Of a stretch of 64,000 nt of DNA, positions 1 to 64,000 are shown in pieces. The stretch lies in NCBI RefSeq assembly GCF_004010195.1, contig NC_057753.1:13381979-13445978 (forward strand). The letters run 5' to 3'. Positions within the stretch are counted from its first letter, which is position 1; the number at the start of each line of letters is the position of its first letter. Origin of the DNA: Chiloscyllium plagiosum (Eukaryota). The translations under genes were made by a program, and so were the position numbers. The notes below the pieces were generated by a model. The model was not told where the DNA came from and ran no database searches. It worked only from the letters and a program-made list of their open reading frames with translations.

Positions 1-386
1 TTACAGTCTAATCTTTCAAACAACATAGAAAAGGAGAAATACAGGAAGTGAGAATATACCAGAACTCGATTATTAATGCCTGAATGAACAAACCCTATTG
101 ATAAGCTCATTTCTATGGTCGTAAATTGATAAAGGCAACAATATCATCATCAATGTGTCCAACAATGAGGCAACTCTCTCGATAAGGACACTGCCTGTGA
201 TCTGTCTCAAAGTATTTTCATTCAGTAGCAGTCAGCTGACTGCGTACTGATCTCATAAGTGCAACGGGGCACATAAGGAATGAAAGTGAGAGCAAACTGA
301 CACACAACAGCAGGATGTTGAGACTGGGGGAGTAGAAAGAACTTATTAATATTTCCATCTCCACTTTTACAAATAGGAGAACGAGG

Positions 387-880
387 ATGCAACTAATCAG
401 TGTCTGGTTTGTTTGGCGACTATTTATGACTGGTAATTCTGGACAAAACACATTACAACCTGAGCAGTGTCTCAGGTTAAATTTTGAACACAAGTCCACA
501 TGATATTTCCTCATTAGACATTTTCATATTCGAGCCACGGGACTTCTGTCACTCAGCCACTTTCATCAGAAGTTAAGAGAACAGATGCTAACTTTATGCT
601 GTACCAACAAAGCTGCATGGAATTGTTATTACTTCCTATGGTATCACCAAAAACCAAACACACAGCCTGAGCTCGTTCTCTTATGAATACTCCAACGATG
701 GTGCACAAAGCAGAATTTTCTAAAATCCTTTTCACTGCTGAGCTCCAGACCTTGAGAAAATTCAGCAGTTTAATGATCTCAGATCTGCAGCGAAAAGAAA
801 AGAGAGAGAGAAAAAAGAAAGAAAGAACGAAAGAAAGAAAGAAAGAAAGAGAAAGAACATGCCTATTGTAATGCAAGACA
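387..880 (+). pseudogene. TCR V (delta/alpha-type) pseudogene
   Basis: Leader 387-432 (MQLISVWFVWRLFMT-G|gtaatt). V remnants across frameshifts: SHGTSVTQPLSSEVK / LTLCCTNKAAWNCYYFLWYHQKPNTQPELVLL* / KAEFSKILFTAELQTLRKFSSLMISDLQ, then broken by an AG-rich microsatellite. No intact RSS. Confidence 0.8.
791..857 (+). repeat. (GAAA)n/(GA)n microsatellite
   Basis: Seen directly; interrupts FR3 of the V pseudogene. Confidence 0.95.
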
Positions 881-1370
881 ACTGGCACCAACTGTGCACA
901 GAAGAATATTCCAGTAATCCAGAACAGTAATTACAAAATGAGCAGAAACCATATTTATTTTTTCACTATTAACATCGAAACATGCGTAATACTAGAAACA
1001 ATAGAATATGTCTGTTCAAGTCTGCTCTGCCATTCATTTTGATAATGGTTGATTATTATACCCAGTGCCCTGTTCCCGCTTTCTACGTGAAGACTAAATA
1101 TTGACACAGGACTATGAAGATAACTTGTCTTGTTATTTCATGAAATGAAGCCGAGATGTATTTGATGTTCAATTAAGAAGGTAAACACAAATTTCAACCA
1201 GAGAGGCATAAACTCTGATCATTCAGAATTTGTTCAGCATTTTTTATTAAGGGACCTGACGCATCTTGACTTTTTATCTTGTATTTCTTTACTTTCGCAT
1301 TTTGAGTCTAGTACTTATTCCTTGTAAATTGAAAGTATTATATTCTCGGGCGCACTGGTGCTAAATGGCA

Positions 1371-2294
1371 TCAGTATGGTATTGAGCTGTGTTCTTTTTT
1401 ACCATTTGAAGCATTCAGTAGAGATGTGTAAGGACACATTAACATTCTTTTCAGCTCCTTTTGGAACTTGTTCTGGGTTGCCGCAGAGATGAAGACATTG
1501 TTGCAGGAACTGATTACCTGGAGCTTGTTGGGTGTTTCTTGAAGAATGTTCTGCGGGTCTTTGAATTTCAAGCTGCTGGCGTAATGCTCATTAGTAATCA
1601 ATCGGTAGAGGAAGCGACCCATACAGTTGGCCAACAGGGGGAGGAAGCTGAGAGAGATGGCGAAGAGCAGGACGATGGATCTCTTGCGGGTCACCATCTC
1701 TGGATCTTTACCATTCTCACTGCCCCTGAGTCTCTTGCGTGCTCTGCCAGCTAATATGATGCGTCTGCCCGTCAGGGCATTGAGCAGAGGAATGAGGAGG
1801 AATGGGAGAAAGGGGGTTAAGATTCGTTCGAGCCAGTCTAACACCCGCCAGGCAGGCAAAATGTGGAAAGTGAGTGTGATATCACAGAAGCATGGCATCC
1901 CGTCGAGGATATACATAGACTGGGTGTAAATGAAGTAGAAAGGGGCGTTCTTGAAATAGCTCAGGGAAAAGGTCACTGCTAAGACCAGCGATGCAATTTT
2001 CTTAGTACAATATCTGGCCTTCAAGCTCTGGAGACAAATGTTCACAAACCTTCACAATTGTGAAGGCCGCTATTGGACAGGAAGAGAATTCCCAGGTTGT
2101 GTACATCAGCACAGTATTGAGACTGTAGCCAGGGGTAGCGAAAAGGATACTATAGCATTAATAAACACAGTTAAGTATTGCATTTGCCATGATGACAAGC
2201 AAATCGCTCAACACTATGGCCACCAGATAGTAAGAAATGCACAGAACACATCTGCACCAGTCTCGGGAGGTAGTCATAATTGCCACCAGTTTGG
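1371..2294 (-). pseudogene. GPR139/GPR142-like class A GPCR pseudogene, main exon
   Basis: After acceptor cacag: KLVAIMTTSRDWC..CISYYLVAIVLSDLLVI, in-frame TAA at 2158-2160, frameshift near 2055 at the DRF-equivalent, then RFVNICLQSLKARYCTKK...LTPFLPFLLIPLLNALT...DPEMVTRKRSIVLLFAISLSF...SSCNNVFISAATQNKFQKELK. Confidence 0.85.
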
Positions 2295-3844
2295 CTGTGA
2301 AGGTACCAAGAGAGGAGTATATAACCAAGTGAACTGGGACTATACCGATGCCTTGCTATCCAACCCAGGCACATTTTACCACTTGCTCCTTCAGCCATTA
2401 TTCATACTAAGTCTCATGCGTTCAGGAACTCTATACTTACTGAGCAACATTGGCTTTCAATCCAGCAACGTCAGGGTTATAATAATCTCATGCATCACCA
2501 TTTTAAAGTATTGTTGCAGTCTTCCCACTATCGTCCGTAAAATTCTACAGCCACCTGAGATCACTGTTCCTATAATTCTGGCCTGACACCAAGCCTTATT
2601 TCGGTAGCAGCTGTGAACATAAATGTAGAGATTTACATCTCCGTTATTTACTCCCTCAACTACTGTCGCCCTCCATTCTATTTCAGGACATGATTTAGAA
2701 TATCTCTTGGATCAAGGATCTGGGTGTCAACATTAATATCACCTTCTGTACTTTATAGTCAACTTTATTTGTGATACATGATAAGCAGCAACCACACCAA
2801 ACATAATGCGAGAGCTGAAGATAGAAGCAAACTCTATTCTGAAGTTTAAATTAACGATGCTCTCCTTGCCAGCACTAGCAACAGGCCCACTAAGGAAGGA
2901 AAAGCTGAATTATCCAAAGTAAAAGCAAAACTTACAACAACTGTCAAGACAAACCGAAAGTATAATCCGTAAAAATTATTGTATTTCGGCACACGTTTCA
3001 AATGTCTCCATAATTAACTTCGATGACCACATTAACATGTTAACCATACATGAAATATGCTGCTGATATTATTCTTAACAAGAAATATTAAATACTCTAG
3101 ATGGGTTTTATTTTTGTTATATTGTGATATTATTTAATTAAAAATCTAATTAATCAAATTTCATTCGTGGCTATTCATATTTCAGAAATCTAATACGTGG
3201 CATTTTTATAATCATGCCGCATAATACATTGAACAAACTTTTTTCATGGTCTATACCGCAAGTACTGATGTTAATGTATAATTTGTCACAGTACCATCTA
3301 GTGTCACATAGTACCGACTTGAATGTTGAAAAAGGTCGGACTGATTCTAAAAGTGGAGAAACTAAATTCATTCTGAATTGTAAGGTGAACATAAAATGAC
3401 TTACTGCGATCCATTACTGACCTGGTGCACCACTAAAGGCGAGAATGAGATAACAAATGGCAAACAAGATCCCATTCGCTGGCCTATGCGTGTTTTCGAG
3501 AAACAAAAACAATTTTAGAAATTGCAAATCTTCGTTCTGTGGCACATTGAAATCGCTCCTCACCTATTCCAACCGGGACTCACTAGAGGGATTGTTAAAT
3601 GAACGCACGCAGATTAGTTACAGTTTATCAAATAGACAAATTCACGATATCTTGCCTTCCACCTCTAAGATACACGTGGTAAATGCTGCATTATATTTAT
3701 ATGTGAACTTCTAACTACAAACTTTGCATTTGTTCCTTCCTAACAAAATAATGCACATCTGTCTCTGTCAAATGGACAGCCAATTGTTGTGTCTGAGATG
3801 AAATGCGATCTCTAATATAAAATTGTTTCATTTGGTCTGGCGCA

Positions 3845-4560
3845 TAGGAACATTGGAACAGGAGTAAGCTATTCAATTCCTCCATTGAATGAGATCATGG
3901 TTGATCTGTGGCCTAATTCCTTACATCTGTTTTTGACCCATATGCCTTAATTTTTAGATTCACCAAAATATTTGCCTTGAATTTAAATTTAACAATTAAT
4001 CCTTTGTACAATCCCATTTGTGGAAGAGAGTTCCAAGCATCGACCACCTTTTACGCCAAAATTGCTACCTAACATTGCTCGTGAAAGCTTTGGTCCTAAT
4101 TGTTAAGCTATGCCACCAATTTTTAGAATTCCCAAGCAGACAGAATAGTTTATCTTTATCTACCTTGTTTATTCCTCATAATATATTGTAGACTTCAATC
4201 AGATCTTCCCAAAGTGTAGCGAAAACAGGCCTAATTTATATAATCTCGCTTTATAAACTAACCAGTTTAACTAACTATCCCTCTTCTACATCTCCGTTAC
4301 ATTCTCTCCAAGGTCAATACATCCTTCCTAAGATGGGTTGCCCATATCCGCTCACAATGCTCCAAGTGGGGCCTAACCCGTGTTTTATATGACTGGAGAA
4401 AAACAAGTACACCCTTGGACTCCAGTCCACTATACATGAAGGTCAGCATTTCAATAGCTTTCTTGATTTTCTCTGCAATTTTGATGGTTTCTGCACCTGA
4501 AGCCCTAAGTCCCATTGCACATGCACTGCTTTTAATTTCACCCTTTTTCGTAGACGCCCT
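3845..4560 (-). mobile_element. Degenerate CR1-type LINE 3' fragment
   Basis: Minus-strand YKTRVRPHLEHCERIWATHLRKDVLTLERM resembles the CR1 ORF2 C-terminal motif; bounds approximate. Confidence 0.8.
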
Positions 4561-5899
4561 GAAAGTTTATAGTTAAAGACTCTACAGTGTTCTCTCCTAC
4601 TTCCTTTAACACATTTGGATGGAATCCATTGGGTCTCCGTGAATTGACTCCACTTTAATTCCATTAATTCCTTCATTTTCGATGTTTTGTTTACCTTACT
4701 TTTATTCAGTACATATTCCAGATCCACTAATTATTTCCTCAGGGCGTCTAACAGGTTATCCTCCTTTCTACTGCAAACACTGAGACTACTGAACATGTCT
4801 AGCATTTGCATATAGACATTGACAATATCCTCACTTGCAGTTTTATTAGGTAACATTGCCTGGCCACTTCTTTCTCTTTATGGAAATATAACATTACACT
4901 CTTCAGTTCAAATGATTGCTGCTTAATTGTATACCTGACTACCGTCCCTTTCCTTATCTTAATCTCCAAAACATAATCAAGGAAAGAAGCATTTGCAGAA
5001 TAACACGGAACATTGCATAGTCTGCGGAGGACGATGGAGGGGGTAAGGGGTGACTGCTTGCGTCAAGGTTTTGTGATTGGACTTGTATCAAGAGGGCCAG
5101 GCTAATGTTCTGGGGACAAAAGCTGTTGAAATGGAAGTTGAATTCCTAAATAATCTTGTATTAGCTAGACGCCCTATAACGGTGGTTGTGAAATTATCAT
5201 CGATTGCTGAAAACAAATTCATACCTCGTAATCTGGCAGGAATGGAAATCTGCCATTCCGAACTGATCTCAGCTTGGTTTAACTACAGACCGGGAGCCCT
5301 TTGAAATGACTGACCAATCATTCCATGAGCTATCACTGGTGTTTTCAGTAATGCCAAATTTCCATGAAGGAATAGAAGAAAACGTAGATCATTACCCACA
5401 CATTAGTTTATTCTTCTGAGTCCTGCCCGTCCAGCAACATTTTAAGTGCAACTTTTATTCTTGTCTTTCAGCTGCAGAACATATGTTTGTAATAGCTGAG
5501 ATGCAACGATTCATGGATCCCTTTATGCGAGTATTCATTCAAATGAGATTCTGATGCAAGCTTTTTTTTTAAAGAAAAATGTTCCACACGTCACGAAATG
5601 GTGAACAGAGTAGCAGGATGATCTCAAGTCAGCGACATATACCAAGGCTGCAATGAAAGTGGGCTAAGGGCTTGAAAAAAGTTACTGAGAAAGATAAAGA
5701 GTGAGGGAAGGTGATTTTGTGCAGCTACCCTTGATGGGAATGTAACTGTCATCAGAGCAGCCAATCTCGTCAATGAAAACACCCTTCAGTTTCTTCGTAA
5801 GTGAAGCCTGACCCAAATCTGGCTTAGAATTTAATATTGGACTTGGACAGATAACATAAGTAAAACCTTCTGATTTATTTTATGTTGAGCACTAACTCT

Positions 5900-6574
5900 A
5901 TGTGCTCCCCATGTTACTTCTTGATAGTAACGGTCTTCTTATCCAGTGAAAGAAGTTTAGTTAAAAAGTAATCATCCAGGAATTTTATTTACAGTATTCT
6001 TGGGTTTGGAATCATACTGCTTTTGTGCTACAGGATCGAATGGCGTGGATTTTGTGTGTCAGGATTCACCTGAATTGATGCTTCTATAAGGACTAAGCAT
6101 GGTAAAGTGTCAGTACTCAACAGCTGTACTTTCTCCAACTCTGTTTCGGTTCTCACAGGGAAACTCCAGGTTATTTGTGAAGATTGTACTCTTTGCTACC
6201 TTCTCCGCAGCCCTACCACCCCCCTCCTCCCCCCCCCCTCCCATTTATCTCTCCACGCTGGAGGCTCCCTGCCTCCATTCCTGATGAAGGGCATTTGCCC
6301 GAAACGTCGATTTTCCTGCTCCTTGGCTGCTGCCTGACCGGCTGTGCTTTTCCAGCGCCACTCTAATCTAAACTCTGGTTTCCAGCATCTGCAGTCCTCA
6401 CTTTCGCCTATTTGTTGAAGATGTATGGCACGGGAGTTGAAGGTACATCTCCAGATAAGCCACAAAGGTTCTTTGCTGAGTTATGGAAAACAAAAACAAA
6501 ATGGCTATTTCAAAATGGGCGGGACAGTTCTGCCTGACAATGCCATGCATTTATGTGCAAGGGATCCTACACTG
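5900..6574 (+). pseudogene. TCR V pseudogene related to family B, interrupted by a Penelope-like insert
   Basis: Leader 5900-5945 (MCSPCYFLIVTVFLS); exon from 6034 GSNGVDFVCQDSPELMLL*GLSMVKCQYSTAVLSPTLFRFSQ; after the insert YLLKMYGTG..RFFAEL / GYFKMGGTVLPDNAMHLCARD; dead heptamer TACACTG at 6568-6574. Confidence 0.75.
6186..6408 (+). mobile_element. Penelope-like element terminal-repeat fragment with hammerhead core
   Basis: CTGATGA-AGGGC-ATTT-GCCC-GAAAC-GTC at 6281-6308; near-identical flanking repeats tatttg(t)tgaagat at 6172-6184 and 6409-6422. Confidence 0.75.
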
Positions 6575-7629
6575 ACGCATACATACAATGAACTCTGAAA
6601 TTTCCATTTAGTGTCGAATGGAGGGGTCTCTCTCACAGATGAACATGTACAAGAATTTGTCCTCCATGGTGTGAGTCACAAGGACTTCCTGAAAATAAAA
6701 CTGCAACAAAATACAACATTCGACATGGAAAGGCGGTATAATGTCACTTTTTTTTTCAAATCGTGTTTCCACTATAGCCAACTTCGCAGATTTATTTGAT
6801 CCCTTCAATTGACTTTTTGCCTCTTCAGGCAGTTTCCATGCCTGGCTGTAATGTTGCAGAACCTTTCCACATCTCCCTTCAAGATGTACTTTGAATGTTG
6901 GCAGGAACGAGCCTGGACGATAACTCCCACCTCCCACCAGCAATGTCTGCATCCCCAGGCCGAGTGAACAGTCTCCGGCGGCTCTACTCTCCTGGGGATG
7001 TCGACTCCTTTTTGAGTGTCAAGTCTCCAAATGCTGTCCATTCATCGACTTGAAGTGCCAAAAACATCACCTTGAGTATCTCCGGTGGGAAGTAAACCAA
7101 AACAGCAACAAATTCAGTCTAATCAGTTGCTGTCAATGAATAAACCGAGGTTCCTCATGGACATTCAATGCATCTATTTGTTTGAGATAAATATGTCTAA
7201 TCAGTTCGTGATCAGACTGTCAAGTCTACTAGGGATCAGATATCTACATTTAACTGTCTATTTCTCTGTTCAGCAGAATGAGGTTAACGTCAGAAGCACA
7301 GACTTGTGGAAAGGGAAATGAAGTCAGCTTAACCATATACAGCACTTGCAGGTGCTTGCTGTGAGACAAGTGGCATCAGACCAATCTCAGTCAATGCCGT
7401 GTTTTTTTTTTCTTATTCGATATTGTGCAGATTTCTGAGATAAGACTAGGAATCATCGCAGCTTTTATTACTGCATTGGCATTCATTGTCAGTAAGTTGA
7501 CTAAAACTCTAAAAAAGAGTTTAATTTCTGCATTTTTAAATGCGAAATATAACAACATCCTTTTCAACAAGCATTGGATTCTGGTTACAGCACACTTTAG
7601 TTGTTGTGAACCGATTTTATTTTAATCAT

Positions 7630-7945
7630 GGGCGGCACGGTGATTAGCACTGTTGCCTCACAGCGCCAGAGACCCGGGTTCAATTCCCGCCTCAGGCGAC
7701 TGACTGTGTGGAGTTTGCACATTCTCCCCGTGTCTGCGTGGGTTTCCTCCGGGTGTTCCGGTTTCCTCCCACAGTCCAAAAATGTGCAGGTTAGGTGAAT
7801 TGGCTATGCCAAATTGCCCGTAGTGGTAGGTGAAGGGGTGAAATGTAGGGGAATGGGTCTGAGTGGGTTGCGCTTCGGCGGGTCGGTGTGGGCTTGTTGG
7901 GCCGAAGGGCCTGTTTCCACACTGTAAGTAATCTAATCTAATCTA
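7630..7945 (+). mobile_element. tRNA-derived SINE (shark HE1-like), full length
   Basis: GGGCGGCACGGTG head, B box GGTTCAATTCC, (TAATC)n tail; several copies in the window. Confidence 0.9.
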
Positions 7946-8089
7946 AAAAAACTGTGAGGATCCCAGTATTAAGGGATTATGCATTTTGAAACACCTTATA
8001 AAACAGATTTTTTTTCCCCCTCAAGTAAAGATGAAATTGACAGAGATGTTTTACACCGACTTAGGTTTCTTGGCGGGATAATCATAAAT

Positions 8090-8222
8090 GAAGAGAAAGT
8101 GAGGACTGAAGATGTTGGAAATCAGATTCGAGAGTGTGGTGCTGGAAAAGCACAGCAGGTCATGCAGCATCCGAGGAGCACGAGAATCGACGTTCCGGGC
8201 ATGAGATTCCTGATGAAGGGAT
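8090..8222 (-). mobile_element. Penelope-like terminal-repeat fragment
   Basis: Reverse-complement similarity to 6280-6408. Confidence 0.7.
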
Positions 8223-8633
8223 AATCATAGAGACAATGTTTTGGACTAGGGAGGATTCCAAAATCAATGATGCGTCATTGCAAGAGTCAGAAACGATAGT
8301 GATTCCAAAATTTAAGAGAAGCCTAATTCTCCTTCGGAATATGGAACTCTCTGGCTCAAAAGCGACTGAGTCAACTACACAGATTCATAAAGGAGAGGTT
8401 AGGTAAATAGCTGAAGAGCAGATGGAAATAGAGGCACGAGCATTGAAACAGAAGAAGCGGAAAGCCCCAAATTTCTTCTGTGAAGTGATAACATGGATAT
8501 AGAACAGCAGTCGTATTCGTGCACGAATTTATGTTCAATTTCATGTCACACCGAATACCATTTTTTGTACACTCATCTCGATCCAAGTTAAATTCAATCA
8601 ACGAATTCCTCTTTCTTTAGCCTTGTATTCCAA

Positions 8634-9206
8634 ATCTGGGCGCTGGAATGTCTGTGTCTCGGCGGGAGCCCAGGCTCAGTCAGACGGAGGTGAAAGATGG
8701 CAGTTTAAACTGTACCTACACTGACGTAGGGCATTGCATGAGTCCCGTCATTTAGTCAAACGAGTTTGCAGTCCGGAAGGACAAGAGTGGCGGTGCTAAA
8801 TTGAAGGCGGATTTCCCTCAGAACCAGTTTTCCGATACAGTCCCGCAGTCAGACAAGTTGCACTGATTGTTGTTGAAACTTTATTGCTGGAACAGCACAG
8901 CAGGTCAGGCAGCATCCAGGGAACAGGAGATTCGACGTTTCGGGCACAGGCCCTTCTTCAGGAATGAAGAAGGTCCTGTGCCCGAAACGTCGAACCATTC
9001 CTGAAGAAGGGCCTGTGCCCGAAACGTCGAATCTCCTGTTCCCTGGATGCTGCCTGACCTGCTGTGCTGTTCCAGCAATAAAGTTTCAACTTTGATCTCC
9101 AGCATCTGCAGACCTCACTTTCTCCTCGAAGTTGCACTGATTGACAACATCAGGGCCGCTGCTGCCTGACACCATGTTCTATTATTCTCAAATGAGCCCT
9201 CTCAGC
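8634..9206 (+). pseudogene. TCR V pseudogene split by a palindromic insertion
   Basis: GAGMSVSRREPRLSQTEVKDGSLNCTYTD..*..KADFPQNQFSDTVPQSDKLH*L [insert] TTSGPLLPDTMFYYSQMSP followed by a degenerate heptamer CTCAGCG. Confidence 0.7.
8870..9128. mobile_element. Young palindromic Penelope-like insertion with 15-bp TSD
   Basis: TSD AAGTTGCACTGATTG at 8855-8869 and 9129-9143; near-perfect ~95-bp inverted arms; hammerhead cores on both strands. Confidence 0.85.
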
Positions 9207-10239
9207 GATCGGAGCGTGTGAAAGCCTGATCCAATCGCCGCCGCCGGTTTCTGGGCCACCGCTGCTGCCTGTTGCAGACGAGACACAGCAGCAGATCACA
9301 AACGGAAACTTCAGGATTTGCTTGCGAGGGACACCACAGACCATAATCCAATTAAGCATCATTATATAAACGTCCACATCCATCGATGATTCTGACACTG
9401 ACAATGTGTTGGAGGAAATGGCTGCTATTTATTTGAGAATCTCTCATAACTTGCCACTCTGATGAAGAATGCAAAACTCGAAGTGGTTTGAAACGAAATA
9501 TATCCCAGTCCAAACGTTCCAGAAATATTTCATTCAAAGGAACAAATAGTAGTGATATGAAATATTAATTTACAGTGGGCACTGAAGCCTGTCCAGTGAA
9601 AGTCCATACAATTGTAGGAATCTTGATTACAGAGCTCTCAATGTTAAAGACATTTACATATATTCGATCAAACATCTATAATATTAGCAGGCGCCACGAC
9701 GTTGTTATCAGACAGGAAGCTAATGAACAAGCGTTAGTTCAACAATAATCTATAGCAAAGGACCCGCAGGTTCGTGGAATAGCTAATGGATGCTCAAAAG
9801 CCAGACTGAGGACAAAAGCCAAATTGAAATATGTCAGCAAGAATGGCGGGATTGTTTTTTGGATATTGGACACGTCACATAACGTTGATCTGTCAAGTTT
9901 CTGTTGTAATTTTATCCTGTGTCGCACGTAGTTCTGAAGCTGATGTTTCATGTTTTCTGGTGTGCACCTCCTTCACTGGCTGGAGCACAATGCCAGTAAT
10001 TCTATTGCAATCACTGATTTGCACAATAGCATAAATTCTCCAAACGCATCTTTGCATTTTAGTCAAATGTATTCAACATAAAGTGAGGACAGAGATCCTT
10101 CTCGGATGCTGCACCCATTGACCTCAGTGTGTTAATTATTTTGTTATATTTGAACTTGGTTCATTCTGGTATAAAGGTAGGAAGTAAATGCTACTCTCGA
10201 CTCGACTACCACACCTTGCACTTTGTTCCATTGGGGCGC

Positions 10240-10278
10240 TGTTATTGTACGAGGCTCAGCCTGATTCCTGTCACTGTG
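10240..10278 (-). other. 23-RSS of V-A1
   Basis: CACAGTG-23 bp-ACAATAACA. Confidence 0.95.
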
Positions 10279-10792
10279 TCTCTCAGTCCGCAGTAATATA
10301 CTGCGCTGTCAGACAGCTGCAGCTCATTGATGGTGAAATTCCCCTCATTTTTTGATTTGTCCAAAGATGCAGAAAATCGATCCGACACCCCCTCTTCCCT
10401 CCTGATACTGCCATAGTTGTGAACGTAGATTAAGAATGTTGGAGATTTCCCTGGGTCCTGACGGTACAATTGCAACGTATACGTGTCACCTGTGGTCGAA
10501 TATCTGAAATGAATGGTTACTGAATCTCTTTCAAATTGTATCACTGTAACCGGCTTCTGTGAGATCGAAACGGCACAATTAACACCTGCGCAAATATAGA
10601 AAGAAAGTGACATTAAAATTATGATGATGACGAATGTGACAAGTCAAAGCATACACTGTAATAGAGGGAAATACAGACAAATCGAAGATTGCAATAAACA
10701 TTTTACCTATAAGAGAATATTTTACAACTCAGAAACTTACCTGTTAAGAGCGTTGCAGTAGTGAGAAACGAGTAAATGGTAAAAGTCGACAT
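10279..10792 (-). CDS. TCR alpha/delta V segment, family A copy 1 (leader 10741-10792, V exon 10279-10585)
   Basis: Leader MSTFTIYSFLTTATLLT-G|gtaagt; V ISQKPVTV..VTIHFRYSTT..LQLYRQDPGKSP..DRFSASLDK..SDSAVYYCGLR; open frame and RSS; Cys23->Phe, Trp41->Leu. Confidence 0.92.
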
Positions 10793-10920
10793 ATTTGCGG
10801 AGCAGATGGTGGGTTAGAACAAAGAAAATTGAAGCTGATTCTTTTGAGCTGCAGTCAATGGGTGTCATATCCGGTCTCGCTGCCGAATTGTTCCCTTCTG
10901 TCAGAGTCACCACATATCAC

Positions 10921-10963
10921 CCAATCGGCTCACAGCCGCTTTGTTGTCCAGTCCATGACGTCA
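10921..10963. promoter_or_regulatory. CCAAT + CRE (TGACGTCA) upstream of V-A1
   Basis: TGACGTCA at 10956-10963, ~165 bp upstream of the ATG; conserved at 38676-38683 and 54917-54924. Confidence 0.7.
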
Positions 10964-11249
10964 ACGTGTTGACCGCATTAACTCCACTGGGAAATATGTG
11001 AGGCGTTTGCCCCCTTCAATCTTCTCCACGAGTGGATAATACGGTGGTTTATCCATATCATTTCCAAATTCTGGCAGACTACTCAAATCACATCTGTCCT
11101 TTTTGATTTATCAATCTATCAATATCGGCCCAAAATCTTCTCCACGCCAGGGCAATAAATACTTGCTGATCACTGAATAAAGCTGATGGGAGCACTAACT
11201 TCAATTCTCCTCTTTAACAATGTCAGTCATGTTCACTGGTACTTATTTC

Positions 11250-12800
11250 TGTGTATGCTGCAGAAGTTGCAGGATCAGTTCATTCCTAAAAGGAAGAAAG
11301 ATCACAGGAGGAGACATGGGCGGCCGTGGCTGACGAGGGAAGTAAAGAAACATATAAAGTTAAAAGAGAAAAAGTATAACATAGCTAAGATAAGTGGGAA
11401 AACTGAGGACTGGGAAGCTTTTAAAGAGCAACAGAGGATTACTAAGAAGGAACTTCGCAGCGGAAAAATGAGGTACGAAGGTAAACTGACCAAGAATATT
11501 AAGGAGGATAGTAAAAACTTTTTTAGGTATGTGAAAGGCAAAAAAATGGTTAGGACAAAAATTGGGCCCCTGAAGACAGAAACAGGGGAATATATTACAG
11601 GGAACAAAGAAATGGCAGAAGANNNNNNNNNNNNNNNNNNNNNNNNNNNNNNNNNNNNNNNNNNNNNNNNNNNNNNNNNNNNNNNNNNNNNNNNNNNNNN
11701 NNNNNNNNNNNNNNNNNNNNNNNNNNNNNNNNNNNNNNNNNNNNNNNNNNNNNNNNNNNNNNNNNNNNNNNNNNNNNNNNNNNNNNNNNNNNNNNNNNNN
11801 NNNNNNNNNNNNNNNNNNNNNNNNNNNNNNNNNNNNNNNNNNNNNNNNNNNNNNNNNNNNNNNNNNNNNNNNNNNNNNNNNNNNNNNNNNNNNNNNNNNN
11901 NNNNNNNNNNNNNNNNNNNNNNNNNNNNNNNNNNNNNNNNNNNNNNNNNNNNNNNNNNNNNNNNNNNNNNNNNNNNNNNNNNNNNNNNNNNNNNNNNNNN
12001 NNNNNNNNNNNNNNNNNNNNNNNNNNNNNNNNNNNNNNNNNNNNNNNNNNNNNNNNNNNNNNNNNNNNNNNNNNNNNNNNNNNNNNNNNNNNNNNNNNNN
12101 NNNNNNNNNNNNNNNNNNNNNNNNNNNNNNNNNNNNNNNNNNNNNNNNNNNNNNNNNNNNNNNNNNNNNNNNNNNNNNNNNNNNNNNNNNNNNNNNNNNN
12201 NNNNNNNNNNNNNNNNNNNNNNNNNNNNNNNNNNNNNNNNNNNNNNNNNNNNNNNNNNNNNNNNNNNNNNNNNNNNNNNNNNNNNNNNNNNNNNNNNNNN
12301 NNNNNNNNNNNNNNNNNNNNNNNNNNNNNNNNNNNNNNNNNNNNNNNNNNNNNNNNNNNNNNNNNNNNNNNNNNNNNNNNNNNNNNNNNNNNNNNNNNNN
12401 NNNNNNNNNNNNNNNNNNNNNNNNNNNNNNNNNNNNNNNNNNNNNNNNNNNNNNNNNNNNNNNNNNNNNNNNNNNNNNNNNCTGATGGGTGAGTGCCGAA
12501 CCAGAGGACACAGCTTAGAAATACGGGGTAGACCATTTAGGATAGAGATGAGGAAAAACATCTTCACCCAGAGAGTGGTGGCTGTGTGGAATGCTCTGCC
12601 CCACAGGGGGCTGGAGGGGCCCAGTGTCTGGATTCATTTAAGAAAGAGTTGGATAGAGCTCTCAAAGATAGTGGAATCAAGGGATATGGAGATAAGGCAG
12701 GAACAGGATATTGATTAGGAATGATCAGCCATGATCATATTAAATGGCGGTGCAGGCTCAAAGGGATGAATGGCCTACTCCTGCGCCTATTGTCTATTGT
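11250..12800 (+). mobile_element. Young CR1-type LINE (5'-truncated) spanning the assembly gap; unique to unit 1
   Basis: ORF2-like PWLTREVKKHIKLK..KNFFRYVKGKK..IGPLK and TRGHSLEIRG..FTQRVVAVWNALP; (tctattg)n tail; absent at the matching sites in units 3 and 4. Confidence 0.9.
11623..12481. other. Assembly gap (N run)
   Basis: Run of n. Confidence 1.
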
Positions 12801-12804
12801 TTAG

Positions 12805-13672
12805 TTAATATTTAATGCTGACTGAATTTAAGAGCAGGAAAGTTCTGCTCCAATTGTACAAGGTGTTGGTGAGGCCGAACCCAGAGTATTATGCGCAGTT
12901 CTGGTCTCTATACTTGAGGGAGGATTTAATGGCTTTGGAGGCGGTGCAGAGGAGGTTCGCCAGATTGATTGCTGGGAGGAGGGGGTCACCCTATGACGAG
13001 AGGTAAAACTGCCTGGGGCTGTACTCGGTAGAATTTGGAAGAACTAGAAGCGATCTTACCAAAACATATACATTTATGAAAGGGATACGTAAGATAGAGG
13101 GAGTTGTTTCAGCTGGTGGGTGAGACTAGGTCGAGGGGACGTGGTGTCAAGATTAGGGGGAGTAGATTTAGAACAGAGGTAAGGAAGAGCCATTTTTCCC
13201 GTGGGCGGCACGGTCGCACAGTGGTGAGCACTACTGTCTCACAGCGCCAGAGACCCGGGTTCAATTCCCGCCTCAGGCAACTGTGTGGAGTTTGCACATT
13301 CTTCCCGTGTCTGTGTGGTCTGGTTTACTCCTACAATCAGGTCAGGTGAATTGGCCATGCTAAGTTGCCCGTAGTGTTAGGTGCAGGGGAGTAGATTGTG
13401 CTTCGGTGTGGTGCTTGTTGGGCCGAAGGGCCTGTTTCCTCATTGTAAGTAATCTAATCTAATAGTGAATTTATGGAATTCGCTGCCCAAGGAAGCAGTA
13501 GAGGCGACTTCATTGAGTTTATTCAAGACGCATTTGAATGAGTTTTTGCATGTTCTGAAAAATAAGGGTTATGGGTCTAATGCAGGTCGGGGGAGCTGAG
13601 ACAATGGATATACCTTAATGAATGGTGGAGCGGGCTCGACGGGTCAAAGGGACCACTCCTGCTTCTATTACT
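12805..13672 (+). mobile_element. Older CR1 3' fragment, part of the cassette (also ~38975-39560, ~55195-55595)
   Basis: LYKVLVRPNPEYYAQFWSLYLRED..LEAVQRRFARLI motif. Confidence 0.8.
13203..13462 (+). mobile_element. tRNA-derived SINE nested in the CR1 fragment
   Basis: Similar to 7630-7945; (TAATC)n tail. Confidence 0.85.
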
Positions 13673-13912
13673 ATGTGGCATCGCGGCCACATTTCGAGAG
13701 CTCTTTGATCATCACAATCAACTGGCCACAGTGATATAAAAATAGCTTCATTGTAGAAAAGCGCACAAAGTGAATTGCAGAAAGAGATATTTTGGGACGA
13801 CTGATGGTTGTCGTTTCGTTTTCAATGTCTTATCAGTTGACAATCCAGTGACATATCAGAAATGTGGCTCAGGACGTAGGTAGGGAATGGAGGGTCATGT
13901 GTGTGTCTGGCT

Positions 13913-13951
13913 AGTTTTTGTACGGACTGACTGCAACTTTTTATCAGCGTG
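13913..13951 (-). other. 23-RSS of V-B1
   Basis: CACGCTG-23 bp-ACAAAAACT. Confidence 0.9.
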
Positions 13952-14386
13952 AGACTCAGCGCACAGTGATAGACGGCAGAGTCAGATACAAGAGCAGCAG
14001 CGATATTTAAAGGAACAAATTTCTTTTTTTTGTCCAGAGTAGAAGAGAACCTGTCAGAGAAAGCTGGAAAGGTATGTCCTTCTTCCTTGTTGAATCTTCT
14101 CAGTAAATATCTCAGAGCTTTCCCGGGACACTGGATGTACCAAAAGAGCACTGGAGCAGTGGACTGTGCTGAGTAATTACAGTTGAGTATTACAGTGTCT
14201 CCTTCCTGAACCGTTTTTTCAAGTGGATTCTGGGAAACTGAATCTTGGCCACTCGAATCTGCAACAAACACAATGAAGTTGTCAAGAAGTTGAAGGTCGA
14301 ACTGGTGAAGCGTATCTTGACGATTTTAAGACAGACTTACCTGTCACCACTGTCATTATTATCAATAAAGCGCATAAAAAGCACAT
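13952..14386 (-). CDS. TCR alpha/delta V segment, family B copy 1 (leader 14341-14386, V exon 13952-14258)
   Basis: Leader MCFLCALLIIMTVVT|gtaagt; QDSVSQNPLEKTVQEGDTVILNCNYS..LFWYIQCPG..SDSAVYHCALS; open. Confidence 0.93.
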
Positions 14387-14537
14387 GTTTCAGGTTCGAC
14401 AGTTAACAACGGACTTTTGAAATATTTTGACCTTCTGATCTTACACGAGGAACTGAATCCCGATCAGAAACAACCTTCATTTTCTGGATAAGTGAGATAT
14501 AGGTTCCCCTAATTCAATTGGTTGCTTTCTCTGTTGC

Positions 14538-14558
14538 TGACGTCAACAGTGGACCAAT
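14538..14558. promoter_or_regulatory. CRE + CCAAT upstream of V-B1
   Basis: TGACGTCA at 14538-14545; conserved at 40413-40420 and 56419-56426. Confidence 0.7.
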
Positions 14559-14925
14559 CACAGTTAATACAGGACCGAATACAGCTGACTCTCTCCAATC
14601 TCTTCCCTGGCTGTCTTGCTCAACCTGTTGCTATTTCCTATACTTTTAGCCACGATTGAATACAGTGGAGTGGCTACCTCCGCTCAATCTGTCCTGTGAG
14701 TGGGGTGGGACATACCCAGGGAGGGTGATCGTGTGTATCAGATATGATTCCATAATTATGAGTGTGTCAAGCTGTTGCTTGACCAGTCTCTAAGACAGCT
14801 CTCCAACTTTGGGACCACTTCCGCAGAGGTTCGTAAGGACAACTTTGCAGAGTCCACTTTACTCTTTCTGCACTTTTTTTTTCTATGCATGCCTTTGTTG
14901 AGACTTCAAAGAGATTGATAGACTT

Positions 14926-15250
14926 GGGTGGCACGGTGCCTTAATGGTTAGCACTGCTGCCTCGCAGCACCAGGGACCGGCGTTCAAGTCTAGCCTCGGG
15001 AGACTGTTTGTGCAGAGTATACACGTTCCTCCATGTTTATGTTGGTTTCTTCCGGGTGCTCCCGTTTCCTCCCACTATATAAATATGTGCATGTTAGGTG
15101 AATTGCCCACACTAAGATTATCCATATTGCTCAAGACTGCATCGGGGAGATGTAGAGTTACGGGGTTGAATCTGGGTGGGTAACATTTCGGAGGGTGGTG
15201 TGGACTTGTTGGGCCAAATGGCCTGTTTTCACACTGTAAGGATTGTATGA
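14926..15250 (+). mobile_element. Older tRNA-derived SINE (cassette-ancestral; also ~58074-58410, 3' remnant ~41185-41280)
   Basis: GGCACGGTG head and degenerate body matching the younger SINEs. Confidence 0.8.
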
Positions 15251-16091
15251 CATCTATGAATACAGGACCTTGCTAGTCCAGTGCTGTAGATCTATAGTCA
15301 CACATGGGCTAGACCAGGTGAGGACAGAGGTTTTCCCGGAAGTACATTAGTGAATGAAATCAATCAATTGACAATGTTGTCATGGCCATTATTAGATTCT
15401 TAATTCGAGATGTTTAATTTCATTCAATTCAAATTTCACCATCTACTTTGATAGGATTCGAATCCCGGTTCACTGAATATTAACTGACTCTCTGCAATAA
15501 TAATCTAACGATAATACTAATAGGTTATCCCTTCTCACTTTCGTAGACTTTCTCCAAAGCTTTCCCTTTCAAACATACTTCCCATTTCCTTTCGAAAGTT
15601 CCCATTTAAGTTGTTTTGATCATCATTTCAGGTAATGCATTCCACTTCAGTTTAATTCATTAGGAGGAATGAGGCATATCTCAAAGGTCAGTGCGTGGGA
15701 TGAACATATCACTACAAGTGGAAATTCTTGGACACAATGCAGGTCCTTCCTTATCTAGTATTCAAGCTATTACCATTATTAAGGAACAGATCCATTTCAC
15801 TTCCACTTCAACCTGCAATTTTACTGCAGATTTTACCTAATTTATTTCAAATGTGCTTTTGCCCATAAACCAGGACGGTAACACAAACAGGTTCAAAAGT
15901 TGGAGAATTATCAAGTGCCTATTTTCAAACTGGAAACTTAAACCTGCCACTTTACTTTCAGCCAGGAACAAATCACAAATACAGCCGTCTATGCATTTCA
16001 GATCTCCAGCATCCGCAGTTATCTTTCATGTTATGAATGTGATCACAGCCTTCTTGAGAAAGGAATTTTAAAGCATCAAGAAGTTTTGACA

Positions 16092-16258
16092 AACACTCAC
16101 AGCAGGGAGATACGATGCTCAACCTGTGTGCCTTCGTGGATTCAATTAATCACCTCGTGAACAGACATAAAGATGATGTTGTCAAGGACGAACCATGAAT
16201 GTGTGACGACTGTGGCAAGGAATTTAATTAGCCATCCTAGCTGGAAATCCATTGATGA
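16092..16258 (+). pseudogene. C2H2 zinc-finger gene relic
   Basis: Reads EP*MCDDCGKEFN*PS*LEIH*, a C-x2-C-GK-F-x5-L-x2-H finger. Confidence 0.7.
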
Positions 16259-17629
16259 GTGACATGGGGGATAAATTTCCCGAGTTCGTTGTGAACTTTT
16301 CTGAAGCAAAACGTTGCATTACCAACTTAAAATCAGCTTGCATTTGATTTATGATTGGTTAAAGAGAGAGTGCAATCAATAATTTTGTACCTGGTACAAG
16401 TGCATTTAACTTCTTATGTTCAGCAAAATAGCTATGAGTTGACTCTTATAGACAATAATATTCCTTTATTGGACACACTTAATATGAGAGCTACGAACTA
16501 ATAAAAAAAACACTACGAACTATCTTATGCTTTAATTTAACTTTGCATATTCATATACCACCACACTCGAACTTGGCCATGCTCCATGTGGTGACGTTTT
16601 ACTTTCCTTTCGATGGTCTTAAAGGTGTCTTCTCCTTCGTAGGTGATTCTCGAGTTACCTTCCTGAGTGGGGTTTTTCGAAGAGTATCTGCCAACAGATT
16701 GCTCAGGTTCGATTACCCTGAACGATCAGGCTCAACCAGGTCTTGGCACGTTGATGGCAGAGTGGCCGTTAGCCATCCAATAGGGAAGGTGCTTTTTGCA
16801 CGTAACCTACTCCAAATAGGGGTGCTAGGCACTCTCTGTCTCGCGAATGATTCACTACTCCCAATTATCCCGAGGGCGTCATTCCATTGTTCCACTCAAG
16901 TCCGAATTCAGGTGTGTATTGCAGGGTTTGCTGCTGTTAAGTTTATTTGCAAACCGTCTGTGGGTAGCTGCAGCTTGTCTGGATTCTGCAACATACGGAT
17001 GAGGACAGTCACTTTAGTCGAGGCTGAGTTCGATTTCCCAGCATGCTCTAATCATTGTTCATCTTTTCTAACTCCATATTAAGTGTACTAGTGTCATCGT
17101 ATGTTCATTATTTCAGATGATGCTTCCAGCCACAGTTACCTTGCTGTTCAGAAGTCCTGTTGAATAGACAACATAATGTTGTGCAATTTTTAATCAAGAT
17201 TTAAAGTGACATCATTCATTCTGGAAATAGAGCCTGAAATCTGAACAATGGAAATTGATTGTGATGGATTACCAATATACACAAAATGATTTGGAAGTGC
17301 ACAGGCAGTGCTGAGTGGTTGAAGAGATATTATATGATCTGTAATTATTATCTGTTCCTTGAAAACAGAAACATGTTGCAGGAAAAATAAATCAACCATG
17401 GCTAACGAAAGATTGAAGGTCCGAAGTTGTATGGTTTGCAAGACTGCTAGAAACAATGAGAAGCCAAATGATTGAAAGCAATTTAAAATTCAACAAAAGA
17501 TGACCAAAAGACCGATTAAAGGTGAAAAGAGAAGACGCATGGAATCTTGAGGAATTATTAATGTGGACTGCAGAAGTTGCTTACATAGATGAAATGCAGA
17601 AAAACACAAAAACATACTGGATTGATTCC

Positions 17630-17960
17630 TCGGCCATCAGCTCCAGCATTCACTGCCTTATCACTAATGCACAGTTGCAGAAGGGTGACCGCAATATGCA
17701 TTGCAGTAATTCGTCAAGTGACCAGCAACAGAACACTCTCATGCTCTCTACCACCTAGAAAGACAAAGACAGTAGATGCATGGGAACACTTCACTTTCAG
17801 GCCATACTCGGCCGTGACTTGGAGCGACATCACATTCTTTCATGATCTCTTGGTCAAGATCCTGGAACTCTCTTGCTAACAGCAATGTGGGTGCCCCAAC
17901 TCAGCAAGGCTTGCAGACATTCAAGAAGGCAGGTCACCACCACGTTCTCCCGGACAGTTA
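17630..17960 (+). mobile_element. Degenerate LINE 3' fragment (also ~43720-44010, ~61385-61660)
   Basis: ctaccacctagaaagacaa..gatcctggaactc..ttcaagaaggcaggtcaccaccac resembles a common shark LINE 3' end (recognised from memory). Confidence 0.55.
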
Positions 17961-18730
17961 GGTTTGGTCAATGCTGTTCTCCCTGGTTCTCTGTGCTGAA
18001 AGCGATACAATGCCACCCTCTGCTGGCGCTACCCACCACTGCACAGGCAGAGTGTAAACATCGTTGGGGGTTATGCCAGAGGAATGGCAGCAATGCGCTG
18101 CATTGTTCAAATGTACAACAGCATCTGCTCACACACTTAGTCAGTGTGGGGATGTCAGACCTGGTTAATGTGAACCATTGTGTGCCACTTCCAGCAAATG
18201 AATGTGCCTGGACCCGACAGATTAAGAAGCAGAAAGTCCTACAACCAGAAGTGTCAACACAGCGAACAATATGAATAGGAGATATTGAAATGTCAGCCCC
18301 GTTTTCCCTGTCACCCATAACATAACTCTTGTGTGGCTGGTTTCTCTGTATTCAAGGAATACAGGGTGATAGTTGTTCATGGCAGTAAGAGTTGCAACCA
18401 ATTGGGATATTTTTCATCAGTTCATAATTGTTAAAAGGAATCTGGAATATATTCATTTGTAATGAATACCAATGCATGTTAAGTACAGAGGCCCGGGCCA
18501 GTCTCTCTACTAATTTGGGACTAAAGGACAGGCAAATCTGGAATTTTGAGAACTTTGATAAATTCTTTTGCTTTTAGGATACCTCGAGGGACTGCAGGTC
18601 TTGTGGCCATCCAGGCATTCCAATCACCCAGCTGTTTTCAGAAATGTAAATACTTAAACTTCTTCTGTCATGGGAAATTTGGGTCTAGAACTATATTTGT
18701 ATCATTATCCCTGACGATTAAATTAGATTG

Positions 18731-18862
18731 TGTTGCTGGCTTCGAGATCAGAGCTGAAAACGAGTTGCTGGAAATTTTTCAGCTCTGATCTCCAGCATCT
18801 GCAGACCTCACTTTCTCCTCGAAAAAAAAGCCCGCAACGCATTTTCAGCTCTGATCTCCCTT
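18731..18862. mobile_element. Short rearranged Penelope-like insert unique to unit 1
   Basis: Inverted gagatcagagctgaaaa / ttttcagctctgatctc; flanking duplication attaaat(t/c)agatt; absent at ~44780. Confidence 0.65.
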
Positions 18863-19119
18863 AATTAAATCAGATTCCCGATTTCCTAAATGCACTAACT
18901 ACGCTTCAAAAAGTCGGTTTTTGAACGATGCGCCAGCGCCAAGATCGGATTATTCTGCTGCAAGAAAAGTACTTGGGTAGTGTCCATCGCTCACTTACAA
19001 TGGAGACATTCAGCATCAGTTGGGGACATTTCTCAAATAAAGACCACTGCCCTATGAGGCACGAAATTCCCAAATCTCACAGTGCTTTGACAGATAAGTT
19101 TTCCATCGTCTCCGACTTA

Positions 19120-20075
19120 GAGAGAGTTATAGAGTCCTACATCACGGAGACAGGGTCTCTTAATCAAATGATCCATGCTGTCTGTCAACGCTAACAGTAT
19201 TTCCCTGCACTTGGTCTATATCCTTCTAATCCTTTCCTATCCATGTACTTGTCGAAATCCCTTTTAAATGTTGCTAATGTAGCCGCCTCAACCACTTCCG
19301 CTGGCAGTTCATTCCACATGAGTACTACCCTCTGTGTTAAAAAAAGTTGCCTACAGGTTCCTTTTTATTCTTTCCCCTTCAACTGATGCCCCTCTCGTTC
19401 TTCATTCCCCAACTCTAGACAAATGATTGAGCGCATTCACACTACCCATGCCTCTAATGGTCTCATACACCTCGATAATATCCAACCCCGCCGCATCCAC
19501 ACTTCCCTCAATTTCCTACACTCTAACGATAAATGTCTAACCTCTCCTTCTATTTCAGAACATTGAATCCAGGCAACATGCTTGTACATTTCTTCTGCAC
19601 TCTTTATATTTAAATAAATACTTCGTATAGCAAGGGGACCAAATTGAGCACAGTACTCCAAGTGCATCCTTACTGAAGTTCTGTGTAATTGCAACATTAC
19701 TTCCCAATTTCTATACTCAATTCCCTGACTGATGAAGGCTAGTGTGCCAAAAACCTTTTTCACTGTCCTGTCTAACTGTGACTTTCAGACAACCGTGCAC
19801 CTGAACACTGAGGTCGGTCTTTTGCACTACACACCTTAAGGCCCACCTATTCATCATGAAACTCTTGTTTTGAGTTCACTTTCCAAAATGCAAGACCTCA
19901 CACTTGTCTATATCAAATTGTACGTGCCATTTCTGGTCCAGTTCCCCAGCTGATCAAAACCTGCTGCAATATCTGATAACCTTCCTGAATGCTCACGATA
20001 TCTCCGATTTTAGTGTCATCTGCAAACTTACTGTTCATGTCTTGTATATTGTCATCCAAATAATCAATATCGGAA
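19120..20075 (-). mobile_element. CR1 fragment, cassette-ancestral (also ~45040-45990, ~62775-63740, partial 29302-29560)
   Basis: Minus FGTLAFISQGIEYRNWEVMLQLHRTSVRMHLEYCAQF; SKFVDDTKIGGIVDSEEG in the unit 4 copy. Confidence 0.85.
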
Positions 20076-20419
20076 CATTGGATACCTGTTTAAAAATGGA
20101 TGCATTTAAACTATAACCCGTCGTTGTAGTACGTCATGAATATTAGAAAGTAGTCCCTGAAATGTTCCCAATCTGAGCCCTCTTAAAAAAAAGTGATGCT
20201 TTCTCAAATACATGTTGCTTGCTTTCGACAGCAGATAGTGGAATTATATGATCTTATTCAAAAGACAGCAACAGGCATAGAACTTTGACACTGTAATTTT
20301 TTCAACATCAAGCCAGAAATAATTTCCATTGCACGTAGAGATGGACACATACATTCACACGCATGTGCGTGCACACACAAAGAAAAACACACAGACGCAC
20401 ATCTAAACACACACATAAA

Positions 20420-20895
20420 ATCTGCGAAACCAATCTGAAGCCCATCTAACCTACCCTATTCCGGTCTCGTCCATATGCCTATCCAATGACCGTTTAAATG
20501 CACTTAAAGTTGGAAAATCTACTCCTGTTAAGGAAGTGCATTCCACGCCTCTTCCACTCTCTGAGTAAAGTAACTACTTCTGATATCTGTCCTATATCTA
20601 TCACTCCTCATTTTAAAGCCTTGTTCCATCGTGCACGCCATCACCATCCGAGGAAAAAACACTCTCCCTGTCCACCTTATCCAACCCTCTGATTATCTTC
20701 TATGTCTGAATTAAGTCACCTCTCAACCTTCTTCTTTCTAACGAAAACAACTTCAAGTCGCTCAACCATGCTTAGTCATCCCTTCCCTCCAAACATGCAA
20801 CATCCCCGTAAATCTCATCTGAACCCTTTCCAAAGTTTCCACATCCTTCCTATAATACAGTGACCAGAACTGTACACAATGTTCCAAGTGCAGCG
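20420..20895 (-). mobile_element. CR1 3' fragment (also ~30085-30625, ~46558-47095)
   Basis: Paralog translates TTGHGFKLR..RGNFFTKRVGGAWNALP. Confidence 0.8.
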
Positions 20896-21048
20896 TCATT
20901 CAGATTCAATTTCTGAAGGGCCAGTATAATGAATGCGCAGCATCTTCCAATAGAAGGAGGTTACAAAGATGCTTGCATGGTTTTGTGTAGGCCCCGTCAG
21001 AGAGAGGTGGGTGAGAGGTGGGTGACGGTGCGCGCGTGTGTGTGTGTG

Positions 21049-21272
21049 ATTAGATTAGATTAGATTACTTACAGTGTGGAAACAGGCCCTTCGGCCCAAC
21101 AAGTCCACAGACCTGCACATCTTTGGACTGTGGGAGGAAACCGGAGCACCCGGAGGAAACCCACACAGACACGGGGAGAATGTGCAAACTCCACACAGTC
21201 AGTCGCCTGAGGCGGGTATTGAACCCGGGTCTCTGGTGCTGTGAGGCAGCAGTGCTAACCACTGTGCCACCG
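21049..21272 (-). mobile_element. tRNA-derived SINE, internally deleted, inserted in a (TG)n tract
   Basis: Reverse complement of the 7630 SINE; (GATTA)n tail. Confidence 0.88.
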
Positions 21273-21966
21273 TGCGCGTGTGTGTATATGCACGTGTCTG
21301 TGTATGCACGTGAGAGAGAGGTTGATTTCAGACAGATCGCCCTTGAAGGCCATAACATAATTAGTTACCAATCTTGATCTTCCTGTTAGTATCGCGCAGA
21401 GAATGGCAATACATGTTCACATTGCATCACGGTGAGGTGACACGCCGCTTCAAATCACACACCAAAATTTTAGGATTAATATTGAGATTCTTGTTTCAAG
21501 AAGGCTGATGAAAGTGTGGAAAACACTGTCCGTTGCAATGCTTGAAGAAAATAAAATGAAACTATTGGCTGCTGCATCTGAAATAAAATGTGCTGAGTAA
21601 ATCAGGCTACCATTTTTTTTTGGGGGGGGGGGGAGAGGGAGAAGGATATTTTTATTTTTGTTGACTGCGATACGTGTGAACTCAATTGTGGTGAGAAAAT
21701 TTCCGTCACAATTTCCGGACATAACCACTAGGGGGCAGGGTGAATCAGTGACGTATTGAATGTGAGGACGGAGTGACATTACACAGAGTGTGTGCAGCTG
21801 TTAGTGTGAAAGACTTGGTACCAAAAGATAAACTCCAAGACACAAAATATTCCACAATTTCGAAAGAAGGCTACATTGTGTTCGACATGAAAAGCGGATT
21901 TTTCTAGTTATCAATTTCTTTTTCTCAAGAAAATTCTGTGGACCTTACGTTTCATGTAACTTGATA

Positions 21967-22295
21967 ATGTTTCAAATTTACCAAGTTATTTTCTTGCTTT
22001 CCTCTCTAATCTACATGGTAGAAACTGGAGAAGATGAAGTAAGGCAACTGGTTCAGAAAACAGTTAAGGAGGCAGAAAACGCTTCCATGGAGTGCTCCAA
22101 AACAACATTGGACACAGTGCGTTGGTACAGACAGTTCCCAAACCAGCCACCCCAGTATCTGGTGATGGCCAAAAGAGAAGCTGATCAACATGAAAGAATC
22201 TCTGCTTCAGTCAGTACAGACAACAAACACAGTGTTCTAAGTGTGAGAGACGCCAGGCTTAATGACACCGCCATCTATCTCTGTGCCAATGGGGG
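21967..22295 (+). CDS. TCR alpha-type V segment, family C copy 1 (leader and V in one ORF)
   Basis: MFQIYQVIFLLSSLIYMVETGEDEVRQ..ASMECS..WYRQFPNQPPQYLV..DTAIYLCANG, then a consensus RSS. Confidence 0.92.
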
Positions 22296-22334
22296 CACAG
22301 TGTTATAAACAGAGGGCGAGTCTGAACAAAAACC
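22296..22334 (+). other. 23-RSS of V-C1
   Basis: CACAGTG-23 bp-ACAAAAACC (perfect consensus). Confidence 0.97.
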
Positions 22335-22517
22335 TATACCGAGTGGGAGTGCCGCCGTTCTGAGCATTAATGTTATTATTTCTTGGCTCTATAATTCGAT
22401 GTTAAGGGGAACGTGATCACGAGAAAAAAAAAATAATATGGCCGAGCAAAATGCAAAGAGTGCAAGAAGTGAAGAGAATTGGAAATCTGGGCAGAGACAA
22501 AGCAAGCATATACTTAT

Positions 22518-22654
22518 ATGAAGTAAGGCAACTGGTTCGGAAAACAGTTAAGGAGGCAGAAAACGCTTCCATGGAGTGCTCCAAAACAACATTGGGCACA
22601 GTGCTTTGGTACAGACAGTTCCCAAACCAGCCACCCCAGTATCTGGTGATGGTC
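22518..22654 (+). pseudogene. Partial copy (FR1-FR2) of V-C1 fused to a SINE
   Basis: Near-identical to 22034-22170; no leader or RSS. Confidence 0.9.
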
Positions 22655-23058
22655 AGACCCGGGTTCAATTCCCGCCTCAGGCGACTGACTGTGTGGAGTT
22701 TGCACGTTCTCCCCGTGTCTGCGTGGGTTTCCTCCGGGTGCTCCGGTTTCCTCCCACAGTCCAAAGATGAGCAGGTGAGATGAATTGGCCATGCTAAATT
22801 TCCCGTAGTGTTAGGTAAGGGGTAAATGTAGGGGTATGGGTGGGTTGCGCTTCGGCGGGTCGGTGTGGACTTGTTGATAAAAACAATGACTGCAGATGCT
22901 GGAAACCAGATTCTGGATCAGTGGTGCTGGAAGAGCACAGCAATTCAGGCAGCATCCGAGGACAGGCAAAATCGACGTTTCGGGCAAAAGCCCTTCATCA
23001 GGACTTGTTGGGCCGAAGGGCCTGTTTCCACACTGTAATGTAATCTAATCTAATCTAA
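22655..23058 (+). mobile_element. 5'-truncated SINE with nested Penelope-like fragment (22877-23000)
   Basis: SINE body and (TAATC)n tail; nested insert flanked by TSD GGACTTGTTG (22867-22876, 23001-23010). Confidence 0.88.
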
Positions 23059-23967
23059 TATGCTAACATCAGTGAAAGAAAAGATGACAGAAAGAGCAGA
23101 AATAACATAACAATACGCGTAGAAGAGAGAACGGTGATAAACTATTGAAAGATAAAAAGAAAAATAGCGTGTGATGCCCAGACGTTAAGTATTAAATCAA
23201 CTTAAGTCATAAATCAATCGTGAAGGAAAGTAAAGCGGCCTTGCTTTTAAAATCATTCACATTTCATTAACAGTTGCACAATCCAGTCGTCTCAAAAATG
23301 AATCCACAAAGCAAATCATTCGATATCATCACATCCACTGAGTTGTTCATTTCCTTGTCAAACAACGTTCCTAGATATCCCGCCAGAGGAAGCTGTACTC
23401 TTACTCATTTAAACCCTTTATACCCTTCTTGCAGACTCTTTGTGCAATCCTAATCACTTGCCTTGCCATTTAGTTTTGTGTGTTTGCAAAGTATATTCTC
23501 TTCTGTCAAGAATATGCATAAGTGTGTACTCTGTTCTCTCGCCATTCCCATTCAGATCTTCAGAGAAACTGCATCATCATTTCTTCCTTCAAAAAAAAAG
23601 TATTTGAATTGCACAGCCAATTCTGGCATGCATCACTAACACTCCTTGAAAATGTGGCATTGAGCCGATTTATCTGGGTGCTGCAATGTATCTGGTATGG
23701 ATACCGTGGATACATTTGCTACGGCACAATATAAAATTCAAGAAATGTCGATAAGTATGAATCTTATCAGAAAATGCAACAAAATCAATATTCCATTCTA
23801 TAATTTAAGTAATTGAAAACGTAGACATTTTTTTTTAAAATGACATCATCATTTTGTGGAAAACCTCAAATACATTGACTCTAAGGCTGGGCTAAAGGAA
23901 GGTCTCAAAAGGTAAGAGAGCAGTTCTCTTAACTAGGGAACTCCTGTTCTGATACTCGAACAACATG

Positions 23968-24605
23968 GTTAAAAGTCACACAACACCAAGTTGTCAACCA
24001 ATAGGTTTATTTGGAAGTTTCCGGAGCGCTGTTCCTCATCAGGTGGTTGTGGAGTATAAGTCTGTAAAACTCAGAATTTATAGCAAAATTTTACAGTGTG
24101 ATGTCACTGAAATTATGTATTGAATAAAACCTGGATTGTTTGTTAAGTCTCTCATCTTTTAGAATGAACATGTTGCTTTCAGTTCTTTCTTACGTAAATT
24201 GCAGAATTTCTCTAAAGTTCCATTCTCAAGAGAACTTTAACAATTGATGTCATGTCGGCCCAGTTAATGCCGGCATGACACTAATTGTTAAAGTTCACTT
24301 GACAATACAACTTTAAAAATAAATAAGTGATTTACATATGAAAGAACTGAAACCAAAATATCTATTCTAAAAGATGAGGCTTAACAGACAATCCAGATTT
24401 TTTATTCAATACATAATTTCAGTTACATCACACTGAAAACGTTTGCTATAAACTCTGAGTCTTCCAATCCTATACTCCACAACCATCTGATGAAGGAGCA
24501 GCGCTTCAACAGCCAGTGGTTCCAAGTAAACCTGTTGGACTAGAACCTGGTGTAGTGTGATTTTTAACTTTGTACATCCCAGTCCAGCACCGCCACCTCC
24601 AAATT
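23968..24605. mobile_element. ~600-bp palindromic Penelope-like insertion
   Basis: Imperfect ~300-bp inverted arms centred ~24265; TSD GAACAACATG (23958-23967, 24606-24615); degenerate ctgatgaaggagcagcgct hammerhead-type motif; absent in units 2 and 3. Confidence 0.8.
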
Positions 24606-24925
24606 GAACAACATGAACTTCGCCTACGGACAAATAAAACTGCCAAATACCAATGTTGGTTCAAAGTCTTTCTAAAACCCCGCTGTCTGGTGAATAAATC
24701 CACTGTGTTCCTTTCTCATGCGGCCATCTGAAATGAAGTTCAAAGAGCTCGAAGCTGATTGGTTGAATCGAACAACAAAGGCGTTTGAAACTCATTGGTT
24801 GTCACCCGATGTCTTTGTCAATAATGAACCAATGGGCAGAGAACCGGAAAGGTTACCGATTCTTGACTAAAGCTATTTTAGCTTCAACCAGTTCTGCTGA
24901 CATTCACTGTGATCTCTCTTCAACA

Positions 24926-26015
24926 ATGTCGCCTGGAGCACTGTGTTTATTCCTCACAACTGCAGCTGTTCTAACGGGTAGGTTGGTAACTTGAGGATCT
25001 CTGAGTTTCAGATCCGCAGTGGCAATTACAGTTGTCCGAGCAGTTCCATCAACACAGAGGCAGCCATACATTCTCTCCAAGTGAAAATCATCATGTGGAG
25101 ACAAACTTGTCCAACGCCATCACTGTTTGGGATGAGTTAGCAAAGGACCCCGAATGAAATACATTGTAAGAGTTAGGCTGGGAGTTAAGCAGGACTGGGT
25201 CCATTCAGATACTTTGATAGAGGTGAGATATTTAAACTCACCTACCGTCTGCAGTTTTCACTTCGGGATCGGGAACGAAATGGAAAATGACCTTATTAGA
25301 CGGTGTGATCTGTTTACTGAAGGAGGTTTTATTAAATCTGTCAAAGCCCTTTACCAACACATCTGCTGAGTTGCATGAAATTAATTCCTGTTTATCTTCC
25401 CTAACGTATTTCTCAGTTTATTGTTCAAGGTGACAGGATGACAGTGGCACAAGCATACTGAAACGTTTTATGTAATTTCCTGGTTCTCCTGGAGTCTCTA
25501 ACTTCAAGTGCTGATCTTGCTAATGTTGACCTTTGCGACATATTCTGTATGCCTGTCTAAGTTTGTTCTTCTCATCGTATGGTCTGTTCATCCTTCTTTA
25601 CTATGATATGCCTATACCGCTTGTAAACAAAGCTTTTCACTGCACTGAGGTACGCATGCCAATAAGTCCATCAATTAACCAATCAAATAAATCGATCAAT
25701 CAATTTTACAGGACTTTGTCGAGGAGATTCTGTCTCACAGACGATGGCTTCGATCGTAGTGAATGAGGGAGACAGTGTCTCGATGTTCTGTAATTATACC
25801 ACAACAAGCAATGCTCCTCACCTGTTCTGGTATCGTCAACATTCCAGTGGCTCCGTGGAATTTCTGCTACGGAGAAGCAAATTTGGCGGGAACACAGAAA
25901 GTTTTGAAGGAGACCGGTTATCCTCAGAGCTCGACCATGTGAACCACACCATCTACCTGAAAGTGGTGAAAACAGAACTGTCAGACTCTGCAATGTATTA
26001 CTGCGCACTGAGCCC
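24926..26015 (+). CDS. TCR alpha/delta V segment, family D copy 1 (leader 24926-24977, V exon 25712-26015)
   Basis: Leader MSPGALCLFLTTAAVLT-G|gtaggt; GDSVSQT..CNYTTTSNAPHLFWYRQ..SDSAMYYCALS. Confidence 0.92.
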
Positions 26016-26054
26016 CACTGAGACTCAGAACTGGACTGACCCTGTACAAAAACT
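26016..26054 (+). other. 23-RSS of V-D1
   Basis: CACTGAG-23 bp-ACAAAAACT. Confidence 0.85.
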
Positions 26055-27974
26055 GCCAGAGAGTCACTGAACATGACAGTGTGTCAGGCAAACGGTGAGA
26101 TCAGGAGTGGATCTGAAATTGTACCCGAATTCGCGGTGATATCTGATATTTTTCATTTGAATACATAACTTTATTCGTTGTATATATATTATTGCAATAA
26201 TCTAAAGCTGCCAGTTTCATGAATGAAAAGTGAATACATGATTTTTTTGCCCTTGAAATGTACCAAGGCATTCCACGTTTACAGCGATGAGCGATGTAGA
26301 AAATGCATCTAACAAAATTCAAAACATTTAGTTGGCGAAACAGTAGTCGTTCACGTGATTCTGATGGGTCACCTGACTCTCTGGAGCAACCTGAATAACT
26401 TCAAACATTTAGTGGGATTTTGAGTACTGCCGCTGCAGCTGCATGTCAGGAGTTTCAAAATAACGAAGGACAGAATCGTTCGTCAGGACTTCGCAGGCTT
26501 GCTTTTGGATACCAACCAAAGAGTGGGATTTAACTCCGATCTGAACAACACTAACCAAACAAACACACTCAATAACGGCTGATTGATGAGTCAAGGTCAC
26601 CAGTCAAAGTCTCAGTCTCATGTGGTTTCTACTTCCTGGGCTGTCTAGAAATCAGCATTTCTCACACGGCACCTAAACTTATTGATTGTTTCCCAATCGT
26701 TCACATCTGATTATGTCAATTGTATAAGGACTGGAGGTGTCCTCCCCTCCCTCTGGCGACATTTAAGAGAAACAGAATACTATTGTGACCACAAATTGCT
26801 TTGCAGATGGTGAAGGTGATCTGCCTCTTGGACTGCTGAACTCCTTCAGATGGAAGGACACTCACAGTGCGATGAGCAAGGGAGTTCCACAATTTTGATT
26901 CAGCTACAGTGAAAGAGGATATTCAAGGTGAGTTGGTGATTTATTTTCAGAGAAAGTCACAGGTGGTATTGTAATCCCGACGTTTGGAATTTTCAAATTG
27001 ACTTAGTTTATTCGTGAATATATAACTCTTCTAGGATTCTGTTCATCTAATGGTCTGGACACTTAACAGCGACTGCAGTGAGATTTTCCTTGTGGGTCAG
27101 TAAACAAATGGACTGACACTGATTCAAAAAATGGGGGTTGTTGGAAAAGCTTGGCAGGTCTGGTGGCATTGTGAAGAGAAATTAAAGTTTACATTTTGGG
27201 TCCCGTACCCCTTCCTCAGAAATGAAACAACATTTTCAATGCAACCCCTGTTTGAAGACGTCGCTTGACACGGTCCACCTGCGTCACCGCACACTGCCCT
27301 TAAACCAGCTGCTGAGGAGTTGAGACTGTCCCACATCTCATGCTGAAATGCGCCTCTGCCAAGTAAGTTTGGAGAAAAATGCAATGTTTTTGTTGAGGTT
27401 CGTCCTGAGCAGCTCCATACAGTCTGCAGTCCGTTCCCTGGGACACACATTCTTATAGGCATCAACTGCATCTTGACGACCATCAAAATATTGAAAGGCA
27501 ATCTTTGATCTGCCCGAGCCTTGATCGTCTACCAGAACAAGGAGTTCAGCCCGATCGAGTGTTGCAGGTTGATATATTCCAATGACCTGGACTGCATGAT
27601 GAGGTCTGCATTAAAGCTTGGGTCAGCCACTGCCAAGACACAGTGGGGAAAGACCACCGTCTGAGGTCTTCCTGCTCAAGGTAAATGGCGGTCCATTCAA
27701 TTATTGGATTGTCCACGTGTTCCCAGTGTATGGAAATAGTATTGTATGTGCAAGAGAGGTCTTTGGTTTTGTGTATAATCAAATTCGAACGTTCTATGTG
27801 TTTACTTGATATGCAACTGTGTAGAAATGAACAGTTTTTGGTTCAATGTATATGCATAAAGAGATCTGTTTTAAGAATAAACTATGTGTTTGAAATCAAA
27901 AGAGGTTTACCGAGGTGTGATTATTGCTTGTTGAAAGGTTCACCCATTACCCTGAGATGGCAACTACAAATAAA

Positions 27975-28085
27975 GTCAAAAGTGTGGCACTGGAAAAGCA
28001 CAACAGGTCAGGCAGATCAGGAGAGTCGACGTTTCGAGCTTAAGCTCTTCATCAGGACTGATGCAGTCCTCACTTTCTCCCTGGC
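27975..28085. mobile_element. Penelope-like fragment, cassette-ancestral (also ~35985-36095, ~52815-52920)
   Basis: ctggaaaagcacaacaggtcaggcag..cgacgtttcgagc..ttcatcagg matches the other terminal-repeat fragments. Confidence 0.65.
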
Positions 28086-31000
28086 TTGATGTAAAGTCAA
28101 TCATAGCAATTTTCGAAGGTGTCTGCAAAGACTGCTTTGTTTTCGCCAAACAAAGATGAAATTTAATCTCAAAGTGCTGCCACTGCGTCGGAATGACATG
28201 ATGATATAGTAGTTGAGAAATATACAAGAAAATGAGAAACAGCTACAGAACTTCAAAAGATATGGCAATATCTGTCAAAAGAGAAATAGTGTTACCTTTT
28301 CGAATCTGATATGACTCCACTTTAGAACGTTTCGTTCGAGTGATGTGTTCACAGCTACTGTGACCATGGTTGAGAGAAGGCACTGTTAACCCCAATGTTC
28401 TCCATGCGACTGAGGTGCGTTGGTGAAAATTGATTCTGTATAATCTGATCTCCCAACATTCACTGTGTAGGTGCAAACTGAAAGCCAACTGCGTTACAGT
28501 GACAATCCCAATTTTATTGTTTCTTTCACCACTCTAATTTGTCCGCTTCTGCAATGGGTGCATTTTGCTCTTCAGATCTAACCCGAACTTCGAATGAAAT
28601 ATATCCCAGTCCAACCGCTCTAGAAATATTTAATTCAAAGGATCACAGAGTTGTGATATGAAATATCAATTTAGAGTGGGCACTGAAGCTTGCCCAGTGA
28701 AAGTCCAAACTATTGCATTAACCTGACTACAGAGCTCTCAATGTTAAAGACATTTACATGCAATAGGATCAAATATCCACGATATTAGCTGGCGCCATGA
28801 CATTGATATCAAGACAGGGAGCTTACGAACTAGCACTAGTACAACAATAATCTATGGCACAGGAATAGTGAGCTGCAGGTTCCTGGAATAGCTAATGGAT
28901 GATCAAAAAACAGACCGAGGACAAAAATCAAATTGAAGAACATCAGGAAGAATGACGGAATTGCTTTTTGATACTGGATGAATCACATAGCATTGATCTA
29001 AGTCAAGATTCTGCTGTCATTTTATTCTGTGTCGCACGGATTTCTGAAGCTGATGTTTCCTGGCTACTGGCATTGTACCTCCTTCCCTGGCTGGAGCACA
29101 ATGCCAGATATTTCTGACAGCAATTCTATTGCAATAACTTTCATTTGCACAATGACATAAATCTTTAATCGCATGTTTGGAATTTATTCAAATGTATTCT
29201 GCATAAAGTGAGGACGTAGGTCTTTCTCGGATGCGGCAGCCATTGTCCTGTGTCTGTTAATGATTCTGTTTTATTTGAACTTGGCTCATTCCGATATAAA
29301 GGCCTGTCTGTTGCACTACACTCCTTATGTCCCTACCATCCATCATGAAACTCTTGATTTGAATTGACTTTCCAAAATGCAAGACGTCATACTTAACTAT
29401 ATCAGGTTCCATTTGCTATTTCTGGCCCAGTTCCCCAGCGGATCAAGTTCCTGCTGCTATTTCCGATAACCTCCTTCACTGTGCATGATACCTCCGATTT
29501 TAGTGTCATCTTCAAACTTTGTGCTCATGCCTTGTACAATCTCATTCAAACCACTGATATCAGAACATTGGATAGCTGTTTTAAAATGGATGCATTCAAA
29601 ACGTTAACCCCTCATTCTATTACGTCATGAGTATTCGAAAATATTCCTTGAAAAATTCCCAATCTGAGGCCTTTTAAAAGAATGTGACACTTTTTGAAAC
29701 ATCTTCCGCTTCAATTCGACAGTGGATGGTGGAACGATATGATCTTATTCAGAACACAGCAACAAGCAATGAACTTTGACACTGTATTTGACACATACAC
29801 ACACACACGTGCACACCAACAGACAAAGATAAAAACAGACACACACACACAAAGACATGCACATGAACACACAGAAATACATCTTTGTAGCCAAATAAAA
29901 TTACACATATACACAGACAGCAACAAACATAAATAGATGTGCACACAGAAATACACATAGAAAGACACACATCAACACCCAGAGGCACGCACGCACACAC
30001 AAAAGCACAAACCTTATGTTCAGCACGTCCCCTGCTCGCTTTCATTTTTCCCGCTATCTGTTGCTCCACTTCTGTCAGCATTTAGAACAGAGAACTCAGA
30101 ACATTGCAGCGCAGTACAAGCCCTTCAGCCCTCGATGTTGCATTGACCTGTGAAACCAATCTGAAGCTCATCTAACCTATGCTATTCCGTTCTCATCCAT
30201 ATGTCTAACCAGTGACCATTTATATGACCTTAAGGTTGGAGGGTCTACTACTGTTGCAGGCAGCGCGTTCCACGCACCTTTTACTCTCTTAGTGAAGAAA
30301 CTACCACTGATGTCTGTCCTTTATCTGTCTTTCCTCAGTTTAAAGCCATGTCCCGTCATCCTCGCCATCGCGATCCGAAGAAGAAGTTCTCACTGTCCAC
30401 CCTATCTAACCATCTGTTTATCTTCTATGTCTCAATTAAGTACCTCTCATCCTTCTTATTTCTAACGAAAATAGCCTCAAGTCTCTCAGCCTTTCCTCAT
30501 AAGACCTCGCCTCCATAACAGGCAACATCCAAATAAATCTCGCCTGAACTCTTTCCAAAGCTTCCACATCCTTCCTATAATACAGTGACCAGAACAGTAT
30601 GCAATACTCCAAGTGCAGCCGTACCGTTCAGGTTCAATTGATGAAGCACCAGCATAATAAATGCACAGCATCTTCCAATAGAAGGCGATTTCAGAGATGC
30701 TTGCCTGGTTTTGGGCAGACCCCATCAGAGACAGGTGGGTGAAGGTGTGCGTTTGTAAATGTGTTTGCGTGTGTGTGTGTGTGCTCATGTATGTGTATGC
30801 ATGTAAGAGAGGGGTTGATATCAGAAAGATCACCCTTGCGGGCCATAACACAATGAGTTACTAATGTTGTTCTTCCAGTTAGTACAGTGCACAGAATGGT
30901 AACACATGCTCTTATCGCATCACGCTGAAGTGACACGCCTCTTCAAATCACAGGCCAAGATTTTAGGATTAATATTGAGATCTTTTGCTTGTTTCAATAA

Positions 31001-31386
31001 GGCTGATCAAAATTTGGAATACAGTTTCAGTTGCAATACGTGAAGAAAATACCCTGAAATCGTTGGGTGCTGCATTTGAAATAAAAACGTACAGGGTATC
31101 ACAGGCAACAGGTTTTTTGGGGTGGTGGGGTGTATATTTTTGTTTTCATTCACCTGAAGTCAATTCTGGTGAGAAAGTTTCCGTCACAATTTCCGGACAT
31201 TACCACTAGAGGGCAGGGTGATTATGTGACATATATTGAATGTGAGGGCGGAGTGATATTACACACAACTTATTCCGCAACTTCGAAAGAAGGCAGCACT
31301 GAGGTTGACACGAAAACAGCGTTTTTTGAGTCGTTAACTCCTTTTTTTTCAACAAACTCTGTGGACTTAACGTTTCATGTAACGTG

Positions 31387-31724
31387 ATGATGTCTCAAAC
31401 TTTCCGAGTTCTTTTCATGCTTTCCTCTCTGATCCACATAGTAGAAACTGGAGAAGATGAAGTAGTGCAACTTGCTCAATGGACAGTTGTCAAGGAGGCA
31501 GAAAACGCTTCCATGGAGTGCTCCATAGCAACGGCATCTGGCAGAGTGCATTGGTACAGACAATTCCCGAACCAGCCAGCCCAGCATCTGGTGATAGCCA
31601 AAACAGAAGCTAATCAACGTGAGAGAATCTCCGCTTCAATCAGTACAGACTACAAACACAGTGTCCTAAGTGTGAGAGACACCAGACTTAATGACACCGC
31701 CATCTATCTCTGCGCCAATGGGGG
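31387..31724 (+). CDS. TCR alpha-type V segment, family C copy 2 (leader and V in one ORF)
   Basis: MMSQTFRVLFMLSSLIHIVETGEDEVVQ..MECS..WYRQ..DTAIYLCANG. Confidence 0.92.
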
Positions 31725-31763
31725 CACAGTGTTACAAACAGAGGGAGAGTCTGAACAAAAACG
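31725..31763 (+). other. 23-RSS of V-C2
   Basis: CACAGTG-23 bp-ACAAAAACG. Confidence 0.95.
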
Positions 31764-33130
31764 TACACCGCGTGGGAAGGCCGCAGTGCTGAGTATTAAT
31801 GATATTATTCAAAGGCTCTATCATTCGATGTTAAGGGGAATGTGGTAACAAAAAAGAAATGCAGCCGAGCAAGATGCAAAGAGTGCAAGAAGTGCAGAGA
31901 ATTGGAAATCTGGGCGGCGACGTATGCTTACATGAGTGAAAGATGGGAGAAAGAGCAGAAATAAAGGAATAATACATGTAGAAGATAGAATGGTGATAAA
32001 CCATTGAAAGATAAATGGAAAAATAACAAGTATCATGCATAGGTGTTAGAAATTAGACCATTTTAAGTCGTAAATCAACCGTGAAGTAAAGTAAAGAGGC
32101 CTTTCTTTGAACATCATTCACATTTCAACAACAGTTACATAATTCAGTCGTCTAAATATCCAATCTTACGATATTATCCCATCAAAAAATTGTTCATTTC
32201 CGTGTGGTGCAACGTTCTTTGATACCCCCTCTAGTGAAAGCTGTAGTCCCACTCACTTAAACTCTTTATGTCCTTCTCGCAGACACTTTGTGCCATCCTC
32301 AACACTTGCCTTGCCATTTAGTTTTGTGTCTTTGACAAAATGCATTCTCTTCTGTCAGGATTTCTATTAATATGTACCTCTGCTCTGTCACCATTCCCAT
32401 TCAGACTTTCAGAGAAATGTGTCATCATGTCTTCCTTCAAAAATACTATAGTATTTGGCTGCTGCAGGCCACTCTGGCATGCATCATTAATGCACCTTGA
32501 GAATATGGCAGTAAACCATTTTGTCCAGGTGCTGCAATGTGTCCGGTGTAGATACCGCGGATACATTGCGATGGCGCAACGTAAAATTAAAGAAATGTCG
32601 ATAGCCATGAATCTTGCCAGAAAATCGACATTCCACTCAACTGTTTAAGTAATTGAAAATGCACTTTTTTTAAAAAAATGGACATCATCACTGTATTTAA
32701 AAAGCTCAAACACACTGACCCTCAGCCTGGGCGAAAGGAAGTTTCCAAAACGCCAGAGAGAAGTTCTCTAAACTGCAGAACTCTATTTTCTGACACTCGA
32801 ACAGCGTGGACTGTGTTCCTTCTCTGACTTCGCCGACAGAGAGCTAAAACTGCCAAATGTCATTATTGGCTCATAATCTATGTAAGACCCCATTGTCAGG
32901 CTAATAAGTACACGGTGTTCCTTTCACTTGCGGCCATCTGAAATGAAGTTCAAGGAGCTTAAAGCTGATTGTTGGAATTGATGAACAAAGGCGTTTGACA
33001 CTCATTGGTTGTCACCTCATGCCTCTGTCAACAATGAACCAATGGGCAGAGATCCGGAAATGTTAGCAATTCTTGACTAAAATTATTTTAGCTTCGATCT
33101 GCTCACATTCACTGTAATCTCTCGTCAACA

Positions 33131-33984
33131 ATGACGCCGCCTGGAGCAGTGAGTTCATTCCTCACAGCTGCAGCTGTTCTAACGGGTAGGTTGATAAGTT
33201 GAGGATCATTTTGTTTCAGTTTTCCCTTCAGGATCAGGAACGAAATGGAAAATGACCTTGTTAGGCGGTGAGACCTGTGTACTGAAGGAGGTTTTATTTA
33301 ATCTCGCAAAGCCCTTTACCAATACAGCTGCCGAGTTGCATGAAATTAATGTTTGTTTATCTTTCCTAACTTATTTCGCAGGTTATTATTCAAGGTGACA
33401 GGATGACTGTGGCATAAGAATAATGAAGTGTTTTCTGTAATTTATGGATTCTCCTGTAGTCTTTAACTTCAAGTGCTGATCTTGCTAATGCTGACATTTG
33501 CGACATAACCTGTATGCCTTTGTCTAAGTTTGTTCGTCTCATTCTATGATCTGTATATACTTCTTTGCTATGATCGGCCTATACCGCTGGTAAAGAAAGG
33601 TTTTCAGTGCACTGAGGTACACATGACACATATAGTCCATCAATTAACCAATCAAGTAAATCGATCAATCAATTTTGCAGGTCTTTGTCGAGGAGATTCT
33701 GTCTCACAAACACCGGCTTCGATCGCAGTGATTGAGGGGGACAATGTCCAGTTTTTCTGTAATTATACGACAACAGACAATACTCCTTACCTTTTCTGGT
33801 ACCACCAACATTCCAGTGATTCCATGGAGTTTCTGCTCCGGAGAAGCAAATTTGAAGCGAACGCAGAAAGGTTTCAAGGAGACCGGTTTTCCTCAGAGCT
33901 CGACCATGTGAACCACACCATAAACCTGAAAGTGGTGAAAACAGAACTGGCAGACTCTGCAATGTATTACTGCGCACTGAGCCC
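33131..33984 (+). CDS. TCR alpha/delta V segment, family D copy 2 (leader 33131-33185, V exon 33681-33984)
   Basis: Leader MTPPGAVSSFLTAAAVLT-G|gtaggt; open V ending DSAMYYCALS. Confidence 0.9.
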
Positions 33985-34023
33985 CACGGAGATTCGGAAC
34001 TGGGCCGACCCTTTACAAAAACT
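33985..34023 (+). other. 23-RSS of V-D2
   Basis: CACGGAG-23 bp-ACAAAAACT. Confidence 0.8.
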
Positions 34024-36646
34024 GTCAGGGAGTCACTGAACATGACAGTGTGTCAGGCAAACGGTGAGATCAGGAGTGGATCTGAAATTGTACCCGAATT
34101 CGCGGAAAATCTGATACTTTTTCACTTGAATACATGACTTTATTGGTTATAAATATATTATTGAAATAAACTAAAGCTGTCAGTTTAGTGAATGAAAAGT
34201 GAATACATGATTCCGTGCCTTTTGAAATGTTCCTAAGCGTTCCACGTTTACTGCAATGAGCGATGTAGAAAATGCAGCAACTAGTTACGTCCACCAAAAT
34301 CCAAACCATTTGGTGAGGGAAACAATGATCGGTCACATGATTCTGATCGGCCACGTGCATCGCTGGACCAACCTGAACAACATCAAACATTTTGTGTTGT
34401 ATTAAGGTTTTCCTCTGCAGCTGCATGCTAACAGTTTCAAAGTAGTGAGAAACAGATGCGTAGACCCAGAATAACGCAGGCTTGCTTTCAAATACCAACA
34501 GTAAGTGGGATGCAACTCCGATCTGAACAACACGCACCGAATAGCACACTCAATAACGGCTAATTAATGAGGCAAAGTGACCATTGGAGGTCTTATTCGC
34601 ATATGGTTTCTGCTTGCTGGGCTGTCTGGGAATGAACATTCTTCACCAAACACCTAAGTTTGCTAATTGTTCCCAATCGTTCCCATCTGATTATGTCAAT
34701 TGTATAAGGACGAGAGTCCTTATACAATTGACATTTAAGAGAAACAGAATACGAGTATGACCACAAATTGCATTGGAGAAGATGAAGGTGATCTGCCTCT
34801 TGGACTGCTGAACTCCTTGAGATGGAAGGAAACTCACAGTGCTGTTAGCAAGGGAGTTCAAGAATTTTGACTCAGCAACTGTGAAAGAATAAGTACTGTT
34901 CGAGGTAAAATGGTGACTGAATTTGAGAGAAAGTTACAGATGGTATTGTAAGCCAAACGGAAGGAATTTTCGAATCGATTTAGTTAATTCTTGGAGGTAT
35001 GCCTCCTCCAGGATTCTGTTCATCCTACAGTCTGGACACTTATCAGTGACTGCAGGGGGTTTCACTTGGGGTCATTAAACTAACGGACTGATACTGGTAC
35101 AAAAACGGGGTGTGCTGGAAAAGCTCAGCAGGTCTGGTGGCATCTGTGAAGATAAATTAAAGTTTACGTTTTGTGTCCTGTGCCCCTTCCTCAGACTTGA
35201 GACAACATTTTCAATACAACCCTTATTTGAAGACATCGCTTGGCTTGTGGTTATGAAGGGCACGACCGTGCATGCATGGTCCGCCTGTGTCACCACACAC
35301 TGCCGTTGAACTGGCTGCCGAGAGTTTGAGACTGGCACATATCTCCTGCTGCAATGTGCCTTTGCCAAGTGAGAGTGGAAGAAAATGCAATAATTTTGCT
35401 CAGGCTCGTCCTGAGCAGCTCCATGTACACTACGGTCTGTTGCCTCGGACACAAACCTTTATATCAACTGTATCTTGAGGACCATCAAAACATTGAAATA
35501 CACTCTTTGGTCTGCCCGAGCCTTTTTCGTCGTCCAGAAAAAGGAATTGACCCCGATAGAGTGTTACGGATTAAGATATTCCAATGACCAGGATTACATG
35601 CTGAGGTCCGCATTAAAGATTGGGGCAGCTACTGCCAAGACACGGTGGGGGAAAGACCACCGTCTGACGTCATCCTGCTGAAGGTAAATGGGGATCAATT
35701 CAGTTATTGGACTCTCCTATAGTGTGTCAACTATATATAAATAGTACTGTTGCATGTGCAACAGAGGTCTTTGGTTTGTATATAATCAAACCCGAACGTT
35801 CTGTGTGTTTACTTGATATGCAACTGTGCAGAACTGAACGTATTTTTTCGTTCAATGTATATGCACAAAGAGATCAGTTTTATGAATAAAATATATTTTT
35901 GAAATTAAAAAACGTTTAACCGAGGCGTGATTAATGCTTATTGAAAAGTTCACCCAATACACTGATGTGGCGACATGAACCAAAGTCAAAAGTATGGCAC
36001 TGGAAAAACACAGCAGGTCAACCAGATCAGGAGAGTCAACGTTTCGAGGTTAAGCTCTTCATCAGGAATGATGCAGTCCTCACTTTCTCCCCCGACTTGA
36101 AGTAAAGTCAATCATAGCAACGTTCGAAGATCTCTGCAAAGACTGCTTCATATTCACAAAAAAAGTGAATTTAAATCATAAAGTGCTACCACTGCGGAGG
36201 AATGGCACGATGATGTAATCGTTGAGAAATGTGAAATACAATCAGTAACGATAGAAGCTACAGAGCTTCAGCAAATCTTGCAATATCTGTCAAAAGAAAG
36301 TAGTATTAACGTTTTGAGTCTGATATGAATCCTCTTCAAAACGTTTCCTTCGAGTGTTCTCAGTTTTGCTGCAATGGTTGAGAGAACACATCATTAACAC
36401 CAACGTTCTCCATGCTACTGAAGTGCATTGGTGCAAATTAATTCCATATAATCTGATCTCCAATCTTCACTATGTAGGTGAAACTGAAAGCCAGAGGCGT
36501 GACATTGACAATCTCAATTTTACTGTTCCCCTCATCATTCTAAACTGTTCGCTTCTGAAATGGCTGCATTTTGCTCTTTCAGGTCTATCCCCAACTTCGA
36601 GCGGAATATATCCCAGTCCAACCATTCTAGAAATATTTCATTCAAA

Positions 36647-37255
36647 GTATTGAGTACAGGAGTTGGGGGGTCATGTTGCGGCTTTACATGACATTGGTTA
36701 GGCTGTTGGAATATTGCCTGCAATTCTGGTCTCCTTCCTATCGGAAAGACGTTGCGAAATGTGAAAGGGTTCAGCAAAGATTTACAACGATGTTGCCAGG
36801 GTTGGAGAATTTGAGCTATAGGAAGAGGCTGATCAGGCTGGGGCTTTTTTCCCTGGAGCGTCAGAGGCTCCAGGTGACCTTATAGATGATTACACAATTA
36901 TGAGGGACATGGATAGGATAAATAGGCAAAGTTTTTTTTTCCCCTGGGGTCGGGGAGTCCAGAATTAGAAGGCATAGGTTTAGGGCGACAGGGGAAAGAT
37001 ACAAAAAAGACCAAAAGGGCAACTTTTTCACACAGAGGGTGGTACGTGTATGGAATGAGCTTCCAGAGGAAGTGGTGGAGGCTGGTACAATTGCAACATT
37101 TAAGAGGCATTTGGATGGGTATATGAACAGGAAGGGTTTGGAAGGATATGGACTGGGTGCTGGCAGGTGGGACTAGATTGGGTTGGGATATCTGGTCAGC
37201 ATGGACGGTTCAGACTGAAGGGTCTGTTTCCATGTTGTACATCTCTATGGCTCTA
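36647..37255 (+). mobile_element. CR1 3' fragment inserted only in unit 3
   Basis: LYMTLVRLLEYCLQFWSPSYRKDV..ERVQQRFTTMLPGL; tctctatg tail. Confidence 0.88.
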
Positions 37256-37956
37256 AATAGTTGCAGTATGTAATAGCAATTTACATTGGGCACTGAAGCA
37301 TGTCCAGTGACAGTCCAAATAATTGTAGTAACTAGAGTGTACATCTTTCATTGTTAAAGACATTTATATACATTAGGATCAAGGATCGACAATATTAAAT
37401 GGTGCTGTGACATTATTATCAAGACAGGAAGCTAATGAACAAACATTAGTTCGGCAATAACCTGTTGCACAGGAGAAGTGAGCTGCAGGTTCCTGGAATA
37501 GCTAATGGAAGATCAAAAACCAGACCGAGGACAAAAGCCAAATTGAAACATATCAGGAAGAATGATAGGATTGCTTTTGGATCTTGGACGCATCACACAA
37601 CATTGATCGAAGTCAAGTTTCTGTTGTCATTTTATTCTGTGCCGCACATAGTTCAGAATCTGATCTTTCATGATTTCTGGTGTGCACCTCCTTCACTGGC
37701 GAGAGCACAGTACTTATATTGCAAACCCTTTCATTTGCACAATGGCATAAATTCTCTGAAGGCATATTTGCTTTTTACTCAAATGTATTCAGCATAAATT
37801 GAGGAGAGAGATCCTTCACGGATGCTGTACCCATTGAACACTCTGTCTTAATTATTTCGTTTTATATTAACTTTGCTCATTCTGGTATACAGGTAGGAAG
37901 TAAATGTTACTCTCGACTCGACGAGCCACACTTTGCACTTTGTTCCATTGGGGCGC

Positions 37957-37995
37957 TGTTATTGTACGAGGCTCAGCCTAGTTCCTGCCACTGTG
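37957..37995 (-). other. 23-RSS of V-A2
   Basis: CACAGTG-23 bp-ACAATAACA. Confidence 0.95.
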
Positions 37996-38510
37996 TCTCT
38001 CAGTCCACAGTAATATACTGCGCTGTCAGACACCTGCAGCTCATAGATGGAAAAATTCCCCTTATTTTTTGACTTGTCCAAAGATGCAGAAAATCGATCG
38101 GACACCCCTTCTCCTCTGATGATACTTCCAAAGTTGTCAACGTAGATTAAGAATGTTGGAGTTTTTCCTGGGTCCTGACGGTACAGTTGCAAAGTATACG
38201 TGCTATATGTAGTGGAATATCTGAAGTGAATCGTTACTGAATCTCTTTCAAATTGTGTAACTGTAACAGGCTTCTGTGAGATCGAATCGGCACAAGTAAC
38301 ACCTGTGCAAATATAGAAAGAAAGTGACATCAAAATGACGATCACTATGAATGTTAACGAGTCAACGCCTATACTGTAATAGAGGAAAACACAGATAAAT
38401 CGAAGTTTGCTATATACAGTTTACCGAGAAGGGAATATTTTACAACTCAGAAACTTGCCTGTTAAGAGCGTTGCAGTAGTGAGAAATGAGTAAATAGTAA
38501 GAGTCGACAT
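37996..38510 (-). CDS. TCR V family A copy 2 (leader 38459-38510, V exon 37996-38302)
   Basis: Open leader and V; donor AG|GCAAGT; Cys23->Phe, Trp41->Leu. Confidence 0.9.
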
Positions 38511-39800
38511 GTTTGCGGAGCAGATGGCGGGTGAGCTCAAAGAGAATTGAAGTTGATTCTTTTGAGCTGGCAGTCAATGGTGTGTCATATCCGGTCTCGC
38601 TGCCGAATGGTTCACCTCTGTCAGAATCACCACGTATCACCCAATCGGCCAGCAGCCGCTGTACTCTCCAGTCCATGACGTCAGCGTGTTGACTGCATGA
38701 AATCCACTGGGAAATAGGGGACGCCGTTTGCTCCGTCCAACCTGCTCCACTAATGAACAATATGGTGTTTGATTCATATAATTTCCAAATTCTGGCAGCC
38801 TTCTCAAATCTCATCTGTCTTTTTCATGCATCAATCTACCAATATCGAACCAAAATGTCCTCCACCCCAGATCAAGAAATACTTGCTGATCACTGTACAA
38901 AGCTGATGGTAGCACTAACTTCAATTCACCTCTTTAACAAAGTCCGTCCTTGTCACTAATGGTAAATATTTAATACTGATTGAATTCAAGAGCAGGGAGG
39001 TTCTGCTGCAATTGTGCAAGGTGTTGTGAGTCCATACCGGGAGTATTGTGCGCAGTTCTGGACTCCTTACCTGAGGATGAATATACTGGTTTTGTAGGCG
39101 CTGCAGAGGATGTTCGTCAGAATGATTGTGCGGGTGAGGAAGGTTACTGGAGGAGGAGACGTTGATCCGCCTGAGACTGCACTCGCTCGAATTTAGAAGA
39201 ATGAGAAGCGACCTTGTGGAACGTATAAAATTATGAAAGGTGTGCATGAAAGATGGAGACAAGTTATGTCCGCTGGTGGTGAGACTAGGACGAGAGGACA
39301 TGGCCTCAAGATTACTGAGAGTGTAGGGTAGTGTAAAGGGAGGAACTGCATTTCCTGGAGACAGTGGGATTCCCTGCCAATGGAAACAGTACAAGAAGCT
39401 TCATTAAATTAATTCAAGACACGTTTGAATGAGTTTTTGCATGTTCAGGAAAATAAGGGTTATGGGGACAGTGCAGGTCGGAGTAGCCAAGGCAGTGGAT
39501 AGATCGTAATGAATGGCGGAGCGGGTTCGACGGGAGAAATGGACATCTCCAGCTTCTATTACTTTGTGCCATCGGCTCCAGAAAACGAGACCTGCTTATT
39601 CATCACCAGCAACTGGCACAGCGATATAAGAAGTTGTCATGTAGAAAAGCACACAATGTGAATTGCAGAAAGAGAGATTTTGGGACCATTGATGTTTGTT
39701 CTCTCGTTTCCAATGTCTTGTCAGTTGACAATCCAGCGACATATCAGAAATGTGGCCTAGGATGCAGCTAGGGAATGGAGGCTCATGTGTGTGTCTGGCT

Positions 39801-39839
39801 AGTTTTTGTACGGACTGACTGCAACTCTTTATCAGCGTG
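39801..39839 (-). other. 23-RSS of V-B2
   Basis: CACGCTG-23 bp-ACAAAAACT. Confidence 0.9.
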
Positions 39840-40274
39840 AGACTCAGCGCACAGTGGTAGACGGCAGAATCAGATACATGAGCAACAGTGATATTTAAGG
39901 GAAATATTTTCTGCTTTTTGTCCAGAGAAGAAGAGAACCTGTCAGAAAAAGCTGGAGACGTTTGTCCTTCTTCCTTGTTGAATCTTTTCAGCAAATATCC
40001 AGGAGCTTCCCCAGGATATTGGATGTACCAAAAGAGCACTGCAGGAGGGGACTGTGCTGAGTAATTACAGTTGAGGATTACAGTCTCTCCTTCTTGAACC
40101 GCTTTTTCAAGTGGATCCTGGGAAACTGAATCTTGGCCGCTCGCACCTGCAACAGAAATAATGAAGTTGTCAAAAATTTGAAGGTCGAACTGGTGAAGCG
40201 CATCTTGACGATTTTAGGTCAAACTTACCTGTCACCACTGTCATCATTATCAGTGAAGCACATAAAAAGCACAT
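39840..40274 (-). CDS. TCR V family B copy 2 (leader 40229-40274, V exon 39840-40146)
   Basis: QDSVSQDPLEKAVQEGETVILNCNYS..LFWYIQYPG..DSAVYHCALS; GT-AG intron. Confidence 0.93.
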
Positions 40275-42111
40275 ATTTCAGGTTCGGCACTTTTCAGAAT
40301 GTTTTGACCGTCTGATCTTCCATGAGGGACTGAACCGCGATCAGAATCAATCTTCACTTTCTGGACAAGTGAGACATTTGTTCCCTTGATCCAATTGGCT
40401 GGTTTCTTGATATGACGTCACCCGTCATATAATAAAGGACAGACGACAGCTGACTCTCTCTAATCTCTTCCCTGGCTGTCTTGCTCACCCTGATACTCTT
40501 TCCCATGCATTCAGCCATTAGATCTCCTTCCGTTATTGCACTTTCCTTTCTGCAGCGATCGATCGGCCACGCTTCAGAGAGATAGATCTTTCCCTGCAGC
40601 TAAGATAAAAGGTGAAATAATTCAAAATTATTTTATTACTCAGGTATCAGTCAATGTGTACAGTCATGATCCATAGTTAATTGTTACTGTGTGAAGCTCA
40701 GCGGGGAAATGACAAGCAGTTACCTTTCTCGAAACTGAGTTGTGGTACCAGTGCGGCTCATTGTGTTTTGACAGTTTGCTGACTTTAAACAGAAACAATT
40801 TTCATCCCATGAATTTTAAAAGTTTCAACGCATCAAACACTCCACCAACCAGATTTCAGATTATATCAGTTTTCAAAGATACTTGGGCAGTCAATCTGGA
40901 AATTCTAGAAGTGAGAATTGATTAAGTTACTTGCCGTAGACATCTTCACACGATCGTGATGAATTGCAACAGGATGACGGCATTTACCCTTTTGAACCGT
41001 TTTTGCAAAACAATTTGATGCATCCAAAACACGCACGCACACACACACACACAGAGGCAATATGGAGAACGACAAATTCATCACTGAAGGTCGGACAGAA
41101 TGCGTTGATCAGCAGGAGATGTGCTTGGGCACCAATAACCTTAGGCCATGTGACTTCATAAGATGTGGAGACAATACCGAGGATTGTGAGAGGGGTTGAG
41201 TCTGGGTTGGTAACTTTTCAGAGGGTGGTGTGGATTTGTTGAGTCATATGGAGGGATTTGCACACTGCAGGGATTCCATGACATCTATAAAAAGAGTAGC
41301 GTCCTAGACCAGTGCTGTGGATCTGAAGTCACAGAATAGCCAGACCAGGTGAGGACAGAGGATGCTCTGAAGCACATTATTGAATTACATCTATCAATTG
41401 ACAATGATTGCATGGTCATTGTTCGACTCTCGCATGCAGATGTTCTATTTTACTCAATTCAAATTTTATCATCTGCTTTGGTGGGATTCGAATCCCGTTT
41501 CCCAGAACATTAACTGATTCTCTGCAATAATCATCTAGCTATAGTACTAATAGGTTAACTAGTCCCACGTTTGTGAACTTTCTCCAAAGCTTTCCTTTTC
41601 AAAGATACTTTCCATTTCCTTTTGAAAGTTCCCATTGAAGGTGTCTTGATCATCATTTCAGGTAATGCATTCCAGCTCATTTTAACTCGTTAGAAGGAAT
41701 GAGGCATATCTCAAACTTCAGTGTGTGGGATGCACATAGAAGAAAACGTGGAAGTTCTTGGGTACAATGCAGTCCTTCTTCACTTAGTATTCAAACAATT
41801 ATCATTATGAAGAAACTTTACAGATCCATTCCACCTGCAATTTTACTACAGATTTTAAGCAATCACTTTCAGATGTGCTTTTGCATATAAAGCAGGAAGG
41901 TAATACAAACAGGTTCATATGTTGGAGAATTGTCAAGTGTCATTTTCAAACTGGAAAGTTAAAGCTGCCACTTTACTTTAAGTCAGGAACAATTCACAAA
42001 CACAACCGTCTATGTGTTTCAGATCTCCAGCATTCACAATTATGTTTCATATTATGAATGTGAACGCAGCCTTCTGAGAAAGGAATTTTAACACATAGGG
42101 AAGTTTGACAA

Positions 42112-42278
42112 ACATTCACAGCAGGGAGATACGATGGTCAACCTGTCCGTGGTCATGGATTCTATTGATCACCTCCTAGACAGACACAAAGACGATATTG
42201 TCAACGAGGAACCATGAATATGTGAGGACTGTGGCAAAGGATTCAATTACCCATCCTAGCTGGAAATCCATTGACGAA
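42112..42278 (+). pseudogene. C2H2 zinc-finger gene relic
   Basis: EEP*ICEDCGKGFNYPS*LEIH*R. Confidence 0.75.
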
Positions 42279-45200
42279 ATCTATGGGAGATGAATTTCTG
42301 GAGCTCGCTCTGAACCTTTCTGAAGCAAAACGTTGAAGCACCAATTACAATCAGCTTGTTTTAGGAATAGCATTGGTTGAAGTCAGAGAAAAAATAATAA
42401 GGTTGAACCTGCCACACAGTGTGTTTGAGTTCTTCTATACAGCAAAATAACTGTGAGTCGTCTCTTATAGAAAATGATATACGTTTATTGGACAAAATTA
42501 ACGTGAGAACTACAAGCAAATGAAATATCACAACGACCTATCTTCTGCTTTAATTTAACTTTGTATGCTCGTATACCACCGCACGCAAAGTTGGCCAGGC
42601 TCAATGTGGTGATGATTTCCTTTTCTTCAGATGGTCTTAAAGGTGCATTCCCTTTCGGTGGTTATTCTCGAGTTACCATCCTGAGTGGGGTTTTGTGGTG
42701 ACTGCTCTCCTTCCGAGGATTCGCGCCCTTTTGGGCGGATTTTGAGGATCTGCCAACGGATTCATCAGGTTCGATTAGCCTGATTGGTCAGAACCAGGCA
42801 CTTGTTTTCACGTTGATGGTAGGGTCGCCCTTAGGCGTCCAATACGGTAGTTGTTGGGTGCACGTAACCTCCATCCAAATAAGGGTGCTAGGTGCCTCTC
42901 TGTTTAGCGAAAGACTCACTGCTCCCAATTGTCCCGAGGGTGAAATTCCATTATCCTATCCAAATCCAACTTCAGTTGTGTATTGCAGTGTCTGCAGCTG
43001 TCAGGTTTGTTTGCAAACCGGCTATGGGCAGCTGCAGCGTGTATGGATTCTGCATCATGTGGATTAGCACTGTCACTTTAGTCAAGGCTTAGTTCGATTT
43101 CCCAGCACGCTTTAATCATTGTTAATCTTTTGTAACTCCATGTTAAGTGTATTAGTGTCATCATAAGTTCATTATTTCAGGTGGCGCTTCTGGCCGCAGT
43201 CACCTTGCTTATCAGACGTCCTGTTGAATAGAGTTCATAATGTCGTGCAATTTTTAATCAAGATTCAAAGTGACATCATTCATACTGGAAATAGAGTCTC
43301 AAACCTGAGAAATGAAAACTATGAAAACTGGAATGGCAAATTGTTTATGATGGATTGCCAAAATACACAAAATAATTTACAAGTAAACAGGCTGTACAGA
43401 GTGATTGAAGAGGTATTATATGATCCGTAATTATTATTTGTTCCTCAAAAACAGCGATGTGCAGCTGGAAAAATAAATCAGCTATGGCTAGCGAAATTTT
43501 GAAGACATGTATACTGTATGGCTTGCAAGGCTGCAAAAAAGTGAGAAGCCAAATGATTGAAAGCAATCTAGATTTCAATAAATGAATGACCAAAAGACTG
43601 ATTAAATGGCATCTCAGAAGAATCATAAATATGAAATGTATAAGTTGCTTAAATAGATGAAATGCAGAAAAGCAGTAAAACATGCTGGATTTTCACCGAG
43701 GTCATCAGGTCCAATATTCACTGCCTTATCACTAATGCACAGTTGCAGAAATGTGGCCGCAGAATGCACTACAGTAATTCGCCAAGTGTCCTGCAAAAGA
43801 ACATTCCCATGCCCTCACCACCTAGAAAGACAAAGAGGTGAGATACAAAGGAACACTTCAGGCCACACTCGGTCGTTAATTAGACCTAAGTCACATGCTT
43901 TCATGATCACTTGGCAAAGACCCTGGAACACTCTTGCTTACAACAATGTGGGTGCCCCAACTCAGCAAGTAAGGCAAATATTGAAGAAGGCAGGTCCCAC
44001 CACCTCCTCCCCAGCAGATCGGTTTGGTCAAAGCTTCTGTCCTTGGTTCTCTGTGCTCCAAGTGATACAGTGCTACCCCCTGCTGGCGGCTACATGCCAT
44101 TGCACAGGCAGAGTGGAAAACGTCTTTGGGGATGATGTCAGAGGAATGACAGCAACGCACTGCATTGTTCAAACGGACAACATCATCTGCTCTCACACTT
44201 AGACATTGTGGGAATGACAGAGTTGATCAGTGTGAATCATTGTGTGCCACCTTCAGCAAACGAATGTGCCTGGAAAAGACAGGCTAAGAAGCAGCATGTC
44301 CTCCAACCAGAAGTGTCAACACAGCGAACACTGTGAACAGGCGACATTAAAATGCCAGCCCAGTTTTCCCTGTCACCTGCAACACAAATATTTTGTATGC
44401 TTGGTTTCTCTGCATTCAAGGAATACAGGGTAGTAGTTGTCAAGACAGTAAGAGTTGCTACCGATTGATTTATATATGATGAGTTCATAATTGTTTACCT
44501 GCATCTGGAATATATTTATTTGAAATCAATACTAATTTATGTTAAGTACAGAAGCCTGGGCCGGGCTGTCTGCTAATTTGGGACTAAAGCACAGGTAAAT
44601 CTGGAATTTTGTGAACTTTGATAAATTCTTTAACTTTTGCGATACCTCCAAGAACTGCAGGTCTTGCTGTTATCCAGGCATTCCAATCATCAAACTGTAC
44701 TGACAAATGTAATTACTGATGTTTCTTCTGTCGTGGGAGATTTAGCTCTAGATCTGTATTTGCATCATTATCCCTGACAATTAAATCAGATTCCCAATTT
44801 CATAAATACACTGACTACGCTTCAAAACGTTGGATTTTGAACGATGCTCCAGCGCCAGAACGTATTATCCTGCTGCATGAAAAGTATTTTGAAAGTTTCC
44901 ATCCCACAGTTACGGTGAAGACATTCAGAATCAGTTGGAGACATCTCTCGATAAAGACCACTGCCTATTGAGGAAGGACATTCCCAAGTCTCACAATGCT
45001 CTGACAGGTAAGTTATCCCTCGTCTCTGATTAAATGGATGGAGTCATAGAGTCCTACAATATGGAACAGGCTCTCTGTCTCAAATGTCCGAAGCCATCAG
45101 TCGACTCTAATACCTTTTCCCTACACTTGACCCATACCTTTTCTAATCCTTTCCTATCCATTGACTTTTCTAAATGCCTTTTAAAAGTTGCTAATGTAGC

Positions 45201-47208
45201 CACCTCAACCACCTCCGCTGGCATTTCATTCCACATGAGTACTACAGTCTGTGTTAAAAACGTTGGCCCTTCGATTCCTTTGCTTCTTTCCCCTTAAATT
45301 AATGCCACTTAGTTCTTGATTCCCCAACCCTGGGACAAAAGACAGTGAATTCAAACCATCCATGTCTCTTATAGTCTTGTACACCTTCATACGTTCCACA
45401 CTCCCCACTCCCGTTCCACTCAATCTCCTACACTCTAAAGATAAATGTCCTAGTTTTTCCAACCTTTCCTTGTTAATCAGACTATTGAGTCCAGGGAATA
45501 TGCTTGTAAATTTCTTCTGCACTCTTTCTATTTTAATAAATACTTCGTACAGCAAGGTGACCAAACTAAGCACAATACCCCAAATGCAGCCTCACCAACG
45601 TCATGTACAATTTGAACATTATTCCCAATTTCCCTGACTGAAGAAGGCTAGTGTGCCGAAACCATTTTCACTGTCCTGTCTAACTGTGACTTTCAGAGAA
45701 CAGTGCACCTGAACACCAAGGTCTGTCTGTTGCACTACACTCCTTAAGGCCATACCATCCAGCATGAAGTTCTTGCTTTGAATTGACTTTTCAAAATGCA
45801 AGACGTCACACTTGTCTATATCAAATTCCATTTGCGATTGCTGGCCCACTTCCCCAGCTGATCAAGGTCCTGCTGCAATTTCTGACAACGTTCTTCACTG
45901 TCCATGAAAGTTCCGATGTGAGTGTCATCTACAAACTTACTGTTAATGCCTTGTACATTCTCATCCTAATCATTTATATCAGAACATTGGATAGTGTTTA
46001 ACAATGGATGAGTTTAAACTATAAACCCTAGTTCTAGTACGCCATGAATAGTAAAAAGTAGCCCTTGAATAATTTCCTATCTGAGCCCTCTTAAAAGAAT
46101 GTGATGGTTTTTGAAATGCCTGCTTCGACAGCCGGTGGTAGAACGATATGATCTTATTCAGAAGACAGCAACAAGCAGAGAACGTCGACACTGTTATATT
46201 TTCAACATCAAGCCAGAAGTAATTTCCTTCACACACTGAGATGGACACATCCATTCACACGCAAGTGCACGCACACACACACACACACACACGCACAAAG
46301 ATAAATACAGACACACACAGAAGTAAACACAAACAAATGCATGCTCATGAACACACAGAAATATATTGGTTGCCACATAAAAACACACATATACACAGGC
46401 AGCAACATACATAAATAGATGCGCAGTCAGAAAAACACATCTAAAGACATACACAGACACCCAGAGGCACGCACACAAAAGCACAAACCTGAAATTTAGC
46501 AAGTTCCCTGCTCCCTTTCATTTTGCACTCTATCTGTCGCTCCACTTCTGTCCACAATTAGAACATAGAACATTCCAGCGTAGTGCAGGTCCTTCGGCCC
46601 TCGATGTTGCGCCGACCTGTGAAACCAATTTGAAGCACGTCGAACCTACGTTATCCCGTTCTCGTCCACATGCCTCTGCAATGACCATTTAAATGCCCTT
46701 AAAGTTGGCGAGTCTACTCCTGTTGCAGGAAGTGCGTTCCACGCCCCTCCTACTCTCTTCGTAAAGAAATTACCTCGGATTTCTGTTCGATACCTATCAC
46801 TCCTCAGTTTAAAGCCATGTCCCGTCGTGCTAGCCATCGCCATCTGAGGAAAAAGGCTCTCACTGTCCACCCTATCTAACCCTCTGATTATCTTCTATGT
46901 CTCAATTAATTCATCTCTCAACCTTCTTCTCTCCGATGAAAATAGCCTCAAGTTCTTCATGCTATCCAGGTACGACCTCCCATCCATAACAGGCAACATC
47001 CCAGTAAACCTCCTCTGAACTCTTTCCAAAGCTTCTACATCCTTCCTAATGTGGTGACCAGAACTGTACGCAATACTCCAAGTGCGGCTGCACCATTTAG
47101 TTTTAACTTCTGAAGTATTAGCATAATGAATGGACAGCATCTTCCAATAGAATGAGATTTCAGAGATACTTGCCTGGTTTTGGGCAGACCCCATCACAGA
47201 GAGGGTGA

Positions 47209-47245
<37 letters not shown>

Positions 47246-47952
47246 GTGCGTGCGCGCGTGCGTGCGTGCAAGTTTACGTGATTGCACATGAGAGAGGGGT
47301 TGATTTCAGAAAGATCACCCTTGAGGAGCATAACAATATGAGTTACCAATGTAGCTCTTCCTTTTAGTATGGTGCACGGAATGGAAATAATTGTTCATAT
47401 TGCATTACACTGAGGAGACGTGCTGCTTCAAATCACAGGCCAAAATTTAGGAATTAATGTTGAGATATTTTGCTTGATTCTGTGAGGCTGCTGAAAGTGT
47501 AGAGTACAGTCTCAATTGCAATGCGTGAAGAAAATGCCCCAAAATCGTTAAATGCTGCATTTGCAATAAAATGGGCACAGCAATCCAGGCAACAATTTTT
47601 TGTTTGGGGGTGAGGAGGGGGAGGAGGATATTTTCGTTTTCATTGACCACGATCGTATGAACTCAATTGTGGTGAGAAATTGACGTAGCAATTTATCTAG
47701 TGGAAGATAACCACTAGAGGGCAGAGTGAATCTGTGACATATATTAAACGAGAGGGCGGAGTGACATTACACACATTGTGAGCAGCTCTGTGTGCGAAAG
47801 GCCTGGTACGGAAAGATAAACTCGAAGACATAACTTATTTCACAACTTCTAAAGAAGGCAGCACTGTGTTCGACACGAAAAGAGTGTTTTTCTCATTGTT
47901 AACTCTTTTTTTTCCAACAAAACTCTGCGGGCCTTACGCTTCATGTAACTTG

Positions 47953-48290
47953 ATGATGTCTCAAATTTACCGAGTTCTTTTCCTGCTTTCCTCTCTGATC
48001 TACAAGGTAGAAACTGGAGAGGATGAAGTCACGCAACTTGCTCAGTGGAAAGTTGTTAAGGAGGCAGAAAACGCTTCCATTGAATGCTCCACAACAAACA
48101 CATTTGACACAGTGCACTGGTACAGACAGCTCCCGAACCAGCCGCCCCAGCATCTGGTGATGGCCAAAAGAGAAGCTGATCAACATGAGAGGATTTCTGC
48201 TTCAGTCAGTACAGACTACAAACACAGTGTCCTGAGTGTGAGAGACACCAGACTTAACGACACCGCCATCTACCTCTGTGCCAATGGGGG
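47953..48290 (+). CDS. TCR alpha-type V family C copy 3 (leader and V in one ORF)
   Basis: MMSQIYRVLFLLSSLIYKVETGEDEVTQ..IECS..WYRQ..DTAIYLCANG. Confidence 0.92.
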
Positions 48291-48329
48291 CACAGTGTTA
48301 CAAGCTGAGGGAGAGTCTGAACAAAAACC
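48291..48329 (+). other. 23-RSS of V-C3
   Basis: CACAGTG-23 bp-ACAAAAACC. Confidence 0.97.
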
Positions 48330-49723
48330 TATACTGCACAGCTGAGCATCAATGCAATTATTTCTGGGCTGCATATTTCGATGTTAAGGGGACCACGGTG
48401 ACAGAAAATGAGATAGAAAAGCTGAGCAAGACGTAAAGAGTGCACGAAGTGAAGAGAATTGGAAATCTAGGTGGAGACAAAGCAAGCATATTCACATATG
48501 CTAACGTCAGTGATAGAAAAGATGAGAGAAAGAGCGTAAATAAAGTAACAACACATGTAGAAGATAAAATGATGATAAACTATTAAAAGATAAATGGAAA
48601 AATAACGAGTGTCATGCATAGACGTTAAATATTAAATCAGTTTAAGTCATAAATTAACTTTGAAGGAAAGTAATATGGCCTTTCTTTTAACATCATTCAC
48701 CTTTCATGAACGCTTACACATTCCAGTTCCCAGAAATGATTCGAATAAGCTAATCATTCGACATCATCCCATCGACTCAACTGTTCATTTCCTTGTGGTG
48801 AAACGTTCCTAGATACCTGCTCCAATGGAAACTATAGTCCCACTCACTTGAACTCTTTGTGTCCTTTTCGCAGACACTTCGTGCCATCCTCATCACTTGC
48901 CTTGCCATTTACTTTTGCGTCTTTAGCAAAATACATTCTCTTCTGTCAGGATTTCTATTAACATGTACCCCTGTTCTCTCACCATTCCCATTCAGACTTT
49001 CAGAGAAACTGTGTCATCATGTCTTCCTTCAAAAAATATTATAGTATTTGGGTGCTGCATGCAACTCTTGCATGCATCACTAATACACGTTGAAAATGTG
49101 GCGGTGAACCGTTTTGTCCAGGTGCTGCAATGTATCCGGTGTAGATACCGTTGATACATTTGCGATGGCACAATGTAAAATTCAAGAAATGTCGATTGCT
49201 AAGAATCTTACCAGAAAATGCAGCAAAATCGACATTCCACTCAACTATTTAAGAAATTGAAAATGCACTTTTTTTTAATGGACATTATCACTGTGTCCAA
49301 AACACACTAACCCTTAGCCTGGGCGAAAGGAAGTTCTCAAAACGCCAGAGAGCAGTTCTCTTAACTGCAGAACTCTAGTTTCTGACACTAGAACAACGTG
49401 GACTGTGTTCCTTCTCTGACTTCGCCTACAGAGAACCTACAACTGCCAAATATCAGTGTTGGTTCAAAGTCTATGCAAGACCCCGTTGTCTGGCTAATAC
49501 ATTTACGGTGTTCCTTTCTCTTGTGGCCATATGAATTGAAGTTCAAAGCGCGTGAAGCTGATTGTTTGAATTGATGAACAAAGGCGTTTGACACTCATTG
49601 GTTGTCACATCATGCCTTTGACAACAATGAACCAATGGGCAGAGATCAGGAATTGTTAGCAATTCTTGACGAAAATTATTTTAGCTTCGATCTGCTCACA
49701 TTCGCTGTGATCTCTCGATAACA

Positions 49724-50812
49724 ATGACGCCTGGAGCATTGAGTTTATTCCTCACAGCTATAGCTGTTCTAATGGGTAGGTTGATAAGTTGACGATCTTT
49801 TTCTTTTAGATCCGCAGCGGGAATTAGGTTTAACCCAGCAGTTCCATCAAAGTAGAGGCAGCGATACATTGTGTCCAAATCAATATAATCACGTGGGGCC
49901 AAATTTATCCAACACCTGCACTATTTGGGATGAGTTAGCAAACGACCCAATTGAAAGACTGCTGAAGACTTAGGCTGGGAATTAAGACGGACGGGGTCTG
50001 TTCAGATACTTTGACATAGGCGAGAGTTATAAACTAACATACCGTCTGCAGTTTTCTCTTCAGGATCGGGAACGAAATTGAAAATGACCTTGTTAGGCGG
50101 TGTGACACGTGTACTGAAGGAGGTTTTATTTGATCTGGCAAATCCCTTCACCAAGACAGCTGCCGAGTTGCATGAAATTATTTTTTGTTTTTCGCGAACT
50201 TATTTCGCAGGTTTTTGATAAAGGTCACAGGATGACTGTGGCATCAGAATAATGAAATGTTTTCTGTAATTTTCGGATTCTCCTGGAGTCTCTAACTTCA
50301 AGCGCTGATTTTGCTAATGTTGACCTTTGCGAAGTAACCTGTATGCCTCTGTCTAAATTTGTTTTTCTCATTCTATGATCTGTACATCCTTCTTTACTAT
50401 GATCTGCCTCCACCGCTGGCAAAGAAAGCTTTCCAGTGCACTGAGGTACACGTGACAAATCGTCAATCAATTAACCAATCAAGTAAATCGATCAATCAAT
50501 TTTTGCAGGACTTTGCCGAGGAGATTCTGTCTCACAGACACCGGCTTCAATTGCAGTGAATGAGGAGGACAATGTCCAGTTGTTCTGTAATTATACGACA
50601 ACAAGCAATACTCCTTACCTTTTCTGGTACCTACAACATTTCAATGGTTCCATGGAATTTCTGCTACGGAGAAGCGAATTTGAAGCGAACGCAGAAAGGT
50701 TTCAAGGAGACCGGTTGTCCTCAAAGCTGGATCACGTGAACAGCACCATCAACCTGAAATTGGTGAAAACAGAACCGGCAGACTCTGCAATGTATTACTG
50801 CGCACTGAGCCC
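49724..50812 (+). CDS. TCR V family D copy 3 (leader 49724-49775, V exon 50509-50812)
   Basis: Leader MTPGALSLFLTAIAVLM-G|gtaggt; open V ending DSAMYYCALS. Confidence 0.9.
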
Positions 50813-50851
50813 CACGGAGTCTCAGAACTGGGCTGACGCTGTACAGAAACT
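50813..50851 (+). other. 23-RSS of V-D3
   Basis: CACGGAG-23 bp-ACAGAAACT. Confidence 0.75.
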
Positions 50852-53800
50852 GTCAGGGAGTCACTGAATATGACAGTGTGTCAGGCAAATGGTGAGATCA
50901 GGAGAGGATCTGAAACGGTTCCCGAATTCCCAGAAAATCGGATACTTTTTCATTTGAATACATAACTTTATTCGTTATAAATTTATTATTGCAATAAACT
51001 AAAGCTGTCCGTTTAGTGAATGAAAAGGGAATACATGATGTCATACCTTTTGGAATGTCTCGAAGTGTTCCACGTTTACTGCAATGAGCGATGTCGAAAA
51101 TGCAGCAACTAGTTACGTCCAACAAAATCCAAAGCATTTGGTGAGGGAAATAAAGATCGGTCACGTGATTCTGACCGGCCACGTGCATCGCTGGAGCAAC
51201 CTGAATAACATTAAACATTTTGTGCTGTATTGAGTACTGCCTCTGCATGCATGTTAACAGTTTCAAAATAGCGAGAGAGAGGTTCGTTGGTGCAGGATAA
51301 CGCAGACTTGCTTTCAAATACCAACCAGCAAGTGGGATATAGCTCCGATCTGAGCAACAAAAATCAAATAAACACACTCAATAATGGCAGATTAATGAGG
51401 CAAAGTGATTAGTGGAAATCTTATTCGCATGTGGTTTTTGCTTGCTGGGTTGTCTGGAAATGAACATTCTTCAACAAATACCTAAATTTGTTAATTGTTC
51501 CCAATCGTTCACACCTGATTATGTCAATTGTGTAAAGACGAAAGGATCCTGTCCTCCCTCTGGCGACATTTCAGTGAAACCGAATACTGTTACGACCACA
51601 AATTGCATTGGAGAAGGTGGAGGCGATCTGCCTCTTGGACTGCTGAGCTCTTTGAGATGGAAGGAAACTCACAGTGTTGTGAGCAAGGGTCCAGAAGTTT
51701 GACTCAGCGACAGTGAAATAATATATATACTGTTCTTGGTAATTTGGTGACCGAAAGTTGAGAGAAAGTTACAGGTGGTATTGTAACCCAAACATTCGGA
51801 ATTTTCGAATCGATTTTGTTTAGTCTTGGATATATGACTCCGCTGGGATTCTGTTTATTTAACTGCCTGGAAACTTATCCGTGATTGCAGAGGGTTTCCC
51901 TTTGGGTCATGAAACGAATGGACTGATACTGATACAAAAACGGGGGTTGCTGGAAACGCTCAATAGGTCTGGTGGCATCTGTGAAGAGAAATTAAAGTTT
52001 ATTTTTGTGTCTTGTGCCCTTTCCTCAGATTTGAGACAACATTATCAATACAACCCCTATTTGAAGACATCGTTTGGCTGGTGGTGGGAAGGGCAATACA
52101 TGCATGCATGGTCCGCCTGTGTCACCACAAACTGCCCTTGAAATGGCTGCCGAGGGTTTGAGATTAATACACATCTCCTTCTAGAATTTACCTTTGCCAA
52201 ATAGGTATGGAGGAAAATGCAATAATTTTGTTGAGGCTCGTCCTGAGCAATTTCATGGACGCTACGTTCTTTTCCCTCGGACACACGCCATTACAGGCAT
52301 CAATTACATCTTGCGGACCATCAAAGCATTGAAAGACACTATTTGGTCTGTCGAGCCTTGTTCATCTTCCAGAATGAGGAGTTGACCTCGATCGCTTGTT
52401 GCAGATTGAGATATTTTAATGATCAGGACTACATGCTGAAGTCCACATTTAAGATTGGGGCAGCTACTGCCAAGACATAGTGGGGAAAGACCATAGACTG
52501 AGGTCATCATGCTGAAGGGAAATGGGGGTACATTCAATTATCAGACTTTCCTAGTGTGTCAAATATATGTAAATAGTAGAGTTGTACATGCAGGAGAGGT
52601 CTGTGGCTTGTATTTAGTCAAACTGGAACGTTCTGTGTGTTTACTTGATATGCAACTTTGTAGAACTGAACAGTTTTTAGTTCAATGTATATACATGAAG
52701 GTATTGTTTTTTGAGTAAACTATATTTTTGAAATTAAAAGAAGTTCAATCGAAGCGTGATTATCGCTTATTGAAAACTTCACCCAATACCCTGCTGTGGC
52801 GACGTGAAATAAAGTCAAAAGTGTGGCACTGGAGACGCACAGCAGGTCAGGTAGATCTGGAGAGTCAAGGTTTCGAGCTTACGCTCTTCATCAGGAATAG
52901 TGAAGTCCTCACTATCTCCCCCGACATGAAGTAAAATCAATCATAGCAATTTCGAAGGTCTCTGCAAAGACTGCTTTTTATTTCGCCCTCCCAAAAAAAA
53001 TGAAGTTAAATCACAAAATGATAACACTGCAAAGGAATAGTACGGTGATGTAATCGTTGAGAAATATGCAATAACATCAGAAACAGCTACAGAGCTTCAA
53101 CAGATCTGGCAATATCTGTCAAGAGTGAAACAATGTTAACTTTTCGAGTCTGATATGACTCCTCTTCAGAACGTTTTGTTCGAGTGATATGTTCTCAGCG
53201 TTTGTCATAATGGTTGAGAGAACACACAGTTAATGCCGTGTTCTCCATGCTACTGAGGTGCATTTGTGAACATTGATTCCGCATAATCTGATCTCCCAAT
53301 ATTCACTATGCAGGTGCAAGTTGAAAGCCAGAGGCGTGACATTGACAATCATAATTTTATTGTTCCTCTCACAACTGTAAACTGTCCGCTTCTGAAATGG
53401 TTGCATTTTGCTCTTTCATGTCTAACTCCAACTTAGAAACGAAATATATCCCAGATCAACCGTTCCAGAAATATTACATTCAAAGGAACAAATAGATGTG
53501 ACATGAAATATCAATTTACAATGGACACTGAAGCCTGTCTTGTGAAAGTCCAAATAATTGTAGTAAACTGATTACCGATTTCTCAATGTTAAAGACATTT
53601 ACATGTATTAGTATCAAGCATCTCCAATATTTTTGGCGCCATGACATTGTTATCAAGACTGGAAGCTAATGAGCAAGCATCACTACAACAATAATCAATT
53701 ACAGAGGAATCGTAAGCTGCAGATACATGGAATAGCTAATGGATGATCAAAATCAGACTGAGGACAAACGCTAAATTGAAATATATCAGGAAGAATGAGA

Positions 53801-54207
53801 GATTTGCTTTTGGATATTGGACGCATCACATAGCATTGCTCTAAGTCAAGTTTCTGTTGTCACTTTATTCGGTGTCGTACGGAGTTCTGAAGCTGATGAT
53901 TCGTGATTTCTGGTGTGCACCTCCTTCACTGGCTGGAGCACAATGCCAGATATTTCTAACAGTAATTCTATGGCAATCACTTTCATTTACCCAATGGCAT
54001 AAATTCTCTAATCGCATGTTTGCATCTTATTCACTTGTATTAAACATAGAGTGAGAACACAGATCCCTCTCGGAGTCAGCACCCATTGACCTTTCGGTGT
54101 GAAATATATTTTTTAATTTGAACTTGGTTCATTCTGGTATTAAGGTAGGAAGTAAATGCTACTCTCGACTCGACTACCACACCTTGCACGTTGTTCCATT
54201 GGGGCGC

Positions 54208-54246
54208 TGTTATTGTACGAGGCTCAGCCTGGTTCCTGTCACTGTG
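54208..54246 (-). other. 23-RSS of V-A3
   Basis: CACAGTG-23 bp-ACAATAACA. Confidence 0.95.
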
Positions 54247-54760
54247 TCTCTCAGTCCGCAGTAATATACTGCGCTGTCAGACAGCTGCAGCTCATTGATG
54301 GTGAAATTCCCTTCATTTTTTGACTTGTCCAAAGATGCAAAAAATCGATCCGACACCCCGTCTCCTTTGATGGTACTGCCATAGCTGGTAACGTAGATTA
54401 AGAATGTTGGAGATTTCCCTGGGTCCTGACGGTACAGTTGCAAAGTATACGTGCTATCTGTGGTCGAATATCTGAAATGAATGGTTACTGAATCTCTTTC
54501 AAATTGTATCGTTGTAACTGGCTTCTGTGAGATCGAATCGGCACAATTAATACCTGTGCAAATATAGAAAGAAAGTGACATTAAAATGACGATCACTATG
54601 AATGTTACCGAGTCAACGCATATACTGTAATAGAGGGAAACACAGACAAATCGAAAATTACTATAGATATTTTAACACAAGACAATATTTTAGAACTCAG
54701 AAACTTGCCTTTTAAGAACATTGTAGTAGTGAGAAATGAGTAAATAATAACAGTCGACAT
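54247..54760 (-). CDS. TCR V family A copy 3 (leader 54709-54760, V exon 54247-54553)
   Basis: Open leader and V; donor AG|GCAAGT; Cys23->Phe, Trp41->Leu. Confidence 0.9.
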
Positions 54761-55795
54761 GTTTGCAAAGCAGATGGTGGGTGAGAACAAAGAAAATTGA
54801 AGCTGATTTTTTTCAGCTGGCAGTAAATGGCCTGTCATATCCGGTCTCGCTGCTGAATGGTTCAGAATCACCATATATCGCCCAATCAGCTAACAGCTGC
54901 TTTGTTCTCCAGTCCATGACGTCAACATGTTGTCCATGGGAAGTCCGGTGCGAAATGAAGGAGGCCGTTTGCTCCGTTCAACCTGCTCCACTCGTGATCA
55001 AAATGATCCACATCATTTCCAACTTCTGGCAGACTACTCAATTCACATCTGTCCTTATTGATTCATGAATCTATCAATGTCGACGCAAAATATACTCCAC
55101 GCCAGGGCGAGCTGATCACTGAATAAACCTGACAGCAGCACTAACTTCAATTCTCCTCTTTAACAAAGTCAGCCCTGCACAATAGTGCTTAATATTTAAT
55201 GCTGATTGCATTTAAGAGAAAGGAGGTTCTGCTGTAATTGTACAAGATGTCGGTGAGGCCGCACCCGGAGTAATGTGCGCAGTTCTGATCTCCTTACTTG
55301 AGGAAAGATTTACTGGCTTTGGAGGCGGTGGCCTCAAGATTAGGGCAAGTGGATTTAGGATTGAGAAAAGGAGGAACCGCTTTTCCCAGAGACAGTGGAA
55401 TTCCCTGCCAAAGGAAGCAGTGGAGGCAGCTTCACTAAATTTATTCAAGACACATTTGAATGAGTTTTTGCATATTTGGGAAAATAAGGGTTATGGGGAT
55501 AATGCAGGTCAGAAGAGCCGAGACAATGGATAGATCTGAATGAATGGTGAAGCGGGCTCGATGGGTCAAATGGGTCAAATGCTTCTTCTATTACTATGTA
55601 CCATCCGCGGGCACAGCGATATAAGAAGGTTTCATGTAGAAAAACGCACAATGTGAATTGCAGAAAGAGTTATCTTGGGACAACAGATGATTGTCGTTTC
55701 GTTTCCAATATCTTATCAGTTGACAATTCAGCGACATATCAGAAATGTGGCTTAGGATACAGGTAGGGAAAGGAGGGTCATGAGTGTGTCTGGCT

Positions 55796-55834
55796 AGTTT
55801 CTGTATGGACTGACTGCAACTCTTTATCAGCGTG
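55796..55834 (-). other. 23-RSS of V-B3
   Basis: CACGCTG-23 bp-ACAGAAACT. Confidence 0.85.
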
Positions 55835-56269
55835 AGACTCAGCGCACAGTGGTAGACGGCAGAGTCAGATACATGAGCAACAGTGATATTTAAAGGAAAT
55901 ATTTTCCGTTTTTTGTCCAGAGTAGAAGAGAACCTGTCAGAGAAAGCTGGAGACGTCTGTCCTTCTTCCTTGTTGAATCTTTTCAGCAAATATCCCGGAG
56001 CTTCTCCGGGATATTGGATGTACCAAAAGAGCACTGGAGCAGTGTACTGTGCTGTGTAATTACAGTTGAGGATTACAGTCTCTCCTTCCTGAACCGTTTT
56101 TTCAAGTGGATCCTGGGAAACTGAATCTTGGCCGCTCGAACCTGCAACAGAAATAATGAAGTTGTCAAAAATGTGAAGGACGAACTGGCGAAGTGCATAT
56201 TGATGATTTTAGGTCAAACTTACCTGACACCACTGTCATTATTATCAGTAAAGCACATAAAAAGCACAT
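55835..56269 (-). CDS. TCR V family B copy 3 (leader 56224-56269, V exon 55835-56141)
   Basis: Open V with canonical Cys/Trp/Cys and a GT-AG intron. Confidence 0.93.
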
Positions 56270-56435
56270 GTTTAGGTTCAGCAGTAAACAACGCACTTTT
56301 CAAAATATTTGACCTTCCGATCGTACATGCGGGACTGAACCCTGATCAGAAACAACCTTCACTTTCTGGACAAGTGAGACATTTGTTCCCTTGATCCAAA
56401 TGGGTGGTTTCTCATATCTGACGTCAACAGTGGAC

Positions 56436-57614
56436 CAATCACAGTTAATACAGGACCAAATAGAGCTGACTCTATCCAATCTCTTCCCTGGCTGTCTTGC
56501 TCACGCCGTTCCTCCTACTCATACTTTCAGCCGTTATATCGTCTTCCACCATTACACTATATTTTCGGCAGCAATCGATCAGGCACTCTTGATAGAGGTA
56601 GATCTTTCTCTGTAGGTGAGGTGAAAGGTGAAAAAGTTCAAAATTGTTTTATTACTCAGGTCTCAATCAATCTGCGCAGCCAATGTCCACAGTGAAGCTG
56701 AGCGAGGAAATGACAAGCAGTTACCTACCTGGAATCTGAGTTGTGGTGCTAGTGGGGCTCATTGTGTTTTGGCAGTTTGCTGACTTCAAACAGAAATAAT
56801 TTTCATCCCATGCAGTTTAAAATTTTCACTGCATCAAAAACCCCACCAACCAGATTCAGATGACATCAGTTTTCAAAGACAGTTTTTAGAAGTGAAAATT
56901 GATTACGTTACTTACAGAGGACATGATGAATTGCAATAAAATAACGTCATTCGCCCTTGAGAACTGCTTCCGAAAATGAATTTGATGCAAACATAAGAGC
57001 AATGACACACACACACACACACAGACACGCAATCACAGTTAATACAGGACCAAATAGAGCTGACTCTATCCAATCTCTTCCCTGGCTGTCTTGCTCACGC
57101 CGTTCCTCCTACTCATACTTTCAGCCGTTATATCGTCTTCCACCATTACACTATATTTTCGGCAGCAATCGATCAGGCACTCTTGATAGAGGTAGATCTT
57201 TCTCTGTAGGTGAGGTGAAAGGTGAAAAAGTTCAAAATTGTTTTATTACTCAGGTCTCAATCAATCTGCGCAGCCAATGTCCACAGTGAAGCTGAGCGAG
57301 GAAATGACAAGCATTTGAGTTGTGGTGCTAGTGGGGCTCATTGTGTTTTGGCAGTTTGCTGACTTCAAACAGAAACAATTTTCATCCCATGCATTTTAAA
57401 ATTTTCACTGCATCAAAAACCCCACCAACCAGGTTCAGATGACATCAGTTTTCAAAGACAGTTTTTAGAAGTGAAAATTGATTACGTTACTTACAGAGGA
57501 CATGATGAATTGCAAAAGAATGACGTCATTCGCCCTTGAGAACTGCTTCCGAAAATGAATTTGATGCAAACATAAGAGCAATGACACACACACACACACA
57601 CACACAGACACGCA
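56436..57614. repeat. Recent ~590-bp tandem duplication upstream of V-B3
   Basis: 56436-57029 is repeated near-identically from 57030. Confidence 0.92.
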
Positions 57615-59069
57615 AACAAACAGGCAATATGGAGTGATTCATCGCTCAAGGTAGCACAGTATGCGTTAATCAGCAGGAGAATACTTGGGCATGAATAACC
57701 TTAAGCCATTGGACTTCATGATGTTTGGAGACAATGCCGAGGATTGTGAGGGCAACTCCCTCCTGACTGCATGCAATGGCCTGGTTACCTCAGCTCAATC
57801 TGTCCTGCCGGTGGGATGGGACATACACAGGGATGGTGACCGTTGTGTCTCAGATGTTGTCTATCAGATATAATTCTATTGTTATGAGTTTGTCAGGCTG
57901 TTGCTTGACGAGTCTGTTAGACAGCTCTCCAACTTTGGCACCACTTCACAGATGTTCGTAAGGACAACTTCGCAGAGTCCACATTACTTTTTCTGCAGTT
58001 ATTTTTTTTTCTGACGCCATGTGGATCATACCATTGCATGTCTTTGATGAGAATTCAAAGAGATTGATAGACGTGGGCGGCACGGTGGCTCAGTAGTTCG
58101 CACTGCTGCCTCGCAGCACGAGGGACCGACATTCGATTCTAGCCTTGGGCGACTGTCTGTGTGGAGTTCGCACATTCCCCCGTGTTTGCGTGGGTTTCTT
58201 CCACGTGCTCTGGTTTCCTCCCAATATCCGAATATGTGCAGGCGAGGTGAATTGGTCATGCTAAAACTATACATAGTGCTCAGGGATGTGTAGATAGGGT
58301 TCGTCAGGGGAGATGTAGAGTTATTGGGTTGAGTCTGGGTGGGTAACTCTTCGGTGGGTAGTGTGGACTTGTTGGGGTAAATGGCCCGTTTTCACACTGC
58401 AGCGATTCTATGATATCTATGAATAGAGTAGCTTGTTACACTAGTGTTGTGGGTCTGTAGTCGCATATGCGCCAGACCAGGAGAGGGTAGAGGATTTCCG
58501 GAAGTACATTATTGAATCACGTCAATCAATCGACAATGTTGTCATGGTCATTGTTAGATTCTTAGTTCCGAATGTTTAATTTTATTCATATCAAATTTCA
58601 CCATCTACTTTGGTGGGAGACGAATCCTGTTGCTAGGAACATTAACTGACTCTCTGGAATAATAACACAGCGATAATACGAATAGGGTTTCTCCACCTAC
58701 TTTTATAAACTTTCTCCAAAGTTTTTCTTTTCAAACATACTTCCCATTTTCTTTTGAAAGTTCCCATTGAAGTTTTATTGGTCATCATTTCAGCTAATTC
58801 TTTCCAGTTCATTTTAATTCATGAGAAGGAATGAGCATATCTCAAAGGTCAGTGTGTAGGATGCACATAACACGACAAAAGGAAATTCTTGGACACAATG
58901 CATGTACTTCTTTATCTCGTATTCAAACTATTATCATTATTAAAGAACTTCACAGATGCATTTCACTTGCACTTCCACCTGCAATTTTACGACAGAGTTC
59001 ATCTAACTGCTTTCAAGTGTGTTTTTGCCCACCGATCAGGACGGTAATACAAAGGGGTGCAACTGTTGG

Positions 59070-59585
59070 AGAATGTTGTGTAACTTGAAAGGGTTCAGAA
59101 AAGATTTTCACGGATGTTGCCAGGGTTAGAGGATTTGAGTTATAGGGAGAGACCGAACAGGCTGGGGATGTTTTCCCGGACGCGTCAGAGGCTGAGGGGT
59201 GACCTTATAGAGGTCTACAAAATTATGAGGGACATGGATAGGGTAAATAGGCAAAGTCACTTCCCTGTGATATGGGAGTCCAGAACTTAAGGGCATAGGT
59301 TTAGGGGAGAGGGGAAAGATATAAAAGAGACCTAGAGGGCAACGTTTTGACACAGAGGATATGTATGGAATGAGTTGCCAGAGGAAGCGGTGGAGGCTAG
59401 TACAATTTCAACATTTAAGAGACATTTGGATGGGTAGATGAATAGTAAGGGTTTTTCGAGGGATATGGCCCGGGTGCTGGCAAGTGGGTGCTAACAAGAT
59501 TGGGATATCTTGTTAGCATGCGCAGGTTGGACCGAAGGGCCTATTTCCATCCAGTGCATCTCTATGACTCTATGATTATGACTCT
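59070..59585 (+). mobile_element. CR1 3' fragment inserted only in unit 4
   Basis: Similar to 36647-37255; (tctatgac)n tail; absent at ~15905 and ~41930. Confidence 0.85.
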
Positions 59586-59771
59586 AATAATGAAGTGCCG
59601 TTTTCAAACTGGAAACTTAAACCTGACACTTTATTTTCAGTGAGGAACAAATCACAAACACAACCATCTATGTGTTTCAGATCTCCAGCATCCAAGATTA
59701 CGTTTCATATTATGAATGCAACCACAGCCTTCCTGAGAAAGGAATTTAAACTCATCAAGAAGTTTGACAAG

Positions 59772-59932
59772 CATTCACAGCAGGGAGACACTATGCTCAG
59801 CATATGTGCAGTCATGGATTCAATCACCTCCTGAGCAGACACAAAGACGACGTTGTCAAGGAGGAACCATGAATATGTGAGGATTGTAGCAAGGGATTCA
59901 ATTACCCATCCTAGCTGGAAACCCATTAACGA
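59772..59932 (+). pseudogene. C2H2 zinc-finger gene relic
   Basis: EEP*ICEDCSKGFNYPS*LETH*R. Confidence 0.72.
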
Positions 59933-62132
59933 AATTTGTGGGAGATGAATATCTGGAGTTCGTTATGAACTTTTCTGAAGCAAAACGTAAAAGGACCAAA
60001 TCAAAATCAGCTATTTTTAGGTTTAGCATTGGTTAAAGACAGAGAAAAATTCATAGTGTTGTACCTGCCATACAGGGTGTTGAAGTTCTTCTATTCAGCA
60101 AAAGAACCGTGAGTCGACTCTTACAGAAAATGATATGTGTTTATTGGACACAATTAATATGAGAACCATAAACTATCAAAAAAAAACAACGACATATCTT
60201 ATGATTTGATTTAACTTTGTCCATTCGTATACCCCCACATTCAAACTTGGCCAGGCTCCATGTCATGATGCCTTCCTTCACTTCCGATGTCTTGAAGGTG
60301 TCTTCTCCTTCGGTGGTTATTATCGAGTTACCATCCTGAGTGTGATTTTGTGGTGACTGCTCTCCTTCCTAGTTTTCACGCCTTTTTGGGAGGGTGTTGA
60401 GGATCTTCCAACGGATTATTCGGGTTCGATTACCCTGAAGTATCAGACCCAACCAGGTGTTGGCGCGTTGATGTCAGGTTGGCCCTTAGGCATCCAATAT
60501 GGTATATGCTGGGTGCACGTAACCTCCTCCAAATAAGTGTGCCAGGCGCCTCTCTCTCCAGCAAATCATTCACTACTTCAAAATGTCCCCGAGGGTGGCA
60601 TTCCATTGTTGCATTCAACTCAAACTTCAGGTGTGTGTTGCAGGGTCTGCAGCTCTCAGGTTGGTATGCAAACCATCTGTGGGCACCTGTAACCTGTCTG
60701 GATTCTGCAGTATGTGGATGAGCACCGTCACTATAGTCAAGGCAGAGTTCGATTTCCCAGGATGCTTTAATCATTGTTCATCTTTTCTAACTCTATGTTA
60801 AATGCATTAGTGTCCACCATAAATATATTATTTCAGGTGACGCTTCAGGCCGTAATAACCTTGCTCTTCAGAGGTGTTGTTGAATACAGAACGTAATGTT
60901 GTGCAATTTTTAATCTAGTTCCAAAGTGGCATCATTCATTCTGGAAATAGACTCTGAAACCTGAACAATGGAAACTATGAAAATTGGAGTTGGAAAATGC
61001 TAATGATGGACTGCCAAAATACACAGAATGATTTGGAAGTACACAGGCAGTACTGAGTGTTTGAAGAGCTATTATATAGTCTGTAATTATTATTTGTTGT
61101 ACGAAAATAGAAACATGTAGTTGGAAAATAATTCAACTGTGGCTAACGAAAGATTGAAAATACCCACGCTGTACGCTTTGCAAGGCCGCAAGAAACAGAG
61201 AAGTGAAAGGATTGAAAGCAATTTAAAATTAAAGGAAGGATGACCAAAAGACCGATTAAAGGGGAAAAGGGAAGATGCATGGAATCTCAGATGAATCATA
61301 AATTTAGACTGTAGAAGTTCCTTACATCGATGAAATGCAGAAAAACACAAAAACAAACTGAATTGACACCTGCATCAGCTGCAATATTCACTGTCTTATC
61401 ACTAATGCACAGCTGCAGAAGTGTGGCTGCAACATGCATTGCAGTAATTCGCCAAGTGTCCTGCAACAGAACCTTCTCATTCCCGCTACCCCTTAGAAAG
61501 ACAAACACAGTAGATGCATGGGGCCACTTCACTCTCAGGCCATACTCGGCATGACTTGGATCACTTGGTCAGGACTCTGGAAATCTCTTGCTAACAATAA
61601 TGTAGGTGCCCCAACTCAGCAAGTAGTGTAGACATTCAAGAAGGCAGGTCACCAACACGTTTTACCTCACAGTTCGGTTTGGTCAAAGCAGCTCTCCCTG
61701 GTTCTCTGTGCTGAAAGTGATACAATGCCACCCTCTGCTGGCGGCTGCACACCACTGCAATGGCAGAGTGGAAAAATCGTTGGGGATTGTGCCAGAGGAA
61801 TGGCAGCAACGCATTGCATTTTTCAAATGAACAACAGCATCTGCTCGCACACTTATTCAGAGTGTGCGCGACAGGCGTGATCAGTGTGAAACATTGTGTA
61901 CCACCTTCAGCAAATGTGCCTGGAGAAACAGATGAAGAAGCAACAAGTCCAACAACCAGAAGCGTCAAAACAGCGAATGCCAGCCCAGTTTTTGCTGTCA
62001 CCCGTAACACAAATCTTCTGTGTGCCTGGTTTCCCTGCACTAAAGGAATACAGGGTGGTAGTTGTTCATGGCAGTAAGTCTTGCAACCGATTGAATTATA
62101 TATCATTCGTTCATAATTTTTAACCTGCATCT

Positions 62133-62225
62133 AGAATATATTCATTTTTTATGAATACTAATTTATGTTAAGTACAGAAATATATTCATTTTTTATGAAT
62201 AGTAATTTATGTTAAGTACAGAAAT
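62133..62225. repeat. ~44-bp tandem duplication
   Basis: aatatattcattttttatgaata(c/g)taatttatgttaagtacaga occurs twice. Confidence 0.85.
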
Positions 62226-64000
62226 TCGCCGGGCTCTCTGTTAATTTGGGAATAAAGGACAGGTAAATCCGGAAGTTTGTGAACTTTGTTACACTACTGA
62301 ACTTTTGGGATACCTCCAGGAACTGTAGGTCATACAGCTGTGCAGGGATTCCAATCATCCAGCTGTATTCAGAAATGTAAATATTTAAATTTCTTCTGTC
62401 CTGGGAAATCCTTCTAAATTAGATCATTGAGTCCAGGCAACATGCGTGCAAATTTCTTCTTCACTGTTCCATTTTAATAAATCTGTATTTGCATCAATAT
62501 CCATAACAATTAAATGAGATTCCCGATTTCCTAAATATACTGACTACGCTTCAAAAAGTCAGTTTTTGAGCGACACTCCGGCGCCTGGAATGTGTTATCC
62601 TTCTGCCTGAAAAGTATTTCGGATGTATCCATCCCTCAGTTACGGTGAAGACATTCAGAATCAGTTCGAGACATCTCTCAAGTGAAGATCACTGCATTTT
62701 GAGGAACGACATTCCCACGACTCACAATGCTCTGACAGACAACTTTTCCCTCGTCTCTGATTGAGAAATGGAGAGAGTCATAGAGTCCTACAGCACGGAA
62801 ACATGTCCTCTGACTGAAATGGTCCATGACGTCTGTCCATGCTAGCATCATTTTCCTGCACTTGGCCCATATCCTTCTAATCCGTTCCTATCCATGTACC
62901 TACTGAAATTCCCTTTAAATATTGTGAATGTACTTGCCTCAATCGCTTCCACTGGCACGTCATTCCACATGCGTACCACCATCTGTGTTAAAAATGTTGC
63001 CCTTAGGTTTCCCTTTTATTCATTCTGCTTAGACTGACGCCCTCTAATTCTTGATTCCCCAAACCTGGGGAAAAGATTGAGTTCATTCACACTGTTCATG
63101 CCTCTCATGGTCTTATACACCTCGATAAGATCCACACGCTCATCCCCGTTCCCCTCAGTCTCCTACACACTTAAAGATATAAGTCCTAGTTTGTCCAACC
63201 AGTCCTTCGAAATTGACCATTGAGTGCAGGAAACATGCTAGTAACTTCCTTCTGCACTCTTTCCATTTTAATAAATCCTTCACATAGCAAGGTGACCATA
63301 CTGAGCACAATACCCGAAGTACGGCCTCACCATCTCCTGTACAATTGCAATGTAACTTCGCAATTTCTATACTCAATTCCCTGACTGATGAAGGCTTGTG
63401 TGCCAAACGCTATTTCACTGTCCTGTCTAACTGGGAGTTTCAGACAACCGTGCACTGGAACACAAATGTCTGTCTGTTGCACTACACTCCTTAAGGCACT
63501 ACTATCCATCACGAAGCTCTTGCTTTTAACCAGCTTTCCAAAATGCAAGGCCTCATACTTACATGCACCAAATTCCATTTGCCATTTCGGGCCCAGGTCC
63601 CCAGCTGATCAAGGTTCTGCTGTAATTTCTTACAACCTTCCTCACTGTCCACGATGCCTCCAATTTTAGTGTCATCTACAAACTTACTGTTCATACCTTG
63701 TACATTCTCATTCAAATCATTGATATCAGAACATTGATATCAGAACATGAGCTGCTTATAAATGAATGTGATTAAACTATAGCCCCTCGTTCTAGTACTT
63801 CATGAATATGAGAAAGTAGCCCTTGAAAAACTCCCAATCGGAGCCCTCTTTATAAAATATGATGCTTTCTGAAATGCCTGCTGCTTTGATTCGAGAGCAG
63901 GTGGTGGAAATATATGATCTTATTCAGAAGTCAGCAACAAGCAGAGAGGTTTGACACTGTACTTCTTTCAACATCTAACCAGAAATAATTTCTGTTGCAC

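What the first reader, a model, noticed from the sequence alone, without database searches (positions are those of the whole stretch)
21967..22334. Apparently intronless leader+V family (C1 21967, C2 31387, C3 47953) with near-perfect RSS
Seen: the ATG, a hydrophobic signal-like stretch (e.g. VLFLLSSLIY) and the V are one reading frame in all three copies, whereas families A, B and D have the usual phase-1 leader intron. An AG at GTAG|AAACT could be an acceptor, but the nearest conserved donor (TCAT|gtaac) would splice to a TAA stop and I found no upstream leader exon. The domain is compact (short CDR1/CDR2) and looks like TRAV4/TRAV26-type segments. From memory, single-exon leader-V genes were reported for chicken V-alpha1 and marsupial TCR-mu Vmuj (needs verifying). 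Inference: an ancient intron loss or retro-insertion of a germline V transcript that kept its RSS.
Basis: partly seen in the sequence, partly recalled or inferred. Interest (0 to 1): 0.7.

Follow-up and report, generated by a model that had tools for sequence, protein, structure and literature searches.

The report
Shark receptor genes missing leader intron
At least 19 shark T-cell-receptor variable gene segments carry their predicted signal peptide and variable domain in one unbroken reading frame ahead of an intact recombination signal, likely after one old loss of the usual intron; chickens have a known family built the same way, so this is a new case of a known oddity.

Summary
Confirmed. 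The window is part of a shark TCR alpha/delta V array (best protein hits Chiloscyllium punctatum, 78-84%). C1-C3 belong to a family of 19 intact copies in this genome, in two subfamilies. All 19 have an ATG 21-22 codons before the mature V, no stop or indel, and a 23-spacer RSS; 9 of 9 other V genes in the window have a split phase-1 leader. The suspected acceptor AG is missing in 9 of 19 copies, and no shared upstream leader exon was found. Contigs of a probable RNA run cross the leader colinearly and stop at the heptamer. Nurse shark alpha cDNAs (7 of 19 rows labelled aV9) are homologues. The leader has the 52+11-nt layout of a spliced one and its likely sister gene keeps the intron, so in-place intron loss is likeliest; an intron end turned signal peptide is the main rival. 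One clade with bird TRAV1 is rejected (AU p=0.035): probably independent of chicken. A TRAV4/26 tie is unresolved (p=0.30). Known kind (chicken TRAV1/TRGV1); not found in print for sharks, but key shark papers were not held. This scan already noted the family in at least 5 other genomes.

The parts
21967..22029 (+). C1 single-exon leader, 21 codons: 52 nt matching L-part1 (21967-22018) fused to 11 nt matching L-part2 (22019-22029)
   Evidence: signal-peptide role inferred from hydropathy, SignalP not available
22030..22295 (+). C1 V region (V-set; compact CDR1 and CDR2 region; two single-codon deletions against most copies)
22296..22334 (+). C1 RSS, consensus heptamer, 23-nt spacer, consensus nonamer
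   Evidence: X1 contigs end at 22291-22295
21725..21780 (+). C1 upstream CTCF-like and CRE-like motifs (promoter region; motifs recalled, function untested)
21954..21959 (+).
22520..22657 (+). Leaderless partial tandem copy of the C1 V region, cut off by a repeat element
   Evidence: (L021); duplication joint also in run X2
31387..31763 (+). C2 leader+V+RSS (nonamer 1 mismatch); the only copy of 19 with an AG at the canonical acceptor position
47953..48329 (+). C3 leader+V+RSS, perfect RSS

Best explanation
These are shark TCR alpha/delta V gene segments whose predicted signal peptide and V domain lie in one reading frame before an intact 23-spacer RSS, likely because one ancestral V gene lost its leader intron cleanly and in place and was then duplicated. 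They would work like any V-alpha: the upstream promoter drives transcription, RAG joins the V to a J at the RSS, and the only splicing needed is J to C. The 21-residue leader would be translated from the same exon and cleaved. Shown: the genomic layout, family-wide conservation, split leaders in other families, and homologous rearranged cDNAs in nurse shark. Inferred: unspliced leader in mRNA (contigs of a run only guessed to be RNA), signal-peptide function, single loss, independence from birds. Whether the intron went by recombination with a cDNA or by DNA deletion cannot be told; cDNA-templated replacement is my preferred guess because the join is exact.
For: 19 of 19 intact copies: ATG 43 codons before the first Cys (42 in L001, 44 in L005), no stop, RSS present. 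52+11 nt puts the join 77 nt before the Cys codon, where the acceptor lies in 21 of 24 control genes by script (B1 and B3 read 74 because the script measured to the Phe codon before the Cys, so also 77; L044 is 74). Codon -4 starts with G in 19 of 19, as a phase-1 join needs. AG at the canonical position in 1 of 19 and at +3 in 10 of 19, none of these in C-II. No leader exon shared between copies within up to 1450 nt upstream. X1 depth only 21833-22295; contig 1 runs 21844-22161 and contig 4 runs 21984-22169 colinearly; no splice joint listed; four contigs end at 22291-22295. 7 of 19 nurse shark aV9 cDNA rows are homologues with junctional ends. C is one clade (100/97) with C. punctatum proteins and an unnamed-source ORF (P0007) that has the same 21-residue leader; its likely sister includes L033, which has a 58-nt leader exon and a 176-nt intron. 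The exon-versus-intron score is positive for 9 of 9 C-II copies; controls: exons positive 23 of 24, introns 0 of 24.
Against: Leader dN/dS is about 1 within each subfamily (1.12 and 1.01; FR3 0.18 and 0.20), so codon-level selection on the leader is not shown. C-I scores near zero in the exon/intron test (-4.4 to +3.2; 8 of 10 negative). C-I has a charged residue at -3 if cleavage follows Gly21, and L009 has Arg at -1. All 10 C-I copies keep an AG at +3 whose 74-nt spacing matches one real acceptor (L044). X1 is only guessed to be RNA, is from another organism label, and gives contigs, not reads; only 8 of its 20 laid records were shown; the two raw single-cell RNA runs gave 0 reads. The sister branch is weak (91/67). 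No sequence likeness to the leader exon, intron end or promoter of L033 (z -1.1 to 2.0), so the route of loss is not traced directly.
Confidence: 0.68

Rival explanations
1. The genes are single-exon, but by another route: the original leader exon was lost, the acceptor decayed, and an ATG inside the pyrimidine-rich intron end was recruited, so the old intron became the signal peptide.
For: 4 of 31 intron-bearing V genes parsed already have an in-frame ATG and a hydrophobic read-through of the intron end, the likely sister gene L033 among them. The last three bases before the join are one change from an acceptor in most copies. Leader dN/dS about 1. C-I composition is ambiguous.
Against: The 52-nt length equals the leader exons of families B and D, and B1 and B3 end in the same triplets as C1 and 9 other copies. 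C-II scores exon-like in 9 of 9. No decayed leader exon or donor shared upstream. No likeness to the L033 intron end.
Confidence: 0.18
2. A spliced germline V transcript running through the RSS was reverse-transcribed and inserted at a new place in the array.
For: Exact intron-free join; retro-origin is proposed for marsupial TRMVj (PMC2275272, passages).
Against: Promoter-type motifs upstream in both subfamilies, and X1 depth starting about 130 nt before the ATG; no shared poly(A) tract downstream (runs of 7 or more A in 3 of 19); position inside the V array. Such marks could have decayed in an old event.
Confidence: 0.07
3. An ordinary split leader: a distant upstream exon splices to the AG at 22020-22021, and the hydrophobic stretch is just the polypyrimidine tract.
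For: AG present in 10 of 10 C-I copies; 74-nt spacing seen in one control; only up to 1450 nt upstream were scanned.
Against: AG absent in 9 of 9 C-II copies; ATG and length fixed across both subfamilies, broken copies, C. punctatum and P0007; X1 contigs bridge the site with no joint listed.
Confidence: 0.04
4. One very old loss shared by sharks and birds: family C and chicken TRAV1 descend from the same intronless gene.
For: Same compact CDR2-region length as the TRAV4/26-like group; family C as the shark arm of that wider amniote group is not rejected (p-AU 0.30).
Against: C plus bird TRAV1 as one clade is rejected (p-AU 0.035). Bird TRAV1 nests among lizard and mammal V domains (97/90) whose gene models join in at L-part2, which implies an acceptor there (indirect).
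Confidence: 0.03

Closest known systems
Chicken TRAV1 (V-alpha-1) and TRGV1 single-exon leader V families (PMC10972964, passages read)
   Same: Leader and V in one exon, unrearranged, with RSS, expanded to a multi-copy family in a TCR locus, interleaved with intron-bearing families.
   Different: Not one clade with family C. Many chicken TRAV1 have low-scoring RSS and are rarely used in the splenic alpha repertoire; here the RSS are near consensus. Chicken itself was not in the tree: duck and curlew proteins carrying the paper's TRAV1 motif stood in.
Nurse shark TCR alpha cDNAs labelled aV9 (PMC5931798, passages and supplementary file 3)
   Same: 7 of 19 aV9 rows are homologues of family C by motif hits and reading by eye, rearranged and cloned from TCR alpha cDNA.
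   Different: The rows start at the mature V, so they say nothing on the leader; the aV9 label also covers unrelated V types; no gene structure for this family in the passages read.
Marsupial TCR-mu TRMVj (PMC2275272 and PMC6170632, passages)
   Same: Leader intron missing; retro-origin or intron deletion proposed.
   Different: TRMVj is joined to D and J in the germline; family C is unjoined and keeps its RSS.
Mammalian TRAV4/TRAV26-like V segments (P0034, P0063, P0068, P0078; the family label is my recall, one PDB title names TRAV26)
   Same: Same short Trp-to-Cys span (53 residues in P0063) and a similar FR2.
   Different: Grouped with bird TRAV1, not with C, in the best tree; split leaders (recalled; indirect support).

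Membership tests
Functional TCR alpha/delta V gene segment | V-set domain with both cysteines and the conserved tryptophan | tested here: met
   Pfam V-set in C1-C3; C44, W55, C108 invariant in 19 of 19
Functional TCR alpha/delta V gene segment | 3' RSS with 23-nt spacer | tested here: met
   heptamer consensus in 18 of 19, nonamer 0-3 mismatches
Functional TCR alpha/delta V gene segment | Rearranged to J and expressed with C-alpha | tested here: met
   Homologous nurse shark alpha cDNAs; X1 contigs end at the heptamer. Shown for the family, not for C1 itself
Functional TCR alpha/delta V gene segment | Canonical split leader with phase-1 intron | tested here: not met
   0 of 19 copies have it; 9 of 9 other V genes in the window do
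Single-exon leader V genes (chicken TRAV1/TRGV1 type of layout) | ATG, leader and V in one genomic frame with RSS kept | tested here: met
Single-exon leader V genes (chicken TRAV1/TRGV1 type of layout) | mRNA colinear across the leader | tested here: inconclusive
   Colinear contigs in a run only guessed to be RNA; raw RNA runs gave 0 reads
Single-exon leader V genes (chicken TRAV1/TRGV1 type of layout) | Leader is a cleaved signal peptide | not testable with these tools
   Hydropathy peak 2.0-3.0 over 9 residues in 19 of 19; no SignalP
Bird TRAV1 lineage (orthology) | One clade with bird TRAV1 | tested here: not met
   p-AU 0.035, 66 rows x 94 columns
TRAV4/TRAV26-like amniote group (orthology) | One clade with that group | tested here: inconclusive
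   Not in the best tree; p-AU 0.30
Germline-joined retroposed V (TRMVj type) | V already joined to (D)J, RSS gone | tested here: not met
   RSS intact in 19 of 19
Processed retrocopy | Poly(A) tail, no native promoter, new location | tested here: not met
   target-site duplications not tested

The most novel reading that the evidence does not exclude
The signal peptide of this whole shark V-alpha family is a former intron end: the polypyrimidine tract of the leader intron was turned into coding sequence after the first exon was lost, a route that several intron-bearing V genes in the same locus, including the sister gene, are already one step from.
Probability: 0.18. Interest if true: 0.55.

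Novelty: new member of a known kind. Interest (0 to 1): 0.3.

Why it matters
The split leader is described as present in all antigen receptor genes (PMC12227049, passage). This family adds a second, probably independent, vertebrate lineage in which an unrearranged, RSS-bearing V family does without it, and here it has near-consensus RSS and is used in alpha chains. In practice, annotation pipelines that demand a splice acceptor will miss or misfile these genes. It gives a natural test of whether the leader intron matters for V expression and, since shark TCR alpha is hypermutated (PMC5931798), for mutation targeting. It changes no principle of V(D)J recombination.

Tried and rejected
Raw-read test of splicing: single-cell runs X6 and X7 gave 0 reads on 21300-22500, which is no test; no RNA holder on record was listed. 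Search for full-length V-J-C proteins with the family profile: none among 7992 scored candidates, weak evidence. Metagenome scan for DNA of distant members: 1 locus of 102 candidate stretches, 43% over 35 residues, not used. Direct tracing of the leader to the L033 exon or intron: no signal; a search for more L033 copies gave only a broken fragment. dN/dS on the leader: uninformative. PDB search: many TCR alpha chains at similar weak scores, no family assignment. L036 as a second intronless family: rejected, its paralogue L047 lacks the ATG and both have an acceptor. No leader exon was found for 6 of 23 parsed outside loci (L036, L042, L045, L046, L047, L049); L035 and L051 did not parse; these and L048 and B2 were left out of the 24-gene control set. 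Literature: nine searches listed no paper describing an intronless shark V-alpha; passages of PMC12529555, PMC12698447, PMC10322711, PMC8656973 and PMC5278385 had nothing on it. Not held and not read: Criscitiello 2010, Ott 2020 and 2021, Deiss 2019, Parra and Miller 2012, Gobel 1994; any of the shark papers or their supplements could already mention it. No structure was predicted.

Full report
Setting. A scan for RSS and V motifs finds V genes of four families in the window, three copies each of A, B, C and D, with 23-spacer RSS (the B3 RSS did not pass that scan's cut-off). The window is G000:C44:13381979-13445978 and is built of duplicated units of 77-88% identity, apart from one short local repeat at 96%. 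The only protein hits to C1 are four Chiloscyllium punctatum models at 57-84%. Family B resembles nurse shark aV1 cDNAs by eye. So this is a shark TCR alpha/delta V array.

Observation. C1, C2 and C3 each run from ATG through a hydrophobic stretch and a V-set domain to the heptamer without a stop. A genome search gave 53 matches; the top 19 are intact family members, 10 of subfamily C-I (9 at C44 13.40-13.53 Mb, one on C81586) and 9 of C-II (6 at C44 12.17-12.42 Mb, 3 on small contigs that may be haplotype duplicates); the count is a lower bound. In 19 of 19 the ATG stands 43 codons before the first Cys (42 in L001, 44 in L005) and the RSS is present. The leader region is 63 nt in all 19 while the 63 nt upstream range from 44 to 95 nt in the alignment. 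Five broken copies keep the same unbroken leader. All 9 other V genes of the window have a phase-1 leader intron, as do 17 of 23 parsed V genes from elsewhere in the genome; for 6 no leader exon was found in the stretch fetched. A single read-through ORF proves little, since 4 of 31 non-C genes have a chance in-frame ATG in the intron end; the family pattern is the evidence.

Hidden exon? In controls the acceptor lies 77 nt before the Cys codon (21 of 24 by script, 23 after correcting B1 and B3). In C that position has an AG in 1 of 19. Candidate upstream exons within up to 1450 nt are unrelated between copies and mostly fall in simple repeats. The assembly is not at fault: run X2 holds 21828-22085 with one difference (it may not be independent of the assembly), and C. 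punctatum models carry the same leader.

Expression. Run X1 (another organism label, RNA by guess) has depth only from 21833 to 22295 whereas X2 also covers both flanks. Of the 8 X1 records shown (20 laid), two bridge the leader-V join colinearly, four end at 22291-22295, and one carries 243 further letters that do not fit, on the downstream side by my reading, as J-C would. No splice joint is listed. Two raw single-cell runs gave no reads. In the nurse shark alpha cDNA table (PMC5931798, supplementary file 3), rows 391-394 and 400-402, 7 of 19 labelled aV9, are homologues with junctional ends; they begin at the mature V. The family is therefore rearranged and expressed; an unspliced leader in mRNA is supported but not proved.

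Origin. In a 66-row, 94-column tree (12 family C rows, picked from 310 domains) family C is one clade (100/97) that includes P0007, an unnamed-source ORF with the same 21-residue leader and a read-through of its RSS. Its weakly supported sister (91/67) is L033 plus three elephant shark proteins; L033 has a 58-nt leader exon and a 176-nt intron. Loss in C is thus the simple reading. The leader has the layout of a spliced one: 52+11 nt, as in families B and D, with codon -4 starting with G in 19 of 19. A composition score trained on 24 control genes separates exon ends from intron ends (23 of 24 and 24 of 24 right when the own family is left out) and of 9 C-II leaders exon-like but leaves C-I near zero. 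Against over-reading: leader dN/dS is about 1 and nothing aligns to L033's exon, intron or promoter. CTCF-like motifs (10 of 19 copies) and CRE-like motifs (15 of 19) lie upstream, both patterns recalled, and there is no shared poly(A), so in-place loss fits better than insertion of a retrocopy. An in-place event also explains the kept RSS without needing a transcript through it. cDNA-templated replacement or DNA deletion cannot be told apart.

Relation to birds. Chicken TRAV1 (all but 3 of 48) and most TRGV1 have single-exon leaders (PMC10972964, passages). Duck and curlew proteins with that paper's TRAV1 motif group with lizard and mammal V domains (97/90). Forcing them with family C is rejected (p-AU 0.035), a moderate result on a short alignment. 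Forcing C with the whole amniote group is not rejected (p-AU 0.30). Gene models of the mammal relatives join in at L-part2, indirect evidence of introns there. Separate losses in sharks and birds are the likely reading. Marsupial TRMVj is intronless but germline-joined (PMC2275272; PMC6170632).

Novelty. The layout is a known kind. Nine literature searches showed no report for sharks, and a 2025 shark paper still calls the split leader universal (PMC12227049), but six relevant papers were not held. This scan has 9 earlier notes on the same kind of family in at least 5 other genomes (8 shown, seen after my tests and not taken as support); none near this place or by sequence. Verdict: real, a new member of a known kind, interest 0.3.

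Noticed in passing
window 21954-21959 and the same offset in other copies: A start codon followed at once by a stop lies 13 nt before the main ATG in 8 of 10 C-I copies and in one C-II copy (L016), with all three stop codons used. It may be a start-stop element that tunes translation, or chance.
   Followed up: partly
window 22520-22657: Leaderless partial tandem copy of the C1 V region, 467 nt downstream, ended by a repeat; the joint is also in run X2.
   Followed up: partly
family D, minus strand, V exons near 10508, 38225, 54476: All three have Phe for the first Cys and Leu for the conserved Trp yet keep an open frame and RSS; D2 and D3 use a GC donor for the leader intron.
   Followed up: partly
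L033 (G000:C44 about 14.115 Mb), L043, L036, L045: Intron-bearing or acceptor-bearing V genes with an in-frame ATG in the intron end that gives a hydrophobic read-through; intron retention could yield an alternative leader.
   Followed up: partly
upstream of family C (window 21725-21737 for C1): A CTCF-like motif 187-282 nt before the ATG in 10 of 19 copies and in 0 of 24 control V genes, scanned with a somewhat narrower recalled pattern over 350 nt.
   Followed up: partly
L036 and L047 (G000:C44 2.42 and 2.53 Mb): Two compact V genes about 10 Mb from the main array, with an acceptor right at the start of the V and no leader exon found within the stretch fetched.
   Followed up: no
L044 (G000:C44 12.429 Mb): Divergent intron-bearing V, with a stop just before the RSS, that falls next to the bird TRAV1 and TRAV4/26-like group on a long branch (88/65); possibly the shark member of that group.
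   Followed up: no
window 11623-12481: Assembly gap of 859 N.
   Followed up: no
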